From NCBI GenBank assembly GCA_017626355.1, contig JAGAIY010000012.1, forward strand, positions 1,876 to 65,875: a DNA stretch of 64,000 bases, given 5' to 3'. The notes under the pieces were generated by a model that saw only the letters and a list, made by a program, of their open reading frames with translations, ran no database searches and was not told the DNA's origin. Within the stretch, counting starts at the first letter, position 1; every line of letters begins with the position of its first letter. The position numbers and the translations under genes were made by a program. This stretch comes from Bacteroidales bacterium (GTDB taxonomy: Bacteria > Bacteroidota > Bacteroidia > Bacteroidales > UBA932). Of this stretch, positions 1-64,000 are shown piece after piece.

Positions 1-12
1 AATCAAGATTTA

Positions 13-2052
13 TCAATCCACTTGATCACATGTAGGGAAAGCGGAAATGCGCAACCTTGCCGCACCCATAGGAATCAGTTCGATCTTTTCCACCACATCC
101 GACTTCACCGCGTCTTCATACGGAAGGACACCGCAAAGCTTGTATTCGTCTATGGTCCAGTCCGGAACCTGTCTTCCGACAGCCTCGAAAACGAGAGGCA
201 CATTCTCATGAGTGAAAGGATTCACACCAGGCTTGAGTTCCCTGCGTTCCTTCAATCTGACGCTCTCCACCTGCAGGGCATAATTCCACGGACTGTCCGG
301 ATATATTTCATATGAAGGCCACTTCTCAGTATCCGCTCCCTCCTGCCAGCGGGAATCCCAGATGGCTGTCTGAGCACTGTTCTTCATGACATATCTTTCC
401 GCTATCTTGAGCGACAAGGTCAAAGGACCGTAATCGACGCTGACGCTGTTCTTGTTCACCTGCCAGGTCCTGTGCGAAAGTTCCATAGGGAAGTCCGCCT
501 CCACCCTGTCACCGTCTTTCCACTCACGGTCGATGCAGATGTAATCCCCCTTGCCGGCTGTCACCTTCTTTCCGTTCACCTTGAACGAAGCATCCTTTGT
601 CCAACGCGGAACACGGATATAGAACGGGAATTCCACAGTCTCCCCTCCGGTCTCGATCGTGAAAGCGATATTGGTATCGAAAGGATAGTCCGTCACCTCC
701 TTTATGACAATCTCCCTGCCGTCAGCAACCTTCATCCTTGCCTCGCAAGAATTGAAGAGGACAGCAGCGGCACCATTGTCAGGAGTAGCCAGAATCAGAT
801 GCTCCACGTAATAAGGCCAGGCAAAACCATGGTTATGCTGGCAGCAACGGCTGCTGAAAGGGTTCATGGCGAGGAAAGGTCCGGCATTGTCGATGCCAGG
901 CTTATGGTTTTCGCTGTCACTCATCACCATGTTCGGAGATGTTATATACCTCAACGACCTGTAGTCGGGCATAAAGGCTGCCGGATAGCTGTTGAAGGCG
1001 ATGTCCTCACAGTTCTCAGCCCAATATGGATCACCGGTTATCATCATCATTATCTCATCAGACGCCATCTGCTCTGCAAAACTGCATGTCTCCGCCCCCT
1101 GTCTCGGATCGAAGAAGCCGGTACGCGCATTCTCATCAGCGCCGAACATACCTCCCGGCACCTGTCCGAATGTCCTTCGCACGAAGCTCTGCACATTGTA
1201 GCTGGCCTCCATCATCTTCCTGTCACCGTTGAACATATAATATGTAGCCGGCTCACGCACTCCCTGAGCGATATTCACGACATGCCAGGTCGGAAGTTCC
1301 GTCGACTTTGTCCAGTCAGAGGTGTTTCTATGGATCTTGTCAGCCAGCTCCAGCAACGCAGCATCACCCGTACGGTTATAAAGCCATGCCACGCTCCACA
1401 TGTTGTCACCTCCTCTATGAGACTGCCACGACACCCTCATGAAGCGGTCGTCCGGAACCGTCAGCTGATAATGGAAGTATCTGGTCATGAAATCGATCAC
1501 ACGGTCATCTCCGCTATATTCATAATAGGACTGAAGGATCCACAATGCAATCATGTTGGGCCAGAAATCCTGCATGCCGCCGGTTTCAGTATACGGACCG
1601 AAATTTCCGTCTTCGCGCTGACTGCCCAGAATTGCCTCGATCCACAATCTTGCTTCATCAAGCATATCCGGATCATCGAATATATAAGCTACTCCCGCAT
1701 ATCCGCGAAGCCAGTAAGGGACTTCCTCCCATCCCCAATGCCCACCTGCCTTCAACCAGGCGTTGTCCTCCTTCTGAAGCCATGCACTGATCTCGCCCAG
1801 ATGGCCGTTCAGACCGTCCTTCTGAAGTTCAAGCTGGGTCAAGAGCCAGCCTCCAGGCTTGATGCTGCCGGTCGGAAGCTTTATGAACCGCTGAGGCATC
1901 AATGGCTCCCGATTGCTCGGATAGTTCACATTTCTTTCCAGCACAGGAATTTCATCCATAGCTTTAACCTCATCAGAAACCTCTGATGTACAGGATGTTA
2001 TAGCAAGAATCGCCATAACACATAACAAACTGGTCCTTTTCATGTCCTTCAT
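13..2052 (-). CDS. GH127/GH146-type beta-L-arabinofuranosidase-like lipoprotein (DUF1680)
   Basis: 679 aa; lipobox AITSC; GWEEVPYWLRG, HVVNIAQG, AETC and RCCQHN Cys/Zn motifs; start may be 2043. Confidence 0.75.
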   Translation of the reverse strand: MKDMKRTSLLCVMAILAITSCTSEVSDEVKAMDEIPVLERNVNYPSNREPLMPQRFIKLPTGSIKPGGWLLTQLELQKDGLNGHLGEISAWLQKEDNAWLKAGGHWGWEEVPYWLRGYAGVAYIFDDPDMLDEARLWIEAILGSQREDGNFGPYTETGGMQDFWPNMIALWILQSYYEYSGDDRVIDFMTRYFHYQLTVPDDRFMRVSWQSHRGGDNMWSVAWLYNRTGDAALLELADKIHRNTSDWTKSTELPTWHVVNIAQGVREPATYYMFNGDRKMMEASYNVQSFVRRTFGQVPGGMFGADENARTGFFDPRQGAETCSFAEQMASDEIMMMITGDPYWAENCEDIAFNSYPAAFMPDYRSLRYITSPNMVMSDSENHKPGIDNAGPFLAMNPFSSRCCQHNHGFAWPYYVEHLILATPDNGAAAVLFNSCEARMKVADGREIVIKEVTDYPFDTNIAFTIETGGETVEFPFYIRVPRWTKDASFKVNGKKVTAGKGDYICIDREWKDGDRVEADFPMELSHRTWQVNKNSVSVDYGPLTLSLKIAERYVMKNSAQTAIWDSRWQEGADTEKWPSYEIYPDSPWNYALQVESVRLKERRELKPGVNPFTHENVPLVFEAVGRQVPDWTIDEYKLCGVLPYEDAVKSDVVEKIELIPMGAARLRISAFPTCDQVD

Positions 2053-2067
2053 GTATTATATTTTCTA

Positions 2068-2098
2068 CAAAAATAAGCAATACCCACCACAGTACAAA
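2068..2098 (-). promoter_or_regulatory. Bacteroidota sigma-A promoter for the GH127 gene
   Basis: Minus-strand TATTTTTG (-7, 2068-2075) and TTTG (-33, 2095-2098), 19 bp apart. Confidence 0.55.
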
Positions 2099-2136
2099 CC
2101 AAAAATGCGTATATTTGCGTGATATATAGCACACTT

Positions 2137-2937
2137 ATGTTACTCGACATCTTCGGCTTCCTGCAACTGTCCTTCACGGACATACTCGACATACTCCTGC
2201 TGGCCATGATCATATATGTAGCCTTCAGGTGGATAAAGGGAACATCGGCAATGAGCATATTCATCGCCATCATATCCCTGTATATAGTACGTGTCCTCGT
2301 ATCGGCCTTCAACATGAGGCTGATGACGGCGATCATGGAAACGGTGCTCGACGTCGGAGTCCTCGCGATCATCGTCATCTTCCAGCCTGAAATCAGGAAA
2401 TTCCTCATCAGGTTCGGAAACCGATGGATGAAGACAGCCAAGGGACAGCAGGTGCTGGGCAAGCTGTTCGGAGACAGGAAGGGTACCGTTTCGGGAAGCG
2501 AGGCAGCCAACGAGATCACCGAGGCATGCCGCAGAATGTCAGAAGACAAGACCGGCGCGCTTATCGTCATCGCTCATTCGGTACCTCTTGACGACATAAT
2601 ATCTACCGGCGACAACATCGATTCCGCCATCCACCGTCGTCTGATAATGAACCTTTTCTTCAAGAACTCCCCGCTTCACGACGGAGCCCTTGTAGTAGCC
2701 GGCAACCGCCTTGCGGCAGCCCGATGCACCCTGCCGATAACCTCCAGGACCGACATCCCGGCCAATTACGGCATGAGACACAAGGCTGCGATAGGCATCA
2801 CCGAAGAAACAGATGCCGATGCAGTGATCGTCTCCGAAGAGACCGGAAGGATATCCTTCGCCAAAGGCGGCAAGGTCACCCCTATCCAGAACATCAACGA
2901 GCTGAAGCTCCTGCTCAACGAAGCCCTCGGCAGCTGA
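2137..2937 (+). CDS. cdaA: Diadenylate cyclase CdaA (N-terminal TM helices + DisA_N/DAC domain)
   Basis: FQPEIR, KTGALIV, PLHDGA, GMRHKAA and VSEETG motifs; ATG at 2137 follows TATATTTG (2110-2117). Confidence 0.92.
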   Translation: MLLDIFGFLQLSFTDILDILLLAMIIYVAFRWIKGTSAMSIFIAIISLYIVRVLVSAFNMRLMTAIMETVLDVGVLAIIVIFQPEIRKFLIRFGNRWMKTAKGQQVLGKLFGDRKGTVSGSEAANEITEACRRMSEDKTGALIVIAHSVPLDDIISTGDNIDSAIHRRLIMNLFFKNSPLHDGALVVAGNRLAAARCTLPITSRTDIPANYGMRHKAAIGITEETDADAVIVSEETGRISFAKGGKVTPIQNINELKLLLNEALGS

Positions 2938-3022
2938 GTGCCGCCAAAAATTCTTTTCATCATAAAATCGGGCAGCTTCTATACAAATTGGGATAATCTT
3001 GGTATCTTTGCAGATTGGAGTT

Positions 3023-5569
3023 ATGGAAGACAAGAAAAGAATAGATACAAGATTGGAGCAGAAGCTCGGATTTGACCGCATAAGACGGATCATTTCCGAC
3101 AGATGCTCTACGTCATATGCCGTGGAGAGGACTGCAACCGAAACCTTCTCCACCAGCGCCGCCAAGATACGCAAGAGACTTCTTCTCACCGACGAGATGA
3201 GGCTCATCATGATGTTCGAAGACAGTTTCCCGTCTGGAGGCTTCATCGACTGCATAGATTTCCTGAAGCCGCTCGAGACAAGTTCCGCGGCAATCGACCT
3301 CCTTTCGATGCGCAAGCTCAAGACCATGCTCGAGACCCTGCGCAAGGTGACGGCCTTCTTCGAGGAGGTGAAGGACGGAGTCTACCCGAACCTCAAGAGA
3401 ATGTCAGCCCCGATAATGGGCTTTCCTGAGGTACAGAGACGCATAGAGGGCATTCTGGACCGTTACGGTGATGTGAAGGATACGGCTTCGGACATGCTCT
3501 ATGACATACGCAAGTCGCTGAGGGACAAGGAAGGAGCCATATCACGCCGCATGAGCGCCATCCTGAAGAAGGCACAGGAGGAAGGAATCGTCGACAGCGA
3601 TGCAGGCGTATCGGTACGCGACGGAAAGATGCTCATCCCTGTGAGCGCAGCCAACAAGAAACGCATAGCAGGCTTCATATATGACGAATCCGCAACAGGA
3701 AAGACAGCCTTCATAGAGCCGGCGGAAGTTGTCGAACTTGACAACCAGATCAAGGAACTCAAATTCGCCGAGCAGCGTGAAATATTACGTATATTGCTGG
3801 AATTCACAGACTTCCTGAGACCATACATCCCGGATCTCCTCGACGCCGCCCGCTATCTTGGAGAAATCGACTTCCTGATGGCGAAGGCACAGATATCCCT
3901 GGACTTCATTGCCGGCATGCCGATAATCTCGGAAAACGGCGAGATGAACCTCCGCAAGGCACGCCATCCGCTTCTGGAACGCGCCCTCAAGAAAGAGAAG
4001 AAGGAGATAGTCCCGCTCACCGCGACCCTCACTCCACAGAAACATATCCTGCTCATCTCCGGCCCTAATGCCGGCGGAAAATCGGTCTGCCTGAAGACAG
4101 TAGGCCTGCTTCAGTACATGTTCCAGTGGGGCATGCTCATCCCGACTTCCGAAACATCGGAGATGATGATCTTCGACCGCATAATGGTGGACATCGGAGA
4201 TGACCAGTCCATAGACAACGACCTCAGTACCTACAGTTCCTTCCTCGGGAACATGAAGGACATGCTCGCAAAGGCAGACGGGAAGACTCTCGTGCTGATC
4301 GACGAGTTCGGAAGCGGCACCGAGCCTGCTGCCGGAGGAGCCATAGCCGAAGCCATCCTGAGCGAGATGGACAAGCGCGGAGTGTACGGAGTCATAACCA
4401 CGCACTACACCAACCTCAAGCTCTACGCTTCCGCCGACACCGGAGTCATGAACGGAGCCATGATGTTCGATGTGAAGAACATCGCCCCTATGTTCAAGCT
4501 CGAGATGGGACTGCCGGGCAACTCGTTCGCTTTCGAGCTTGCACGCAAGATGGGACTGCCGGAAAACATAATCAAGGACGCCGAAAGCCGTGCAGGAGAG
4601 GAGTTCGTGGGAATCGAGCGCAACCTCCGCAAGATCGCCCGCAACAGAAAGGCTCTTGACGAGAAGCTCGAACGCATAAAGAATACCGACAGGACCCTTG
4701 AGAACATAACGGACAAGTACCAGAAGGAGCTCAAGGACATAAAGAAGCTCCGCAAGGACATCCTCGACCAGGCCAAGAAGGAGGCGGAAGAGATAATCAA
4801 GGGTGCCAACAGACAGGTGGAAAGCACCATAAAGACCATCAAGGAGTCCCAGGCCGAGAAGGAATCGACCAACGAGGCGAGAAAGGAGCTGCAGGGCTTC
4901 CTCGGAGCGCTTACCGCCCGCAAGGAACAGGAACAGAAGGCCAAGGACGACTATATAGAGAAGAAGATAAAGCAGCTGGACGAGCGCAAGGAGCGTCAGA
5001 AGCAGCGCAAGGCCAAGCGTGCTGACGAAAAGGAAAAGAAGGAGCAGATGGAGCTTCTGGCCGAGCAGGAAAGGATAGCGGCGTTCAAGTCGGCTCCTCT
5101 GAAGGCCGGAGAGAAGGTTCGCGTGAAGGAGAACGGAATGGTGGGAGAGGTCACCAAGGTTTCGGCCAAGGCGGTGTTCGTGGCTATCGGCAATATCACG
5201 AGCAAGATGCCTCTGGACAAGGTGGAACGCATAACCTCCAACGAGTACAAGAGTGCCGTCAAAGAGATTGCAAGGCCGGTTTCGACCATCCGCGTGGATT
5301 CTTCCATCTCTGAGCGCAAGCTGAATTTCAGCACTGAGATAGATGTGCGCGGAGAGAGGTTGAACGATGCAGTGGAAAAGGTTACCAGATATGTGGACGA
5401 TGCCGTGATGCTCGGTGTATCAAGCGTCAGGATCATCCATGGAAAAGGTACAGGAGTGCTTCGCGACGAGCTTCAGAAACTTATCAGGACAATGCCTGGA
5501 GTGGCTTCGGTGAAGGATGAGCACATACAGTTCGGCGGTACAGGGGTCACCATCGTTACTTTTGATTGA
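3023..5569 (+). CDS. mutS2: MutS2 family ATPase with C-terminal Smr domain
   Basis: Walker A GPNAGGKS, LIDEFGSGT, TTHY, coiled coil, Smr IIHGKGTG; ATG 3023 after TATCTTTG (3003-3010). Confidence 0.93.
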   Translation: MEDKKRIDTRLEQKLGFDRIRRIISDRCSTSYAVERTATETFSTSAAKIRKRLLLTDEMRLIMMFEDSFPSGGFIDCIDFLKPLETSSAAIDLLSMRKLKTMLETLRKVTAFFEEVKDGVYPNLKRMSAPIMGFPEVQRRIEGILDRYGDVKDTASDMLYDIRKSLRDKEGAISRRMSAILKKAQEEGIVDSDAGVSVRDGKMLIPVSAANKKRIAGFIYDESATGKTAFIEPAEVVELDNQIKELKFAEQREILRILLEFTDFLRPYIPDLLDAARYLGEIDFLMAKAQISLDFIAGMPIISENGEMNLRKARHPLLERALKKEKKEIVPLTATLTPQKHILLISGPNAGGKSVCLKTVGLLQYMFQWGMLIPTSETSEMMIFDRIMVDIGDDQSIDNDLSTYSSFLGNMKDMLAKADGKTLVLIDEFGSGTEPAAGGAIAEAILSEMDKRGVYGVITTHYTNLKLYASADTGVMNGAMMFDVKNIAPMFKLEMGLPGNSFAFELARKMGLPENIIKDAESRAGEEFVGIERNLRKIARNRKALDEKLERIKNTDRTLENITDKYQKELKDIKKLRKDILDQAKKEAEEIIKGANRQVESTIKTIKESQAEKESTNEARKELQGFLGALTARKEQEQKAKDDYIEKKIKQLDERKERQKQRKAKRADEKEKKEQMELLAEQERIAAFKSAPLKAGEKVRVKENGMVGEVTKVSAKAVFVAIGNITSKMPLDKVERITSNEYKSAVKEIARPVSTIRVDSSISERKLNFSTEIDVRGERLNDAVEKVTRYVDDAVMLGVSSVRIIHGKGTGVLRDELQKLIRTMPGVASVKDEHIQFGGTGVTIVTFD

Positions 5570-5570
5570 T

Positions 5571-5987
5571 ATGAACAGATACTTATATATTATAGCAGCC
5601 GCACTTCTGTTGTCAGGCGGATGCAGAGGAGGGCAGCAGGAGGCAGTCCTGGGACCGGAGGATATTGTAGAGGCATTCTTCAGGGCCACGGCTTCCGGTG
5701 ACATGGAAACAGCCCGCACGCTTTGCGACACGGCAGCCATGAAGGTCTATCTCGACAATTGGACGGCAGCATGGGAGGAACTGGAGAAGCAGGACAGCAG
5801 CGCTCTGAGAATCGCCGCCGGCATTCTGTCGGAATCTTCCTTTGCCGTAGTGAAGACCGAGAAGGACGGTGACAGAAGGGCTGTAACATATACGCTTGAG
5901 TCTGAGGGAAATACAAAGACCCGCAAGGCTGTACTGAAGAAGGAGGAGGGAGAATGGAGAGTGGAGGAAGTGACAGACGTTCAGTAG
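5571..5987 (+). CDS. Small lipoprotein, DUF4878/NTF2-like
   Basis: Lipobox LLSGGC; P-x-x-V-x-x-F N-terminal helix; C-terminal LKKEEGEWRV; ATG 1 nt after the mutS2 stop. Confidence 0.6.
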   Translation: MNRYLYIIAAALLLSGGCRGGQQEAVLGPEDIVEAFFRATASGDMETARTLCDTAAMKVYLDNWTAAWEELEKQDSSALRIAAGILSESSFAVVKTEKDGDRRAVTYTLESEGNTKTRKAVLKKEEGEWRVEEVTDVQ

Positions 5988-6343
5988 GAAGGAAAGGAGA
6001 GGAACTCGCATGCCGTCTTCTTGAGGAACGGGGACACAGGATACTCGAAAGGAACTGGCGGTACGGTCACCTCGAAATAGACATAATAAGCATGGACCCT
6101 GCTGGAATACATTTTGTAGAGGTCAAGACCCGCTGCAGCAACATCCAGGCTCCACCTCAGGACAATGTGGACACAGCCAAGCAACGGAGGATAGCCAAGG
6201 CGGCTCAGGCTTATCTGAGGACATCGCGGGGCCTGCCCGCACGCAACATGGAGTGCATGTTCGATGTCATAGCCGTGACATACGGACGGGACTCCGTCAG
6301 GACAGAATACATAGAACAGGCCTATATACCTGTATATATATAG
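5954..6343 (+). CDS. yraN: YraN/UPF0102 putative endonuclease
   Basis: GRKGEELA, ILERNWR, EIDII, FVEVKTR and FDVIAV motifs. Confidence 0.88.
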   Translation: MESGGSDRRSVGRKGEELACRLLEERGHRILERNWRYGHLEIDIISMDPAGIHFVEVKTRCSNIQAPPQDNVDTAKQRRIAKAAQAYLRTSRGLPARNMECMFDVIAVTYGRDSVRTEYIEQAYIPVYI

Positions 6344-6368
6344 AAGAACCACTTATTGATGACATATC

Positions 6369-7463
6369 ATGGACAGTAAGAATTGCTATTGTGTGATCAT
6401 GGCCGGAGGAACCGGAACCAGATTCTGGCCTTTGAGCAGAGCTGATAAACCTAAACAGTTTCTTGATGTAGCAGACACCGGCAAGACATTCATCCGTACG
6501 ACCTACGAAAGGTTCGCACGTGTCGTTCCGCAGGAGAACATCCTCGTGGTGACCGGAGACAGATACCGCGACCTGGTAATGGAGCAGATTCCTGAGCTTG
6601 ACAGCTGCAACCTGCTTCTGGAGCCATACAGCCGTAATACAGCCCCGTGCATCGCATATGCGACATATACCCTCCTGAAAAGGAATCCGCAGGCATGCAT
6701 GGTGGTGACACCGTCAGACCACCTCATCGACGACGAAGAGAAATTCACGGAAAAGCTGCGCCAGACCTTCGAATATGTTTCCGCCAACGATGTCCTGATG
6801 ACTTTGGGTGTACTTCCTACAAGACCTGACACCAACTACGGATACATCCAGGCCTCGGGAGGAACCGATGCATACAACATCTCCGAACCGATGAAAGTCA
6901 AGACCTTCACGGAAAAACCTGACAAGGAGCTTGCGGAGGTGTTCATCAACACCGGGGAATTCTTCTGGAACTCGGGAATCTTCCTCTGGAAGGCAGAAAC
7001 GATCAAGGAGGAGATGGAAAGATATCTTCCGGAAGTGACCGGACTCTTCAGAGGCTGGGAGAACGCGATAGGTTCAAGAATAGAGGCGGAATTCATTGCA
7101 AGGGCATATACGGACTGTCCCAACATCTCCATCGACTATGGAGTCATGGAAAAGACATCAAGGGCGTGGATCTGCCCTGTAAGCTTCGGCTGGGCGGATG
7201 TGGGAACATGGGAGTCCCTCTACAACTACATCCCGAAGGACATGAACGGCAATGCTTTCAATGTGGAAAGGACGCTTATAGAGAACTCGCAGGATGTGCT
7301 GATAGTTTCTCCTCAGAAGAAGAAGCTGATAGCAGTCAAAGGCCTCGAGGACTATATCATCGTGGACACGGAGGATGCTCTGGTAATATGTCCTAAGGAT
7401 GACAGGAAATTCAAGGAATTCATAACAGGCATCGGAATGCCGGAATTTGAAAAATACAGATAA
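6369..7463 (+). CDS. manC: Mannose-1-phosphate guanylyltransferase
   Basis: IMAGGTGTRFWPLSR, PKQF, EPxxRNTAP, FTEKPD, WNSGIF, SIDYGVMEK, WADVGTW. Confidence 0.9.
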   Translation: MDSKNCYCVIMAGGTGTRFWPLSRADKPKQFLDVADTGKTFIRTTYERFARVVPQENILVVTGDRYRDLVMEQIPELDSCNLLLEPYSRNTAPCIAYATYTLLKRNPQACMVVTPSDHLIDDEEKFTEKLRQTFEYVSANDVLMTLGVLPTRPDTNYGYIQASGGTDAYNISEPMKVKTFTEKPDKELAEVFINTGEFFWNSGIFLWKAETIKEEMERYLPEVTGLFRGWENAIGSRIEAEFIARAYTDCPNISIDYGVMEKTSRAWICPVSFGWADVGTWESLYNYIPKDMNGNAFNVERTLIENSQDVLIVSPQKKKLIAVKGLEDYIIVDTEDALVICPKDDRKFKEFITGIGMPEFEKYR

Positions 7464-7467
7464 TCTC

Positions 7468-7920
7468 ATGGAAATGGAAAAGCAGATACAGGCCGACATG
7501 GTAGCGGCCATGAAGGCAAAGGAGACCGTGCGTCTGGCCTCACTCAGAGCTATAAAGGCTGCGATAATGCTCGCAAAGACAGCAGAAGGTGCAACAGGAG
7601 AAGTGGATGATGCAGCTGTCGTGAAGATCATACAGAAACTCGTGAAGCAGCGCAAGGAAAGCGCCCAGCAGTACACAGATGCAGGCCGTCCGGAGCTCGC
7701 TGAAAACGAACTCGCGGAAGCGGCATGCATGGAGGTCTATCTCCCTAAACAGCTCAGCGAAGCCGAAGTGGAGGCAAAGCTTGCCGAGATAATAGCAGAA
7801 GTGGGAGCCTCACAGCCATCAGACATGGGCAAGGTCATGGGAGTAGCTACAAAACGCCTCGCCGGTCTTGCGGAAGGTCGTCTCATCTCGACTCTTGTCA
7901 AGAAACTTCTGACAAAATAG
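7468..7920 (+). CDS. yqeY: GatB/YqeY domain protein
   Basis: AMKAK, KQRKES, YLPKQLS, DMGKVMG; ATG 7468. Confidence 0.88.
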   Translation: MEMEKQIQADMVAAMKAKETVRLASLRAIKAAIMLAKTAEGATGEVDDAAVVKIIQKLVKQRKESAQQYTDAGRPELAENELAEAACMEVYLPKQLSEAEVEAKLAEIIAEVGASQPSDMGKVMGVATKRLAGLAEGRLISTLVKKLLTK

Positions 7921-7924
7921 AAAC

Positions 7925-10162
7925 CTATCTTGCCGGGCGGAAGACATATTTTCCGCCCGGTTCTGTATTCATATGTATCATCTCGCCCTGGGCTGTCGAT
8001 CCGGACTTCCCGGGGCCTTTTATTGCCACCTCTTTACCGGGCCAAGGGTTCTGCAAGGTCAGATTCCGGCCTTTTTCGCTGTAAAGGACAACTTCTTCTA
8101 TCTGGCCGTCCTTAAGTGAGGATGAGACCAGAAAGGCTCCCTCGACGCGGACGTTATGGAACTTCGCATCTTCGGTACGAGGCCATACCGGGAACACCCT
8201 CACTATGTCCTGATGCCCCATGCAAAGCATTTCATTGATGGTATTCGGCACTGTACTGAGGTTTTCTATGCCGTGCGGATTGTCATACTGGAAGCCGTTA
8301 GGATAGGTGTTCAAGGAATATTCGTGCAGATGCATCAATATGCTGTCCGCCTGATATCCCAGACGCACGGCAGCAGGATAGAAGCTGTTTGTTCCGTTGA
8401 AATCATCCCAGCGGCTCAGTTCTTCCAAGGTATTGAGGGCTATTTCACGAAGTTCCGGATCGCTTGCCAGACCGATCTGTCCGGCAGGATAGATGTGCTG
8501 GATACCGAGGGTATTGTCCCTCCACCAGTCCGTGCCTTTCTCGGTATATCTGAAGACGGTTTTCCCGTTCCTTTCCTGCAGAGGATAGTCTGCCAGACGG
8601 TCACGCCTTTCCTTCCATACAGGTCTGCGTTCCTCATCCTCCCCAAGCAGTCCGCTCATGTCACAGGCTGTATCAAAGACCATCCTTACAAGTCCGAGAG
8701 ATGCTATGGGGTTCTTTGTTCCTACGGTTCCCTCATGGATGGCATCGTTATATATTACATAGCGGTCTCCCTCGAGTGTAAGATAATTTTCCCAGAAATC
8801 AGCCACTCCCTTCACGAAAGGATATACCTTACGCGCGAAATCTTCGTCCCAGGTACGGTAGAACTGCATGGACATGTTCGCCACGGCATAAGCGGAATTG
8901 CTTTTCTGTCCCCAGAAGACTCCGCCTTTTTCGACATTGCCCTGTTCTATCCATTGAGGCATGTGTTCTTCAATGAAAGCAGACTGACGGGTCGTCTCTA
9001 TGCCCAGAGGACCTATGCCTACTGGAAGCATGATGCCGTCAGGAATGCCGGTAATCTGCTCGGAATAATAACGGCCCCTCGGGATCATGGCCAGCAGCGG
9101 AGCATAGTAAGGATCTGCCTGCTCGATCCTGTCAGCAGAGTAGAGGCCATAATACGGAGCCATATGGTTATAGTTGAGATGGTAGTCTCCGAACCACCAT
9201 GGCTGTTCCTTGGTGATCCAGGTTCCGAATATGGCTGGTGGGAAATCCTTGTCCCTGCTGGCACAGGCCAGTCCGTAGAGAGAGCGGTAGTACTGCAGCT
9301 CGATGACAGGATCGGAAATATCCACATAAGACTTCTCCCAGTAGTCATGCCACCACTGCCTATGGGCCTTGCGCACCTCGGACAGCATTCCGTCATCACA
9401 GGCTCCTGCCTTGCCGATCACCGTTTCCAGACAATCTTCCGACTTGAAGTTGCTTGAGAAGGCGCAGACCACAGTCACGCCGTCGCCGGGCTCAAGAAAG
9501 AAGCTTCCGCCCTGACAGCCCTCCGCCTTCATGGCCACGGCTGCCTTCGTAGGAATATCCACGGACTCTCTGCAGGCACGCGAAACATACCTGATTCCGT
9601 CATCTGTAGTACCGTCTTCACGCACGTCTGCAAAGTGCTGCTCGCCATCTGTCTCCTCCTCACCCGGCAAAGCAAGGGTCAGTGTTCCCTTTATAGCTTC
9701 CTTGCCCTCGTTGACTATTTCCGCCACCATGACATCATCCTCGGCAGCGACAAAGACCTCACATGACACGGCTGCATCATCCTTCCTGAAACGGGCTAAC
9801 GTCCTTGCATCATAAAGATGCTGCTCCACATGGTAGGAAGCACCTTCCAGCTCAGGGACAGCCATTGTAACCTTACCTAAGACAAGGGGAAAGGAATCGT
9901 TGTAGGATGATTTAAGTCTCCAGAAGTCATTGCGCGCGAAACGGAAGACAAAGTTGTCAGGGGTTCCCGACAAGGCCACTCCGGTATAGCCGTTTCCGAG
10001 CAGAGGAGCATCGACCGAACATTGGGCCGGAATCACCTGAGGGGGTTCCGTAAAATGAATGACATGACCGGAAACTATATCCGAAACATCATCCTGCTGC
10101 AGGTTGCAGGACAAAAGTGACAGACAGACTGCCGGGAAAAGGATCTTAAAGAATCGTACCAT
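7925..10162 (-). CDS. GH95-like (alpha/alpha)6 glycoside hydrolase lipoprotein, specificity unknown
   Basis: Lipobox LLSC; APLLGNG, GDYHLNYN and VFPVWP resemble ALPLGNG, SDFHTNIN and LLPALP of the GH95 at 54694-57114. Confidence 0.55.
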   Translation of the reverse strand: MVRFFKILFPAVCLSLLSCNLQQDDVSDIVSGHVIHFTEPPQVIPAQCSVDAPLLGNGYTGVALSGTPDNFVFRFARNDFWRLKSSYNDSFPLVLGKVTMAVPELEGASYHVEQHLYDARTLARFRKDDAAVSCEVFVAAEDDVMVAEIVNEGKEAIKGTLTLALPGEEETDGEQHFADVREDGTTDDGIRYVSRACRESVDIPTKAAVAMKAEGCQGGSFFLEPGDGVTVVCAFSSNFKSEDCLETVIGKAGACDDGMLSEVRKAHRQWWHDYWEKSYVDISDPVIELQYYRSLYGLACASRDKDFPPAIFGTWITKEQPWWFGDYHLNYNHMAPYYGLYSADRIEQADPYYAPLLAMIPRGRYYSEQITGIPDGIMLPVGIGPLGIETTRQSAFIEEHMPQWIEQGNVEKGGVFWGQKSNSAYAVANMSMQFYRTWDEDFARKVYPFVKGVADFWENYLTLEGDRYVIYNDAIHEGTVGTKNPIASLGLVRMVFDTACDMSGLLGEDEERRPVWKERRDRLADYPLQERNGKTVFRYTEKGTDWWRDNTLGIQHIYPAGQIGLASDPELREIALNTLEELSRWDDFNGTNSFYPAAVRLGYQADSILMHLHEYSLNTYPNGFQYDNPHGIENLSTVPNTINEMLCMGHQDIVRVFPVWPRTEDAKFHNVRVEGAFLVSSSLKDGQIEEVVLYSEKGRNLTLQNPWPGKEVAIKGPGKSGSTAQGEMIHMNTEPGGKYVFRPAR

Positions 10163-10174
10163 GTTGTTTCTCTC

Positions 10175-11530
10175 CTACATACGGACTTCCACAACATAAT
10201 CCGGAGCGGTTGCAGCCGGAGGAAGAGTGACCGTGAGGGTTCCGTCCTTAGCATATGAATATGTAAGGGAAGCGCCTCCGTTCATGGCTGTCACTGACTT
10301 GACCTTCATTCTGCGTGACTTACCTGCCGCAGGTTCAAGCCTGAAATCCTTCAATGATATCGAGACCTTTCCTGAAGACGGTTCGAACACATGAAGGTAC
10401 AGAGTGTTTCCTTTGCGGGTGGTCACTCCCCACTCCTGCTCAGGAAGGCCTGACGCATCGGTTCCATATACGGAGTCGCCATATATACCCATCCATTTTC
10501 CTACGCCTTCAAGACGTTCAAGGGCTGTTGCAGGGAGGTTGCCGTCAGGCTGAGGGCCTATGTTCATAAGCAGGTTGGATCCCTTGGAAGCCGCCTTGAC
10601 TATGAGCTGTACAAGTTCATGCACAGACTTGTAGTTCTGGTCGGCGACCTTGTAGCCCCACATTCCGTTCATGGTCTGACACATTTCCAGAGGCAGGGTG
10701 CTGACAGTCTGTTCATCAGCCCATCCTGTAGTATTCTCGCCAGGAAGGTCTCTCTCGAACATCTGGAAGTCCTCGCCTTTTATCGGGGTGATGTGATGGT
10801 TGTTGCCTATGAGGCAGGCATCGTCCAGGAAATGGATATGCGAATAGATATCATCATACCTCCAGTCGAAAGGCACTTCGTCGCTGTCATGGTCCCAGTG
10901 GCCGTCAAACCAGATGGCGCCGATCTTTCCATACTTTGTCATCAGCTCGGTGATCTGATCCTTCATGAAGGTACGGTAGGTGTCGTAGTTCTGTGCATCC
11001 CCTTTTCTGCCGGTATTGAGTCCGGTCCTGCCTACAGGGTAGTCTTCGCGTGTCCAGTCCAGGAGGGAATAGTAGAAATGCAGGGCTATGCCCTCTTCAT
11101 GGCAGGCCTGTGCAAGTTCTCCGATGATATCCCTCTTGAAAGGGGTTGCATCTATTATGTCATAATCCGACACCGCCGTATCGAACATCGAGAAGCCGTC
11201 ATGATGACGCGAGGTGAATGTTATGTACTTTGCTCCCGATGCCTTGATGGCCTTCACCCATTCACGCGCATCGAACGAAGCCGGATAGAAGCCGCCGGCC
11301 GCTTTGGCATATTCCTGAGCATTCAAGCCGTTGTTCAGATACCACTCGCCCTGAGCGAACATGCTGTAGATTCCCCAATGGATGAAGATTCCGAAACGCA
11401 TGTCCTCGAAAGCCTCACGAGCCTTGAGATTGTCTTCGGTAGGAACATAATTATTCTGAGCAGAAGCAGAAGAGGCCGACAGAAGTCCCATGGACAAGAC
11501 TGCAGCTAGACATATAAACACCTTTTTCAT
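10175..11530 (-). CDS. GH29 alpha-L-fucosidase
   Basis: RFGIFIHWGIYS, RHHDGF, IWFDG, NLLMNIGP; signal peptide from ATG 11530; own -7 box TATATTTG at 11545-11552. Confidence 0.9.
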   Translation of the reverse strand: MKKVFICLAAVLSMGLLSASSASAQNNYVPTEDNLKAREAFEDMRFGIFIHWGIYSMFAQGEWYLNNGLNAQEYAKAAGGFYPASFDAREWVKAIKASGAKYITFTSRHHDGFSMFDTAVSDYDIIDATPFKRDIIGELAQACHEEGIALHFYYSLLDWTREDYPVGRTGLNTGRKGDAQNYDTYRTFMKDQITELMTKYGKIGAIWFDGHWDHDSDEVPFDWRYDDIYSHIHFLDDACLIGNNHHITPIKGEDFQMFERDLPGENTTGWADEQTVSTLPLEMCQTMNGMWGYKVADQNYKSVHELVQLIVKAASKGSNLLMNIGPQPDGNLPATALERLEGVGKWMGIYGDSVYGTDASGLPEQEWGVTTRKGNTLYLHVFEPSSGKVSISLKDFRLEPAAGKSRRMKVKSVTAMNGGASLTYSYAKDGTLTVTLPPAATAPDYVVEVRM

Positions 11531-11657
11531 AGTCGTTCTTTTTGCAAATATAATAAATTTCAATGCACCCGGACGTGAACCGCCCGTTGATATGCCCGAC
11601 ATCACCTTTCCCGCACCTGTCACCTATCTCCCTGACACAGAGCGCCTTCCAGCTTTC

Positions 11658-11681
11658 CGGGTGTTCCTCGAGGAACACCCG
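11658..11681. repeat. Perfect 24-bp palindrome in the GH94-GH29 intergenic region
   Basis: CGGGTGTTCCTC|GAGGAACACCCG read directly from the sequence. Confidence 0.8.
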
Positions 11682-11728
11682 AAAAGGAGTAAAAAGCTGA
11701 TATCCAAGGGGTTGAGTGATGGCGAAAA

Positions 11729-14200
11729 TCAGCCGAGGATGACCTCAACCTGATGATGTCCCGGGGTGCAAGGGATGAGATAGCCTTCCACAGGGAGACC
11801 GTCTACGGTCATGGATACGACACCTTTGCAGACACCTTCAGGATTCCTGACAGTGATCTCATAAAGGGATCCGCGGAAGCGGCGGCGGACGGTATATTCC
11901 TTCCAGTCCGGGCATATGCACGGATCCACGAGAAGGCCGTCATATGCAGGTCTGATTCCAAGGATATACTGGGTCACGGCGTACCAGTTCCATGCAGCCG
12001 TACCCGTAAGCCAGCTGTTCTTGGCCTCGCCCGGACGCGCGGCATCCTTTCCGGCGATCATCTGTGAATATACATATGGCTCGACTTTGTGCAGAGCACT
12101 GTTCTCCTCAGTGTAGGAAGGGCATATCTTCCTGTAATAGTCCCAGGCATAATCACCGCGTCCGATAACGGTCTCGCCGATGATAACCCATGGATTGTTG
12201 TGGCAGAATACACCTGCATTCTCCTTGTAACCTGCCGGATATGAAGATATTTCACCATATTCCACAACATATTTCGTAAATGCAGGATTGTTCAGGACTA
12301 TTCCATGTTCGCAGTCAAGATGTTCCTTTACGGAATCAAGAGCCTTCCGCACCATGCCCTCCTCAAGGCCGATGCCGGCCATGGCGCACCAACCCTGCGA
12401 CTCTATGAAGATCTTGCCTTCCTCGTTCTCATGAGAACCGACCTTGCGTCCTGAATAGTCATAGGCACGAAGGTACCAGCCGCCGTCCCAGCCATGCTTC
12501 TTGACAGCCTCTACCATGGCATCGACAAGCCCCTCGGCACGCGCAGCCTCCTCGCAGAGGCCCCTCTCACGGCAAAGCTCCACATAGTCACGACCGCAGA
12601 CTACGAAAAGTCCCGCGATCATAAGCGACTCGGCCTTGGAGCCTTCAGTCTTGTTTTCCGTCGTCTGGAACGATTCGTTCGGATCCCACGAAAAACAGTT
12701 CAGATTCAGGCAGTCATTCCAGTCGGCACGACCGATCAGAGGAAGCATGTGAGGGCCGAGATTGTTCACCACATGGTCGAACGATATGCGCAGATGATCC
12801 ATCAGAGACACCTCCGAACCCGGCTCGTTGTCGAACGGAACCATCTCATCGAGAATTCCGAAATCTCCCGTCTCCTTGACATATGCTACGGTACCGAAAA
12901 TCAGCCACATAGGGTCGTCGTTGAATCCACCGCCGATGTCGTTGTTGCCTCGCTTGGTCAGAGGCTGGTACTGATGATAGCAGCCGCCGTCAGGGAACTG
13001 GGTGGAAGCTATGTCTATGATACGCTCACGGGCCCTTTCCGGTATCTGATGGACGAAGCCCACGAGATCCTGATTGGAGTCACGGAAGCCCATTCCACGG
13101 CCTATTCCGCTCTCGAAGAAGGAAGCGGAACGGGACATGTTGAACGTCACCATGCACTGGTACTGGTTCCAGATGTTCACCATCCTGTCGAGCTTCTCCT
13201 CCGGAGTCCTTACGGTATAGATGTCAAGAAGTCCGTCCCAATATGTCTTCAACTGTCCGAAAGCGGCATCTACCTTCGCGGTCGTATCGAAAGCGCCGAT
13301 CATCTTACGAGCCTTGGCCTTGTTGATTATCGGAGAGCTGCCGCTGTGCTTGAGACCCGGTTCCGGCTCAGATACAAACTTCTCATCCTGAGTATTTTCC
13401 ACATATCCGAGAAGGAAGATATAATCCTTGCTCTCCCCCGGTTCAAGCGAGACTTCGATATAATGCGAAGCTATCGGGCTCCAGCCGTGGGCTATGCTGC
13501 CGGACGGCCTGCCTTCAAGCACATTCCGAGGATCGCGGAATTCATTATAAAGGCCTATGAAGGTCTCCCTGTCGGTGTCGAAGCCGTCCACCGGAGCATT
13601 CACGCTGTAGAACGCATAATGATTGCGACGCTCCTTGTATTCCGTCTTGTGATATATGACAGAGCCATCCACCTCGACCTCTCCTGTAGAGAAGTTCCTC
13701 TGGAAATTCTCCATATCCGTAGCGGCATTCCAAAGGCACCATTCTGCAAAAGAAAAGAGCTTGAACCTGCGGGTACGGGAAGATGTGTTACGGAGAGTCA
13801 TCTTCTGGACCTCGCCCCATACACCGAGCGGAACGAAGAAAAGGACGCTCGCTTCAATGCCGTCCTTCGCTCCCGTAATGCGCGTATAGCTCATGCCGTG
13901 GCGGCACTCATAAAAGTCCAGCGGAGTCTTGCAAGGCTTCCATCCCGGCGACCACACCATCCCGTTGTCGTTGATATAGAAGTATCTTCCGCCATTGTCC
14001 ATCGGAACATTGTTGTAGCGATAGCGGGTTATTCTGCGGAACTTGGCATCCTTGTAGAACGAATATCCGCCGGCAGTGTTGGATATCAGCGAGAAAAAGT
14101 CCTCGTTTCCGAGATAGTTGATCCATGGCCACGGAGTCTGAGGGTCTGTGATCACATACTCCCGCTTGGCATCATCGAAATATCCGAAGGTCGATTTCAT
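11729..14200 (-). CDS. GH94 cellobiose phosphorylase-like
   Basis: 823 aa; [49 protein letters not shown]; no signal peptide. Confidence 0.88.
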
Positions 14201-14246
14201 ATAAAAAGCGAATCACTAAAACATTAATACTCAGAGATTTACTCGA

Positions 14247-15671
14247 TCAGCCTGCCGCCCCGGGGTTGCAGGCGCCACGCTTGGCGGCGAGTTCCACCTG
14301 CACGCCTTCCATCTTCTTCTTGGTGAGCGGATAGAACCATACAACCAGGATGGCGAGGCCTGCGACAATGGCAGGAACCCAGCTCATGAGGATGCGGAGA
14401 CCGAGGATGGCTGTCTCTGTCTGAACAGCACCGGCAGCCGTATTGTAGCCGAATGCAGCAAGCATCCACATCACGGCAGAACCGCCGAAAGCACCTCCGA
14501 ACTTCTGAGCCATCGAAGCGGAAGAGAAGATAAGACCGGTGGAAGCTGTACCGTCCTTGAGCTCCGAGTAGTCAGCCACATCTGCATACATGCTCCATAC
14601 AAGAGGAGAAATGACTCCGGTGAAGACTGAGATGACGATCTGGAAGAAGAGCATCGTCCAATATCCTCCTGTAGTCGCAGGGAGGAAGAAGAAAGCTATG
14701 CTCAGGACGATGAGAGCCGCCATCGAGATCATGTATGTAGATTTCTTTCCAAGGTTCTTGGACATAGGGACAGCGAGCACGACACCAACCATGTTGGATA
14801 TCTCGCCTATCGAAAGGAAGATTCCGGCAGACACGAGGAAGGCCCACTGCGGTGCCATCTCGACAGTCTTCTGGATATAGTCAGCGAAGAAATATGCTGT
14901 AGTCGTTCCACGTACTGTGTTGAAAAGGTTAGAGGCGAGGGCTGCACCGATCATGAGCCACCAAGGGCTGTTCTTGAGAAGCAGCTTGAGGTCCTTTCCT
15001 ACCGAAACAGTGGACTCGCTTCTGACATGTTCCTTCGTCATAAAGAAACTGAGAAGGAAAAGGATGAAACAGCATGAGGCTATCACGATCATTGCATGGT
15101 TCCATGCAGCAGGGCTTGTCGAGATCGATGCAAGACCGCCTGCAGCCTGATCTGCGGCAACACGGCCTTTGTCGAACATGTTGCAGAGGGGTTCCCACGC
15201 GAAAAGGGCGATGAAGCTTCCGCCGTAAGCGAAGAACATCCTGTATGAAGAAAGCACCGACTTCTCGTCAGAATCGGCCGTCATCACGTTCAGGAGCGAG
15301 CCGTACGGCACATTGATTCCGGTATATACGGTCATCATGAGAATGTACGTAACATAAGCCCAGACCGTCTTTCCGTTCTCCGGAGTCGTGAACAGGAGTA
15401 TGCCGCAGACCGCGAACGGAAGAGCGAAGAACAGCAGGTACGGACGATATTTGCCCCAGCGTGTCTTGGTGCGGTCGGCGATTATTCCCATCATCGGATC
15501 CGATACGGCATCCCAGATTCGTGTCACGAGCATGAGGATTCCGGCATCGGCAAGACTGAGACCGAAGACGTTGGAGTAGAAGAACGGAAGGAAGTACGAG
15601 AAGAGCTTCCAGAACATCGACGAGGACATGTCGCCGAAGCCGTAGCCTATTTTTTCACTTAGTTTCATCAC
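14247..15671 (-). CDS. GPH-family MFS sugar:cation symporter
   Basis: [29 protein letters not shown]; many hydrophobic segments. Confidence 0.88.
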
Positions 15672-16825
15672 TTGAGGTTTTTATCTATCAATCGGTTAAG
15701 ACGTTTCACGGTTTCTCCTGTAGTGAAGCCGTCAGGTTCTGTATTGAAGCAGTAGTCCACAAGACGGTCCACAGTGGATGTAGCCACATGCATGCGTGTA
15801 TCGCTCGAAGCATAGTAGATAAAGACCTTGCCGTCCTCGTCCGCGATCCATCCGTTCGCAAAGAGCACGTTCATCACATCACCGATGAATTCCTCTCCCT
15901 CCGGAGCCATGAAGAAACCTGCAGGCTCAGCGATGACCTTAGTAGGGTCTTCAAGGTCGGTCATGTACATGTAGAGGACATATCTCAGACCAGATGCACA
16001 GCCGCGCACGCCATGAGCAAGATGCAGCCAGCCCTTAGATGTCTTTATAGGATGCGGGCCCTCTCCGTTCTTGGACTCCTTGATAGTATGATAGAAACGA
16101 TGATTGATTATCTTCTCCTCGGTTATCACGACCTTCTCCATGCTGTCGACCAGAGCCCAGCCGATGCCTCCGCCGTTTCCTGCATCGATGAAACCGTCCT
16201 GAGGGCGTGTGTAAAGGGCATATTTGCCGTCAACGAACTCTGGATGCAGAACCACATTGCGCTGCTGGGAAGAAGACTCCATATCCGGAAGACGCTCCCA
16301 GTTCACAAGGTCTTTGGTACGGGCCACACCGGCAGCTGCAACTGCAGAAGAAAGATCGCCGGGAGCAGCAGACGGATCCTTGCGCTCCACACAGAATATT
16401 CCGTAGATCCAGCCGTCTTCATGGGCTGTAAGGCGCATATCGTAGACATTGGTAGCAGGCTCCCCGTACTCAGGCATAGTTATAGGACGGTCCCAGAAAC
16501 GGAAATTATCCACTCCGTTCGGGCTCTCCGCAACAGCGAAGAAGGATTTTCTGTCAGCACCTTCCACCCGCACGACAAGAACATATTTTCCGTTCCACTT
16601 GATGGCTCCTGAATTGAATGCCGCATGGACACCGAACCTTTCCATCAGGTAAGGATTGGTCTCCTTGTTCAGGTCATAACGCCAGAAAAGAGGAGCATGG
16701 TCACATGTAAGGACAGGATTCCTGTAGCGTTCATACACGCCGTTGCCTTCTACAGGCTCGTTTCTTTTGGTTATGAGGGCCTCATGCTGCGCTTTCAGCC
16801 ACTCCAGTCTCTCTTCAAATATCAT
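15668..16825 (-). CDS. mgp: GH130 4-O-beta-D-mannosyl-D-glucose phosphorylase
   Basis: [49 protein letters not shown]; lies between GH26 and MFS as in the Bacteroides fragilis mannan operon. Confidence 0.9.
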
Positions 16826-16842
16826 ATGTGGTCAGTTGTTTT

Positions 16843-17940
16843 TTAAAATAAAGCCATTACGATGTCTTTCTGCGATGCAAAAGCCTTGAAGTCATCAGCC
16901 GAAACCTGGCCCGGGAAAGGTGCATAGTAGTGATGCTGCATGTGTGCGTCGCAGGCATTCCTCCATGTCAGCACATAGGCTATAGGATAGTCCTTGACAG
17001 ACTCGTAAAGCACCTTTGTCCACCACTGAGGATTCGGAATGCCTTCATAACCGGTCTCAGTCACGGCCATGAGCTTTCCCCTGCCCTGATTGAAGGCAGC
17101 CATGACATCGAGAGCGTTCTTCATGTCGGCCATATAGACCTCGTCTGTCGAATACTGATAGCAGTCGAAACCGAGCATGTCTACGATTCCGTCACCCGGA
17201 TATCTTTCGGCAAAAAGCTCCGGAGTGAGTCCGCCTGCGCCAGGAGAATAGGCCCATACGAGGTTTTCAAGGCCACGTTCCTTCTCCATATAGTCATAGG
17301 TCATCTGCCACAGGGCCTTGTACTGCTCTGTGGTACAGAGATCCTGCCCCCACCAGAACCAGCTTCCTGTGTGCTCATGCCAAGGTCTCCATATCACCGG
17401 CACAAGCTCGCCGTCAGCAGTCTTTATGGAACCGAGGAAATCAGCGGCATTGGAGAGCCAGCCCATGAAATACTCATGCTTCTCCCCTCCCGGAAGGATG
17501 GATGCAACGACTTCCTTCGAACTCACATCCCAGGCATCGCCACCTGTAAGAGGATTGCGAGGATGCCATGAGAAGGTCACGATGCCCCCTCTTTCGTGGT
17601 GAGCCACGGCAGAAGCACGCATATTATCGAAATCGTTCTTGTCGAGATTAGCTTCCCAACCCAGTTCGATGCCTCCCAGGTCCATACCGTATACACCTGG
17701 ATAGGCTCCGCAGACATCCTTCACATCTGATTTCACGAATTCCTTTGCGCCGTCCTCGATCTTCCATGAATGGCCGTACATAAGGTCATCCTGATGGCCG
17801 TACATGATCTTGTCGGCATCGACGAGCATTTCCAGATGCATGACGAGCTTTTCCGCAGGGGTTGTCTCCTTATAGCCTGTCGTGTCGCCGCACGATACCA
17901 TCGCAGCCGCAATTGCGGCAATTGCAAATATTCTCTTCAT
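16843..17940 (-). CDS. GH26 beta-mannanase lipoprotein (mannobiose-producing type)
   Basis: GHQDD, WRPWHEHTGSWFWWG, AVTETG, LTWRN; lipobox MVSC from ATG 17940. Confidence 0.88.
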   Translation of the reverse strand: MKRIFAIAAIAAAMVSCGDTTGYKETTPAEKLVMHLEMLVDADKIMYGHQDDLMYGHSWKIEDGAKEFVKSDVKDVCGAYPGVYGMDLGGIELGWEANLDKNDFDNMRASAVAHHERGGIVTFSWHPRNPLTGGDAWDVSSKEVVASILPGGEKHEYFMGWLSNAADFLGSIKTADGELVPVIWRPWHEHTGSWFWWGQDLCTTEQYKALWQMTYDYMEKERGLENLVWAYSPGAGGLTPELFAERYPGDGIVDMLGFDCYQYSTDEVYMADMKNALDVMAAFNQGRGKLMAVTETGYEGIPNPQWWTKVLYESVKDYPIAYVLTWRNACDAHMQHHYYAPFPGQVSADDFKAFASQKDIVMALF

Positions 17941-17941
17941 A

Positions 17942-19474
17942 TTACTTCGGTGCGTTATTGTATACCTGTTCAAGTGTAAGATTGTCGTTGTATGAGCCTA
18001 CAAGGGCCTTGATGGCTGCTTCTGCCTCCGGAGAGCAGTACATTCCGTTTCCATGGTCAATGAAGGCATGTCTCTCGTTTCCGTGTCCCCTTGCCCCGTT
18101 ATCCCATATGACCGAAGGGATGCCGTAAACCTTCGAAAGCTTCGCATAATACTTCAGATAGTACTGCTGGAAGGCCTGCTCGCGGGCTGTGGCGCGGTTC
18201 ACGCAGCCGAACTCACCGAGATAGACCGGTATGCCCTTCGCGACAAAGTGCTCATAAAGCTTGACAAAGGTCTTGCGCAGGTCGCCTTCATTGTCACCTG
18301 CCACTTTATTCGAAGCTCTGGCTGTATGACCCCATTCCGATACTTTCGCCGGAAGGGTGTAATCGTAAGGATCATAGCAGTGGACAGAAACCATCAGACG
18401 GTCTTCCAGATAATCATCAGGCAGTTCGAGAGTCTCGATCGCAAAGTCGGCGTTGGTGCAGTATGCAGGGATGCCGAGAAGACGCTCCATGTTGTTCTGT
18501 CCGCCGGATCCGCGCACGGCCCCTACAAAGGCCTGGTTCCATTCGTTCAGGCACTTGTACTGCTTGCCGCTGTCGTTGAGGTTGGCTCCCCAGCCCCAGC
18601 CGCCGTCATGTATCTCGTTGAAGGCCTCGAAGATAAGGAAGTCACCCTTGTCCTGGAACTTCCATGCTATCTGTGACCACATGGCAATGATCTGATCCAT
18701 GATCTGCTGATGGACAGTTGGATTCAGGGCTGCTGTCTTTATGTCGAGCCAATATGCGCTGTCGGCTCCGTCATGGTGCATGTTCAGGATGACATTGAGA
18801 CCTGCCTTCTCCGCATATCCCACGACTTCAGCCACTCTGTCAAGCCATGCTTCCTCTATCTTATATTCAGGTGCCTCTCCGATATGTCCCATCCATGTCA
18901 CAGGTATGCGCACAGTACTGAAGCCTGCCGCCTTCACCTTGATGAAGGTCTCCTGAGTAGCCTTTGGATTGCCCCAGAAAGTCTCGCCTGAGACACCGTT
19001 GTTATGGGCATCGAAATGATTGCCGAGATTCCAGCCTATGCCCAGCTTCTGCGCGGCCTTCCATGCAGGATTATCAGTCGGCTCCGGCACCGGTTCCGTC
19101 GTAGTACCGCCTGTGTTGCCGGAAGACCCTGCAGCCTGCTTCAGCTCCACATAGAGCTTCTGGTCTCCGCACACTACGGAAATCTTGCTCGTGCGCTCCT
19201 CTGTGGTCTGATTTGCCTGAGCTGTCACTGTGACCACGGCCTCATGGTTGTTCCACGGCCCCTTCTTGACAGTGTACCAGTCATCCCATGGGGAAAGATC
19301 CGGATTATCCTGAGCGGTAACCTTGAATTCCAGACTTCCTCCGGCCTCCGTGAACAGCAGCTCCGTCTTGTCCACATTCAGTTTGAGGGGCAGCAGCTGA
19401 GGAGGCTCCACGTCATCCCCACCACAGGCCACGAAGACTGCGAGGGCTGCCAATATGTACAGAAACTTCTTCAT
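17942..19474 (-). CDS. BACON + GH5 (GH5_4-like) endoglucanase lipoprotein
   Basis: Lipobox FVAC; N-x-T-x-x-x-R BACON signature; GWNLGN, RIPVTW, NEIH acid/base, GEFG nucleophile, WDNG. Confidence 0.8.
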   Translation of the reverse strand: MKKFLYILAALAVFVACGGDDVEPPQLLPLKLNVDKTELLFTEAGGSLEFKVTAQDNPDLSPWDDWYTVKKGPWNNHEAVVTVTAQANQTTEERTSKISVVCGDQKLYVELKQAAGSSGNTGGTTTEPVPEPTDNPAWKAAQKLGIGWNLGNHFDAHNNGVSGETFWGNPKATQETFIKVKAAGFSTVRIPVTWMGHIGEAPEYKIEEAWLDRVAEVVGYAEKAGLNVILNMHHDGADSAYWLDIKTAALNPTVHQQIMDQIIAMWSQIAWKFQDKGDFLIFEAFNEIHDGGWGWGANLNDSGKQYKCLNEWNQAFVGAVRGSGGQNNMERLLGIPAYCTNADFAIETLELPDDYLEDRLMVSVHCYDPYDYTLPAKVSEWGHTARASNKVAGDNEGDLRKTFVKLYEHFVAKGIPVYLGEFGCVNRATAREQAFQQYYLKYYAKLSKVYGIPSVIWDNGARGHGNERHAFIDHGNGMYCSPEAEAAIKALVGSYNDNLTLEQVYNNAPK

Positions 19475-19496
19475 AATATGCTTTTAATCAGGAATA

Positions 19497-20984
19497 TCAC
19501 TTCAATGACGGCATATCCTCACGATTGAGCGTATAAGGACTGCCCATTACCTTTCTCCAGTATTCGTCCGTATTCAAGGTCCAGCCCTGATTGTAAAGAC
19601 TTGGATTGCCGGCAGCATCCGTACTTGGCCAGACCATGAACCATGACCATCTGTTTCCGGCCTCCATGCACTTTTCAGGATCAGGAATATTTCCGCACTC
19701 GCTTATGGTCACAAGCTTCTTACCCTTTGTCATATCCACAAGCGTCTGATACTGGTACGACTTGGCTTCGGTATTGTTTTCATACACATCGAAACTCACG
19801 ATATCTACATATTCGTCTCCCGGATACCACTCGAGGTTCCTGCTCTCGAAGCCCTTGACGAGATCTACAGTCCACACCCAGATAAGATTGTCAAGACCGT
19901 ACACATTCACAAGCTGGTCATAGAGAAGCCTCCAGAGCTCCTTGCAAGGCTCAGCGCCGTACCTGCCCCACCAGAACCATGCTCCCGGCCCGCCGCCTTC
20001 ATAGATGCCGTGGTTTCCTGCCGCCTCATGCAGAGGACGCCAGATCACAGGAATGTTCTCGTCTTCAAGAAGCTGGAGATAGCCCGCGACCTCTTCTATA
20101 TCCTTCATTATGAAGTCATTCTGCCATGTACCAGGCTTCAGGGCTTCCCTGATGTCGAAAGTGGTCTTTTCTGTGTAGAAAGCATAGCCGTCGAAGTTGT
20201 AATTGTTCAGGCCATTGTCCCAGTCGGCCTTGCTGTTCGGAACGTTCCAGTGCCACATATAGTTCACCAGACCGTTGTTCTGCCACTGCTCCTTCTGAGC
20301 GGAGATGTCATTATAGTCCTGAACCCAGCTCCACCCGTCAGGAGTAGGAGAATAGGCAAGGAAAAGGAAGTCATAGCCGGCAAGGGCAGGGTGCTTTCCT
20401 GTCGTGCGATAGACCAGATCCACCATGTCATTGGTATATGAATGGCTGGACTGCACTCCCGAGAGGGTCTTCTTTCCGCTCTGCTCAAGAAGGAAAGCAT
20501 AGACATTCCTGGCCTGCTGCGAAGCATTCGGATTGACGAGCGACCTGACAGGATCGAGCTGTGAAGGCACATACGGCTCGACATACTTCATGTTGAAGCT
20601 TATCCTTATCTCATCGGCCGGTTCCTGGTTCTCCTTGAAGCCCTGCACTGCACCTTCAGGAACCACTACGGTATATTCCTTTCCGCTGTCCTTTTCCAGA
20701 CCTGAGACATCTATGGTAAGAAGAGTATTGTACGCATAGACCTTGTCCACTGAAGCACCTCCGTCTATGGTGACTCTGGTCTGCTGGTCGGAAGGACATT
20801 TGATGTTCTGATCGAAAGTAAGCTTGAGAGTCAGCCTGTCACCTGTCAGATCCTTGGCTCCGTCGGCAGGATCGCATGAAACAAGCTTCGGAGCGTCAAC
20901 AGTCTCCACAACAGGATCGACCGGCTCCTGACATCCGGCCAGAAGCAGCCCCAGGCCCAAAAATCCCAATAAAAACTTTTTCAT
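19497..20984 (-). CDS. Ig-like (Big_5-type) + GH26 endo-mannanase lipoprotein
   Basis: Lipobox LAGC; LTFDQNI Ig-like segment; WHW, WRPLHEA, WFWWG, WYPGDEYVD, ISECG. Confidence 0.85.
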   Translation of the reverse strand: MKKFLLGFLGLGLLLAGCQEPVDPVVETVDAPKLVSCDPADGAKDLTGDRLTLKLTFDQNIKCPSDQQTRVTIDGGASVDKVYAYNTLLTIDVSGLEKDSGKEYTVVVPEGAVQGFKENQEPADEIRISFNMKYVEPYVPSQLDPVRSLVNPNASQQARNVYAFLLEQSGKKTLSGVQSSHSYTNDMVDLVYRTTGKHPALAGYDFLFLAYSPTPDGWSWVQDYNDISAQKEQWQNNGLVNYMWHWNVPNSKADWDNGLNNYNFDGYAFYTEKTTFDIREALKPGTWQNDFIMKDIEEVAGYLQLLEDENIPVIWRPLHEAAGNHGIYEGGGPGAWFWWGRYGAEPCKELWRLLYDQLVNVYGLDNLIWVWTVDLVKGFESRNLEWYPGDEYVDIVSFDVYENNTEAKSYQYQTLVDMTKGKKLVTISECGNIPDPEKCMEAGNRWSWFMVWPSTDAAGNPSLYNQGWTLNTDEYWRKVMGSPYTLNREDMPSLK

Positions 20985-21000
20985 AGCTATCTGAACTGGA

Positions 21001-21030
21001 TCCCAAGGAGGCGGTCAGGCCTCCTTGGGA
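21001..21030 (-). terminator. Intra-operon stem-loop after the surface glycan-binding gene (terminator or mRNA stabiliser)
   Basis: TCCCAAGGAGGC-ggtcag-GCCTCCTTGGGA, 12-bp perfect stem; no strong U tract. Confidence 0.6.
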
Positions 21031-21040
21031 AATATAGGGA

Positions 21041-23458
21041 TTAAAGAAGCGTCACCTTTGTACACTTCACATTGTCACCGTTCAACAGGAATGTTCCTCC
21101 CCACCAGCCCTGTGTGAAGGCTGCGTTGAGAATATCCTGAGTCAATACAAGCTCAATCTTGCCACCGTTGGCTTCAAGGTCATATTCAGTGAATTTACCG
21201 TTCTCAGTGTCACTACCTACTGCACATACACTCATATATGTAGGACCCCAATGGCCTTCCACAACCTCGACTTTCCAATCAGCCTCAAGAGGCTCGATGT
21301 AGAAATAGACGCTCTGACCTGCCTTGGCATCTGCCGCCTGAAGTTCAAGACCTGCATCTGAAAGCAGGTATGGCTGATTGGCCCAGTCGTCAGCCAGGAC
21401 TTCACCTTCCCAAAGGATTGTCTCGGATATACCGTACTGGATGAGAGAGATACCTGTGATGGTAACGTTCTCTCCCTGGCAGAGGAATGCACCTCCCCAA
21501 CCCTGAACAGATGTCACCTGTGCAAGAACAGCGTCAGTAACTTCGAATGTGAAGTAGCCCATTGACGCATCCCAGTTGCTCTGCGATACTGTATGAGTGT
21601 TGCCGAGCTCAGGAAGAACGAGGTTACCCCAGTGACCGTCGATAACCTGGAACTGCCAGAAAGCAGAAGGATCGTTGACAGTGAAGTATACTCTGATCAT
21701 ATCACCGGTTGCGATACCGAGCTGAGTGAATGCATCCTCAGCACCGAAATATGGCTGGTTGCTCCAAGAACCGAGGTTCTCGCTGCCCTGCCAGATGTAT
21801 GCCTCTGTGTAAGACGCAGTCACTTCAAACGGAACGCCCCAAGTGACGGTCTCGCCTGTAACAAGTGAAATTACAAGACGGTAAACACCAGGACCGAGGT
21901 CTTCAGGAACCTTGAAAGCTATCTCATTTTCGTTTCTGCTTGTATATTCTGTCACCTGAACATCATCGATGGTGATGTTTGCAATATTGACAAGACCTGT
22001 ACCGGTCATCCTGAACTCAGAACCAAGAGAAGCCGAAAGGGTCTCGATGTTGATGTTCAGAACTCCGTCATAATTGATCTTGATCTCATTTGTAACAGTC
22101 TCATACTTTGCAGCAGAAGTAGCCACAAGCACACCTGTAGCGGCAATCTCATTCACTGTAACAACAAGCTCGCCCTCAGTTGCTGAAACGACAGCACACT
22201 CGACTTCCGAAAGATTATCCTTGATGATAACCTTTGTAACGAGGTCAAGGTCGGTTCCCTTGACGGTGAGATCCTTTCCAGCCACAGCCTCAGCAGGTAC
22301 AGAAGCCTGATCGATCACCGGCTTCACGACCTCGACACTTCCTACAGTGACGGTCTTGCCGTTTGCAAGGCCGACAACCACATCACCGTCAGCAGATTCT
22401 GCCGGAACGGTAACAGTGATCTTTTCAGCAGTCACAGCGAATGAAGCATCTACACCCGATACCTTTACGCTTGTTACCAGATCAAGATCCTTACCTGTAA
22501 TGAAAGCGTTGAGACCTGCCTTGTAACGTGACTCGGCCGCTACCTTGAGCTCTGAAGGAAGGAGAGTCTCATATGCACCTGCATTGTGTGCGACTCCTGC
22601 ATATGAAACAGCAACAAGGTCACCCTCTACTGCTGTAGCAGGAAGAACTGCAACGAGGCTCTTTCCGTCCTCGGCTACGGTGAACTCAGCGTTGACTCCG
22701 CCGAAGTTCACACTCTGAATCATATTGAGATATTCACCACTAACTGTAACGTTTGCGCCTGACTTGAGGACGCCTCTGTCTGCCTCTTTTACGGTAGGCT
22801 CACCGATTACGAGTTCCTCCTTTGAAGGAACATTATTAGGAATAAGACCGTCAGGATTGTTGTTCTCGTCCACATCACTGATAGTTATGACACCTGTAAC
22901 AGCGTCTGACGGAACGATGAACTTAAGCTCGCGACGGCTTTTTGCTGTGATCTGATCACCTGTGACATAGACATTGCCACCAAGCACGATCTGCTGCACA
23001 TTGTAGAGATAATCACCTTTGACGGTAACCTCATCACCAGGCATTGCAGATGCAGGTGAGAATGAATCAAAGGCAATACCCTCTGTGAAGGTAATGTCAG
23101 TCGTACTCTTGTATGTCTTGCCCGAATCGTCAACAATGACAACCGGACCTGTCACGGAAGCATCTTCCGCTCCGGCTGCCGGCACGACAACGCGGATCTC
23201 GCTGACTCTTCCTGTAGAGACAACCTCAATGTCTGAAATAGGCTCTGAACCAGGAATCTGCACCTCGACAACCCTGTCGAGATTACTACCCATGATACGA
23301 AGTTCCGCTCCACGGACTACCGGATTTGGGGCGAAAGCACCGAATACTACTGAATCATCAGAGAACTGGTCTGTCGAAATCTCTTCACGAGTACAAGAGA
23401 TTACTCCGATGAGAGAGCAAAGGGCTAGAAGTGCTGAAAACTTGAATATATTTTTCAT
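21041..23458 (-). CDS. Surface glycan-binding lipoprotein with IPT/TIG repeats and a duplicated C-terminal module
   Basis: Lipobox VISC; repeated I-x-G-x-x-L-x-x-V motifs; position downstream of susD. Confidence 0.75.
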   Translation of the reverse strand: MKNIFKFSALLALCSLIGVISCTREEISTDQFSDDSVVFGAFAPNPVVRGAELRIMGSNLDRVVEVQIPGSEPISDIEVVSTGRVSEIRVVVPAAGAEDASVTGPVVIVDDSGKTYKSTTDITFTEGIAFDSFSPASAMPGDEVTVKGDYLYNVQQIVLGGNVYVTGDQITAKSRRELKFIVPSDAVTGVITISDVDENNNPDGLIPNNVPSKEELVIGEPTVKEADRGVLKSGANVTVSGEYLNMIQSVNFGGVNAEFTVAEDGKSLVAVLPATAVEGDLVAVSYAGVAHNAGAYETLLPSELKVAAESRYKAGLNAFITGKDLDLVTSVKVSGVDASFAVTAEKITVTVPAESADGDVVVGLANGKTVTVGSVEVVKPVIDQASVPAEAVAGKDLTVKGTDLDLVTKVIIKDNLSEVECAVVSATEGELVVTVNEIAATGVLVATSAAKYETVTNEIKINYDGVLNINIETLSASLGSEFRMTGTGLVNIANITIDDVQVTEYTSRNENEIAFKVPEDLGPGVYRLVISLVTGETVTWGVPFEVTASYTEAYIWQGSENLGSWSNQPYFGAEDAFTQLGIATGDMIRVYFTVNDPSAFWQFQVIDGHWGNLVLPELGNTHTVSQSNWDASMGYFTFEVTDAVLAQVTSVQGWGGAFLCQGENVTITGISLIQYGISETILWEGEVLADDWANQPYLLSDAGLELQAADAKAGQSVYFYIEPLEADWKVEVVEGHWGPTYMSVCAVGSDTENGKFTEYDLEANGGKIELVLTQDILNAAFTQGWWGGTFLLNGDNVKCTKVTLL

Positions 23459-23475
23459 AATGTTTCCCTTTTAAA

Positions 23476-24783
23476 TTATTTTACAGGAACTGCACGGAGG
23501 TTGTCGATCCTGAAGACCGGAGTACATTCTGTACCGGCTACACCACCGTTCCAAGCCCAGATCACGAATGACGCGAAATCCTCTGGCTTAGAAAGAGGAA
23601 CTGCACCTGCAGAACCGTTTGCATTGTATGTAAACTCTGAGAATGGAACTGTAACAGTTATCCACTTGTCACCTGTGTCGAACGAGCCTGTTGTCTCCCA
23701 TGGACGATAGAGTCCGCGGCAGAGGTCAGGACCGCCGTCAGCAGAAGTGTGGAGGAACGTATTGTTCTGCCATGAATCGTTCGCAGCCTTGTCGGCGCTA
23801 CAGAAGATCAGCTGTATCGCACCTGACATCCAAGGATTGCTTGAAGGGATGCAGAGTTCGAACTTGAGGGCCATGTTCTGGAAGTTAGTGAAGTCGATGA
23901 TGTTGCAAAGAGGAACACCAGCTCCATCTGTAATGCCCATAGGGTCGCCGTTCCAGTTACCGCACCAGAAGTCAATCTTGAAGTCCTCATTCCATCCACC
24001 GTTCGCATCAAGAGGGTTTGCACTCTTGAGCTCTACATAGTTGCCTGAGATACCGCCTTCAGAGCTGTATGTACCGCTGAAGTTCCATCCCTGAGGAACT
24101 ACACCATGGGTGCTGCTTGAATTGTTAGGACCGTCGAAGTCTGTGATGAGACCGCCGCAGAAGTCATGGTAAGAGAATGGTGAGCGTGCTACACCTGACT
24201 CGGTAGTAACCTTGATCTTACCAGGCTTTGCATCTGCAGGAATGGTAAATGTAACCTCAGTCATCGATACGCTCTTGAACGAAGTCACCTCAGCACCGTT
24301 TCCATCCTCGAAGACGAGGCTCATAGGCTCTGCAAAATAGTTACCGTATACAGTCACATCTTTTCCAGGCTGCTGGAACTCGCAAGACATAGACTTGATT
24401 ACAGGAGCAGGAAGCAGCACCTTGAAATCATAAGCAAGCGTGTCCAGACCCTTTGTGATCATATAGACCTTGTCGGTCTTTACCTTAGGAAGGTTGCCCG
24501 GTACTGCTGCCACGAGAGTGTTCTCGGTCATGAAGCTTGTATTAAGGACAGCCCTCTGGTCGTTGAAATAAAGCTCGCGCACGCTGCAGAGGTTTTCACC
24601 CACGAAGCATACGACCTCGCCCATGAATGCCTGCTCGATGAGCACGTCACGGTCTGCATACCTCACATACTGCACGGTAGGCTGGCCGTCAGCAAGCACG
24701 AATGCATCAGGATAGTCCTCACATGAAGCGAAGCCCAATGCGGCTGCTGCCAATAGCATTATGTTTCTGATATATTTTTTCAT
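23476..24783 (-). CDS. SGBP-B-like surface glycan-binding lipoprotein
   Basis: Lipobox FASC; IPT-like N-terminus; ALKFE..W and WITVTVPFSEF motifs; directly after susD. Confidence 0.75.
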   Translation of the reverse strand: MKKYIRNIMLLAAAALGFASCEDYPDAFVLADGQPTVQYVRYADRDVLIEQAFMGEVVCFVGENLCSVRELYFNDQRAVLNTSFMTENTLVAAVPGNLPKVKTDKVYMITKGLDTLAYDFKVLLPAPVIKSMSCEFQQPGKDVTVYGNYFAEPMSLVFEDGNGAEVTSFKSVSMTEVTFTIPADAKPGKIKVTTESGVARSPFSYHDFCGGLITDFDGPNNSSSTHGVVPQGWNFSGTYSSEGGISGNYVELKSANPLDANGGWNEDFKIDFWCGNWNGDPMGITDGAGVPLCNIIDFTNFQNMALKFELCIPSSNPWMSGAIQLIFCSADKAANDSWQNNTFLHTSADGGPDLCRGLYRPWETTGSFDTGDKWITVTVPFSEFTYNANGSAGAVPLSKPEDFASFVIWAWNGGVAGTECTPVFRIDNLRAVPVK

Positions 24784-24795
24784 ATCCTTGGTTCA

Positions 24796-26622
24796 TTAGA
24801 AGTTGTAAACATACTCTGTTCGCACATCCACAGGCTGTGCAGGCTCGAGAAGGTGCTTGTTGAAGACAACGTCCTCTGCTGGGAGAGGAAGGGTGAAGAT
24901 GTTCTCGTTCACATATGTCGAACGTGCAGGATCATCCTCGTTGTACTTGACTTCGCTTTCGAAATCGGTCTTCCACTCTGCCTTTGACGGATCGAATGCG
25001 GTAAGATCCTCAGGAATATTCTCAAGAGTACCGCCGCAACCGGTGTACCAGTAGTTCTTGCATGCCTGGTCGTAGTTGTACACTGAGTTCATCTTCTGAG
25101 ACTTGAGGTCTTCCATTGCAGCAGTCTTGTCGTAGTATGCAAGACGTACATAGTCGTACCAGCGGTCACCCTCACCGGCAAGCTCGAGACGACGCTCCTT
25201 CCAGATGTCATCGAAGGTAACAGATGCAAGAGCATCTACACCTGCACGCTCACGGATGGCATTCGTATACTGAAGAGCCTTCGCAGCATTTCCGGTAAGG
25301 AGATTAGCCTCTGCACAGATGAGATATACATCACCGAGACGGAGAAGGTGGGTAGGAAGCTGATATGACATTCTTGCAGCAGAGAAGCCGAGAGCGGCCT
25401 CATGGTCTGCACCGTCACCGAAGAGGTGCTTCACGTTCTGCATTCCGCAAGGACCTTCGAACTGAGCTGGAACGCCGTAGCTTGCATAATCAGTATCGCC
25501 GCTGTAGAGGAAATACAGATAATCGAAGCCCTTGTTTCCGGTCTTTGTTGACTTGGTTGTCCAGAAATATGGATAAACGTCACCTGCCATCATCATCGTT
25601 GCCTGACGACGGGTATCCTTTTCGTTTGCAAGTCCAGCAGGACCTTTGACAGGATCCACGCCGAATGCGAGAGCAAGGTCGTAAGAAGGACCGCCCCAGC
25701 CGCCCCACATATCACCGAACTCGCTGAAGCCTTCGAAGATAAGGTCCGACTGAAGGGTGTTCTGAGCTGTCCATCTTCCTGATGTACACTCCCACTGCCA
25801 AGCGATGAGGCTCTCACCTGTAGCGTTGTGTACGCTTGGAGCAAGACGGAAGATGTCGGAATATACAGGAGTAAGAGAACGTCCTGAGTTGAGGATCACA
25901 TCTTCAGCATATGCTGCCGCCTTCTGGAGGTCATCATTGTTGAGAGTACCTGAAAGTCCGGCACGGGTAAGATGTACCTTTGCAAGAAGGGCCTCGGCTG
26001 CATAGTAGTCGATACGGCCGTTCCAGCCTGAAGTCTGCTTAGGAAGAAGCTCCATAGCCTTCTCGAGAGTCATCACGATGTACTCGTAAATGCTGGCTCT
26101 GTCCGCCTTGTAGAGGTCGTTGTATGTACCTGAAGTAAGGATGGCGTTGTTGTCATGGACGATAGGAATCTCACCGAAGGTTCTTACCATATAGAAATAA
26201 GCCATAGCCTTCCATGTGAGAGCCTCGCCGATAGCCTTATTCTTTCCGGCCTGTGAAGGGCCTTCAGAATTGAGGACATTGGTGATTACGGTGTTGGCAT
26301 GACCGTTCACTGCCCAGAGAGAGTAGGACATGTTGACAAGGTCGCCGTCTGTACCGTTAGTAGTGAAGGTCATATATGGAGATGAACCCCAGTACATGTT
26401 TCCTGACATAACCTCACCGATCTTGATGAAGGCACGCTGGAAGTCGTACCATGGAGAGTTGTAGAGGTAGTTTACTCCCTGCTCAAGCTGCTCGTCGGTC
26501 TTGTAGAAATTGTCTACGTTATAATTGTCTTCGGTAGGACGGTTCAGGAAGTCCTGGCAAGAAGCCATGCTCAAGGCAAGGACGCCTACCATCGCACCTT
26601 TGAATATATTCTGTAGTTTCAT
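24796..26622 (-). CDS. susD: SusD/RagB family lipoprotein
   Basis: SCQDFL lipobox, FGEIP, LRLGDVYL, ERRLELAGEGDRWYD. Confidence 0.93.
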   Translation of the reverse strand: MKLQNIFKGAMVGVLALSMASCQDFLNRPTEDNYNVDNFYKTDEQLEQGVNYLYNSPWYDFQRAFIKIGEVMSGNMYWGSSPYMTFTTNGTDGDLVNMSYSLWAVNGHANTVITNVLNSEGPSQAGKNKAIGEALTWKAMAYFYMVRTFGEIPIVHDNNAILTSGTYNDLYKADRASIYEYIVMTLEKAMELLPKQTSGWNGRIDYYAAEALLAKVHLTRAGLSGTLNNDDLQKAAAYAEDVILNSGRSLTPVYSDIFRLAPSVHNATGESLIAWQWECTSGRWTAQNTLQSDLIFEGFSEFGDMWGGWGGPSYDLALAFGVDPVKGPAGLANEKDTRRQATMMMAGDVYPYFWTTKSTKTGNKGFDYLYFLYSGDTDYASYGVPAQFEGPCGMQNVKHLFGDGADHEAALGFSAARMSYQLPTHLLRLGDVYLICAEANLLTGNAAKALQYTNAIRERAGVDALASVTFDDIWKERRLELAGEGDRWYDYVRLAYYDKTAAMEDLKSQKMNSVYNYDQACKNYWYTGCGGTLENIPEDLTAFDPSKAEWKTDFESEVKYNEDDPARSTYVNENIFTLPLPAEDVVFNKHLLEPAQPVDVRTEYVYNF

Positions 26623-26641
26623 ATTCTTTCTTTTTTAAGGA

Positions 26642-29600
26642 TTAGAATGTAAGGCTTACACCGAATGAATATGTGGTAGGAGATGGGTAACGTCCGTTAT
26701 CCACACCATAAGCATATCCTGATGAGTCCTGTGTTGAAGCACCGACCTCAGGGTCATATCCTGAATACTTTGTGAAAGTATAGAGGTTCTGGATGTTGCA
26801 GTAGAGACGGATGTTGTCGAACTTGATCTTCTGCATCCACTTCTTAGGGAAGGTGTAACCGAGGGTGAGGTTCTTGATACGGAGGTATGAGCCATCCTCG
26901 ATGTAACGTGTGCTGAGACGGTCGTTGTCGTTAGGGTCTGAAAGGGTCGGACGAGGAGTCTTTGTTCCTGAGTTGACAACCTTCACGTTTGTGATGTCAT
27001 CATACCATCCGCCGCTTTCATAAACCTTGTCAGGATCGATAGGAGCAAGCTGCGCCCTGTCTGCAATTGCAGTCGCATTCTGGTTCACCCAAGCCGATCT
27101 CATTGAAGCGAGACCGCCTGAAGGACCGTTCATGAGGCTGTAGTTGAGCACCTTGTTGCCGTATGATCCGTTAAGGAAGATATTGAGGTCGAAGCCCTTG
27201 TAACGGAAGGTGTTGTTCCATCCGAAGGTGAACTTAGGAAGCGGGCTACCGATGTCTGTACGGTCCTGCTCGTCGATCTTTCCGTCCACGTTGATATCCT
27301 TGTACTTGAGGTCACCGACCCATACTGTATTCGAGCGGTTGTATACACCGTTTGAAGGGTGCTTTGCTGTCTTCGGAGAGTTCTCGATATCCTCAAGAGA
27401 CTCGTATACGCCCTCGACTACATAACCGTAGAAGTTGTAGAGAGGCTTTCCGATCTCTGATACGCAGACAACGTCGCTCCACTGTCCGTAACCCACGATG
27501 CTGGCAGCAGTAGTTCCGCTGAGAGCCTTGAGGGTGTTGCGGTTGAATGAAATCTGGAAGTTGCTGTCCCACTGGAACTCACCTACGAAAGGATGGGCGT
27601 CGAGAGTGATCTCGAGACCCTTGTTCTCGATGCTTCCGAAGTTACCCTTAGGAGCAGAAAGAACTGATGAGCCGTTACCCTGGGTACCCATGTATGAAGG
27701 AAGCTGCATAGACATGAGCATGTCCTCCGACACCTTCTTATAGAGGTCGACTACGAGACCGAGTCTGTCATGGAAGAAGCCCAGGTCGAGACCTATGTTC
27801 CACTGAGTCTGAGACTCCCACTGTACCGCTGTGTTGGCGATGTTGCCAGGACGGTAACCTGCTCCGAGAGCCGAGTCCATAGGAACGATTGAAGAACCCC
27901 ATGCATAGCCTCCGATATTTGAGTTACCTGTCTGTCCCCAGCCGAGACGAACCTTACCGTTGCTGAGCCAGTTGCTTGCTCCCTCGAGCCAAGGCTCGTT
28001 GTTGAAGCGCCATGAACCTGCAACAGAGTGGAAACCTGCCCAACGGTTCTCAGGACCGAAGTTTGACGAACCGTCATAACGGTATGTATAGGTCAGGTAA
28101 TATCTCTGGTCGTAGTTATAGGTCTCACGGGTGAAGACAGAAGCCATAGCTGCACTTCCGAATCCTGAACCGATGGTAGGAGTTCCTGCTCCGAGTGAAG
28201 GATTGTGAACTGCATCAGAAGGAAGCTTGGTGTTGTAGACGCTCTGATACTCCCAGCTTGACTCCCACATTTCATGACCGACCATCGCCGACATGCTGTG
28301 CTTGCCCCACTGGTTTGCATAAGTGAGGTAGTTCTTGAGCTGCCAGTAGAGATTGGTGTTGTTCTGCCACCTGATCTCGTTGTTGCCGCGCTGCCAGTTT
28401 CCGAGGTCGACCATAGGTTCATAAGTCTCTGACTTGCTGTGGCTGACGTCGAAACCGAGTTCGGTATGCCATGTAAGGTTCTTGATAGGGTTTACATCAG
28501 CGAAGATGTTACCTGCAAGTTTCTGACGCTTGAGGATGATGTCATCCATCATAGCCATGGCGATAGGGTTGACACGTGCGCCAAGACCCTCGCGTACCTC
28601 TGAAGTGAAGTTTCCGTCAACATCATAGATAGGAATATCAGGAAGACTGTTCAGAGATGAGAACACGATACCTGCCTCACCGTCGGCAAGCTTAAGGTCG
28701 TCCACTGTGTTTGAATAAGTTGCGTTCACACCGAGCTTGAGCCACTTCTTGAGTTGGGCGTCAAGGTTTGTACGTACGCTGAAACGCTCGAAGTTAGAAC
28801 CGATGATGGTACCTTCCTGATCCATGTAAGATCCTGAAACATAGTACTGTACCTTATCGGTACCGCCTGAAGCGGAGATCTGGTGCTGATGCTGGAGAGC
28901 AGTCTGGAAGATTGCATCCTGCCAGTTTGTACCTGCACCGAGAACAGATGGATCGGTATAATATGCATTTGCATCATAGATCTCACCGATCGAAATGAGT
29001 TCATTGTAGAACTCCGCATATTCGCGGAGATTCATCATGTCCACACGTCTGTTCTGCTGTGACACAGCGAACATACCGTCATAAGTGAACTTCGCCTCAC
29101 CTGCCTTACCTCGCTTGGTAGTGATAAGGACTACACCGTTCGCACCCTGAGCACCGTAGATCGCAGTAGCGGAAGCATCCTTGAGGATCTCCATGCTTAC
29201 GATATCGGCAGGGTTGATTGTAGAGAGAGGGGAAATGGTAGATACCGAACCGTTACCGAGGGCATCACCAAGACCGAATGAAGAACCTGAAGCACCGTTG
29301 CCCTGTACGATCACACCGTCGATAACGTAGAGAGGCTCTGCGTTGGCGTTGATGGTAGCCTGACCGCGGACACGGATTGATGATGATGAACCAGGTGCAC
29401 CTGAGGTCTGCACAGCTGTCACACCGGCTGCACGGCCCTGGAGAGTCTGGTCAAGTGAAGAAACGATGGATCCCTTGATGGACTCCTCGTTCATCGAAAC
29501 AGAAGAACCCGAGAGGTCGCTTCTCTTCATCGTACCGTAACCTACGACCACGACTTCGTCGAGAAGCTCTCTGTCTTCTTCGAGAGTAACATTGTAGACA

Positions 29601-29857
29601 TTCTGGCTGCCGACCACAATCTCCACATCCTTGTAACCGATGGAAGAAACGACAACGACAGCTCCCTGAGGAACTCTCAGCGTCCATTTTCCATCCAGAT
29701 CTGTAACGGCACCGTTTTGGGTACCCTTCTCAATGACGCTCGCACCTGCAACAGGGCCCACACCGTCAACGACTGTACCGCTGACAGACTTGGTCTGTGC
29801 CATAAGCGAGAAGCTCAATAAGAGCATCGCCAAGCAAGTAAATAGTTTACTTTTCAT
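26642..29857 (-). CDS. susC: SusC/RagA TonB-dependent transporter
   Basis: LDEVVVVGYG, PLYVIDG, ILKDASATAIYG, GANGVVLITTK, SYLRIKN, GYDPE, C-terminal Phe. Confidence 0.95.
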   Translation of the reverse strand: MKSKLFTCLAMLLLSFSLMAQTKSVSGTVVDGVGPVAGASVIEKGTQNGAVTDLDGKWTLRVPQGAVVVVSSIGYKDVEIVVGSQNVYNVTLEEDRELLDEVVVVGYGTMKRSDLSGSSVSMNEESIKGSIVSSLDQTLQGRAAGVTAVQTSGAPGSSSSIRVRGQATINANAEPLYVIDGVIVQGNGASGSSFGLGDALGNGSVSTISPLSTINPADIVSMEILKDASATAIYGAQGANGVVLITTKRGKAGEAKFTYDGMFAVSQQNRRVDMMNLREYAEFYNELISIGEIYDANAYYTDPSVLGAGTNWQDAIFQTALQHQHQISASGGTDKVQYYVSGSYMDQEGTIIGSNFERFSVRTNLDAQLKKWLKLGVNATYSNTVDDLKLADGEAGIVFSSLNSLPDIPIYDVDGNFTSEVREGLGARVNPIAMAMMDDIILKRQKLAGNIFADVNPIKNLTWHTELGFDVSHSKSETYEPMVDLGNWQRGNNEIRWQNNTNLYWQLKNYLTYANQWGKHSMSAMVGHEMWESSWEYQSVYNTKLPSDAVHNPSLGAGTPTIGSGFGSAAMASVFTRETYNYDQRYYLTYTYRYDGSSNFGPENRWAGFHSVAGSWRFNNEPWLEGASNWLSNGKVRLGWGQTGNSNIGGYAWGSSIVPMDSALGAGYRPGNIANTAVQWESQTQWNIGLDLGFFHDRLGLVVDLYKKVSEDMLMSMQLPSYMGTQGNGSSVLSAPKGNFGSIENKGLEITLDAHPFVGEFQWDSNFQISFNRNTLKALSGTTAASIVGYGQWSDVVCVSEIGKPLYNFYGYVVEGVYESLEDIENSPKTAKHPSNGVYNRSNTVWVGDLKYKDINVDGKIDEQDRTDIGSPLPKFTFGWNNTFRYKGFDLNIFLNGSYGNKVLNYSLMNGPSGGLASMRSAWVNQNATAIADRAQLAPIDPDKVYESGGWYDDITNVKVVNSGTKTPRPTLSDPNDNDRLSTRYIEDGSYLRIKNLTLGYTFPKKWMQKIKFDNIRLYCNIQNLYTFTKYSGYDPEVGASTQDSSGYAYGVDNGRYPSPTTYSFGVSLTF

Positions 29858-29893
29858 GTTACTGATTTTAGTGTTAATATTAATATGTTGTGT

Positions 29894-32392
29894 TTACATG
29901 AATCTTTTGAAGAAGGCGTCCTTCGCCACCGGCCAGTCAGGCTGCTCCCAGACATTGTGTCCTGCCAGAGGGTAGCAGACCCAGGACTTCTCTCCTTTTA
30001 TATGGTTGTATCCGGCGAAGTTCGTATGCGGCGGGCAGACAGGATCCTGAAGGCCTATGGCCATGAGTACCGGACATTCTATCCTGTCGGTGAAGTTCTT
30101 CACGTCGAAATAGCTGAGGGTCCTGTACATTTCCTCCTGAGAGATGCCCTTTGACTCTGCAGCGGCCTCGATAGGATCTCCAGGCCATCCTGCAAGAACG
30201 AAATAATCCTTATAATCATTGAGGAAAGGAGCCGAAGGCGCTATGGCCTTTATACGCGGATCGAGCGAGGCTGCAACCAGAGTAAGCGCTCCTCCCTGAC
30301 TCTCGCCGTTCGCGAACACCCTCGTAAGGTCGGTCTTGTCAAGGGAGCATACAAGATCCACAGCCCTCACTGCATCAGCGAAGGCTCCACGATAATAATA
30401 TGTATCCTTGTCTTCTATTCCCCTTGCGCACCAGTCGTCCTTCTCGCCCGGCTTCCTGTTCAGAGCCTGATTGCGGATGCAGAGAAGGAACTCTATCATC
30501 TGAGGGTTTGAAGAAGGGTCACTGTACCACACATCGCTTCCGTAACCCATGTACGAAATCATTGCAGGATATTTACCCTCAGCGACAGGGACATAGAGAA
30601 GTCCGCTGATGTTCTCGCCTCCGAGAGACTTCATGTCTACGCGATAGGCCTTGCGGACATTGTCGGAATGTTCCTTGAGAAGAGTGAACCTGTAGTCCGG
30701 CGCCGTTGCCGCGAGCTCGGCAAGGGTCCTGTCCCAGAACTCGTCGAAGTCAGGCTGCTTGTCCTGAGGAGAAGCGATCTTCTCAGGAACGCATCCGAGA
30801 TTGGTCCTGGTGAGTTCAGTACGGGTCCCGTCCTCCTCCACGAGATAGAGGACAGCTCTATAGAAACCGGGAACGAGGTCAGCCTCAACGGAAAAGTCTG
30901 CCCCCCCCGAAACGATTTCCACCTTGCGGCGGAAAGTCTCCACCGGCTCTCCGAAGTCTGTGGTCAGTTCAAGCTCGACATCCACAGTGCAGTCCTCAAG
31001 AGCCTTCATTCCGACCTTCACGACATTAGCTCCTTCTGCCGTATAGATGCCGTTATTGTCGAAGATTTCGAACCATGCCTGTGGCTTCAGAGCCTTCACG
31101 ACATTGGCCGAAGCCTCCTTTATTACAGCTATGGTGGAAGCATCACCTGCATATACAGAATTGAGGCCCTGCTGCTCCTGAGCCGGATCACCGCAGTAGT
31201 CGTCACCCTTCTTCCAATATACATTGGTCTCCGACTGGCCTGCAAGACCTCCCCAGCCCCAGAAGTTGATTCCGGCGAAAAGACCGCCTTCCCTTGCAGA
31301 CTCGGCGACTCTTCCAAGCACATGACGGTAATATCCGTCCCTACCCTCGGTCGGAGTGCCCTGAGCGAACTGGAAATTGTCACGAGGGAAACCGAACTCC
31401 TCGAGAACAACAGGCTTTCCGTATTTCTGAGCCACGGCAAGGTGCTCGTCTATGTATGCATCCGTATTGGCTATGGCAACAGGAAGGTTGCTCACAAGAG
31501 TATTCTCACGTACCCAGCTCCAGTTGTAAGGCCAGATATGGATGGTCATGTAGTCGATGTCCGGACATGAATGGATCTTCTCGTAAAGCTCCATGCTGCC
31601 TTCGCATCCCCAGCTTCCTTCGCTGCCTGTAGAGACCATATGGTTAGGATCGAGGGACTTTATAAGAGCCGCAGCCTCCCAGAGCCAGTCTGCAAAGGCC
31701 TGCTGACCTTCTGCGTCCTGCCTGAAGCAGCGCGGTTCATTGCCTATCTGCCATGAAAAGATAGCTGGATCTTCGATGTAAGGCTTTCCGGTCACGGTAT
31801 TCGTACGGGTAACGACATTTCTTACATGGTCGGCATAAAGTTTCTTCGCCTGGTCGCAGGTCACGAACTTTGAAACGAACTCCATGTACTCAGGCCAGCC
31901 GTCCACAGCAGGAACGAGAGCACGGCCCTCACCGGCCCACTCAAGATACATGCCGTAGCCGCCGGACCACTCCCAGGAATTGTTGATGTAAAGGACAGCC
32001 TTCATCCCGCGCTCGCCCATCTCGGCAAGAAGACGGTCAAGACCACGGAAGATGGTATCGTTGTAGACGCCAGGTTCCTTCTGGAGAGTCGGCTCGATAC
32101 GGGTAGGGACTCCATCAGGGCCATCACCGCCGACAAGAACACGTAAATTGATCAGTCCCAAAGACTTGAGTGAATCAAGTTCTGTCTCGAGACGTTCGAT
32201 GTCACCCCCTTCTCCATCTGACGCGAGAATGGCGCCATACCAGAAGTTCGTACCTATGTAGTGGGAAGGATAGTCATCACATGAGAATCTGCCGTCCTCA
32301 ACCTTTACGAAAGACGGCTCGGACGACCGGCAGGAACACAGCAGAGACAATGCTGTTACTGCCAGGAATGACAGCATACGGGTTATTTTCAT
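29894..32392 (-). CDS. GH5_7-like beta-mannanase fused to a CE7 acetyl esterase, lipoprotein
   Basis: N-terminal: GTNFWY, WQIGNEPR, LEEFG, NFWG. C-terminal: YYYRG, GESQGG, SYFD, DPVCPP, GH catalytic triad. Confidence 0.82.
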   Translation of the reverse strand: MKITRMLSFLAVTALSLLCSCRSSEPSFVKVEDGRFSCDDYPSHYIGTNFWYGAILASDGEGGDIERLETELDSLKSLGLINLRVLVGGDGPDGVPTRIEPTLQKEPGVYNDTIFRGLDRLLAEMGERGMKAVLYINNSWEWSGGYGMYLEWAGEGRALVPAVDGWPEYMEFVSKFVTCDQAKKLYADHVRNVVTRTNTVTGKPYIEDPAIFSWQIGNEPRCFRQDAEGQQAFADWLWEAAALIKSLDPNHMVSTGSEGSWGCEGSMELYEKIHSCPDIDYMTIHIWPYNWSWVRENTLVSNLPVAIANTDAYIDEHLAVAQKYGKPVVLEEFGFPRDNFQFAQGTPTEGRDGYYRHVLGRVAESAREGGLFAGINFWGWGGLAGQSETNVYWKKGDDYCGDPAQEQQGLNSVYAGDASTIAVIKEASANVVKALKPQAWFEIFDNNGIYTAEGANVVKVGMKALEDCTVDVELELTTDFGEPVETFRRKVEIVSGGADFSVEADLVPGFYRAVLYLVEEDGTRTELTRTNLGCVPEKIASPQDKQPDFDEFWDRTLAELAATAPDYRFTLLKEHSDNVRKAYRVDMKSLGGENISGLLYVPVAEGKYPAMISYMGYGSDVWYSDPSSNPQMIEFLLCIRNQALNRKPGEKDDWCARGIEDKDTYYYRGAFADAVRAVDLVCSLDKTDLTRVFANGESQGGALTLVAASLDPRIKAIAPSAPFLNDYKDYFVLAGWPGDPIEAAAESKGISQEEMYRTLSYFDVKNFTDRIECPVLMAIGLQDPVCPPHTNFAGYNHIKGEKSWVCYPLAGHNVWEQPDWPVAKDAFFKRFM

Positions 32393-32422
32393 TGTTTAAT
32401 TTTAGCGCTATAATTAATATCA

Positions 32423-32454
32423 CAAATTTACAAAGTCGCCAAAAGTCAAACAAA
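32423..32454 (-). promoter_or_regulatory. PUL promoter (Bacteroidota -7/-33)
   Basis: Minus-strand TAAATTTG at 32423-32430 and TTTG at 32451-32454, 20 bp spacing. Confidence 0.55.
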
Positions 32455-32481
32455 TACAAATTTATCTTATTATGATACTAA

Positions 32482-33360
32482 TTAAACGATAACCTTGTTT
32501 TTCTTGAACATAGCCCTGAAATCACGCGGTGTAAAGCCTTTTTTTGCCTTGAAAGTGCGGTTGAAATTGGACAGATTGTTGAAGCCGCACTCGTAACAGA
32601 TCTCGGACACATTCCTTGTGGAATCCACAAGCATCCTGGCGGCAAAACCAAGACGGATGTCGATTATGTAGTCCGACAAGGTACGTCCTGTCCTGACGCG
32701 GAAGAAACGGCTGAAGGCCACTGGGCTCATACCGACAAGAGCAGCCAGGTCGGAAAGGGTAAGAGGCTTGTTGTAGTTATCGTTTATATACTGCTTAACC
32801 TTCTGAATCCTACGGCTTTCCGTACTTCTTGAAGTATGGGCGAAAGAACTTGACGCAAGGACTCTCGGCTCATCCGAAATGGAAAGTTCATACAGGACAT
32901 AAAGGAATTTCAGGAACTGGACGAACCTGTCCTGCTCGAAGGCGAGGGTGTCGAGAACCGAATACACCTTCATTATTGAAGACATCGGGAAAGAGAGTCC
33001 ATGCTCCGCCCTGCCTAGCATCCTCTTGATCGAGGCAAACTGGTTTCTGGAAAGGAGTTCACCGGAAAATATATCATGGGAGAACTGGATGGTGATCTCA
33101 CGGATGTCCTTCGAGACGCACCTGCCCTGCTCCCAGACATGCTCGAGATTTTCCCCTCCGATCAGAACAAGCTCATAATCAGCAATTTCCTCAACACTGT
33201 CACCTACAATCCTGCGGACTCCGGATCCGTTCTCTATAAAATTCAGCTCAAATTCCTTGTGCTGGTGCAGAGGATAGGTGAATTCCGTCTTGTGACGCTC
33301 CACGATATGGAAGCAGTCCTTCTCGGACAACAGAGGTATTTCGGTAAAGACGCGGCCCAT
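32482..33360 (-). CDS. AraC family regulator (cupin + HTH)
   Basis: PLHQHKEFELN cupin, FSRFF, CGFNNLSNFNR; ATG 33360 preferred, with -7 box at 33388-33395. Confidence 0.9.
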   Translation of the reverse strand: MGRVFTEIPLLSEKDCFHIVERHKTEFTYPLHQHKEFELNFIENGSGVRRIVGDSVEEIADYELVLIGGENLEHVWEQGRCVSKDIREITIQFSHDIFSGELLSRNQFASIKRMLGRAEHGLSFPMSSIMKVYSVLDTLAFEQDRFVQFLKFLYVLYELSISDEPRVLASSSFAHTSRSTESRRIQKVKQYINDNYNKPLTLSDLAALVGMSPVAFSRFFRVRTGRTLSDYIIDIRLGFAARMLVDSTRNVSEICYECGFNNLSNFNRTFKAKKGFTPRDFRAMFKKNKVIV

Positions 33361-33558
33361 TATTACTATCTGAAAGTTAAATTTCTGCAAAAATACGCAA
33401 AATTTCAAATATGATACAATTTTAACAAATATTATAGCGATTTTATCTCTATAATCACCGAAACGCAATATTTGCCTATATTTGTAACCGGAGTTCCGCA
33501 AGCACCACAAACTCTCAGATATCCAACCACATAAGACTTGTGGAACCCGACATAAGAA

Positions 33559-34785
33559 ATGACAGCGAAGGTAAATAAAACAGCAGCCGAATTATTTATG
33601 GCTCAAGCACTTGCAAAGCAGGCAAGACAGGAACTCATCAACAACATCCTTCCTTACTGGACAGAAAGGATGCAGGATCCTTCCGGAGGATTCCACGGAA
33701 GAATCGACGGAAACGACAAGCTTGACACCAAGGCTCCGAAAGGGGCGATCATGAATGCGAGACTCCTGTGGACCTTCGCATCCGCTTACAGGCTGCTGAA
33801 AGGCTCAGCCGAGGCGGAATCCTATCTGGAGATGGCCTTAAGGGCCAAAAGGGAAATCATAGACAGATTCTTCGACCGTGAACTCGGAGGCATATACTGG
33901 TCCCTCAACTCCGACGGCTCCCCTCTCGACACAAAGAAGCAGATCTACGCGATAGCATTCGCCATATACGGTCTTGCCGAACTGAACCGCGCCACCGGTG
34001 ACGGCGAAGCTCTCGAATATGCCATAAAGCTGTTCAATGCCATAGAAGACCACAGTTTCGATACTGTCAAGGACGGATATTTCGAAGCCTTCACAAGAGA
34101 ATGGGAACAGATCGAGGACATGCGTCTGAGCGACAAGGATGCGAACGAGAGCAAGACAATGAACACGCATCTGCATGTGCTTGAGGCATATACCTGCCTT
34201 TACCGCGTCTGGGGAGACTCCCGTCTCAAGGAAAGGCTGCGCGGTCTGATAGAGATCTTCGAAAGGCATATCCTCGGCCCTGACGGACATCTGAAGCTGT
34301 TCTTCGACGACGACTGGAACTGCGGCTACGACACCATTTCCTACGGCCACGACATAGAGGCTTCATGGCTGATTCACGAAGCCGCCCTTGTGCTGGGCGA
34401 ACCTCAGGTGCTCGACCGCGTGGAAAAACTTGTTCCGCGCATAGCTTCGTCAGCTCTCGAAGGATTCACGCAGGAGGGGGGCATGATATACGAAAAACAT
34501 GGCTCCGAAGGCCCTGCAGACGGTGACCGCCACTGGTGGGTGCAGGCAGAGACAGTCGTGGGCTGCTTCAACCTCTGGGATCATTTCGGCGATCCTGCCG
34601 GCCTCGAGAACGCTCTGATGTGCTGGGAATTCATAAAAGGGAACCTTATCGACAAGGAGAACGGGGAATGGTTCTGGAGCCTGCGCGAAGACGGCAGCGT
34701 CAACCGTGAAGACGACAAGGCCGGATTCTGGAAATGTCCTTACCACAACGGCCGCATGTGCATGGAGATCATTGAACGCGTATGA
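33559..34785 (+). CDS. Cellobiose/mannobiose 2-epimerase (AGE family)
   Basis: ARLLWTF, KTMNTHLH, SYGHDIE, WWVQAE, WKCPYHNGR; start could be ATG 33598. Confidence 0.9.
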   Translation: MTAKVNKTAAELFMAQALAKQARQELINNILPYWTERMQDPSGGFHGRIDGNDKLDTKAPKGAIMNARLLWTFASAYRLLKGSAEAESYLEMALRAKREIIDRFFDRELGGIYWSLNSDGSPLDTKKQIYAIAFAIYGLAELNRATGDGEALEYAIKLFNAIEDHSFDTVKDGYFEAFTREWEQIEDMRLSDKDANESKTMNTHLHVLEAYTCLYRVWGDSRLKERLRGLIEIFERHILGPDGHLKLFFDDDWNCGYDTISYGHDIEASWLIHEAALVLGEPQVLDRVEKLVPRIASSALEGFTQEGGMIYEKHGSEGPADGDRHWWVQAETVVGCFNLWDHFGDPAGLENALMCWEFIKGNLIDKENGEWFWSLREDGSVNREDDKAGFWKCPYHNGRMCMEIIERV

Positions 34786-34919
34786 GCCCGCTTTCCCTGA
34801 CCGAAGCGGATGCAAAGCAACCTAATCCGTTGATTACATTGGTGTAGGGATAGAAAGGAGCAAGATGCCGTTCATTGATATGTTCTTCATTCCGCAAGTC
34901 AGGTTGAAGGCCCTTCAAA

Positions 34920-35126
34920 CTATTTGCGGATTATATCCCTTACAAGTACAAAGATCCTCCACAAAGCATAGAGAAAAAGCACCACATAAAGGGCGAAGAA
35001 GCCTTTCTGACCCATTGTATCCAATCCGTTACCGGCATCCTTGACCATCATCAGGACAAGTACTACGGCAAAGCCGAGAAAGACCAGGGCGGTAAGGGCC
35101 TTTACAATCTTATTGTTCATATCCAT
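34920..35126 (-). CDS. Small two-TM hypothetical membrane protein
   Basis: 68 aa ORF with two hydrophobic helices, downstream of secDF. Confidence 0.5.
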   Translation of the reverse strand: MDMNNKIVKALTALVFLGFAVVLVLMMVKDAGNGLDTMGQKGFFALYVVLFLYALWRIFVLVRDIIRK

Positions 35127-35133
35127 CTTGTTT

Positions 35134-35164
35134 AAAAGGCCGACCTTGGAAAAGGCCGGCCTTT
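35134..35164 (-). terminator. Rho-independent terminator of secDF
   Basis: AAAGGCCGACCTT...AAGGCCGGCCTTT hairpin (one G-U pair on the minus strand) ending in a T tract. Confidence 0.65.
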
Positions 35165-35184
35165 ACATTTACCTATATCTGGAA

Positions 35185-38184
35185 TTATTTGCTTGATTTC
35201 TTGTCAGCAACCTTCTTTGTTACGTCGAACATGATAGGGGTTGCGATGAAGATTGAAGCATATGTTCCGACAACGATACCCACGATGAGGGCAACTGCGA
35301 GACCTCTGATCACCTCACCTCCGAAGATCGCGATAGCGAGCATTGTAACGAGAGTTGTGAGTGATGTATTCATTGTACGTGAGAGAGTGCTGTTGAGGGC
35401 CTCGTTCACGTTCTGACGGAAGTCTGCCTTAGGATGGAGCTCCTTGTACTCACGGATACGGTCGAAGATAACCACTGTATCGTTGATTGCGTAACCGATG
35501 ATTGTCAGGATCGCAGCGATGAATGTCTGGTCGATATCAAGGCTGAATGGAAGGATACCTGAGAAGATCGAGAAGAAGCCGATCACGATAAGAGCGGTAT
35601 GTGCAAGACCTGTAACACCACCGAGACCCCAAGTCCAGCCCTTGAATCGTACTGCGATGTAAGCGAAGATCACGAAGAGGGCGATCACCACAGCGATGAT
35701 AGCGTTTCTTGTGATGTCGTTTGCAATTGTAGGACCTACCTTGTCAGAGCTGATGATACCGTTAGGGTTGTCGAGTGTAGATGTGAACTCATCGAATGAA
35801 ATCTCCTTTGCGAAGAAGCCCTTGAGTGCGTTGTAGAGCTTGTTCTCAACCTGAGCATCTGCATCAGTAGACTCATCCTCAACGAGATACTGGGTAGTGA
35901 TCTTCATCTGGCTGTCACCACCGAACTGCTTCACCTCGACAGCACCGTCGAACTCTGCGATAGCGGCAGCACGGACTTCCTCAGCTGTAACATTTGAATC
36001 GAATCTTACTACATAGGTACGACCACCTGTGAAGTCTACACCATAGGTGAAGCCCTTTGTGAACATAGACACGAGTGAAAGAACGATTATGACACCTGAA
36101 ACGATGTAAGCGATCTTCTTCTTGCCGATGAAGTCCACATGAGTATTCTGGAGGAAGTTTCTTGTAAGATTGTTGTCGAATGTGATGTTCTTGCCCTTTA
36201 CAAGTCTGTCATCGAAGATGATTCTTGTGATGAACACAGATGTAAGGATAGAAGTGATGATACCGATGATGAGGGTTGTAGCGAAGCCCTGTACAGGACC
36301 AGAACCGAAGACGAAGAGAACGATACCAGTAAGGAGGGTTGTGATCTGACCGTCGATGATAGCTGAGTAAGCGTTTGCATAACCGTCATGGATAGCCTTG
36401 CCAAGACCCTTGCCTGCACGAAGCTCTTCCTTCACACGCTCGTAGATGATCACGTTGGCATCCACTGCCATACCGAGAGTCAGGACGAGACCGGCGATAC
36501 CAGGGAGAGTGAGGACTGCACCGAATGAAACGAGGGTTCCGAAGAGGAAGAGCACGTTCACAAGAAGTGCGACGTCAGCCACGAGACCGGCACCCTGATA
36601 GAAGAGTACCATATATATAAGTACGAGGCAGAATGCGATGATGAACGAGATGAGACCTGCATTGATGGACTCGGCACCGAGTGAAGGTCCTACGACCTGC
36701 TCCTGGATGATAGTTGCAGGTGCAGGAAGCTTACCTGACTTGAGGACGTTTGCAAGGTCCTCAGACTCCTCTACTGTGAAGTCACCGGTAATCTGTGAGC
36801 TACCGCCTGAAATCTCGCTCTGTACAGTAGGATAAGAATATACCATACCGTCGAGTACGATCGCGATCTGACGTCCGATGTTGTCCTTGGTCATTCTTGC
36901 CCAAGTGTTCGCACCCTCTGCATTCATTGACATTGAAACCTCAGGGCTGCCGTTGTTGCCGTACTGTACACGTGCATCTGTAACGACGCCACCGTCAAGC
37001 GGAGCCTTGCCGTCACGTGAAGTAGCCTTGATTGCAACGAGCTCGAAGATGTTCTCGCCTGCCCACTTTGAAGCCTTCACAGTCCACATTGGCTTGAACT
37101 CAGGTGGGAAGAGGCTCTTGATCTGAGGCATTGAGAAATACTTGTTGATCTTTGCTGTATCAGCATAGTGTGCATATCCGATGCATGCTGTTCCGCGGGC
37201 GCCTGATGGCTGGAGAACAGAGAAGAGAGGGTTCTGCTTCATGATTGCAGCATCTGCCTCTGCCTCGTTCTGCTGAAGCTCCTGAGCAAGCACGTCAGTC
37301 TCCTCTGCCTTCTCCTCAGCTGCAGGAGTCTCCTCCTGTACAGCAAGGATTTCAGCGAGAGCTGCATTTGCCTCAACGAGGAACGGCTCTACCTCAGCTG
37401 CGTCATATGTTGCCCAGAACTCGAGTGAAGCGGTTCCCTGGAGGAGCTTTCTTACACGCTCAGGCTCTTTTACGCCTGGGAGCTCAACGAGGATACGGCC
37501 GCTGTTGCCGAGCTTCTGGATGTTAGGCTGTGTCACACCGAAACGGTCGATACGGTTTCTGAGGACGTTGAATGAGTTTGAGATTGCGCTCTCAGCCTCT
37601 GCTCTGATGACCCCGATAACCTCTGCATCAGTTGACTCAGGGCTGATCTTGTCCCTCATCTCATATGTACCGAACACCTGTGCGAGAGGCATTCCGTTTG
37701 CAGTCTCTTCCCAAGCCTCTGCGAAAAGGGTGATGAAGTCTGCCCTTGAATCCACGCTGCGCTCCTGTGCGAGAGCAAGTGCGCTATTGAACTCAGGAAC
37801 GTTGCTGTCGCCTGCAAGAGCCTTCACGAGGTCCTTGAGCTGCACCTGAAGCATTACGTTCATACCTCCCTTGAGGTCGAGACCGAGGTTGATCTCCTTA
37901 GACTTCACGTCCTTGTAAGTGTATCCGAAATAAACCTTCTCGGATGAGATGGAATCAAGGTAATGTCTGTTCTCCTCCTTACGGATAGAGTCGAGATAGA
38001 AAGCCTTGTCTGCATCTGAAACCTTGGCGAATGCTGCTGACTTCTGAGCTGCCTCAACGGCTGCTTCCGCAAATTTCTCCGCCTTGTTCTCCTGCCTCAT
38101 TGTCACAGCAGTGAACGAAAGCTGCCAGATACATGCGATAGCGAGCAGAATCGCCACAAATCTGATTGCACCTTTACTTTGCAT
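35185..38184 (-). CDS. secDF: Protein translocase subunit SecDF (fused)
   Basis: LGLDLKGG, RIDRFGV, GMAVDANVIIYER, GVDFTGG, GYAINDTVVIFDRIRE. Confidence 0.96.
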   Translation of the reverse strand: MQSKGAIRFVAILLAIACIWQLSFTAVTMRQENKAEKFAEAAVEAAQKSAAFAKVSDADKAFYLDSIRKEENRHYLDSISSEKVYFGYTYKDVKSKEINLGLDLKGGMNVMLQVQLKDLVKALAGDSNVPEFNSALALAQERSVDSRADFITLFAEAWEETANGMPLAQVFGTYEMRDKISPESTDAEVIGVIRAEAESAISNSFNVLRNRIDRFGVTQPNIQKLGNSGRILVELPGVKEPERVRKLLQGTASLEFWATYDAAEVEPFLVEANAALAEILAVQEETPAAEEKAEETDVLAQELQQNEAEADAAIMKQNPLFSVLQPSGARGTACIGYAHYADTAKINKYFSMPQIKSLFPPEFKPMWTVKASKWAGENIFELVAIKATSRDGKAPLDGGVVTDARVQYGNNGSPEVSMSMNAEGANTWARMTKDNIGRQIAIVLDGMVYSYPTVQSEISGGSSQITGDFTVEESEDLANVLKSGKLPAPATIIQEQVVGPSLGAESINAGLISFIIAFCLVLIYMVLFYQGAGLVADVALLVNVLFLFGTLVSFGAVLTLPGIAGLVLTLGMAVDANVIIYERVKEELRAGKGLGKAIHDGYANAYSAIIDGQITTLLTGIVLFVFGSGPVQGFATTLIIGIITSILTSVFITRIIFDDRLVKGKNITFDNNLTRNFLQNTHVDFIGKKKIAYIVSGVIIVLSLVSMFTKGFTYGVDFTGGRTYVVRFDSNVTAEEVRAAAIAEFDGAVEVKQFGGDSQMKITTQYLVEDESTDADAQVENKLYNALKGFFAKEISFDEFTSTLDNPNGIISSDKVGPTIANDITRNAIIAVVIALFVIFAYIAVRFKGWTWGLGGVTGLAHTALIVIGFFSIFSGILPFSLDIDQTFIAAILTIIGYAINDTVVIFDRIREYKELHPKADFRQNVNEALNSTLSRTMNTSLTTLVTMLAIAIFGGEVIRGLAVALIVGIVVGTYASIFIATPIMFDVTKKVADKKSSK

Positions 38185-38344
38185 AATAAATTATAGTTTA
38201 ATTGTTATTTGTTTGCATACCAATCGCAAAATAGGGCACAAAATTACAATTTTTTTCTTATAAATGAAGAAACTGCACTGATTTATCGACGGTTTCTGCA
38301 AATAATTGCTATTTTTGTAGGCTGAACAGACCACATATAACGAA

Positions 38345-40252
38345 ATGAAGAGGATAGGATCCTTCCATAATATATTATTGACGGCAGTCCTGATGTGCCT
38401 TGCCGTCAGCCTTGACGCACAACAGCAGCAGAAGATAGACAGCCTCATTCTGCAGGGTGACCTTCTGCGCTCCGGCTACAGGTTCGACCAGTCGATCGAC
38501 ACCTATTACGAAGCGATGGACATTGCCGAAGACTCCACGTTCATGCTGACGGATTCGCTTCAGAGGATGAAGATCAGCGACAGGATCCTCCTTTCCGAGA
38601 ACGGAAAGAACATGGCAGCGTTTGCAGGAAAGCCTGTCGTAGTGGCAAAGCACAGATTCCCTGTCAAGGACTTCTACCTTTATTATCCCCTTCCCGACAA
38701 GAGCTGGCGCAAGACCCCGAACCAGCTCGACACCCTGCCAGAATCACGTTTCCGCCAGGCCCTCTATGCGCCTGAAAACGCTTCTCAGATATATTATTCC
38801 GCACAGGATGCAGATGGAATCGGAAACATATACATGACGGAACGTCAGGATACGGCATGGACCTACCCTGCCCTCCTCAACGAGAATGTAACCTCCGCGT
38901 CCAACGAAATCTACCCTATGCTCTCCCCTGACGGGAAATCGCTGTATTTCGCTTCAGAGGGGCTTTACGGTGTCGGAGGATACGACCTTTATGTATCCGA
39001 ATGGGATCAGGAGAACAACGAATGGTCAGCTCCGGTCAACATGGGCTTCCCCTACTCTTCGCCGGCAGACGACTTCCTTTTCGTCAACACTCCTGACGGC
39101 GAACACACCATATTCGCATCGAACAGAGACTGCCCGGCCGACAGTGTCTGGGTCTATGTCCTCGAATTCGACAGCATGCCGGTAAGACACGCCGTAGAGG
39201 ATCCGGAAGAACTTATGGAGCTTGCCTCCCTTGACCCAGTCGATGCCAAGGAAAGGATGGGAGGAGCTGCCGCCATAAATACGGACATACCGGAAAATAT
39301 TGATATTCAGAGGTATCTGGACAAGATGACAGAAGTGAGAATCCTCAGGGATTCCATTTCACGACAGGGCATACTTCTGGATGAAGACCGCAACCGTTTC
39401 GCCATGAGCGAGGATGACAGGGAGAGAAGCAGGCTCACAAGCGAGATTCTGCGCAGAGAGTCGGCGATTCCGAAACTTCAGGATTCGCTCGACAGGGCAT
39501 CCGCACAGCTGCAGAAGATAGAGATGGAGTTTCTTTTCAGCGGAGTGGTCATCGATCCGGACAAGGTCATGGCTGCAGCTGACAGGGAGGTCGTAGGAGA
39601 AGCTACGAGCTATACATTCACGAAGATGTCCTTGGGAGACAGGCTTGAACTCAAGCTGATGGATCCTCCTGTGGTGTTCGACTACACGTTCAAGATACTT
39701 CCGGAGGGACAGTTCGCCCTCGACAACACCATTCCTGACGGCATCGTGTACCAGATACAGATATTCTCTTCGGGCGTAAAAGCCACAGTAAAGTCACTCA
39801 AGGGACTGAGTCCGGTATTCGAACGAAAGAACGCAAGCGGCAATTATATCTACAGAGTCGGACTCTTCAATTCATACAAGGATGTCCTGTCACGCCTCAA
39901 TCAGGTAAAGAGGGCCGGTTTCAGAAGCGCTTTCATAGTTGCATACATCGACGGACAGGAAGTATCAGTTTCAAAGGCACGCACACAGGAGACTCAGAAA
40001 AGCAAGTCATCCGACCTTTACGAGGTAAGGGTGATACCGACCTCGGGCGAGCTTGACGGAGCCATGACCGAAGGTATCAACCAGCAGTCCGGAGGCAAGG
40101 ATATAGCTAAGATAGAGGAAGAAGAAGGTGTGACATACATTATCGGCCCGTATGCCGGCAAGAGCGAGGCTGAGAAACTTGCAGAATTCATCAGGGCCAT
40201 GGGCATAGGTGAGGTAACCTGCAACGCAGTAGCCTCCGGCAGCAGGAATTGA
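38345..40252 (+). CDS. Exported PD40 (WD40-like) repeat and SPOR-like domain protein
   Basis: Signal peptide; PMLSPDGKSLYFAS, GGYDLY, NMGFPYSS PD40 motifs; YQIQI..YRVG..AFIVAY SPOR-like. Confidence 0.65.
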   Translation: MKRIGSFHNILLTAVLMCLAVSLDAQQQQKIDSLILQGDLLRSGYRFDQSIDTYYEAMDIAEDSTFMLTDSLQRMKISDRILLSENGKNMAAFAGKPVVVAKHRFPVKDFYLYYPLPDKSWRKTPNQLDTLPESRFRQALYAPENASQIYYSAQDADGIGNIYMTERQDTAWTYPALLNENVTSASNEIYPMLSPDGKSLYFASEGLYGVGGYDLYVSEWDQENNEWSAPVNMGFPYSSPADDFLFVNTPDGEHTIFASNRDCPADSVWVYVLEFDSMPVRHAVEDPEELMELASLDPVDAKERMGGAAAINTDIPENIDIQRYLDKMTEVRILRDSISRQGILLDEDRNRFAMSEDDRERSRLTSEILRRESAIPKLQDSLDRASAQLQKIEMEFLFSGVVIDPDKVMAAADREVVGEATSYTFTKMSLGDRLELKLMDPPVVFDYTFKILPEGQFALDNTIPDGIVYQIQIFSSGVKATVKSLKGLSPVFERKNASGNYIYRVGLFNSYKDVLSRLNQVKRAGFRSAFIVAYIDGQEVSVSKARTQETQKSKSSDLYEVRVIPTSGELDGAMTEGINQQSGGKDIAKIEEEEGVTYIIGPYAGKSEAEKLAEFIRAMGIGEVTCNAVASGSRN

Positions 40253-40278
40253 GACATTTAATATAACGGACTATACAG

Positions 40279-40749
40279 ATGGGATTCATAATCGTACTTA
40301 TCCTGGTCGGCCTTGTGCTGATCTTTGCAGAGATCCTGCTCATTCCGGGAGTCGGAGTGGCCGGCATTCTCGGACTTCTCTCCATGGGAGGCTCATGCTT
40401 CTATGCGTTCAATCAGATGGGTAATGTCACCGGAGCCATAGTCACTGCAATAAACGCCCTTCTCATCGTTGCCCTGACCGCCTGGGTGCTCAGGGCCAAG
40501 ACATGGAAAAGATTCACCCTCAACACGAACATAGACTCCAAGGCCATAGGCTCACTTAAAGACAGCCTGAAAACAGGAGACAGAGGCCAGACCCTTACAA
40601 GACTGGCTCCGATGGGTTCCGCACGCATTGCGGAAGAGGTCTACGAAGTCAAGGCCCTCGAAGGGATGATCGATCCCGGAGTGGAGATTGAAGTGGTTCT
40701 CATCGAGGACAACAGGATCTATGTAAAACCTTATACAGCAGAATTTTAA
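40279..40749 (+). CDS. Short NfeD-family membrane protein
   Basis: Three TMs with E-I-L-L-I-P-G; G..LTRLAPMG OB-fold; upstream of floA. Confidence 0.8.
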   Translation: MGFIIVLILVGLVLIFAEILLIPGVGVAGILGLLSMGGSCFYAFNQMGNVTGAIVTAINALLIVALTAWVLRAKTWKRFTLNTNIDSKAIGSLKDSLKTGDRGQTLTRLAPMGSARIAEEVYEVKALEGMIDPGVEIEVVLIEDNRIYVKPYTAEF

Positions 40750-40761
40750 CAAACTCATACT

Positions 40762-41715
40762 ATGGATGTAATGATTATCGTATGGATTGCAGTATCGATA
40801 GTCGGACTTGCGATCTTTCTTTGGTTCTTCCCTGTGACCCTGTGGTTCCAGGCCCTGATTTCAGGTGTAAGAATCTCACTCATCCAGCTCGTTCTCATGC
40901 GCTGGAGAGGTGTTTCCCCAAACACAATAGTCATGGCTATGGTCACAGGCACCAAGGCAGGACTCACACTCTACGCCAATGAACTTGAGGCTCATTATCT
41001 CGCAAAAGGAAATGTACCTAAGGTAGTGAACGCCCTGATATCAGCAGACAAGGCAAACATCTCCCTTGATTTCAAGATGGCGGCAGCCATAGACCTTGCC
41101 GGTCGAGATGTGTTCGAAGCCGTACAGATGTCGGTAAACCCTAAGGTCATCAACACACCTCCTGTAACAGCCGTTGCAAAGGACGGTATCCAGCTCATTG
41201 CAAAGGCACGTGTGACCGTACGCGCCAACATCAAGCAGCTCGTAGGTGGAGCCGGAGAGGAGACCGTACTTGCCCGTGTAGGTGAAGGTATCGTATCTTC
41301 AATCGGTTCTGCAGAAAGCCACAAGCTCGTTCTCGAGAACCCTGACAGCATCTCCAAGGTGGTACTCAACAAGGGTCTTGATGCCGGAACAGCCTTTGAA
41401 ATCCTTTCAATCGACATAGCTGACATCGACATAGGAAAGAACATCGGAGCTGTCCTTCAGATGGATCAGGCATCGGCTGACAAGAACATTGCCCAGGCAC
41501 GCGCAGAGGAGCGCCGCGCAATGGCTGTAGCCCTCGAGCAGGAAATGAAGGCAAAGGCTCAGGAAGCACGCGCCCGCGTGATCGAGGCGGAGGCAGAAGT
41601 TCCTCTTGCAATGGCAGAAGCCTTCCGCAACGGAAATCTCGGCATCATGGACTATTACAAGATGAAGAACATCCAGGCCGACACTGAAATGCGCGAAAAC
41701 ATCGCCAAGCAGTAA
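40762..41715 (+). CDS. floA: Flotillin-like protein FloA (YqfA/UPF0365)
   Basis: [48 protein letters not shown]. Confidence 0.93.
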
Positions 41716-41734
41716 TCCGCCAATGATATAAGGA

Positions 41735-41853
41735 GCGTCGGTACGAGTTTTTAAGAGATCTCGTACCGACGCCCTTCTTTTATGGCAAACTCGACAGTTT
41801 TTTGATACCGTCGGTACAAATTCAGACAGTTTTATGCACCGACGCTGCCATAA
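41735..41853. repeat. Two related hairpins (CGTCGGTAC...CCGACG) after floA; the first may be the terminator
   Basis: 13-bp perfect stem at 41735-41772; related imperfect stem at 41809-41844 inside TTATGGCA/TGCCATAA arms. Confidence 0.6.
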
Positions 41854-41865
41854 CATGAAGTTTTA

Positions 41866-41898
41866 TTTGGTGAATCATCAAATTTATTTATATCTTTG
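41866..41898 (+). promoter_or_regulatory. tRNA promoter (-33 TTTG, -7 TATCTTTG)
   Basis: Consensus boxes 21 bp apart, 30 nt upstream of the tRNA. Confidence 0.7.
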
Positions 41899-41928
41899 CA
41901 GTCCCGTTAGGAAAAACGGGTCAGTTTT

Positions 41929-42015
41929 GGTGAGATGGGTGAGTGGCTGAAACCACCAGTTTGCTAAACTGACGTACGGGTAACCGTACCGGGGGTTCGA
42001 ATCCCCCTCTCACCG
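41929..42015 (+). tRNA. tRNA-Ser(GCT)
   Basis: GGTGAGA/TCTCACC acceptor stem, TTGCTAA anticodon loop, long variable arm GTACGG-GTAA-CCGTAC, GGTTCGAATCC T-arm; CCA not encoded. Confidence 0.96.
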
Positions 42016-42020
42016 CAAAG

Positions 42021-42045
42021 AAGGAAGTCGCAAGGCTTCCTTTTT
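42021..42045 (+). terminator. tRNA terminator
   Basis: AAGGAAGTC-GCAA-GGCTTCCTT followed by TTT. Confidence 0.75.
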
Positions 42046-42200
42046 GTGTTATAGGGGGGGATGAGAACCCAAGGGTTCGTAATCGACTAAGGCTTCCTTT
42101 TTTGTGTTTAGGGGGTTTATTTCTGTAGATGGGACAGACAACAGACACAAAAAAACGTTAACTTTGGGAGATTTTTAACCAATCGTACTGAAACCTGAAA

Positions 42201-43937
42201 ATGAACAAGAATTATCCTATCTACAAGACGACCTTCATTGACGACATGCGTTCGCTCGTCGAAGAGGCCGCAGAAAATTTCCGCGAAAGCACGGCCATTT
42301 CATACAAAGAAAATTATTGGGACAAGGAAGTCAGAAGGGTTACTTTCACCCAATGGCGCGAGGATGTCCGCAACCTCGGTACAGCACTTATAGCCGCCGG
42401 ACTCAGGGAAGAGAACATCGCCATAATAGGAGAGAACTCCTACGGATGGTGCTGTTCGTTCTTCGGAGTCATGGCAATAGGATCGGTCACTGTACCTGTA
42501 GACAAGGAACTGCCTCTTGAAGACATCGACGGCATCATATCCACAACCCGATGCAAGGCCGTCATAGTCGGAAAGGCCTCTGAATCAAAGATCAGGGAGC
42601 TGCTCGCCGGCGGAGGCCTCAAGTCGGTGGAGATGCTTGTGGCAGTCAATCCGCAAAGCACCCTGAAAGAAGCTGTCCCTGTCGGCGTGTCATTTACGAC
42701 CCTCGCCGAACTTCAGGCCAAGGGCGCAAAGCTCTTCATGGACGGAGACAATTCATATTACGACTACAAGATCGATGTGAACAAGCTCGCTTCCATCGTC
42801 TTCACTTCCGGAACAACGGGAAAAGGCAAGGGCGTGATGCTTTCACAGGCCAACATAGGACTGGACATGACTCTCGGAATGTACAATTTCGACATAACCA
42901 GAAAGACTCTCCACGTCCTCCCTCCTCACCACACATTCGGCTCCACAGTCAATTATGTAGGCCATCTGTCACAGGGCTGCGAGGTCTATATCTCCAGCGG
43001 AATCAAGCATGTTAGCGACGAGATCCGCGAGCAGCAGCCGACACATCTCATTCTTGTCCCTGCCTTCCTTGAAATGATGAACAAGAAGATCTGGACTACG
43101 GCGCGCAAGAGCGGAAAAGAGGGCATGCTGAAAGCCATGATGAAATTCAGCGACCTGCTCAGGAAAGCAGGCATAGACATAAGGAGGAAACTCTTCGCCA
43201 GCGTCCTCAGCGCCTTCGGCGGTAAGCTCGAACTCATCATCTGCGGAGGTGCCAAGCTCGATGAAGATATAATCCGCACATTCGATTCCATAGGCATCAC
43301 CGTCCTGAACGGCTACGGCATCACGGAGTGTTCGCCATTGATTTCCGCAAACAGGAACAAGTACCGCAAGCCGGGCAGCGTAGGTACGCCGATCCTGGCC
43401 TGCCGCGTGAAGATCGACGATCCGGACGAGAATGGTGAAGGTGAAATCTGCGTAAAGGGACCGAATGTGATGCTCGGCTATTTCAACAATCCGGAAGCTA
43501 CGGCGGAAGTGTTCGACAAGGACGGGTTCTTCCATACGGGAGACTACGGCAAGCTGGATGAGGAAGGCTGGATATACATCACCGGCAGGAAGAAGAATCT
43601 CATAATCCTTTCAAACGGAAAGAATGTATATCCTGAGGAAATCGAGGCCGACCTGCAAAAGGTGGAAGGTGTCAGCGAAGTGGTGGTATATGCAGGCGAA
43701 AGCCGTGTCCAGAAAGACAAGATAACCATCGTCGCCGAGATATTCCCTGACGCCGACCTGCTTGCAGACAAGGGCATAGTCAACCTCCAGGAGTATTTCG
43801 AGACTCAGGTAAAGGCTCTTAATGCAAAGATGCCGCCTTACAAGGCTGTCAAAAGGGTAAAGCTCAGGGACACTGAATTCCAGAAGAACACATCAAGGAA
43901 GATAACACGTTTCTCGATAGACAGATCAATAGACTAA
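42201..43937 (+). CDS. Long-chain acyl-CoA synthetase (AMP-binding)
   Basis: FTSGTTGKGKGVML, GYGITE, GPNVMLGY, FHTGD, GRKKN, NGKNVYPEEIE. Confidence 0.88.
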   Translation: MNKNYPIYKTTFIDDMRSLVEEAAENFRESTAISYKENYWDKEVRRVTFTQWREDVRNLGTALIAAGLREENIAIIGENSYGWCCSFFGVMAIGSVTVPVDKELPLEDIDGIISTTRCKAVIVGKASESKIRELLAGGGLKSVEMLVAVNPQSTLKEAVPVGVSFTTLAELQAKGAKLFMDGDNSYYDYKIDVNKLASIVFTSGTTGKGKGVMLSQANIGLDMTLGMYNFDITRKTLHVLPPHHTFGSTVNYVGHLSQGCEVYISSGIKHVSDEIREQQPTHLILVPAFLEMMNKKIWTTARKSGKEGMLKAMMKFSDLLRKAGIDIRRKLFASVLSAFGGKLELIICGGAKLDEDIIRTFDSIGITVLNGYGITECSPLISANRNKYRKPGSVGTPILACRVKIDDPDENGEGEICVKGPNVMLGYFNNPEATAEVFDKDGFFHTGDYGKLDEEGWIYITGRKKNLIILSNGKNVYPEEIEADLQKVEGVSEVVVYAGESRVQKDKITIVAEIFPDADLLADKGIVNLQEYFETQVKALNAKMPPYKAVKRVKLRDTEFQKNTSRKITRFSIDRSID

Positions 43938-43943
43938 AATAAA

Positions 43944-44939
43944 ATGAAAAACAAGATCAGCTTCTGGTTCAACAATGCACGACCTATATCCCTGCCCCAG
44001 TCGCTTCTGCCGGCACTTACGGCCGTCGCATTGTCATACGGAAACACCGAATTCAACATCATAGCTGCCGTAGCCGCTGTCATAGGAGTCATATTCCTGC
44101 ATCTCGGACTGAATCTCCTTGACGACTGGTTCGACTACAAGGAAGGCTCGGCAGAAGCGAGGCAGAAGGTCGCGAACGAAGGCTTCCGCGGCAGGATGGT
44201 CAAATATCCCTACCTGACTTCCGGAGAAGCCACACATTCGGATCTCCTCAAGGCCGTATTCGTATTCCTCCTTGTCGCAGGCACGGCAGCCGGAGTTGTG
44301 ACAGCGGTAAGAGGATGGAAGATCCTCTGGTGGGCAGCAGCTGCAGCCGTAATCGGAGAGTCATACTCCGGAAAACCGTTGAAGCTTGGTTTTCACGGAC
44401 TTGGAGAACTTGTCATATTCCTGATGTTCGGTCCGCTCCTGATGACAGGCGTGTACTATTCAATAACCGGCGGTCTGGATTGGAAGATACTGTGGCTGTC
44501 GATGGCCGTGGGCATGCTTGTAACCAACATCGTGTACTCGCATTCAGTCCTCGATGCAGTGCCTGACAGGAAGATGGGAAAGAAGACCATGGCGCACCTG
44601 ATGGGTTCAGGCAGAGGCCAGATCGTCTTCTCAGCCCTGCTGAACACACTGCCGTATCTCATGGTAGCTACCGGAGTCGCCTTAGGACAGATGCATCCGG
44701 CATATCTCGCTGTATTTGCAGTCATGCCTGTGTCTCTCTGGCTGGTAAAGTCGCTTGATGACTTCGTGAATCACAGGGATGTTCCTGTCGAGCCAAAGAA
44801 ATGGATGGGACCGATGGGAGACTTCGACAGGTTCCGCAAAGCCGGCATCGACTGGTTCATGCTCCGCTGGCTCACTGCACGAAACATCGTGATGATGTTC
44901 TGCATGACAATCATAATCGTTAATCTTATTTTCGGATAA
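43944..44939 (+). CDS. UbiA-superfamily prenyltransferase, MenA-like
   Basis: ARP start, NLLDDWFD and DAVPDRKMGKKT Asp-rich motifs, GLGEL, multi-TM. Confidence 0.78.
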   Translation: MKNKISFWFNNARPISLPQSLLPALTAVALSYGNTEFNIIAAVAAVIGVIFLHLGLNLLDDWFDYKEGSAEARQKVANEGFRGRMVKYPYLTSGEATHSDLLKAVFVFLLVAGTAAGVVTAVRGWKILWWAAAAAVIGESYSGKPLKLGFHGLGELVIFLMFGPLLMTGVYYSITGGLDWKILWLSMAVGMLVTNIVYSHSVLDAVPDRKMGKKTMAHLMGSGRGQIVFSALLNTLPYLMVATGVALGQMHPAYLAVFAVMPVSLWLVKSLDDFVNHRDVPVEPKKWMGPMGDFDRFRKAGIDWFMLRWLTARNIVMMFCMTIIIVNLIFG

Positions 44940-44940
44940 T

Positions 44941-45831
44941 ATGAGAAAACTGTTTTATCTGGGCTGGTGGTTTCTCAGAGCCCGTCTTTTCGGCAGGAAG
45001 GCCCCCCTTCAGACCGTACTTTTCATTTCGGACATATGCAACCTCAGATGCAAGCACTGCAGCGTGTATGAGCTCAAGAATCCTCACAACATGACCTATG
45101 AGCAGGTGCGCCGGCATCTCCAGATGTCATACGATGCAGGTTCGAGGTTCGTGGATTTCGAAGGTGGAGAAGTGACAATCTGGAAAGATGGCGACAAAAG
45201 GATAAACGATCTGATCGACCTTGCTAAGGAGATCGGCTTCTTCTCCTGCACCATCACGACAAATGCACAGCTTCCTTTCAAGGGATCACGAGCCGATTCC
45301 ATCTGGGTGAGCCTGGACGGAGCCGGAAAATACCACGAAGAAGTACGCGGTCAGGGAACTTTCGCAAAACTTGAAAAGAACATCGCCGAATGCGGACACA
45401 AGCATCTGAGCGTGAACATGGTGGTGAACACTCTCAATTACACGGCTGTCGACGACACCATCGAATATGCAAGGAACAACCCTGCGATAGAATGCATATC
45501 GATCAATTTCCACACTCCGTTCGAAGGTACCGAATACCTCGCGCTGGACATGGAGAAAAGAGCGGAAATCATCGACCGTGTGATCGAATACAAGAAGAAA
45601 GGCTACCCTATAATGAATTCAGTGTCAGGCCTCAAGCTCATGAAGACCAATAAATTCACCCGCCGCTGCTGGGTCACCGACTTCGTCTATCCTGACGGAA
45701 AGAGAGGACTCTGCGTCGGTGACGGTACAGACAAATGCGACCAGTGCGGCTTCTGCATGGCAGGAGAAATGGCATCGGTATTCGCATTCAGGCCCGACAC
45801 GATATTCGCCGGTCTCAAACTCAGGGTCTGA
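44941..45831 (+). CDS. Radical SAM protein with Cys-rich C-terminal (twitch/SPASM-like) extension
   Basis: CNLRCKHC, GGE, TTN, VSLDG; C-terminal C..C..CDQCGFC. Confidence 0.85.
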   Translation: MRKLFYLGWWFLRARLFGRKAPLQTVLFISDICNLRCKHCSVYELKNPHNMTYEQVRRHLQMSYDAGSRFVDFEGGEVTIWKDGDKRINDLIDLAKEIGFFSCTITTNAQLPFKGSRADSIWVSLDGAGKYHEEVRGQGTFAKLEKNIAECGHKHLSVNMVVNTLNYTAVDDTIEYARNNPAIECISINFHTPFEGTEYLALDMEKRAEIIDRVIEYKKKGYPIMNSVSGLKLMKTNKFTRRCWVTDFVYPDGKRGLCVGDGTDKCDQCGFCMAGEMASVFAFRPDTIFAGLKLRV

Positions 45832-45838
45832 GACGGAA

Positions 45839-48124
45839 TCAATAGTCAAGCCTTACTCCGAAAAAGAACGAGCGAGGCAGAGTAGGTCCGTAGATGTAGC
45901 CTGAGTCCCTGTCAGGGCCGCAGTCAAAGTCCTTCTGGAACGAGTTCAGCATGTTCTGGACTCCGGCATTGAGCTGAAGCGAAAAGCTTCTGAAGATCCT
46001 GAAGTCATAGGCTATCTTGAAATTGAGATCCCAGAAATCCGGGGTCTCTACACTTATATTCTGCTCTATCGCACCTGCGTGATGCTCCACAAGCATGCTT
46101 CCCGTATAGGTTCCTGTCAGTGACAGAGTCATCTTCTTAAGCGGATTGTACGAAGCCGTACAATATCCGTAGAAATCCGGTGTCCTGAACATCTTTCTCG
46201 TAGCCTCGACATCTCCCTCATCGCTCCATCTGCGCACTTCCTTGTAACGGGAGTTCTGCATGGTAAGGCCGGCCTGCACCTGAAGGACATCCTTCCAGGC
46301 CACTTTTCCTTCGAGATTGGCTCCGAACACCCTCGCACCTGACTCGTTGTACCTTTCCTTTATCAGGATTCCGTCCTCCAGGCCAAGTTCCTTCAAGGCA
46401 AAGACATCGTCGAGATCCGTGAAGAAACCCTCCACAAGGAGATTGCCCTGCCAGCTGCCCCAGGAGTGGTAGAAATCGCCTGAAAGACTGACACTCTGGG
46501 AGTTTTCAACCCTCAGGTCATCTGCAAGCCGGATCATTGAAACCGTACCTCCGACATTGTCGATGTGAAGGTCTTCGTCGAAGGCCTGAGGAGCACGGAA
46601 GCCGTATGAGTAGCTTGCCCTGAGGTTTACGTTCTCCACAGGATTGTACCTGAGGTTAGCGCGCGGGCTGAATATAAGCTTCCTGATGAGATTATGCTTG
46701 TCGAGCCTTCCTCCTACCAGAATGCCCCAGTGCTCGTTCTTCCATTCGTTCTGGGCATAAAGGCTGGCTATTCTCACGGTCTGGTCGGTCAGCCTGCCGT
46801 AGCCCCACATATTGTCCTTGAGATAGTCCTCGTTGTATTCCATGCCGAGAGTAAGGTCTGCGGGCATGAAAAGGCATCTGTCAAACCTGTAGATGTACTG
46901 TGCACCTCCAACCCAGGTCAGATCCTTCGTACTGCCGTAAGCATTCGGATCCATGCCTGCTCCGTAATAGCTGTCACGGTCGATGTGCTGGACTGAGGCA
47001 AAGGCATTGAACCTGTGCTTTCTGTCAGGGGAAAACCAGTCGAACTTGAGTCCTCCGGTATTGATCCCGTGCGTGGTCTGTTCCGCAATCATAGCCTCGT
47101 GCGGAGGCAGGTCTATATTGTCGCCTCCCCTGCGGGTTTCCTGCAGATGATGATACTCAGCCGTGAGCTTGGAGTACACACCTGTCTTGACATAACCTCT
47201 GAAACCGGCTGTCTGTCCGGATATTTCCGACAGTTCGGTGAACCCGTCTCCATTTGCATCCCAGGCATCCTTTCCGGTGTTCTGGGCAAAGACAGCAAGA
47301 CCGAGCCTGCCGTCCTCCGAAACCATCGAGGCATTGATATCCGTTGTGTTGTGAAAGGCTGACGTGCCTCCGACAGCAGTGAGTGTGTGCGAAACTGCGG
47401 CAGAGTTGCGGACTGGTTCCTTTGTTATGATGTTGATGGTTCCGGCTATGGCAGAGGAGCCGAAAAGGGCAGAGCCTCCTCCTCTCATGACCTCGACCCT
47501 GTCCACCATGTTCGCAGGCAGCTGCTCTATGCCGTACACACCTGCGAGAGCACTGAATATCGGACGGGAATCGATCAGGATCTGCGTGTACTGACCGTCA
47601 AGTCCGTTTATCCTGACCTGCTGGAAACCGCAGTTCTGACAGTTGTTCTCGACTCTGACTCCCGGCTGGAAACCAAGGCCCTGCGCCACTGTGGTGCAGT
47701 TTCCCTTGGCATAGGTATCCATGCTCACGACATTTACAAGAGTCGGAGACATCTTTCTTGTCGTCTCGCTTCTCGTGGCTGAAACAATGACTCCATCGAG
47801 AAGGACAAGGTCTTCTTCAAGCATGAAATTGACCTCCATTGAAAGCCCTCTCCTTATTTCCACTTCCCGTGTCTGCGTCCTGTATCCTACTGCGGAAACT
47901 TCGAGGACGAACTTTCCTTCGGGAAGGTTTCTCATTACGTAATGGCCTGTATTGTCAGTACTTACTCCGATTGTGGTTCCTTGGAGCATGACTACTATAT
48001 GGGGAAGATGCTCCCCTGTCGCGCTGTCTATTATGTGGCCGTATATATGTGCATCTGTATCTGAAGCCTTGGCGGTCAGCACAATACACAATGCCGCCAC
48101 CAAAGCTGAAAATAATCTTTTCAT
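45839..48124 (-). CDS. TonB-dependent receptor, probably for metal uptake
   Basis: Signal peptide, carboxypeptidase-reg-like N-domain, plug with NNCQNCG, RVEVMRGGGSALFG, C-terminal aromatic. Confidence 0.88.
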   Translation of the reverse strand: MKRLFSALVAALCIVLTAKASDTDAHIYGHIIDSATGEHLPHIVVMLQGTTIGVSTDNTGHYVMRNLPEGKFVLEVSAVGYRTQTREVEIRRGLSMEVNFMLEEDLVLLDGVIVSATRSETTRKMSPTLVNVVSMDTYAKGNCTTVAQGLGFQPGVRVENNCQNCGFQQVRINGLDGQYTQILIDSRPIFSALAGVYGIEQLPANMVDRVEVMRGGGSALFGSSAIAGTINIITKEPVRNSAAVSHTLTAVGGTSAFHNTTDINASMVSEDGRLGLAVFAQNTGKDAWDANGDGFTELSEISGQTAGFRGYVKTGVYSKLTAEYHHLQETRRGGDNIDLPPHEAMIAEQTTHGINTGGLKFDWFSPDRKHRFNAFASVQHIDRDSYYGAGMDPNAYGSTKDLTWVGGAQYIYRFDRCLFMPADLTLGMEYNEDYLKDNMWGYGRLTDQTVRIASLYAQNEWKNEHWGILVGGRLDKHNLIRKLIFSPRANLRYNPVENVNLRASYSYGFRAPQAFDEDLHIDNVGGTVSMIRLADDLRVENSQSVSLSGDFYHSWGSWQGNLLVEGFFTDLDDVFALKELGLEDGILIKERYNESGARVFGANLEGKVAWKDVLQVQAGLTMQNSRYKEVRRWSDEGDVEATRKMFRTPDFYGYCTASYNPLKKMTLSLTGTYTGSMLVEHHAGAIEQNISVETPDFWDLNFKIAYDFRIFRSFSLQLNAGVQNMLNSFQKDFDCGPDRDSGYIYGPTLPRSFFFGVRLDY

Positions 48125-48173
48125 CTTTTGTGTCTTTAGGGTTTACTATTGTCTGTTGTATGGAAAAGGGGGA

Positions 48174-48509
48174 TCAGACCTGAGGAGGTCCCCTGAGGGA
48201 ATGGGCAGGACATACGCTTGCAGGAACATGGAATGACATGTGCCGGACGCATAAGCCTGCATCAGACAGATAGAACGGAAGCGATGCATCACACAAAGGG
48301 TCAGCTGCCTCCGTCTGCCATGTAGACAAAAGGTCGATGATAGCGTATTCGCCTTCACTATGGCCGTGCTCGGACGTACCGCCGAAGTGCGAATGGGCAA
48401 TGGAATTGCCGTTTACAATGTGGATATGGGGAAAGAGGTTGATACTTGAGAAGTACCACCCGAAGAGTGCAAGGAAAAACAATGCAGTATATTTCCTGAT
48501 CTTTCCCAT
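48174..48509 (-). CDS. His-rich leader protein ending in RGPP (putative arrest peptide)
   Basis: N-terminal hydrophobic helix, HIH..HSH..HGH, C-terminal LRGPPQV*; -7 box TATCTTTG at 48528-48535. Confidence 0.65.
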   Translation of the reverse strand: MGKIRKYTALFFLALFGWYFSSINLFPHIHIVNGNSIAHSHFGGTSEHGHSEGEYAIIDLLSTWQTEAADPLCDASLPFYLSDAGLCVRHMSFHVPASVCPAHSLRGPPQV

Positions 48510-48546
48510 TTCGCGAAAAACAAGGGGCAAAGATAGTTTTTTTTAA

Positions 48547-49044
48547 CTACTTCGCAAACTGACAGGCCGCAACTTCGCCGACGACAGCACCTGTATAACC
48601 TATAAGATCAGAAGGTGAGATCTCCAGCTGAAGCCCCCGTACACCGGCACTGACATAGATAGTATCGAAGTCTAGAGCCGTGCTGTGGAAATATGTCGGG
48701 AAACGTTTCTTCATGCCTATCGGAGAACAGCCGCCGCGTATGTATCCGGTCACTCCGAGCAGATCCTTCATCGCGATCATCTCGACCTTCTTGTTGCCGG
48801 AGACCTTTGCCAGCGCCTTCAGATCCACCTCGGCATTGCCGGGAACCACACAGACGATATATCCGGTCCTGTCGCCATGAAGCACCAGGGTCTTGAACAC
48901 ACGGGCTATATCCTGACCCAGACTGTCAGCGACATGCTGAGCGGCAAGGTCGTTCTCATCGAACTCATAGGGAATAAGGGAATATTTCAGGCCGGCCTTG
49001 TCCAGAAGGCGGGCCGCATTGGTCTTTTCTGTCTTCTTTGCCAT
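48547..49044 (-). CDS. ybaK: Cys-tRNA(Pro) deacylase YbaK
   Basis: KTNAARLL, VFKTLV, TGYIRGGCSPIG, SAGVRG. Confidence 0.92.
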   Translation of the reverse strand: MAKKTEKTNAARLLDKAGLKYSLIPYEFDENDLAAQHVADSLGQDIARVFKTLVLHGDRTGYIVCVVPGNAEVDLKALAKVSGNKKVEMIAMKDLLGVTGYIRGGCSPIGMKKRFPTYFHSTALDFDTIYVSAGVRGLQLEISPSDLIGYTGAVVGEVAACQFAK

Positions 49045-50018
49045 TACAGTCGAGCTTTGCGCACACCCTCGAAGGTTATCTTTACAGGAAGGATGTAGCC
49101 GTTCTCATCGAAATGCATCTCGTCTATGCAGACCTCGCGGTCGTTTCCGTCAGTACTGCCGAGAGGATGACGATGATATACGATGTACCATTTATCCTTC
49201 TTTTCATTATATATCACCGAATGATGACCGGCTCCGGTACCCACCTCGGGATCCTGTTCCAGAATCTTGCCTATCCTCCTGAACGGTCCGAGAGGATTGT
49301 CGGCTATTGCATAGGCCACACAATAGTCAGGGCCTGTCCAGCCTCCTTCAGACCACATGAAATAGTACTTTCCGTCCTTCATGAACATGAACGGGCCTTC
49401 CACATACTTTTCCGGAGTGACCTCCTTGTAGTATTCCCCGTCATCGAACGGAACAAGACCTGTGAAATCATCATTGAGCTTCACCACATTGCAATGTCTC
49501 CAGCCTCCGTAGTACATGTAGTATGTCCCGTCGACATCCTGGAACACGAACTGGTCGATAGGCTGAGCCCCGTTGACGACCTCGTCGATCAGAGGCTTTC
49601 CGAGGATATCCTTGTACGGACCCTCAGGCCTGTCAGCCCTTGCCACTCCGATACCGCCTTCACCTTTCTCATGCATGTCGTTTCCACCGAAGAAAAGGTA
49701 ATACGAACCGTCCTTCCTCACGATGGCAGGAGCCCACATAGCCTGCCACAGCCACTTGACCTCCTTGTTGTCTATGATTCTTTCATGCTTGGTCCAGTTC
49801 ACAAGATCCTTTGAAGAGAAGGCATCAAGATAGGTCTGCTCCTCGAAAGGAAGGGAGGCAGTCGGAAATATCCAGTATTCATCATCCCACACCACTCCCT
49901 CAGGATCGGCATATCTGCCGGGAAAAACAGGATTGCCGGCATATTTCTTCTGCGAAGAACAGCCGCTGCAGAATATGACGAGAAGGATGGCGGCAGAAAG
50001 GTATAAGATTCTTTTCAT
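49044..50018 (-). CDS. GH43 glycoside hydrolase lipoprotein
   Basis: YADP, WAP, PIDQ, VEGP, GHHS five-bladed propeller motifs; lipobox CSGC; ATG 50018. Confidence 0.85.
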   Translation of the reverse strand: MKRILYLSAAILLVIFCSGCSSQKKYAGNPVFPGRYADPEGVVWDDEYWIFPTASLPFEEQTYLDAFSSKDLVNWTKHERIIDNKEVKWLWQAMWAPAIVRKDGSYYLFFGGNDMHEKGEGGIGVARADRPEGPYKDILGKPLIDEVVNGAQPIDQFVFQDVDGTYYMYYGGWRHCNVVKLNDDFTGLVPFDDGEYYKEVTPEKYVEGPFMFMKDGKYYFMWSEGGWTGPDYCVAYAIADNPLGPFRRIGKILEQDPEVGTGAGHHSVIYNEKKDKWYIVYHRHPLGSTDGNDREVCIDEMHFDENGYILPVKITFEGVRKARL

Positions 50019-50109
50019 GGCATCTGATATTAATACTGCAAAAGTAGTAATATTATTTTTAAAGGTAGTGGAAGTTTGACTATCTTTGTCCTCCTTAATC
50101 CATACAGCC

Positions 50110-53100
50110 ATGTCATTCGTCCATCTTCATGTCCATACACAGTACTCGATTCTTGACGGTCAGGCATCGATAGCTAGTCTTTTTGAACGCGCTAAAGAGC
50201 TTGAAATGCCGGCACTTGCCATCACTGACCATGGAAACATGTACGGTGTGAAGGAGTTTCTGAAGGTGGCCAAGAAGTTTCCCGAGGTAAAGCCTATCAT
50301 CGGCTGCGAGATCTATGTGACCAAGCACTATGACCACAAGCTCAAGGACAAGGATCACAGAGGATATTTCCATCTCATCCTTCTGGCCAAGAACTACAAC
50401 GGCTACAGGAACCTGATGAAGATCGTGTCGACCGGACACATCGAGGGTAAATATTATGAGAAGCCAAGGGTTTCACATGAGGTGGTGGAAAAATACTCAG
50501 GCGACCTTGTATGCTGCTCGGCCTGCATAGCAGGAGAGATTCCGAGGGCAGTCCTTGCCGGGGACATGAAGGCGGCAGAAGAGGCCGTGATGTGGCACAA
50601 GAGAGTGTTCGGAGAGGATTATTACCTTGAGGTTCAAGAACATAAGACCCTCGTCCCAGGCCAGTCCCAGGAGGTGTATGAGAAGCAGCTGGAGGCCAAC
50701 AAGGGAATTTTCGAACTTGCGGAAAAGACCGGAACCAAGGTGGTGGCCACAAACGACGTCCACTTCACGCGCAAGGAGGACGGCCCCGCACATGACAGGC
50801 TCATCTGTCTCACGACGAATGCCAACATCGACGACCCTGACCGAATGAGATACACCCAGCAGGAGTATCTCAAGAGCGAAGAGGAGATGCTGGACATATT
50901 CTACAAGCATCCCGAGACCCTGAGCAACACCCTCGAAGTAGCTGAAAAGATAGAGACATTCAAGATCGACAAGGATCCTATCCTTCCAAAGTTCGACCTT
51001 CCGGAAGAGTTCCTTGCCGACATAGACACATATCTCGAGAAATACAAGTCCATCATTGACGAAGGACGCTGCGACAAGAACGGAAACGAACGTGGCGAAG
51101 AGTTCTGCAACTCGGTCGCATATCTCTGCCACCTCACATACAAGGGAGCGGAATGGCGATATGGGGATACGCTTACGGACGAACAGGCAGAGCGTATAGA
51201 ATTCGAGCTCAAGACCATCTGCAAGATGGGTTTCCCGGACTACTTCCTCATCGTCCAGGACTTCATCGCGGCAGCACGCAGCGAAGGCATATCCGTAGGA
51301 CCGGGACGTGGTTCCGCAGCAGGTTCCGCTGTAGCCTACTGCTTGAAGATCACCAACATAGACCCTATCAAGTACGACCTGCTCTTCGAGCGATTCCTCA
51401 ACCCTGACCGAATCAACATGCCCGATGTGGACATCGACTTCGACGATGACGGACGTTACCGTGTGTTCCAGTATATAGAAGAGAAATACGGCAAGGACCA
51501 CATCTCACATGTGATCACTTACGGAACCATGGCCGCAAAATCCGCAATCAAGGATGTGGCCCGTGTGAGCAAGATGTCCATCGACGAGTCCAACAGGCTC
51601 ACCAAGCTCGTTCCGGACAGACCGTTCGAAGCCACGGTGGTGGAAGACGGCAAGAAGGTCACGAAGGAATTCAAGCCGAAACTGAAGAACTGCATAAAGT
51701 ACGGAGAACTCAAGAACGAGGTCGAAAACGGTACGGAGCAGACAAAGGAGGTACTGGAGTATGCAGAAAAGCTTGAAGGCTGCATCCGCCAGACCGGCGT
51801 GCATGCCTGCGCGATGATCATCGGCCGTGGAAACCTCACGGAATACATTCCTATCTCCATAGCCAACGACAAGCTCACAGGGGAGGAAGTGTGGGTGTCC
51901 CAGTACGACGGCCACTACATCGAGGAGGTGGGAATGCTCAAGATGGACTTCCTTGGTCTGAGGACCCTGTCCATCATCAAGGAATGCCAGGCCAACATCA
52001 AGAAACGCTCAGGCATCGAATTCGACATAGAGAAGATTCCGATCGACGACGCCGAGACATATGCCCTCTACAGCCGCGGAGACACCACCAGCGTCTTCCA
52101 GTTCGAATCGCCCGGAATGAAGGAATGGCTGACAAAGCTCCAGCCTACCCGCTTCGAGGACCTCATCGCCATGAACGCGCTCTACCGTCCGGGCCCTATG
52201 GACTATATCCCTGACTTCGTGGAAAGAAAGCAGGGACGCCAGCCGATAGTGTACGACCTTCCGGAAATGGAAGGAATCCTTCAGGACACTTACGGAATCA
52301 CGGTATATCAGGAGCAGGTGATGCTCCTGTCACGCAAGCTCGCCGACTTCACCAGAGGTCAGGCCGACACCTTGCGTAAAGCAATGGGTAAGAAGATCAT
52401 AGACCTCCTGAACTCGCTCAAGGGCCTCTTTCTTGAGGGTGGAGAGAAGAACGGACATCCCAAGGAAGTGCTGGAAAAGATCTGGACTGACTGGGAGAAG
52501 TTCGCAGCCTATGCCTTCAACAAGTCCCACGCTACCTGCTATGCATGGGTGAGCTACCAGACGGGCTATCTCAAGGCCCATTATCCGGCCGAATTCCAGG
52601 CAGCCAACCTGACCAAGAACCTCTCCAACATGGATGAGATCAAGAAGATCATGGATGACTGCAAGAAAAGCGGAATAAAGGTGCTCAATCCGGACATCAA
52701 CGAGTCGGATTCACGCTTCACCGTCAACAAGCAGGGAGAGATACGCTTCGGATTGGGAGGAATCAAGGGCTTCGGAGACAACATCGTGCGTGCAATCCTC
52801 GCAGAACGCGAGGAAAACGGCCTTTTTGCCGATATCTTCGACTTTGTGGAACGTATGTCCGGAACCGTGAACAGAAAGGCTTTCGAGGCACTTCTGCACT
52901 CAGGAGCCTTCGACAGCTTCGGACTCAACAGAAGGCAGTTCATGCTGCCATGCAGGAACGGAGACGCCTTCATAGATGTTCTCCTCAAGTACGGCGAACT
53001 TTACAGGAAGGACACCATGGAAAGTGCCGTGTCGCTCTTCGGAGAGGTGGAGGAGCTCAAGCCGGAAAGACCTGAGATTCCGCCTATGACAGGTGAGGAC

Positions 53101-53793
53101 AATATTCTCGAGAAGCTCCAGATGGAAAAGGAGCTGGTGGGAATGTATCTTTCTTCTCATCCTCTTGATGCATATTCGTTTGAACTTGAAAACTTCACGA
53201 CCTGCCAGATCAGCGAACTTCCGGCCCTCGTGGCAGAATGCCAGGAGAAGAAGACCAAGCTGAAGGTGAACATCGCCGGCTTCGTGACAGCCAGATCCGA
53301 GGGCTATACCAAGACCAACCGTCCGATGTCAAGAATGACCGTAGAAGACTATGGCGGAAGCTACGAATTCGCCTTCTTCGGCAAGGACCATGAAACCTTC
53401 ATGCAGTACGAGCAGCTCCACAGCGCCCTTTTCATAGAAGGTGTGATCGAGGAGAAGTACTACATAAAACCGGAGGAAAGAGCCAAGGGCAAGACATCCG
53501 ACTATGCCTTCAAGCCAAGGAACATGATGCTTCTGGGCAATGTGACGGACACCTATGTGAAGGGATTCTCCATCCAGCTGTCGACACCTATGCTCTCGCA
53601 GGAGTTCAGGGAGAAGCTCGTGAAAATGATAAAGAGGAACAAAGGAAGCGTTCCGCTCACAATGTTCCTCTATGATCCTGAAAACAAATGGAATATCGAA
53701 TTCCTCTCCAGAAAGTTCAAGATAGCCGTTACATCTTCCCTCCTGGAAGACCTGCGCTCCCTGAACATAACCTGGAAGCTGCTGAAGAAATAA
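50110..53793 (+). CDS. dnaE: DNA polymerase III alpha subunit
   Basis: HLHVHTQYS, TDHG, GRGSAAGS, PDVDIDF, KMDFLGL, FNKSH; ATG 50110 after TATCTTTG at 50081-50088. Confidence 0.97.
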   Translation: MSFVHLHVHTQYSILDGQASIASLFERAKELEMPALAITDHGNMYGVKEFLKVAKKFPEVKPIIGCEIYVTKHYDHKLKDKDHRGYFHLILLAKNYNGYRNLMKIVSTGHIEGKYYEKPRVSHEVVEKYSGDLVCCSACIAGEIPRAVLAGDMKAAEEAVMWHKRVFGEDYYLEVQEHKTLVPGQSQEVYEKQLEANKGIFELAEKTGTKVVATNDVHFTRKEDGPAHDRLICLTTNANIDDPDRMRYTQQEYLKSEEEMLDIFYKHPETLSNTLEVAEKIETFKIDKDPILPKFDLPEEFLADIDTYLEKYKSIIDEGRCDKNGNERGEEFCNSVAYLCHLTYKGAEWRYGDTLTDEQAERIEFELKTICKMGFPDYFLIVQDFIAAARSEGISVGPGRGSAAGSAVAYCLKITNIDPIKYDLLFERFLNPDRINMPDVDIDFDDDGRYRVFQYIEEKYGKDHISHVITYGTMAAKSAIKDVARVSKMSIDESNRLTKLVPDRPFEATVVEDGKKVTKEFKPKLKNCIKYGELKNEVENGTEQTKEVLEYAEKLEGCIRQTGVHACAMIIGRGNLTEYIPISIANDKLTGEEVWVSQYDGHYIEEVGMLKMDFLGLRTLSIIKECQANIKKRSGIEFDIEKIPIDDAETYALYSRGDTTSVFQFESPGMKEWLTKLQPTRFEDLIAMNALYRPGPMDYIPDFVERKQGRQPIVYDLPEMEGILQDTYGITVYQEQVMLLSRKLADFTRGQADTLRKAMGKKIIDLLNSLKGLFLEGGEKNGHPKEVLEKIWTDWEKFAAYAFNKSHATCYAWVSYQTGYLKAHYPAEFQAANLTKNLSNMDEIKKIMDDCKKSGIKVLNPDINESDSRFTVNKQGEIRFGLGGIKGFGDNIVRAILAEREENGLFADIFDFVERMSGTVNRKAFEALLHSGAFDSFGLNRRQFMLPCRNGDAFIDVLLKYGELYRKDTMESAVSLFGEVEELKPERPEIPPMTGEDNILEKLQMEKELVGMYLSSHPLDAYSFELENFTTCQISELPALVAECQEKKTKLKVNIAGFVTARSEGYTKTNRPMSRMTVEDYGGSYEFAFFGKDHETFMQYEQLHSALFIEGVIEEKYYIKPEERAKGKTSDYAFKPRNMMLLGNVTDTYVKGFSIQLSTPMLSQEFREKLVKMIKRNKGSVPLTMFLYDPENKWNIEFLSRKFKIAVTSSLLEDLRSLNITWKLLKK

Positions 53794-53798
53794 CCTTC

Positions 53799-54644
53799 TT
53801 AGAAGACAAGGACTGACATCACCGGATAGTGGTCAGAAATGAACGGCTTCTTGGCGTATTCCTTTGTAATGGTCTGACATTCAAGCACTGAACTGAAGCC
53901 TGACACATAAATGAAGTCGATCACAGGTCCTTCACGGTCCTTTCTCCAGTCGTTGAATGTACCCTTGCTGTCGGTCTTCGTCGCAATCTTTCTTGTGCTG
54001 GTCATGACCTTGTCAAGGTCAACAAGGCAAGGATCGTCAGAAGTGACGTTGAAGTCACCTGTAAGCACCATAGGATAACCCTCAGGATTGATGTCGGCGA
54101 TTCTGTCCACGATGAGCTTGAGACCGAGCTTGCGTGCCTCCTTGCCTACATGGTCGAGATGAGTGTTCACGAAATAGAACTTGTTTCCTGTCTTCTTGTC
54201 CTTCATGAGGGCCCATGTAGCTGTTCTGAAGCATGCGGCATCCCAACCCATTGAAGGCTTTTCAGGAGTCTCCGAAAGCCAGAAGGTACCCCATTTCACG
54301 ACCTTGACGGTCTTCTTGTTCCAGAAGATGGCCATATGCTCGCCATCGCTCTTTCCGTCCTCACGACCTACACCCACGAAATTGTAGTTGTCGGCAAACT
54401 CCTTCACATGCGTGAGCTGGAAATCCAGGGCTTCCTGCACACCGAAGACATCAGGCTTGACGTCGTTGAGCATCTCTATTGTCGCAGGCCATCTGTAATC
54501 CCACTTGTTCGTGCCGTCATCAGCTGAACCATACCTGATGTTATACGTCATCACCTTAAGTCCCTCGGACTTGTCTTTCTTTGCTGCTCCGATCTGTGGG
54601 AAGGCCACAAGAGCTGCCAAAGCAAATAAAATTATTCTTTTCAT
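53799..54644 (-). CDS. Exported endonuclease/exonuclease/phosphatase (EEP) family protein
   Basis: MTYNIR, GVQE, NTHLDH, TGDFN, IDFI, SDHYPV; signal peptide. Confidence 0.88.
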   Translation of the reverse strand: MKRIILFALAALVAFPQIGAAKKDKSEGLKVMTYNIRYGSADDGTNKWDYRWPATIEMLNDVKPDVFGVQEALDFQLTHVKEFADNYNFVGVGREDGKSDGEHMAIFWNKKTVKVVKWGTFWLSETPEKPSMGWDAACFRTATWALMKDKKTGNKFYFVNTHLDHVGKEARKLGLKLIVDRIADINPEGYPMVLTGDFNVTSDDPCLVDLDKVMTSTRKIATKTDSKGTFNDWRKDREGPVIDFIYVSGFSSVLECQTITKEYAKKPFISDHYPVMSVLVF

Positions 54645-54693
54645 TGATTTATTGGTTAATAGTTTGAATATCCGCGGCTATATCCCTGCAAAT

Positions 54694-57114
54694 TTAATTA
54701 TTTTTTGGTACGATACGACAAACACTTCCGCGCAATGTCTCGAAAACTGCTTCATGCCAGTTTCCATCCACTGCTGAAATTTCCTCAGAAACAACCGTTT
54801 CCCTGCCGTTTACCATGACTGCAAAAGGCTCACGCATCCTGAGGACACACTTTCCGCCTTCAAGCGGAACGATCTCAGCCTCATCCAGTCTTCCCTCCTT
54901 CCATGAGCATGAGACCTCATAGTTTCCTCTCGCCTTCAAGCCCCTGAAAGAGCCGTCTTTCCATGCCTGAGGCAGAGCAGGAAGTAGATGGATGCAGCCT
55001 CCGTGACTTTGAATCAGCATCTCGGCTATGCCGGCGGTTCCTCCGAAGTTGCCGTCGATCTGGAAAGGCGGATGGTCATCGAAAAGGTTCTTGTGCGTCG
55101 ATTTCTTAAGAAGCTCATTCACATGATGGAGTGCATTTTCCCCGTCGAGCAGACGCGCATAGAAATTAATTACCCAGGCACGGCTCCAGCCTGTATGTCC
55201 GCCTCCGTGGGAAAGTCGTCTGTCAATCGTCTTGCGGGCTGCCTCGAACAGTTCCGGAGTCGACGGGGTGATCTGGGTTCCGGGATGCAGGCCGAGCAGA
55301 TGGGATATGTGTCTGTGGCCCGGCTCTATCTCCTTATAATCCTCAACCCACTCCTGGATACCGCCTGTCGAAGGAGAGATCCTGACAGGAGGGAGATCCG
55401 CCATGACCTGTTTCAAGGTGTCGGCAAACTCCTTGTCGCAGCCAAGGATTTCAGATGAGGCGATGCAGTTGCGGAAGAGTTCCGTGATGATCTGCACATC
55501 CATGGTGCTTCCGTATGTTATTTCCTGAGCCTTGCCGGTTCGAGGATCCTCATATTTGTTCTCAGGAGAATTGGATGGAACCGTAACCCACTGTCCCTTA
55601 GAGTCTTTGATAAGATAATCGAGAACAAACAGCGCAGAAGACTTCATTATAGGATAAGCCTTTTCCCTGAGATATTCCTTATCCTGGGTAAAGCTGAAAT
55701 GCTCGAACAGAGGGAAAGTGATCCAAGGACCTCCCATAGGGAAACATCCCCATACTCCGGCATTTACCGCAGTATAGCCGAACGGATCGGTGACATGGTG
55801 GACAGTCCATCCGCGCGCATTGTACATTTCCCTGGCCGTGACGCTTCCGGGAACCTGAAGACGCTCCAGAAAACCGGTAAGAGGAAGGGCAGTTTCGCTG
55901 AGATTGCACACCTCTGCAGGCCAGTAGTTCATCTGAAGATTTATGTTCGTATGGAAATCGGAATTCCAAGGGGCATCGTATTCATGATTCCATACACCCT
56001 GCAGATTTGCAGGAAGCACTCCCGGAGCCCTCGAACTGCCCATCAGCAGATAGCGTCCGTACTGGAAATACAGGGCTATCAGCTCCGGATCGTCCGCACC
56101 GTTCCTGAAATCCTCAAGTCGTCTGTCAACGGGCAGGGATGACTGAGAAGTTTTTCCAAGATCGAGATCCACACGTCCGAATATCCGGGCATGATCCTCT
56201 GTATGACGTTCCAGAAGGGTCTTCCAATCATATGCCGACGCCTTTTCCAAGATGCTTTCACAGACCGAATAAGGTTCGATGCTGCGGTCGAAATCCATTA
56301 TTTCGAGACTATAGTCGGTAGCCGCCGTGAACAGGATGACAGCCTCGTCAGCCTTCTCAATGCGGAGACCACCCTCCTCTTCCACAAGTCTTCCTCCCTT
56401 CGGAAGAATGCGAAGAACCGAAGCGAACTTCATGTGCTCACCTCCCTTGCCTGTCCGCTCGCTGTCTTCATCCACGATCTGCCCTTTCATGACGACATCG
56501 CTGCCATTGACCGTAAAGACGGCATCGATATCCCTTTCCATGCACACAAGCGCATCCAGCTTACCTTTCTCCGATGCGCTCAGTCGCACTGCCATCACAT
56601 TGTCAGGAGCGGAAACAAACACTTCCTGCCTGTATCCGGTACCGTCACCGGTAAATTCCACGAGACTGACTCCGCTGTTCAGGTTGAGGGAACGGCGGTA
56701 ACCGAGGGTATCCGATACAGAATGATCGATAAAAATGTTTCCCAAGGTCTGATATGAACGGATATGTGGAGGAACTCCGACCATGGTTTCTGCGGCCAGA
56801 GCATGAGCCTCCGTAAACTGTCCGTTCATGACAAGTTCCCTCAGTCTGCCGAGATTCTTTGCAGACTCGGGATTGTTGCTGTTCATGCGGGAACCTGCCC
56901 AAAGGCTCTCTTCATTGACCTGTATGCACTCATGGAACGGATCACCATAGACCATGGCTCCGAGACGTCCGTTGCCTAAAGGAAGAGCTTCCTCCCATTC
57001 CACGGCAGGTTTTCGGTACCACAAGGTATAATCAGTTTCATTCTGCCTTGCGCAGGAAAGAAGGGCAAGGCAGGCAAGGACCGCCAGCACCTGGCTTCTG
57101 TGAAGTTTCTTCAT
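54694..57114 (-). CDS. GH95 alpha-L-fucosidase/alpha-L-galactosidase
   Basis: EALPLGNGRLGAM, YGRYLL, NINLQMNYW, HRHISHL, PPFQIDGNFG. Confidence 0.92.
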   Translation of the reverse strand: MKKLHRSQVLAVLACLALLSCARQNETDYTLWYRKPAVEWEEALPLGNGRLGAMVYGDPFHECIQVNEESLWAGSRMNSNNPESAKNLGRLRELVMNGQFTEAHALAAETMVGVPPHIRSYQTLGNIFIDHSVSDTLGYRRSLNLNSGVSLVEFTGDGTGYRQEVFVSAPDNVMAVRLSASEKGKLDALVCMERDIDAVFTVNGSDVVMKGQIVDEDSERTGKGGEHMKFASVLRILPKGGRLVEEEGGLRIEKADEAVILFTAATDYSLEIMDFDRSIEPYSVCESILEKASAYDWKTLLERHTEDHARIFGRVDLDLGKTSQSSLPVDRRLEDFRNGADDPELIALYFQYGRYLLMGSSRAPGVLPANLQGVWNHEYDAPWNSDFHTNINLQMNYWPAEVCNLSETALPLTGFLERLQVPGSVTAREMYNARGWTVHHVTDPFGYTAVNAGVWGCFPMGGPWITFPLFEHFSFTQDKEYLREKAYPIMKSSALFVLDYLIKDSKGQWVTVPSNSPENKYEDPRTGKAQEITYGSTMDVQIITELFRNCIASSEILGCDKEFADTLKQVMADLPPVRISPSTGGIQEWVEDYKEIEPGHRHISHLLGLHPGTQITPSTPELFEAARKTIDRRLSHGGGHTGWSRAWVINFYARLLDGENALHHVNELLKKSTHKNLFDDHPPFQIDGNFGGTAGIAEMLIQSHGGCIHLLPALPQAWKDGSFRGLKARGNYEVSCSWKEGRLDEAEIVPLEGGKCVLRMREPFAVMVNGRETVVSEEISAVDGNWHEAVFETLRGSVCRIVPKNN

Positions 57115-57214
57115 GCTCTAGTCGCTTTATTTTTTCAAAATTATAGATTATTCGGGTCAAAAGCAAGATTTCCAAATTATTGCAGTATCTTTGAAAGATA
57201 AAACAGATCATATA

Positions 57215-58225
57215 ATGACAGAAGATACTTTTTCTACCCTCGGAAGGGTGGAGGCAATCGCAAGACTCTACGAAGGAACCCCTTACAAACCGTTTCAGAG
57301 CAGCTGGTTCGAGACATCGGGCAAAAGCTGCATAAGTTCACATTCACGCACTTTCATCGAGGGAATGGATTTCGATCTCGTGTACTTCCCCCTCAAGCAT
57401 CTCGGCTATAAATGCGTTACAGCAGTAACAGGAGAACTCTATGCAGAGATGTCTCACCCCCGCACCCTTGACCTCCGTCTCGGAATCTCCTCAAAGCTGG
57501 ATTTCAAACAGATAAAGGAAGTATGGGAAGGAGCGACGGCAGCAGCACGTGAACATGGGTACCATCAGGTCGGACTCGACCTCATCCCTTCGCCTAACGG
57601 TTTGACAATCAGCGTATCAGCCGTAGGAGAAACTTCTCTTCTGATGTGCAGACGCCGACCTGAGGCAAAGAGCATGGACCTTATATGCGTGTCCGACAAT
57701 CTCGGTGCCGCTTATATGGGATTCCAGGTGCTGGAAAGGGAGAAGAAAGCCTTCATGCAGAGCGGCGATGCCAAGGCCCAGCCTAAGCTGGAAGACTACA
57801 AGCACCTTGTGGGAGCATATCTGAAGCCTCAGATAAACCCTCAGACCGTCAAGCAGCTGGAGGATTCCGAAATAATGCCTTCATACGGCTATCTCGTGAC
57901 CCGAGGTCTCGCAGATGCAGTAAGACGTCTTGTGCGCGACAGCGGCCTCGGCGCAAAGATCTATGTCGACAAGATCCCTTTTGCAGGAAAGACCTTCGAT
58001 CTCGGAAAGGAAATGAATATTGACCCGATGTCCGCCGCACTCAACGGAGGCGAGGACTACAGGCTTCTCTTCACGATTCCAATAGGCAGACATGACAAGT
58101 TCCGTCACGATTTCCAGACATTCGACATCATCGGACATCTGGCCAAGCCTGAGGTAGGAGCGGTAGTGGTGACACCAGACGGAGTGGAACTCCCTATGAA
58201 GGCCCAGGGCTGGAACAACGAATAA
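57215..58225 (+). CDS. thiL: Thiamine-monophosphate kinase ThiL homologue with a degenerate active site
   Basis: FDLVYFPLKHLGYK, DLICVS, LGAAYMG, LEREK, NGGEDY and AQGW match Bacteroidales ThiL; Asp motifs are missing. Confidence 0.7.
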   Translation: MTEDTFSTLGRVEAIARLYEGTPYKPFQSSWFETSGKSCISSHSRTFIEGMDFDLVYFPLKHLGYKCVTAVTGELYAEMSHPRTLDLRLGISSKLDFKQIKEVWEGATAAAREHGYHQVGLDLIPSPNGLTISVSAVGETSLLMCRRRPEAKSMDLICVSDNLGAAYMGFQVLEREKKAFMQSGDAKAQPKLEDYKHLVGAYLKPQINPQTVKQLEDSEIMPSYGYLVTRGLADAVRRLVRDSGLGAKIYVDKIPFAGKTFDLGKEMNIDPMSAALNGGEDYRLLFTIPIGRHDKFRHDFQTFDIIGHLAKPEVGAVVVTPDGVELPMKAQGWNNE

Positions 58226-58306
58226 AACTTAAACCGCATTTATATGAAAGTGATATTCAAGATAGACACCATTAAAATCGGTCTGGAGATGCAGAAATAA
58301 AATTTG

Positions 58307-58337
58307 TTTGCTGAACAGCTGAAAATATCTATCTTTG
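58307..58337 (+). promoter_or_regulatory. Promoter of the ORF6N array
   Basis: TTTG (58307-58310), 19 bp spacer, TATCTTTG (58330-58337). Confidence 0.7.
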
Positions 58338-58376
58338 CTTACAAGTCTGAACACCGTGGTTCGGTTAGAGTTCCAC

Positions 58377-58420
58377 AACGCGATATGGGTATAGTCGTAT
58401 AAGCCCGTATTGCGTTTTTT
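58377..58420 (+). terminator. Terminator-like hairpin in the 5' leader of the ORF6N array
   Basis: AACGCGATATGGG / CCCGTATTGCGTT 13-bp stem (2 G-U pairs) running into a T tract. Confidence 0.6.
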
Positions 58421-58450
58421 TGTTTTTATACGGCACTGAAACATTGAATT

Positions 58451-59044
58451 ATGGAAAATGAAAGAGCATTGAATCCGACGGCAATCGAGTCGTTGATTTA
58501 TGAGATCAGAGGGCAGAAGGTGATGCTGGACAGGGATCTGGCAAAGATGTATGGGGTTGAAACGAAGGTTCTGAATCAGGCTGTCAAAAGAAACATGAAG
58601 AGATTCCCGGAGGATTTCATGTTTCAATTGACTCCGGAGGAATACGATATCTTGAAGTCACAATTTGTGACATCAAGTTGGGGTGGAACCAGAAAACTGC
58701 CATATGTATTCACAGAACAAGGACTGGCAATGTTGTCCGGTCTATTGAATAGTGATGTAGCTATAAAAGTGAATATTGCCATAATGCGGACATTTGTAAC
58801 CATCCGCAATCATCTTTACACTACCCAAAGATTCACAGCAGAGCTGGAAGCGATAAAGGCGAAGCTGGAGCTGCTGGAGAGGAATGACGAGGACAATCTT
58901 GAGGCTATAAATGACCTTTCGGAAGACATGAGACACGAAATTGACACTATCTATCAGGCGATTGCAGCATTGTCGGTCAAAGAATCTCCGCAAAAGGAAC
59001 CGCAGAGGCAGAAAATTGGATTCAAGACACAAAACAGCAAGTAA
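58451..59044 (+). CDS. ORF6N (KilA-N-like) DNA-binding protein, copy 1
   Basis: IYEIRGQKVMLDRDLA, AVKRN..RFP.DFMFQL, PYVFTEQG.AMLS; coiled-coil C-terminus. Confidence 0.9.
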   Translation: MENERALNPTAIESLIYEIRGQKVMLDRDLAKMYGVETKVLNQAVKRNMKRFPEDFMFQLTPEEYDILKSQFVTSSWGGTRKLPYVFTEQGLAMLSGLLNSDVAIKVNIAIMRTFVTIRNHLYTTQRFTAELEAIKAKLELLERNDEDNLEAINDLSEDMRHEIDTIYQAIAALSVKESPQKEPQRQKIGFKTQNSK

Positions 59045-59048
59045 CATT

Positions 59049-59633
59049 ATGGAAAACAGCACATTAAAACAGACGACAATCGAGTCGTTGATCTATGAGA
59101 TCAGAGGGCAGAAGATTATGTTGGACAGAGATCTGGCAAGTCTTTATGGGGTAAGCACTGGTAATCTGAACAAGGCAGTAAAAAGAAATATTGAGAGGTT
59201 TCCTGAAAGGTATATGTTTCAATTGACTTCAGATGAAAACTTGAAATTCCAAAATGGAATATCAAGTTGGGGTGGATCCCGTTCCTTGCCATATGCTTTT
59301 ACAGAGCAAGGTGTTGCCATGCTTTCTTCTGTATTGCATAGCCCGGCTGCCATTCAGATAAGTATCAGAATTATAGATGCTTTCGTGGCAATGAGAAACT
59401 ACATAATGTCAACGAAGACGATATCCGATGAACTGGAAGCGATAAAGGCAAAGCTGGAGCTACTGGAGAGGAATGACGAGGACAATCTTGAGGCTATAAA
59501 TGACCTTTCGGAAGATATGAGACGCGAAATTGATACCATCTATCAGGCGATTGCAGCATTGTCGGTCAAGGAACCGATGCAGAAGGAACCGCAGAGACAG
59601 AAGATCGGATTCAAGACACAAAACAGCAAGTAA
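59049..59633 (+). CDS. ORF6N DNA-binding protein, copy 2
   Basis: Same motifs; ATG 59049 is 4 nt after the copy 1 stop. Confidence 0.9.
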   Translation: MENSTLKQTTIESLIYEIRGQKIMLDRDLASLYGVSTGNLNKAVKRNIERFPERYMFQLTSDENLKFQNGISSWGGSRSLPYAFTEQGVAMLSSVLHSPAAIQISIRIIDAFVAMRNYIMSTKTISDELEAIKAKLELLERNDEDNLEAINDLSEDMRREIDTIYQAIAALSVKEPMQKEPQRQKIGFKTQNSK

Positions 59634-59637
59634 CATT

Positions 59638-60246
59638 ATGGAAAACAGCATATTAAAACAGACGACAATCGAGTCATTGATCTATGAGGTTAGAGGGCAG
59701 AAGGTGATGCTGGATTTTGATCTGGCTGAATTGTATCAGGTAGAAACGAAGAGACTGAAAGAATCTGTCCGAAGAAATATCGAGCGTTTTGAAGGGGATG
59801 ATTTCATGTTTGAATTGACTTCTAAAGAGTATAACTCTTTGATAATCAGTTTGAGGTCGCAAATTGCGACCTCAAACGAGAGAGGTGGACGCAGACATAT
59901 GCCCTTCGCTTTTACAGAGCAGGGAGTAGCCATGTTATCCAGTGTCCTTAAAAGCGAAAGAGCAATTCAAGTCAACAGATCTATTATCAGAGCTTTCGTG
60001 GCAATGAGAAATTACATAATGTCAACAAAGACGATATCCGCTGAGCTGGAAGCGATAAAGGCAAAGCTGGAGCTTCTGGAGAGGAACGATGAGGACAATC
60101 TCGAGGCAATAAATGATCTGTCAGAGGATATGAGACGCGAGATAGACACAATATATCAGGCGATTGCGGCATTGTCCGTCAAAGAACCGACGCAGAATGA
60201 GCCACAGAGGCAGAAGATAGGGTTCAAGACGAATAATAGCAAATAA
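59638..60246 (+). CDS. ORF6N DNA-binding protein, copy 3
   Basis: Same motifs; ATG 59638 is 4 nt after the copy 2 stop. Confidence 0.9.
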   Translation: MENSILKQTTIESLIYEVRGQKVMLDFDLAELYQVETKRLKESVRRNIERFEGDDFMFELTSKEYNSLIISLRSQIATSNERGGRRHMPFAFTEQGVAMLSSVLKSERAIQVNRSIIRAFVAMRNYIMSTKTISAELEAIKAKLELLERNDEDNLEAINDLSEDMRREIDTIYQAIAALSVKEPTQNEPQRQKIGFKTNNSK

Positions 60247-60320
60247 AAACACCGCTGCCACGACTCGAGAAGCAGAAAAAAAGAAAAATGCTTCTCTCGT
60301 CCGTGGCAACGGTGTTTTTA
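60244..60320. terminator. Long imperfect inverted repeat between convergent ORF6N-3 and glyS (bidirectional terminator)
   Basis: TAAAAACACCG.TGCCACG..GAGAAGCA / TGCTTCTC..CGTGGCA.CGGTGTTTTTA. Confidence 0.7.
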
Positions 60321-60332
60321 TATAGAAAGCTC

Positions 60333-61874
60333 TTACTTCAGTTTCTTGAGAATGTTGCTGAGGTTCACCTCCTTGGCGATGATGCCGTGGAGATCCTCGA
60401 TCTTCACACGCTCCTGCTGCATAGAGTCGCGGTGACGGATGGTCACGCAACGGTCGTTAAGTGAGTCGTGGTCGATTGTGACGCAGAACGGTGTTCCGAT
60501 CGCATCCTGACGGCGGTATCTCTTACCGATTGAATCCTTCTCGTCGTACTGGCAGTTAAAGTCGTACTGGAGATCGTTCATGATCTCTCTTGCGAGCTCA
60601 GGAAGGCCGTCCTTCTTCACGAGCGGAAGCACTGCAACCTTGACAGGGGCGAGCGGTGCAGGAATGCTGAGGACAACGCGGCTTTCACCGTTCTCGAGCT
60701 GCTCCTCCTTGTATGCGTTCGAAAGAACGGCAAGGAACATACGGTCAACACCGATCGATGTCTCCACTACATAAGGAACATAGTTCTCGCCTGCCTCAGG
60801 ATCGAAGTACTGGATCTTCTTTCCTGAGAACTTCTGATGGTTTCCAAGGTCGAAATCCGTACGTGAGTGGATTCCCTCAAGCTCCTTGAAGCCGAACGGG
60901 AAGCGGAACTCGATGTCTGTAGCTGCATTTGCATAGTGAGCAAGCTTGTCATGGTCATGGAAACGATAGTTCTCGTCACCCATTCCGAGGGCCTTGTGCC
61001 ATGCCATACGGTTCTCCTTCCACTTTGCGAACCAGTCGAGCTCAGTTCCAGGCTTGATGAAGAACTGCATCTCCATCTGCTCGAACTCCCTCATACGGAA
61101 GATGAACTGACGTGCCACGATCTCGTTTCTGAAGGCCTTTCCGATCTGTGCGATACCGAAAGGAAGCTTCATGCGGCCTGTCTTCTGCACATTGAGATAG
61201 TTCACGAAAATACCCTGAGCGGTCTCAGGACGGAGATAGATGATGTTCGACTCGCCGGAAACGCTTCCGAGCTGGGTAGAGAACATGAGGTTGAACTGAC
61301 GTACATCAGTCCAGTTCTTTGTACCAGAAATCGGACATGCTATCTCGCAGTCAACGATGATCTGACGGAGTTCGGCAAGGTCATTTGCATTGAGTGCATC
61401 TGCCATTCTCTTGCGTACTGCATCGATCTTAGTCTGGTTTCTGAGGACATTCGGATTTGTAGCCCTGAACTGCTCCTCGTCGAAAGCATCAGCAAACTTC
61501 TTCCTGCCCTTCTCCACATCCTTCTCGATCTTTTCCTCGAGCTTGCCGATATAGTCCTCGATAAGCACATCGGCACGATATCTCTTCTTTGAATCCTTAT
61601 TGTCGATAAGCGGGTCGTTGAAGGCACCTACATGACCTGATGCCTCCCAGATTCTCGGATGCATGAAGATAGCCGAATCGATACCTACGATGTTCTCGTT
61701 GAGCCTTGTCATGGCCTCCCACCAGTATCTCTTGATATTGTTCTTAAGTTCGACTCCCATCTGTCCATAGTCGTAGACTGCGCCGAGACCGTCGTAGATC
61801 TCGCTTGAAGGGAAAATGAATCCGTACTCCTTGCAGTGAGCAACCAGAATCTTGAAAAGTTCTTCTTGTGTCAT
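60333..61874 (-). CDS. glyS: Glycine--tRNA ligase (alpha2 type)
   Basis: SEIYDG, YLRPETAQGIF, FRNEI, REFEQME, SIGKRYRRQD. Confidence 0.96.
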   Translation of the reverse strand: MTQEELFKILVAHCKEYGFIFPSSEIYDGLGAVYDYGQMGVELKNNIKRYWWEAMTRLNENIVGIDSAIFMHPRIWEASGHVGAFNDPLIDNKDSKKRYRADVLIEDYIGKLEEKIEKDVEKGRKKFADAFDEEQFRATNPNVLRNQTKIDAVRKRMADALNANDLAELRQIIVDCEIACPISGTKNWTDVRQFNLMFSTQLGSVSGESNIIYLRPETAQGIFVNYLNVQKTGRMKLPFGIAQIGKAFRNEIVARQFIFRMREFEQMEMQFFIKPGTELDWFAKWKENRMAWHKALGMGDENYRFHDHDKLAHYANAATDIEFRFPFGFKELEGIHSRTDFDLGNHQKFSGKKIQYFDPEAGENYVPYVVETSIGVDRMFLAVLSNAYKEEQLENGESRVVLSIPAPLAPVKVAVLPLVKKDGLPELAREIMNDLQYDFNCQYDEKDSIGKRYRRQDAIGTPFCVTIDHDSLNDRCVTIRHRDSMQQERVKIEDLHGIIAKEVNLSNILKKLK

Positions 61875-61878
61875 AGTA

Positions 61879-62340
61879 TTATAGTTTATTGTTTATCTCT
61901 CTCAAAGGAACCATAACAAAGTCCCTCTCATACATCAGCCTGTGCGGAACCGTCAGTTCCGGACAGTCGATTTCATTGTCTCCGAAGAGCAATATGTCTA
62001 TGTCTATTGGGCGGTCTTCATATACCCTGTCCCCTTTTTCATCGTAGCATGGTCCTGCCGTCCTGCCCATCTTCCTCTCTATATCCTTGCAGATTTCAAG
62101 GATCATCAGCCCCTGCGCTTCGGGATTGTATCCTTCCGGAAGTTCAAGTTCATAAAGAACGACGGCGTTCATGAACCTGGTATCGGATTCAAACCCCCAA
62201 GGATCCGTCTCCACAAGCGAAGAAATGGCCTTGTAAGGCGTTTTCAGTTCCATATTGAGCATAGATACGGCATGCTCTATATTCAGCCTCCTGTCGCCCT
62301 GATTCGAACCTAAACCGAGGTACAGCTCCACCCTCTCCAT
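61879..62340 (-). CDS. folK: HPPK (2-amino-4-hydroxy-6-hydroxymethyldihydropteridine diphosphokinase)
   Basis: YLGLGSNQGDR, FMNAV, RPIDIDILLF, VPH...RDFV..PL. Confidence 0.92.
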   Translation of the reverse strand: MERVELYLGLGSNQGDRRLNIEHAVSMLNMELKTPYKAISSLVETDPWGFESDTRFMNAVVLYELELPEGYNPEAQGLMILEICKDIERKMGRTAGPCYDEKGDRVYEDRPIDIDILLFGDNEIDCPELTVPHRLMYERDFVMVPLREINNKL

Positions 62341-62361
62341 CTTCCTCTCCCCTTCTGAAGT

Positions 62362-62733
62362 TCAGTTATCGAGACCAAGCTCCACAAGCGCCTCCTCCGA
62401 CATCCTGCTCTTGTCCCATACCGGTTCGAAGACAAGGTCAATCCTTGCACTCACGACTCCCGGAACATCCTCTACTGCCGTCTTGACCTGCTCCACAACA
62501 TAATCTGCCATAGGACAGTTAGGTGCTGTAAGGGTCATCTGGATATATACATTGTGGTCATCATCCACCTTCACCTCGTAAATAAGTCCGAGATCATATA
62601 CATTCACAGGAATCTCAGGGTCATAAACCTGCCTGAGAGCCATGATAATATCTCTTTCAAGTCTCATCTTTCTTTCCTTGTCTTCCTCTGCAACCTCTGC
62701 AGACTTTCTGTTAAACCAATCCTTCAGTCCCAT
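62362..62733 (-). CDS. sufT: DUF59/SufT Fe-S assembly protein
   Basis: VYDPEIPVNVYDLGLIY, MTLTAPNCP, MSEEA. Confidence 0.88.
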   Translation of the reverse strand: MGLKDWFNRKSAEVAEEDKERKMRLERDIIMALRQVYDPEIPVNVYDLGLIYEVKVDDDHNVYIQMTLTAPNCPMADYVVEQVKTAVEDVPGVVSARIDLVFEPVWDKSRMSEEALVELGLDN

Positions 62734-63133
62734 AAGCAGCCACTTCTCTGATCTTAGCTATCATGGAAACCAAGCCGTTCGCTCTTGTCGGCGAAAGGTT
62801 TTCCTTCAGACCTATCTTCTCCACGACAGAGAAATCTGAAGAAAGAATCTCCTGCGGAGTCCTGCCGGAATAAAGCCCTACCAGCAAGGAAATTATACCT
62901 TTTGTAATGATAGCATCACTGTCCGCATTGAAAATGACCTTTCCATCCTCTATCTTATGGTCAAGCCACACCCTCGACTGACATCCCTTGATGAGCTTGT
63001 CATCTGTCTTTGCAGACTCAGGATAGTCCTGCAGAGACTTTCCAAGCTCTATGAGATATTCGTATTTGTCGAGCCATTCCTCATACATCGAAAATTCCTC
63101 GACAATGGCGTTTTCTGCTTCAATCAATGTCAT
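62711..63133 (-). CDS. sufE: SufE sulfur acceptor
   Basis: YEYLIELGK, IKGCQSRVW, ADSDA, LSPTRANGL. Confidence 0.92.
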   Translation of the reverse strand: MTLIEAENAIVEEFSMYEEWLDKYEYLIELGKSLQDYPESAKTDDKLIKGCQSRVWLDHKIEDGKVIFNADSDAIITKGIISLLVGLYSGRTPQEILSSDFSVVEKIGLKENLSPTRANGLVSMIAKIREVAAYGTEGLV

Positions 63134-64000
63134 ACCAACATATCTATCGCCCTATTCAGGCATTCAACAAAATATTCTGCTTCCTCCATCGTATTGTAGG
63201 GAGCAAGGGAAACCCTGAGCATACCTGTCACCCCGAATCTGTCCATCAAAGGTTCCGCACACATCTGACCGGAACGTACGGCAATTCCCATCTTGTCAAG
63301 AATCAGAGCAAGATCCTCATGGTGTACCCCATCCACGCTAAATGAAAAAAGAGGTATCTTCTCCTCATTTGTTCCACGAGGAACACCATACAACCTTATT
63401 CTCCCATCCGATGTCAATCTGTCAAGAAGGAAATCTCTGACAGTATCGTTATATTTTATTAACTCATTATTATTCAATAAGTTAATACATTCCAAAGCAG
63501 GTTTCAGAGTGGCAGCTGATGCAAAATTCTGCGTACCTGCCTCAAATTTCATAGGAAGTGGAGCATAAGTGGTTTCTGCAAAGGATACAGTTCCCACCAT
63601 CTCACCGCCACCCATGTAAGGAGGCATATCCTCAAGCCACTTCTTCTTTCCATACAGCACTCCGGTACCGGTCGCCGCATAAAGCTTATGACCTGAAAAG
63701 ACGTAGAAATCACAGTCCATATCCTGAACGTCTACCCTGCAGTGCACCGCTCCCTGTGCTCCGTCGACCAGAACCGGAACTCCACGCGAATGACATTCCG
63801 CAATTATATCCTTCACAGGATTTATTATTCCGAGAACATTCGAAATATGAGTTACGGCCACTATCCTTGTCCTGTCCGTAAGAAGTCCGCCGAGCTCTTC
63901 CACCATCAGATGACCGCTGTCATCCACCGGAAGAACCTTAAGAACGGCACCCTTGCGACGGCACATCATCTGCCATGGAACAATGTTGGAATGGTGCTCA
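63130..64000 (-). CDS. sufS: Cysteine desulfurase SufS (5' end lies outside the window)
   Basis: EHHSNIVPWQ at the window edge, DGAQ, FSGHK (PLP Lys), KFEAGT, RSGQMCA. Confidence 0.9.
   Translation of the reverse strand, partial: EHHSNIVPWQMMCRRKGAVLKVLPVDDSGHLMVEELGGLLTDRTRIVAVTHISNVLGIINPVKDIIAECHSRGVPVLVDGAQGAVHCRVDVQDMDCDFYVFSGHKLYAATGTGVLYGKKKWLEDMPPYMGGGEMVGTVSFAETTYAPLPMKFEAGTQNFASAATLKPALECINLLNNNELIKYNDTVRDFLLDRLTSDGRIRLYGVPRGTNEEKIPLFSFSVDGVHHEDLALILDKMGIAVRSGQMCAEPLMDRFGVTGMLRVSLAPYNTMEEAEYFVECLNRAIDMLV

Follow-up and report, generated by a model that had tools for sequence, protein, structure and literature searches.

Each of three tandem ORF6N genes in the stretch of Bacteroidales DNA analysed here (64,000 nucleotides, hereafter the window) carries a palindrome inside its coding sequence, and across the ORF6N family single bases of this palindrome change together with single residues of the encoded protein. 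The element lies at a fixed place in the gene, is symmetric, is present throughout the family in two reading frames and follows residue-base rules. This combination very probably reflects sequence-specific binding of double-stranded DNA, in which the helix would contact positions 3-7 and the wing positions 8-12 of each half-site. We lean, with slightly better than even confidence, towards an explanation in which the ORF6N protein would bind the palindrome of its own gene as a dimer and use it for self-restraint.

The ORF6N array and its palindromes

All three proteins of the array belong to ORF6N (PF10543), with 130.5, 115.3 and 119.5 bits at a curated cut-off of 27.8. They are also matched by the PDC-S05 profiles of PADLOC (E 8.8e-60 to 1e-33) and are, by profile score, members of the PHROGs labelled phage 'anti-repressor'. 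The array lies between what we take to be an AIRS-domain gene on one side and a convergent glycine-tRNA ligase-like gene on the other. In the following list and throughout the text, residues are numbered as in gene 1 and bases are counted from the centre of the site.

58307..58337, plus strand: promoter-like motif of the Bacteroidetes type (TTTG, 19 nt, TATCTTTG), from the sequence
58345..58455, plus strand: conserved structured leader with a terminator-like hairpin (58377-58416) and a T-tract; fold z=-3.5
58451..59044, plus strand: ORF6N gene 1, 197 aa; K39 V40 Q43 R47, wing R81 K82; Pfam PF10543 E=2.8e-38
58562..58591, plus strand: codons of the predicted recognition helix of gene 1, residues 38-47, from the AlphaFold2 helix 38-47 and covariation
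58651..58677, no strand: site 1, A class, half-site GTCAC, A·A mismatch at ±8; fits Q43-A, K39-G, R47-C and R81-G
59049..59633, plus strand: ORF6N gene 2, 194 aa; G N K R at 39/40/43/47, wing R S; Pfam E=1.6e-33
59157..59186, plus strand: codons of the predicted recognition helix of gene 2, TGNLNKAVKR, by homology to gene 1
59238..59268, no strand: site 2, C class, half-site ATTCC; fits K/R43-C and non-K39-A
59638..60246, plus strand: ORF6N gene 3, 202 aa; K R E R at 39/40/43/47, wing R H; Pfam E=7.9e-35
59746..59775, plus strand: codons of the predicted recognition helix of gene 3, TKRLKESVRR, by homology to gene 1
59849..59877, no strand: site 3, G class, half-site GTCGC, perfect 14-bp arms; fits E43/R40-G and K39-G
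60243..60321, no strand: long hairpin between the array and the convergent glycine-tRNA ligase-like gene; inverted repeat, 20-nt arms, 95% complementary

The palindromes are inverted repeats located 204-225 nt into their genes, and each is the best of its own gene. Their centres (58664, 59253 and 59863) all coincide with the first base of a codon, and 12 of 13 base pairs are formed in copies 1 and 2 and 13 of 13 in copy 3. A sequence-only reading of the window had given the letters of the three copies, their positions, the common TTGA-N7-3 nt-N7-TCAA geometry and the encoded linker peptides just as we find them. Its proposal that the dyad symmetry is selected agrees with the comparison to synonymous shuffles, which the symmetry exceeds in all three copies (P at most 7.6e-4 each). 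Three codon-usage models were used with 200,000 shuffles apiece; copy 1 gave P values of 1.5e-5 to 1.3e-4, copy 2 values of 2.5e-5 to 7.6e-4, and for copy 3 the count was 0/200,000. The centre was picked from the data in this test, which the family test described below corrects by taking the best site anywhere in the linker.

The other two ORF6N genes of the source genome (C14 and C24) also bear the palindrome. The five ORF6N palindromes are among 51 of equal strength in 1.70 Mb. Matches to the core pattern numbered 7 against 6.2 expected, and only five of them have the outer arms, all in ORF6N genes. The whole-genome search revealed no full site outside the five ORF6N genes, and no regulon of ORF6N sites was found in this genome. 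Another, different long palindrome with a 3-nt centre occurs three times in the same genome (C2:52730, C11:30162 and C26:83965).

The promoter-like motif upstream of gene 1 was assigned by what we take to be the Bacteroidetes consensus, and a motif resembling it also heads the leader alignment. In its predicted fold the leader holds the start codon within the outer stem. BLAST matches to the leader lie upstream of other ORF6N genes and of one RhuM-like gene, and an alignment of 10 sequences showed two-sided change in 4 of 23 pairs; relatives of the leader are found at loci L635, L651, L431, L650, L636, L426, L432 and L573. A Rfam scan of 58150-60400, leader included, gave no convincing family. 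The leader is a possible attenuator, and the inverted repeat at the other end of the array is likely to be a bidirectional terminator. The slot of the array is variable in relatives, where it mostly holds other genes, but one ORF6N gene in G124 and three, reordered, in G177.

Occurrence of the palindrome in the ORF6N family

Loci for the family analysis were gathered by protein motif or profile, never by palindrome. The homologue search returned at least 8,000 candidates, and the named genomes that contain the family represent 23 bacterial phyla and two archaeal groups; the sample analysed is skewed to the FPxDFMFQL subfamily. A site with at least 8 of 10 pairs was found in the same linker in 278 of 285 distinct ORF6N genes, as compared to 8.3% of shuffles and 12 of 264 downstream control stretches. 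Even for a distant ORF6N protein of a Fusobacterium phage (25% identity), the codons of this loop contain a 10/10 palindrome. Removal of the 14 of 285 genes with no or several sites, followed by dereplication, left 237 genes, in 18 of which the palindrome is read in another frame and the same DNA encodes another peptide. Since the element is kept in two reading frames, it is selected as DNA and not as peptide, as the sequence-only reading had supposed.

Across the phyla, ORF6N genes lie mostly among housekeeping genes and their sites are mostly single. Some are co-oriented inside operons, such as nuoF-ORF6N-nuoG (L237), a gene between nuo genes (L232) and a gene between two halves of metH (L191); no mobility gene adjoins these three insertions. 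A 4.1-kb plasmid of Segatella copri (L719) contains only Rep and an ORF6N gene (674-1291), whose site fits the code described below. In Parabacteroides distasonis, a three-gene ORF6N array adjoins leuS.

Of 228 genes, 29 also have the 27-bp element a short distance upstream (30 sites in 59 kb versus 6 in 111 kb farther out, a density about nine times higher). The upstream sites are cognate in 20 of these 29 genes and the other 9 have only non-cognate ones; paralogue remnants and N-terminal codons account for some of the upstream sites. Two sites of different classes are present within one linker at L017, L271, L308, L318, L394 and L412; the last site, beside the wing, is the cognate one in five of these six.

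Correlation between bases of the site and residues of the protein

Mutual information between site and protein peaks at residues 43 and 40 with position -4 and at residue 39 with position -7. The rules were counted in a larger collection of 348 genes, of which 319 have one site, 19 several and 10 none; dereplication left 279. R47 goes with C(-3) in both arms in 259 of 261 genes, and non-R47 with A(-3) of the left arm in 18 of 18. At position -4, Q43 goes with A (142/143), E43 with G (80/84) and K or R43 with C (46/49). G(-7) is present with K39 in 127 of 131 genes versus 13 of 148 with non-K39. For the wing, R81 goes with G(-10) in 151 of the 155 genes listed and K81 with A in 37 of the 38 listed, although linkage could contribute there, the wing being encoded within 30 nt of the site. 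Arginine and lysine commonly prefer G, glutamine and asparagine A, and glutamate C, and the observed pairings agree with these preferences.

The rules were stable over 18 frame-by-residue combinations, and we regard this stability across frames and residues as the strongest argument for the code. Sixty loci were fetched after the rule had been set; 43 genes could be parsed, of which 39 fit, 2 misfit and 2 had no site (39/41 fitting), and most of the unparsed genes lack R47 and were the source of the -3 rule (24 of 24). All three genes of the window obey the rules, and together they span the three main classes at position -4. The helix strings quoted in the sequence-only reading are present as written and fall on the predicted helix 38-47. 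Its notion of a unit of reader plus target had implied that site bases covary with helix residues, and the mutual information, the hold-out loci and the 18 combinations bear this out.

On a tree of 224 genes, 60 base changes, 60 residue changes and 60 changes of the two taken jointly were counted. With the trait columns masked, independent pairs agreed in about 10 of 11 (p=0.002), 7 of 7 (p=0.016) and about 9 of 9 cases (p=0.004); no independent pair among those tests ran in the opposite direction. The analysis with about 10 of 11 also gave about 6/6 pairs and, for A/G versus Q/E alone, 4 of 4 (p=0.125), and position -8 versus residue 82 was not significant on the tree (p=0.06). The trees were built by FastTree from about 113 columns and offer few independent pairs. 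Since single bases in both arms pair with single residues 30 codons away, the covariation is not due to inheritance of linked blocks. Packing of the site-coded peptide against the helix within one protein was considered as another cause and rejected, as the rules hold in the second frame with its other peptide.

The compensatory changes between copies, which had been taken as a sign of selection on symmetry, thus reflect two half-sites that follow one and the same protein. Selection acts on the DNA as had been claimed, but not on symmetry as such. Asymmetry is seen where the residue is tolerant, namely A·A at ±8 with K82, which accepts A or T in either arm, and A·C at ±7 with non-K39. The A·A mismatch of copy 1 is accounted for by its tolerant K82; copy 2 has S82, with which A·A is rarer.

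A hairpin would be the other obvious use of such symmetry, be it an mRNA stem, a cruciform or a recombination site, or else the symmetry could result from template switching and the covariation from linkage. The stems are indeed stable (-11 to -21 kcal/mol), tandem linker sites and 5' fragments ending just past the site occur, and many gene-free copies are at terminator-like places. However, the 188 mismatches comprise only 34 G·T, with 52 A·C, 41 A·A and the rest other, and they gather with tolerant residues. Being mostly non-wobble and at such residues, they indicate a double-stranded protein site rather than a hairpin, and the RNA stem suggested as an alternative in the sequence-only reading finds no support. 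At the centre, 233 of 237 genes have A or T. Positions -3, -4 and -7 change independently of one another, each following a different residue 30 codons away in both frames, a pattern that neither linkage nor pairing can produce. Nor is recombination supported, as the contigs of four runs contain no site-to-site joint, albeit contigs drop rare variants; the joints that were seen had short sides at 88% likeness, probably from other organisms. In comparison to integron attC, the sites lie in mid-gene, and a single integron integrase was found among 110 flanking ORFs. We therefore give a hairpin function very little credence.

Predicted structure of the protein

AlphaFold2 places residues 39, 40, 43 and 47 on the second helix of a helix-turn-helix (block pLDDT 94-96) and the site-coded peptide in a low-confidence loop after it. 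The model consists of a small DNA-binding head, a long helix and a tail. Fold matches to DNA-binding domains were weak (Z 4.7-5.5), as was the alignment with Mbp1, of KilA-N-like fold (Z 4.7, rmsd 3.5, 83 residues). No solved homologue was found by sequence and Foldseek gave no match at E<=0.001, while a profile comparison with one Bacteroidales KilA-N protein returned a probability of 0.1%. The homodimer prediction scored 0.20 (mark 0.42).

The head-helix-tail architecture resembles that of pSK1 Par and RacA, which combine a MerR-like head with a coiled coil. The model aligns with pSK1 Par on centromere DNA at Z 4.9 (rmsd 2.2, 53 residues) and with RacA at Z 3.9. The site might on these grounds be a centromere-like loading or tethering point that lets the protein anchor or stabilise its carrier DNA. 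The plasmid with Rep and ORF6N would suit such a role, and parS inside spo0J is a precedent for a tethering site within a gene. However, Z 4.9 and 3.9 are at background level for the search used, the sites are mostly single, most of the genes are on chromosomes among housekeeping genes, and the many specificity classes would be left unexplained. Tethering as the main function thus appears highly improbable.

Sites without an ORF6N gene

Two site patterns detected 67 sites in viral contigs, 28 of them inside ORF6N genes, 4 upstream and 2 nearby. The remaining 33 of the 67 have no ORF6N gene within 1 kb; of these, 27 fall between genes and 6 within ORFs for a helicase or cytidyltransferase, in 25 distinct contexts altogether. 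Two scrambled palindromes, which match the A/G-class pattern only, gave 0 and 0 hits in the viral contigs. When 20 orphan-site viral records were searched whole, 9 of them at least 90% complete, none encoded ORF6N (0/20), with 4/4 in the positive control. In one record, sites of the C, G and A classes, the same three as in the window, are clustered within 135 bp, and two others hold two classes. In host genomes, 55 matches were found in 39 of 201; among 15 loci inspected, 4 were ORF6N remnants and 11 were gene-free, the latter with 14 sites, 8 of them with the strict core. The idea that orphan sites are confined to phages was rejected, because host chromosomes have them too. The near-perfect sites kept by phages without the gene suggest a benefit to the phage.

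Self-restraint by itself leaves the gene-free sites unexplained. The phage copies would be better accounted for if the site served chiefly as an antidote or self-marker at the DNA level, in the manner of aba and BstA: the protein, an anti-phage or addiction effector, would be switched off when bound, DNA with the site would be spared, and phages would have copied the site to neutralise the protein. BstA has a KilA-N-like domain, and its cognate element overlaps the gene and acts in cis and, at high copy, in trans (PMC8585504). Besides the match of all three window proteins to the PADLOC candidate PDC-S05, a RhuM-domain member of PDC-S05 cut plating of T7 and T5 about 1,000-fold (10.1101/2024.09.26.614923). 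The gene-free viral sites with their empty scrambled controls, the orphan-site records that encode no ORF6N, the cluster of three classes and the small Rep-plus-ORF6N plasmid also speak for an antidote. However, the PDC-S05 member tested is RhuM and not ORF6N, and no effector domain is recognised in the short ORF6N form, as in the window. The evidence for a defence-island context is weak, with other defence candidates making up just 4 of 110 flanking ORFs (3 ORF6N pieces and 1 RecQ having been dropped). Moreover, the host chromosomes contain gene-free sites as well, the viral collection as a whole yielded just 2 close pairs of different classes, and 13 of the 25 phage orphan sites lie within 60 nt of a stop, 9 with a T-run, so that many may be terminators. 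We judge an aba-like antidote to be rather unlikely as the main role of the site, though compatible with self-restraint.

The sequence-only reading had proposed that the array is a library of orthogonal specificities, possibly used against mobile elements with matching sites. The proteins might then silence the ORF6N genes or other genes of such elements by roadblock. The coverage of the three main -4 classes by the three genes agrees with this, incoming targets exist, as the 28 viral sites within ORF6N genes illustrate, and no two sites were identical among 58 within-genome pairs. However, over-dispersion was not significant: same-class pairs numbered 20 of 58 versus 25.8 by shuffle (P=0.08) and identical sites 0 versus 2.75 (P=0.052), and the other two P values were 0.22 and 0.82. 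A Parabacteroides array contains two genes with the same helix, and in the source genome full sites are confined to the five genes. It is also doubtful that the proteins act against elements with matching sites, because near-perfect sites persist in phages that lack the gene, whereas a target would be expected to lose them. Selection for an orthogonal library is thus not supported by the counts, and we consider the array improbable as a weapon of this kind.

Some gene-free sites are located beside toxin-antitoxin-like pairs or before a DNA-methylase operon (L736:7856-7992 in G237, L738:5776-5840 in G239, L753:1501-1523 and L776:1479-1501). Hybrid sites with an A-class left half and a G-class right half are present in phages L678, L683 and L693, two of them just before rIIB-like genes. 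A different, AT-rich palindrome with the half-site TTACA lies upstream of RelE/HTH-like pairs at L743, L765 and L777 and is probably their own operator.

Proposed self-binding and self-restraint

On balance, self-limitation would be the purpose of the site. As a dyad site that lies inside the gene and covaries with the predicted DNA-reading residues, it follows the pattern of an intragenic operator. Bound protein would impose a leaky, partial block on transcription of its own gene, and the site may also act as a tether that holds the few protein molecules made. A lone, horizontally moving and possibly harmful gene would in this manner carry its own control inseparably, and sister genes with other sites would be controlled separately. 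The gene-free copies in phages would be putative decoys or borrowed operators. Because a tight roadblock would be polar on the housekeeping operons that contain co-oriented ORF6N genes, any block must be leaky. The 9 of 29 genes with only non-cognate upstream sites and the coexistence of two classes in six linkers are points against self-restraint. The CasPRs, which act by roadblock at sites in the coding sequences of cas genes, provide a precedent (10.64898/2026.02.23.707548).

Several operators and other protein sites lie within coding sequences, for example lacO2 in lacZ, galOI, parS in spo0J and the lambda ori iterons in gene O. Like the ORF6N palindrome, these are overlaid on codons, and binding within a gene can block RNA polymerase; those of spo0J and lambda O are, in addition, bound by the product of the host gene, as would be the case for ORF6N. 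The known intragenic sites are either single and fixed or act on other genes, whereas the ORF6N site is written into the codons of the DNA-binding domain, has diverged along with the protein into many classes, is read in two frames and has counterparts in four other families. REP/BIME and the Rickettsia palindromic elements are also short palindromes, but dispersed, the Rickettsia ones being tolerated in coding sequence; the ORF6N site differs from them in being found once per ORF6N gene at the homologous position, with five full sites in the source genome, and in following the residues of the protein.

The closest precedent is BstA/aba (PMC8585504), where a small DNA element in the locus of a KilA-N-like-domain protein likewise overlaps the coding sequence and forms cognate pairs, the ORF6N pairing being deduced from covariation. 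The anatomy of aba is different: it has 63 bp with terminal direct repeats and lies over the gene start (PMC8585504), whereas the palindrome of ORF6N measures 27 bp, is found some 70 codons downstream of the start and follows a residue-base code. An anti-phage activity or immunity function of ORF6N would be putative. In the literature covered, which takes in few subscription journals and not the original definition of the domain, no description of an ORF6N DNA target or of an intragenic palindrome or code was found, and the accessible part of PMC5944126 has nothing on ORF6N targets.

Palindromes in related families

Palindromes with at least 9 of 10 pairs at a fixed codon were also found in four related families, in 21 of 28 RhuM genes (shuffles 25/224), 20 of 28 DUF1016_N genes (11/224), 18 of 21 KilA-N genes (10/168) and 16 of 25 Bro-N genes (8/200). 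The loci used were 28 of 30, 28 of 30, 21 of 26 and 25 of 30, respectively. The geometry of the site differs from family to family, and residue-base covariation in the four, judged by eye, is suggestive. ORF6N, RhuM, DUF1016, Bro-N and KilA-N could, on a fairly speculative view, all be one-gene modules with a DNA-site antidote in the gene; the protein would be harmless while the gene is intact and unleashed when the gene is lost or outnumbered, the residue-base code would allow diversification, and phages would carry decoys, sometimes of each class.

Through the palindrome, a DNA target can be predicted for the members of a very large family, and the prediction extends to four related families that have long gone under the labels 'anti-repressor' or 'virulence'. 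Each gene would be a matched protein-site pair, and the family thus a natural recognition-code dataset with at least four separable rules and a potential source of orthogonal regulators. How the DNA element switches off the protein, an open question for BstA/aba, becomes testable with a predictable code. The gene-free phage copies, if decoys, would represent non-coding counter-defence.

C-terminal forms of ORF6N proteins

ORF6N forms of about 300 aa (L007, L010, L049, L235 and others) have an extra C-terminal domain with an HDRF motif; the domain has no Pfam match and is presumably PLD-nuclease-like. The short forms are closed by a conserved IGF motif, encoded at 59017-59025, 59606-59614 and 60219-60227 in the window and present in 94 of 145 complete tails, which to us is reminiscent of the ClpX loop that docks on ClpP.

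What the first reader, a model, noticed from the sequence alone, without database searches (positions are those of the whole stretch)
58451..60246. Head-to-tail array of three ORF6N genes: variable DNA-binding head, constant coiled-coil tail
Seen: three units with start-to-start spacing of 598 and 589 bp, joined by the identical junction GCAAGTAA-CATT-ATGGAAAACAGCA. The first ~25 codons are similar and the last ~65 residues (ELEAIKAKLELLERNDEDNLEAINDLSEDMR.EIDTIYQAIAALSVKE..Q.EPQRQKIGFKT.NSK) are almost invariant. The middle diverges strongly and includes indels. The block is visibly more AT-rich than its flanks and lies between thiL and glyS with no integrase or transposase in the window. Established: ORF6N domains occur in phage and mobile-element regulators/antirepressors. 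Inference: the constant flanks let variable heads be swapped or added by homologous recombination, and the shared tail could allow hetero-oligomers with combinatorial specificity.
Basis: partly seen in the sequence, partly recalled or inferred. Interest (0 to 1): 0.72.

Follow-up and report, generated by a model that had tools for sequence, protein, structure and literature searches.

The report
Three DNA readers encoding own sites
Three tandem genes of a gut bacterium each carry, inside their own coding sequence, a different DNA palindrome that matches one residue of their predicted DNA-reading helix, so the cluster is likely a recombination-shuffled stack of self-binding proteins, possibly serving anti-phage defence.

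Summary
The array is real: three ORF6N genes, spaced 598 and 589 bp, with near-identical ends and divergent middles. Each middle holds a 27-31 bp palindrome at one fixed codon, and its core dinucleotide matches helix residue 43 in 115 of 115 relatives with symmetric sites (Q=CA, E=CG, K=TC, R=GC/AC). The three genes carry Q, K and E, the three commonest classes. Reader and site lie about 90 bp apart and move as one unit. Tails cluster by array and heads by class. In congeners this slot holds 0-3 genes in changing order, and two heads are about 97% identical to those of a species whose thiL is 79% identical. Head swapping is supported; combinatorial heterodimer targeting is not, as no sites lie outside ORF6N genes in this genome. 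A structured terminator leader precedes the array. The function is probably defence, with the self-site as a brake (PADLOC PDC-S05 match; BstA/aba analogy); this is untested. The scan noted this palindrome, and a similar triplet, before on other DNA.

The parts
58307..58337 (+). Bacteroidetes-type promoter-like motif (TTTG, 19 nt, TATCTTTG)
   Evidence: Read; the consensus is recalled. Similar motifs precede most homologous leaders. The sigma-70 scan does not cover this type.
58343..58450 (+). Structured leader: hairpin P1 (58356-58376), then a terminator-like hairpin (58378-58415) with a T run to 58427
   Evidence: Fold z = -2.96. On 34 homologous leaders, 8 of 20 pairs change on both sides, 0/500 shuffles reach that, 93% of cells paired. 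No Rfam family.
58451..59044 (+). ORF6N gene 1 (197 aa), class Q (V40, Q43; type 'A')
   Evidence: Pfam PF10543, PADLOC PDC-S05 E 9e-60, AlphaFold2 pLDDT 88.5
58562..58591 (+). Predicted recognition helix of gene 1 (residues 38-47; Q43 codon at 58577-58579)
   Evidence: Helix H38-47 in the model; residues 43, 40 and 39 give the highest mutual information with palindrome positions -4, -5 and -7
58651..58677 (.). Intragenic palindrome of gene 1, core TCACAA-T-TTGTGA, 12 of 13 pairs
58841..59041 (+). Conserved helical tail of gene 1 (residues 131-197) ending in a K-I-G-F motif
   Evidence: no PHROG family for the tail alone; atlas hits carry no common Pfam family
59018..59061 (+). Junction 1, identical over 44 nt to junction 2
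59049..59633 (+). ORF6N gene 2 (194 aa), class K (N and K at the positions equivalent to 40 and 43)
59238..59268 (.). Intragenic palindrome of gene 2, core TTCCAA-A-ATGGAA, 11 of 13 pairs
59607..59650 (+). Junction 2
59638..60246 (+). ORF6N gene 3 (202 aa), class E (R and E at the positions equivalent to 40 and 43)
59849..59877 (.). Intragenic palindrome of gene 3, core TCGCAA-A-TTGCGA, perfect 14-bp arms
   Evidence: (I14)
60243..60321 (.). Inverted repeat between the array and the convergent glyS, likely a shared terminator
   Evidence: I2, 95% complementary arms; the same element follows the array in G323

Best explanation
This is a stand-alone cassette of three ORF6N genes behind one terminator-bearing leader, in which each gene pairs a predicted DNA-reading helix with a matching palindrome in its own coding sequence that its protein likely binds, and the stack likely serves defence against phages or other mobile DNA with the self-site as a brake. 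Shown: the anatomy; the helix-site match; the mosaic ancestry (ends homogenised within arrays, heads shared across arrays and species); variable copy number and order at this slot among relatives. Inferred (about 0.85): each protein binds its own palindrome as a dimer, with residue 43 and residue 40 reading positions -5/-4. Inferred (about 0.85): homologous recombination in the conserved 5' flank and tail adds, drops and swaps heads without a dedicated recombinase; because reader and site lie about 90 bp apart inside the head, they travel together. Inferred (about 0.45): the proteins are anti-phage or anti-element factors kept low by the leader terminator and by binding their own gene; an invader that carries one class of site could soak up only the matching protein, so stacking Q, K and E leaves two active.
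For: Palindrome: 130 of 134 non-redundant genes have at least 10 of 13 pairs, centred on the same codon in 124; mean 11.6 pairs against 5.5 after synonymous recoding. Code: 115 of 115 symmetric sites match residue 43 one to one; among 57 disjoint nearest-neighbour pairs on a tree built without helix, site and wing, 24 differ in both and 33 in neither. It held in 23 of 23 symmetric calls in later loci, 5 of them this genome's own genes, and 22 of 22. The covarying residues lie on predicted helix 38-47, and the Gln-A, Arg-G, Asn-A, Lys-G pairings fit textbook base contacts (recalled). DNA rather than RNA: one-base centre; mismatches are 25 G-T type against 38 A-C type over positions -13..-1 (summed). 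25 further site copies lie outside the matched ORF6N stretches, most within about 150 bp of a gene end, many with no long ORF over them. Recombination: segment trees and silent divergence, mosaic test p < 0.001 for two of three pairings, slot contents, heads 94-100% identical to G323 while thiL is 79% and glyS 82-96%. 0 of 27 within-array pairs share a site. Defence: PADLOC PDC-S05 E 1e-60 to 1e-33; one PDC-S05 member cut plating about 1000-fold; BstA, a KilA-N-like protein, is silenced by a cognate DNA element in its own locus; the same leader also precedes RhuM, RhuM-Fic and HigB-like genes.
Against: No binding, expression or phage data for these proteins. The tested PDC-S05 member had a RhuM domain, not ORF6N, and PDC labels are guilt-by-embedding predictions. 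No defence genes flank this array. Exact copies of the three sites are rare in viral contigs: 3, 6 and 0 loci, and the leader pattern had 0 viral matches, so invaders bearing these sites are not shown to be common. The 0 of 27 result does not differ from random pairing (1.9% expected), the arrays are not independent, and the caller picked a weak or wrong site for a few genes. All sequence sets were drawn with queries from this window, so they lean towards its relatives. Fold matches are weak (best Foldseek E 0.03; VIA Z 4.4-6.0 for DNA-binding domains). The one-against-two-copy pair L074/L141 could be an assembly collapse. Helix and site are linked, so co-inheritance adds to the covariation.
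Confidence: 0.47

Rival explanations
1. Self-limiting passenger cassette. Each protein binds its own palindrome only to repress its own transcription (a roadblock inside the gene). The genes are remnants of phage or conjugative-element regulators, and arrays grow and shrink by unequal crossing-over with no defence role.
For: In this genome the sites occur only inside ORF6N genes. PHROG matches are labelled anti-repressor. Patchy distribution: 49 of 401 congeneric genomes match at E <= 1e-45. Frameshifted or truncated copies are frequent.
Against: Neighbours never share a site although tails are freshly homogenised. Tail replacement divergence is 0-0.01 against silent divergence 0.23-0.59 within this array, so all three proteins are under purifying selection. 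Heads moved between species.
Confidence: 0.27
2. Host-kept repressor library. The site is the target, not the brake: the three proteins bind matching palindromes in the ORF6N or related genes of incoming elements and silence them.
For: The array holds the three commonest classes (65, 31 and 12 of 115). ORF6N genes of these classes occur in viral contigs. Gene 3's site differs at 2 of 18 scored core positions from the site in another ORF6N gene of the same genome.
Against: Exact sites are rare in 2.9 million viral contigs. A target inside the host's own gene would titrate the protein.
Confidence: 0.14
3. One reading: shared tails form hetero-oligomers that read hybrid half-sites and so give combinatorial regulation of host or element genes.
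For: Tails are almost identical with a heptad pattern and long predicted helices, and the sites are two-fold symmetric, so mixing of subunits is plausible. A few hybrid-core sites occur near genes in other loci (L186, L235).
Against: No hybrid or other site outside ORF6N genes in the assembled genome (74% complete). Only 13 of 128 intragenic sites are asymmetric at positions -5/-4.
Confidence: 0.08
4. The palindrome is a structural or mutational feature (hairpin, template switching) and not a protein site; its match to the helix is linkage.
For: Helix and site are about 90 bp apart and are inherited together; template switching can perfect palindromes (recalled).
Against: The signal is specific to residues 43 and 40 (Fisher p 1e-16 and 2e-7 against 1e-3 or weaker for all other columns), holds across 35 inferred changes, and copies occur outside genes. 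No G-U bias and a one-base loop.
Confidence: 0.04

Closest known systems
ORF6N domain family (Pfam PF10543); PADLOC candidate PDC-S05
   Same: All three proteins are members by Pfam score and match three PDC-S05 models. PDC-S05 is abundant in rumen genomes (3275 annotations; PMC13356809, one passage read).
   Different: My literature searches found no description of the intragenic palindrome, the residue code or tandem arrays; of the 10 ORF6N papers listed I read passages of one (PMC6591296). The tested PDC-S05 member has a RhuM domain (bioRxiv 2024.09.26.614923, passages; its supplements were closed, so the tested sequence is unseen).
BstA abortive-infection protein and its aba element (PMC8585504, passages read)
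   Same: N-terminal KilA-N-like DNA-binding domain; a DNA element inside the gene's own locus; variant proteins with cognate elements.
   Different: BstA is about 307 aa, prophage-borne and single; aba is a 63-bp element over the gene start with terminal direct repeats. Here the proteins are 194-202 aa, sit between housekeeping genes, are tandem, and the element is a palindrome within the domain's own codons. No BstA family was returned.
Domain movement (DoMo) of target-recognition domains in type I restriction specificity genes (PMC3077401, abstract and outline)
   Same: x-(variable recognition domain)-y repeats; recombination at the flanks swaps domains and changes their number from 1 to 3.
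   Different: Here the units are whole genes, no methylase or nuclease is linked, and the target site travels inside the swapped segment.
Phage P1 immI region (C4 antisense RNA, icd, ant) and phage antirepressors (PMC8201110, passages)
   Same: A structured leader upstream of antirepressor-type genes; PHROG matches labelled anti-repressor.
   Different: No prophage here, no KilA-C/ANT-type tail, and the leader matches no Rfam family.
Winged-helix plus coiled-coil DNA binders: pSK1 Par, RacA, Mbp1/APSES, Dachshund/Ski
   Same: Weak structural matches to the head (VIA Z 4.8 pSK1 Par, 4.4 Mbp1, 6.0 Dachshund, 3.8 RacA).
   Different: Scores are in the range of common arrangements and show no function; no solved relative by sequence.

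Membership tests
ORF6N (PF10543) | Domain score above the curated cut-off | tested here: met
   130.5, 115.3, 119.5 bits against 27.8
PADLOC PDC-S05 | Match to PDC-S05 models | tested here: met
   Three models, E 9e-60 to 1e-33; PADLOC's own rule thresholds were not applied
PADLOC PDC-S05 | Anti-phage activity | not testable with these tools
   Reported for one RhuM-domain member only
BstA/aba | KilA-N-like N-terminal DNA-binding domain | tested here: inconclusive
   Helix-turn-helix with wing in the model; Mbp1 Z 4.4
BstA/aba | BstA-sized two-domain protein (about 307 aa) encoded on a prophage | tested here: not met
   194-202 aa; housekeeping and glycan-use genes around it
BstA/aba | Cognate DNA element in the gene's own locus that suppresses the protein | tested here: inconclusive
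   A cognate-looking element is present but of another architecture; suppression cannot be tested here
Phage antirepressors (P1 Ant, KilA-C/ORF6C-tailed) | N-terminal domain related to antirepressor families | tested here: met
   phrog_4792 E 4e-35 and others
Phage antirepressors (P1 Ant, KilA-C/ORF6C-tailed) | Known antirepressor C-terminal domain and prophage context | tested here: not met
   Tail alone matches no PHROG and no Pfam family above cut-off; no phage genes among the window ORFs scanned
Integron cassette array | Linked tyrosine integrase | tested here: not met
   PF00589 matches only on contigs C2, C6, C18
Integron cassette array | attC sites between cassettes | tested here: not met
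   Genes are 4 nt apart; no inverted repeat at the junctions
DoMo of restriction-modification specificity genes | Variable recognition segments between conserved repeats, exchanged by recombination | tested here: met
DoMo of restriction-modification specificity genes | Part of a restriction-modification system | tested here: not met
   No methylase or restriction family in the array or adjacent genes

The most novel reading that the evidence does not exclude
Bacteroidales keep recombinase-free arrays of DNA-reading defence proteins in which each swappable head encodes both a reader and, in the same codons, the operator it reads. A two-residue code (positions 40 and 43) sets the target, heads are traded between species through conserved flanks, and stacking different classes stops an invader from disarming the system with a single decoy site: an expandable, self-immune library of specificities with a predictable protein-DNA code.
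Probability: 0.3. Interest if true: 0.85.

Novelty: new variant of a known kind. Interest (0 to 1): 0.66.

Why it matters
ORF6N/PDC-S05 genes are widespread and have no known target or mechanism. This locus gives three natural variants on one backbone, each with a predicted 27-bp site, so a 3 x 3 binding test and a two-residue swap would settle the recognition code. If the code holds, the target of any family member can be read from its own gene. If the defence step holds, it extends the BstA/aba self-immunity principle to a large chromosomal family and shows a way to diversify and stack specificities by homologous recombination alone.

Tried and rejected
Complex prediction of gene 1 with gene 3 products gave no verdict (best score 0.30, mark 0.32). 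PDB sequence search: nothing below E 0.16. Foldseek: no match at E <= 0.001. Rfam: no family for the leader or array. The sigma-70 and terminator scan did not exceed shuffles and missed the leader hairpin. ESM atlas on the tail: only unnamed clusters. Looking 1.5 kb downstream of thiL found ORF6N in 0 of 29 congeners (4 had under 200 bp of sequence), which first suggested a lineage-specific insertion; rejected after longer fetches showed that the slot lies at the glyS end, over 3 kb from thiL in most relatives. Joints in the read tables that skip units have short sides, fall at palindromes and likely come from other organisms; not used. Metatranscriptome contigs (X16) cover parts of the leader and genes 1-2 at low depth and not most of gene 3; DNA carry-over is not excluded, so not used as expression evidence. 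Run X1 matches without differences and may be the source study; not counted as independent. A single cyclic order of head types fits all arrays at the slot, but that is trivially satisfiable with so few three-gene arrays; only the lack of one linear order is claimed. A C4/CI-like antisense role for the leader (loop and 5' end complementary to a stretch before the start codon) is visible in many leaders but was not counted or tested. The original ORF6N domain paper (Iyer et al. 2002, recalled) was not held. Host regulon: no sites outside ORF6N genes.

Full report
Observation. The three ORFs are at 58451-59044, 59049-59633 and 59638-60246, spaced 598 and 589 bp and separated by 4 nt. All pass the Pfam ORF6N cut-off. 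The junctions share 44 identical bases. In the protein alignment 62 of 67 tail columns (131-197) and 41 of 100 middle columns (31-130) are invariant (counted). The block is 42.6% GC against 49.2% for the genome. Neighbours are a thiL-like gene and a convergent glyS. No integrase or transposase family turned up in the 37 ORFs scanned, and the genome's tyrosine recombinases are on other contigs. SusC/SusD genes in the window and the titles of the closest records point to a gut Bacteroidales. The description is confirmed.

The strongest palindrome of each gene falls at the same codon position: 58651-58677, 59238-59268, 59849-59877. The three differ by paired changes in both arms. I collected relatives from congeners, metagenomes, GTDB genomes and viral contigs: 200 distinct genes spanning the domain, reduced to 134 at under 90% identity. 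130 of 134 have at least 10 of 13 pairs, centred on the same codon in 124. Synonymous recoding of the same peptides gives 5.5 pairs on average against 11.6 observed, and codon-shuffled genes reach 10 in 16 of 240 trials and never more. The palindrome is thus kept at the nucleotide level. A one-base centre and no excess of G-U-type mismatches (25 against 38 A-C type, summed) argue for double-stranded DNA, not an RNA hairpin.

The recognition code. I kept 128 of the 134 genes (6 dropped for weak or off-site best hits) and then the 115 whose -5/-4 dinucleotide is symmetric (13 dropped). Residue 43 and that dinucleotide match one to one in 115 of 115: CA-Q 65, CG-E 31, TC-K 12, GC-R 6, AC-R 1. On a tree made from 80 columns that exclude helix, site and wing, both characters need 35 changes and so does their joint state. 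Of 57 disjoint nearest pairs, 24 differ in both and 33 in neither; the next best column is residue 40. Residue 39 tracks position -7 and wing residues 81-82 track -10 and -8. Later loci fit in 23 of 23 symmetric calls (5 are this genome's own genes; 1 asymmetric and 2 uncalled) and 22 of 22; many are close kin of the first set. The AlphaFold2 model (pLDDT 88.5) puts residues 38-47 in the second helix of a helix-turn-helix followed by a wing, then long helices 102-154 and 158-177. Fold matches to Dachshund/Ski, Mbp1, pSK1 Par and RacA are weak. The window's genes are classes Q, K and E, the three commonest. In this genome a half-site matrix finds sites only inside the five ORF6N genes. In other loci 25 extra copies lie outside the matched genes, mostly close to gene ends, some matching the gene's own site and some not. 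I infer that each protein binds its own palindrome.

How the array is built. In ten arrays, tail and 5'-flank trees group genes largely by array while the head tree groups them by class; within arrays silent divergence is 0.03-0.59 in tails and 0.38-0.83 in heads. Within this array genes 2 and 3 share the linker and genes 1 and 2 share the tail, with significant breakpoints. The slot at the glyS end holds A-K-E here; L-A-E with E cut short in G323; E-M-L in G177; L alone in G124 and G399; K alone in L064; A-K in L066; L-A in L065; M first in L073; A at a contig end in G288; and nothing in G075, G082, G066, G107 and G065 (A, L, M are Q-class types with different outer arms and wings). L precedes E in G323 and follows it in G177, so no single linear ancestor explains the orders by deletion alone. 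Heads A and E are 94-100% identical between this window and G323, whose thiL is 79% and glyS 82-96% identical, while the tails are 85-91%, which points to exchange between species. At another locus two contigs with 98-99% identical flanks hold one and two genes (L074, L141), though assembly collapse is possible. Across 18 arrays, 0 of 27 neighbour pairs share a site; this is unlike fresh duplication but no different from random draws. Within the species, runs X5, X10 and X12 from three other studies show pieces of all three units; no reliable unit loss was seen. 49 of 401 congeneric genomes have a close homologue, about 6 of them as adjacent tandem genes by my reading of the rows.

The leader. 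A Bacteroidetes-type promoter motif (recalled consensus) is followed by a hairpin and a terminator-like hairpin with a T run. A core pattern occurs in 23 of 301 congeneric genomes and in no viral contig. On 34 copies, 8 of 20 pairs change on both sides and no shuffle of 500 reaches that; the structure was drawn from the window's copy, which favours it over slid controls. It has no Rfam family. It precedes ORF6N genes most often, and also RhuM, RhuM-Fic, HigB-like and other genes. The array is therefore likely kept at low expression by attenuation; the signal that lifts it is unknown.

Mechanism. Best reading: a self-contained cassette of reader-plus-site modules. Each dimer binds its own gene, and recombination in the conserved flanks adds, drops and swaps heads with reader and site together. 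For the purpose I favour defence with the site as brake. The proteins match PADLOC's PDC-S05, a class predicted by embedding in defence loci (bioRxiv 2024.01.29.577857, passages; PDC-S05 is not named in its main text). One member restricted T7 and T5 about 1000-fold, but it had a RhuM domain. BstA shows that a KilA-N-like defence protein can be switched off by a cognate DNA element in its own locus; under that logic stacking classes would defeat single-site decoys. Against this: no defence neighbours, few exact sites in viral contigs (3, 6, 0), and no experiment. A purely self-repressing passenger is the main rival.

Comparison and novelty. The proteins are ORF6N family members; the locus is not a BstA, prophage antirepressor, integron or restriction system by the features tested. 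It works like DoMo in its recombination and perhaps like BstA/aba in its self-site. Nine full-text searches showed no paper on the palindrome, code or arrays; the library lacks most subscription journals and I saw most hits only as listings. This scan has noted the palindrome and helix match many times and a similar triplet once. I had seen the palindromes before the first look-up, ran the covariation tests after it, and took the BstA lead from a note. What this locus adds is the slot-level evidence of changing number and order, the cross-species identity of heads, and the leader. Verdict: real, a new variant of a known kind, interest 0.66.

Noticed in passing
window 58244-58300: A short ORF whose start resembles the DUF4923 gene that follows thiL in relatives; one contig in run X16 has 575 extra letters between 58261 and 58270. 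This strain seems to have lost DUF4923 and the following membrane, flotillin and HTH genes.
   Followed up: partly
window 59009-59029 and equivalents: A C-terminal basic-I/V-G-F/Y motif ends 106 of 133 ORF6N proteins, including ones with unrelated tails. It recalls the ClpX IGF loop that docks on ClpP (recalled, untested).
   Followed up: partly
L070:259-1128, L313:535-1452, L320:1709-2728: RhuM-family genes behind the same leader carry a related palindrome in their coding sequence (10-11 of 11 pairs), so the self-site trait may extend to RhuM, the family of the tested PDC-S05 member.
   Followed up: partly
window 58343-58450; L301-L330: The leader is a conserved two-hairpin RNA with no Rfam family, up to five copies per genome (G075), upstream of ORF6N, RhuM, toxin-antitoxin-like and nuclease/phosphatase genes. 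Its terminator loop and 5' end are both complementary to a stretch just before the start codon in many copies.
   Followed up: partly
G000:C14:30595-31082 and G000:C24:20766-21203 (L338, L339): The genome's two other ORF6N genes (classes E and R) also stand alone between unrelated genes and share a different ~170-bp upstream sequence with each other.
   Followed up: no
L202:2979-5229: A four-gene ORF6N array with a different shared tail in an Omnitrophota record, so head/tail arrays arise outside Bacteroidota too.
   Followed up: partly
L186:2850-3958, L187:2899-2955, L210:2866 and 3543: Several extra site copies, some of other classes, flank single ORF6N genes on one or both sides.
   Followed up: partly
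L010, L011: In two longer ORF6N proteins the palindrome is read in another frame (centre phase 1), giving a different peptide while residue 43 still fits.
   Followed up: partly
L061:855-940, L335:6200-6325, G000:C24 upstream of the ORF6N gene: A long GC-rich inverted-repeat element recurs downstream of some arrays and upstream of the C24 gene, possibly a REP- or MITE-like repeat.
   Followed up: no
window 7925-34785: A mannan-type polysaccharide utilisation locus: SusC/SusD, GH26 x2, GH5, GH130, GH94, epimerase, MFS transporter, AraC regulator.
   Followed up: no
L362 (G010:C19), L359 (G347:C105): ORF6N genes with a shared tail repeat at about 3-kb spacing, a larger repeat unit than here.
   Followed up: no
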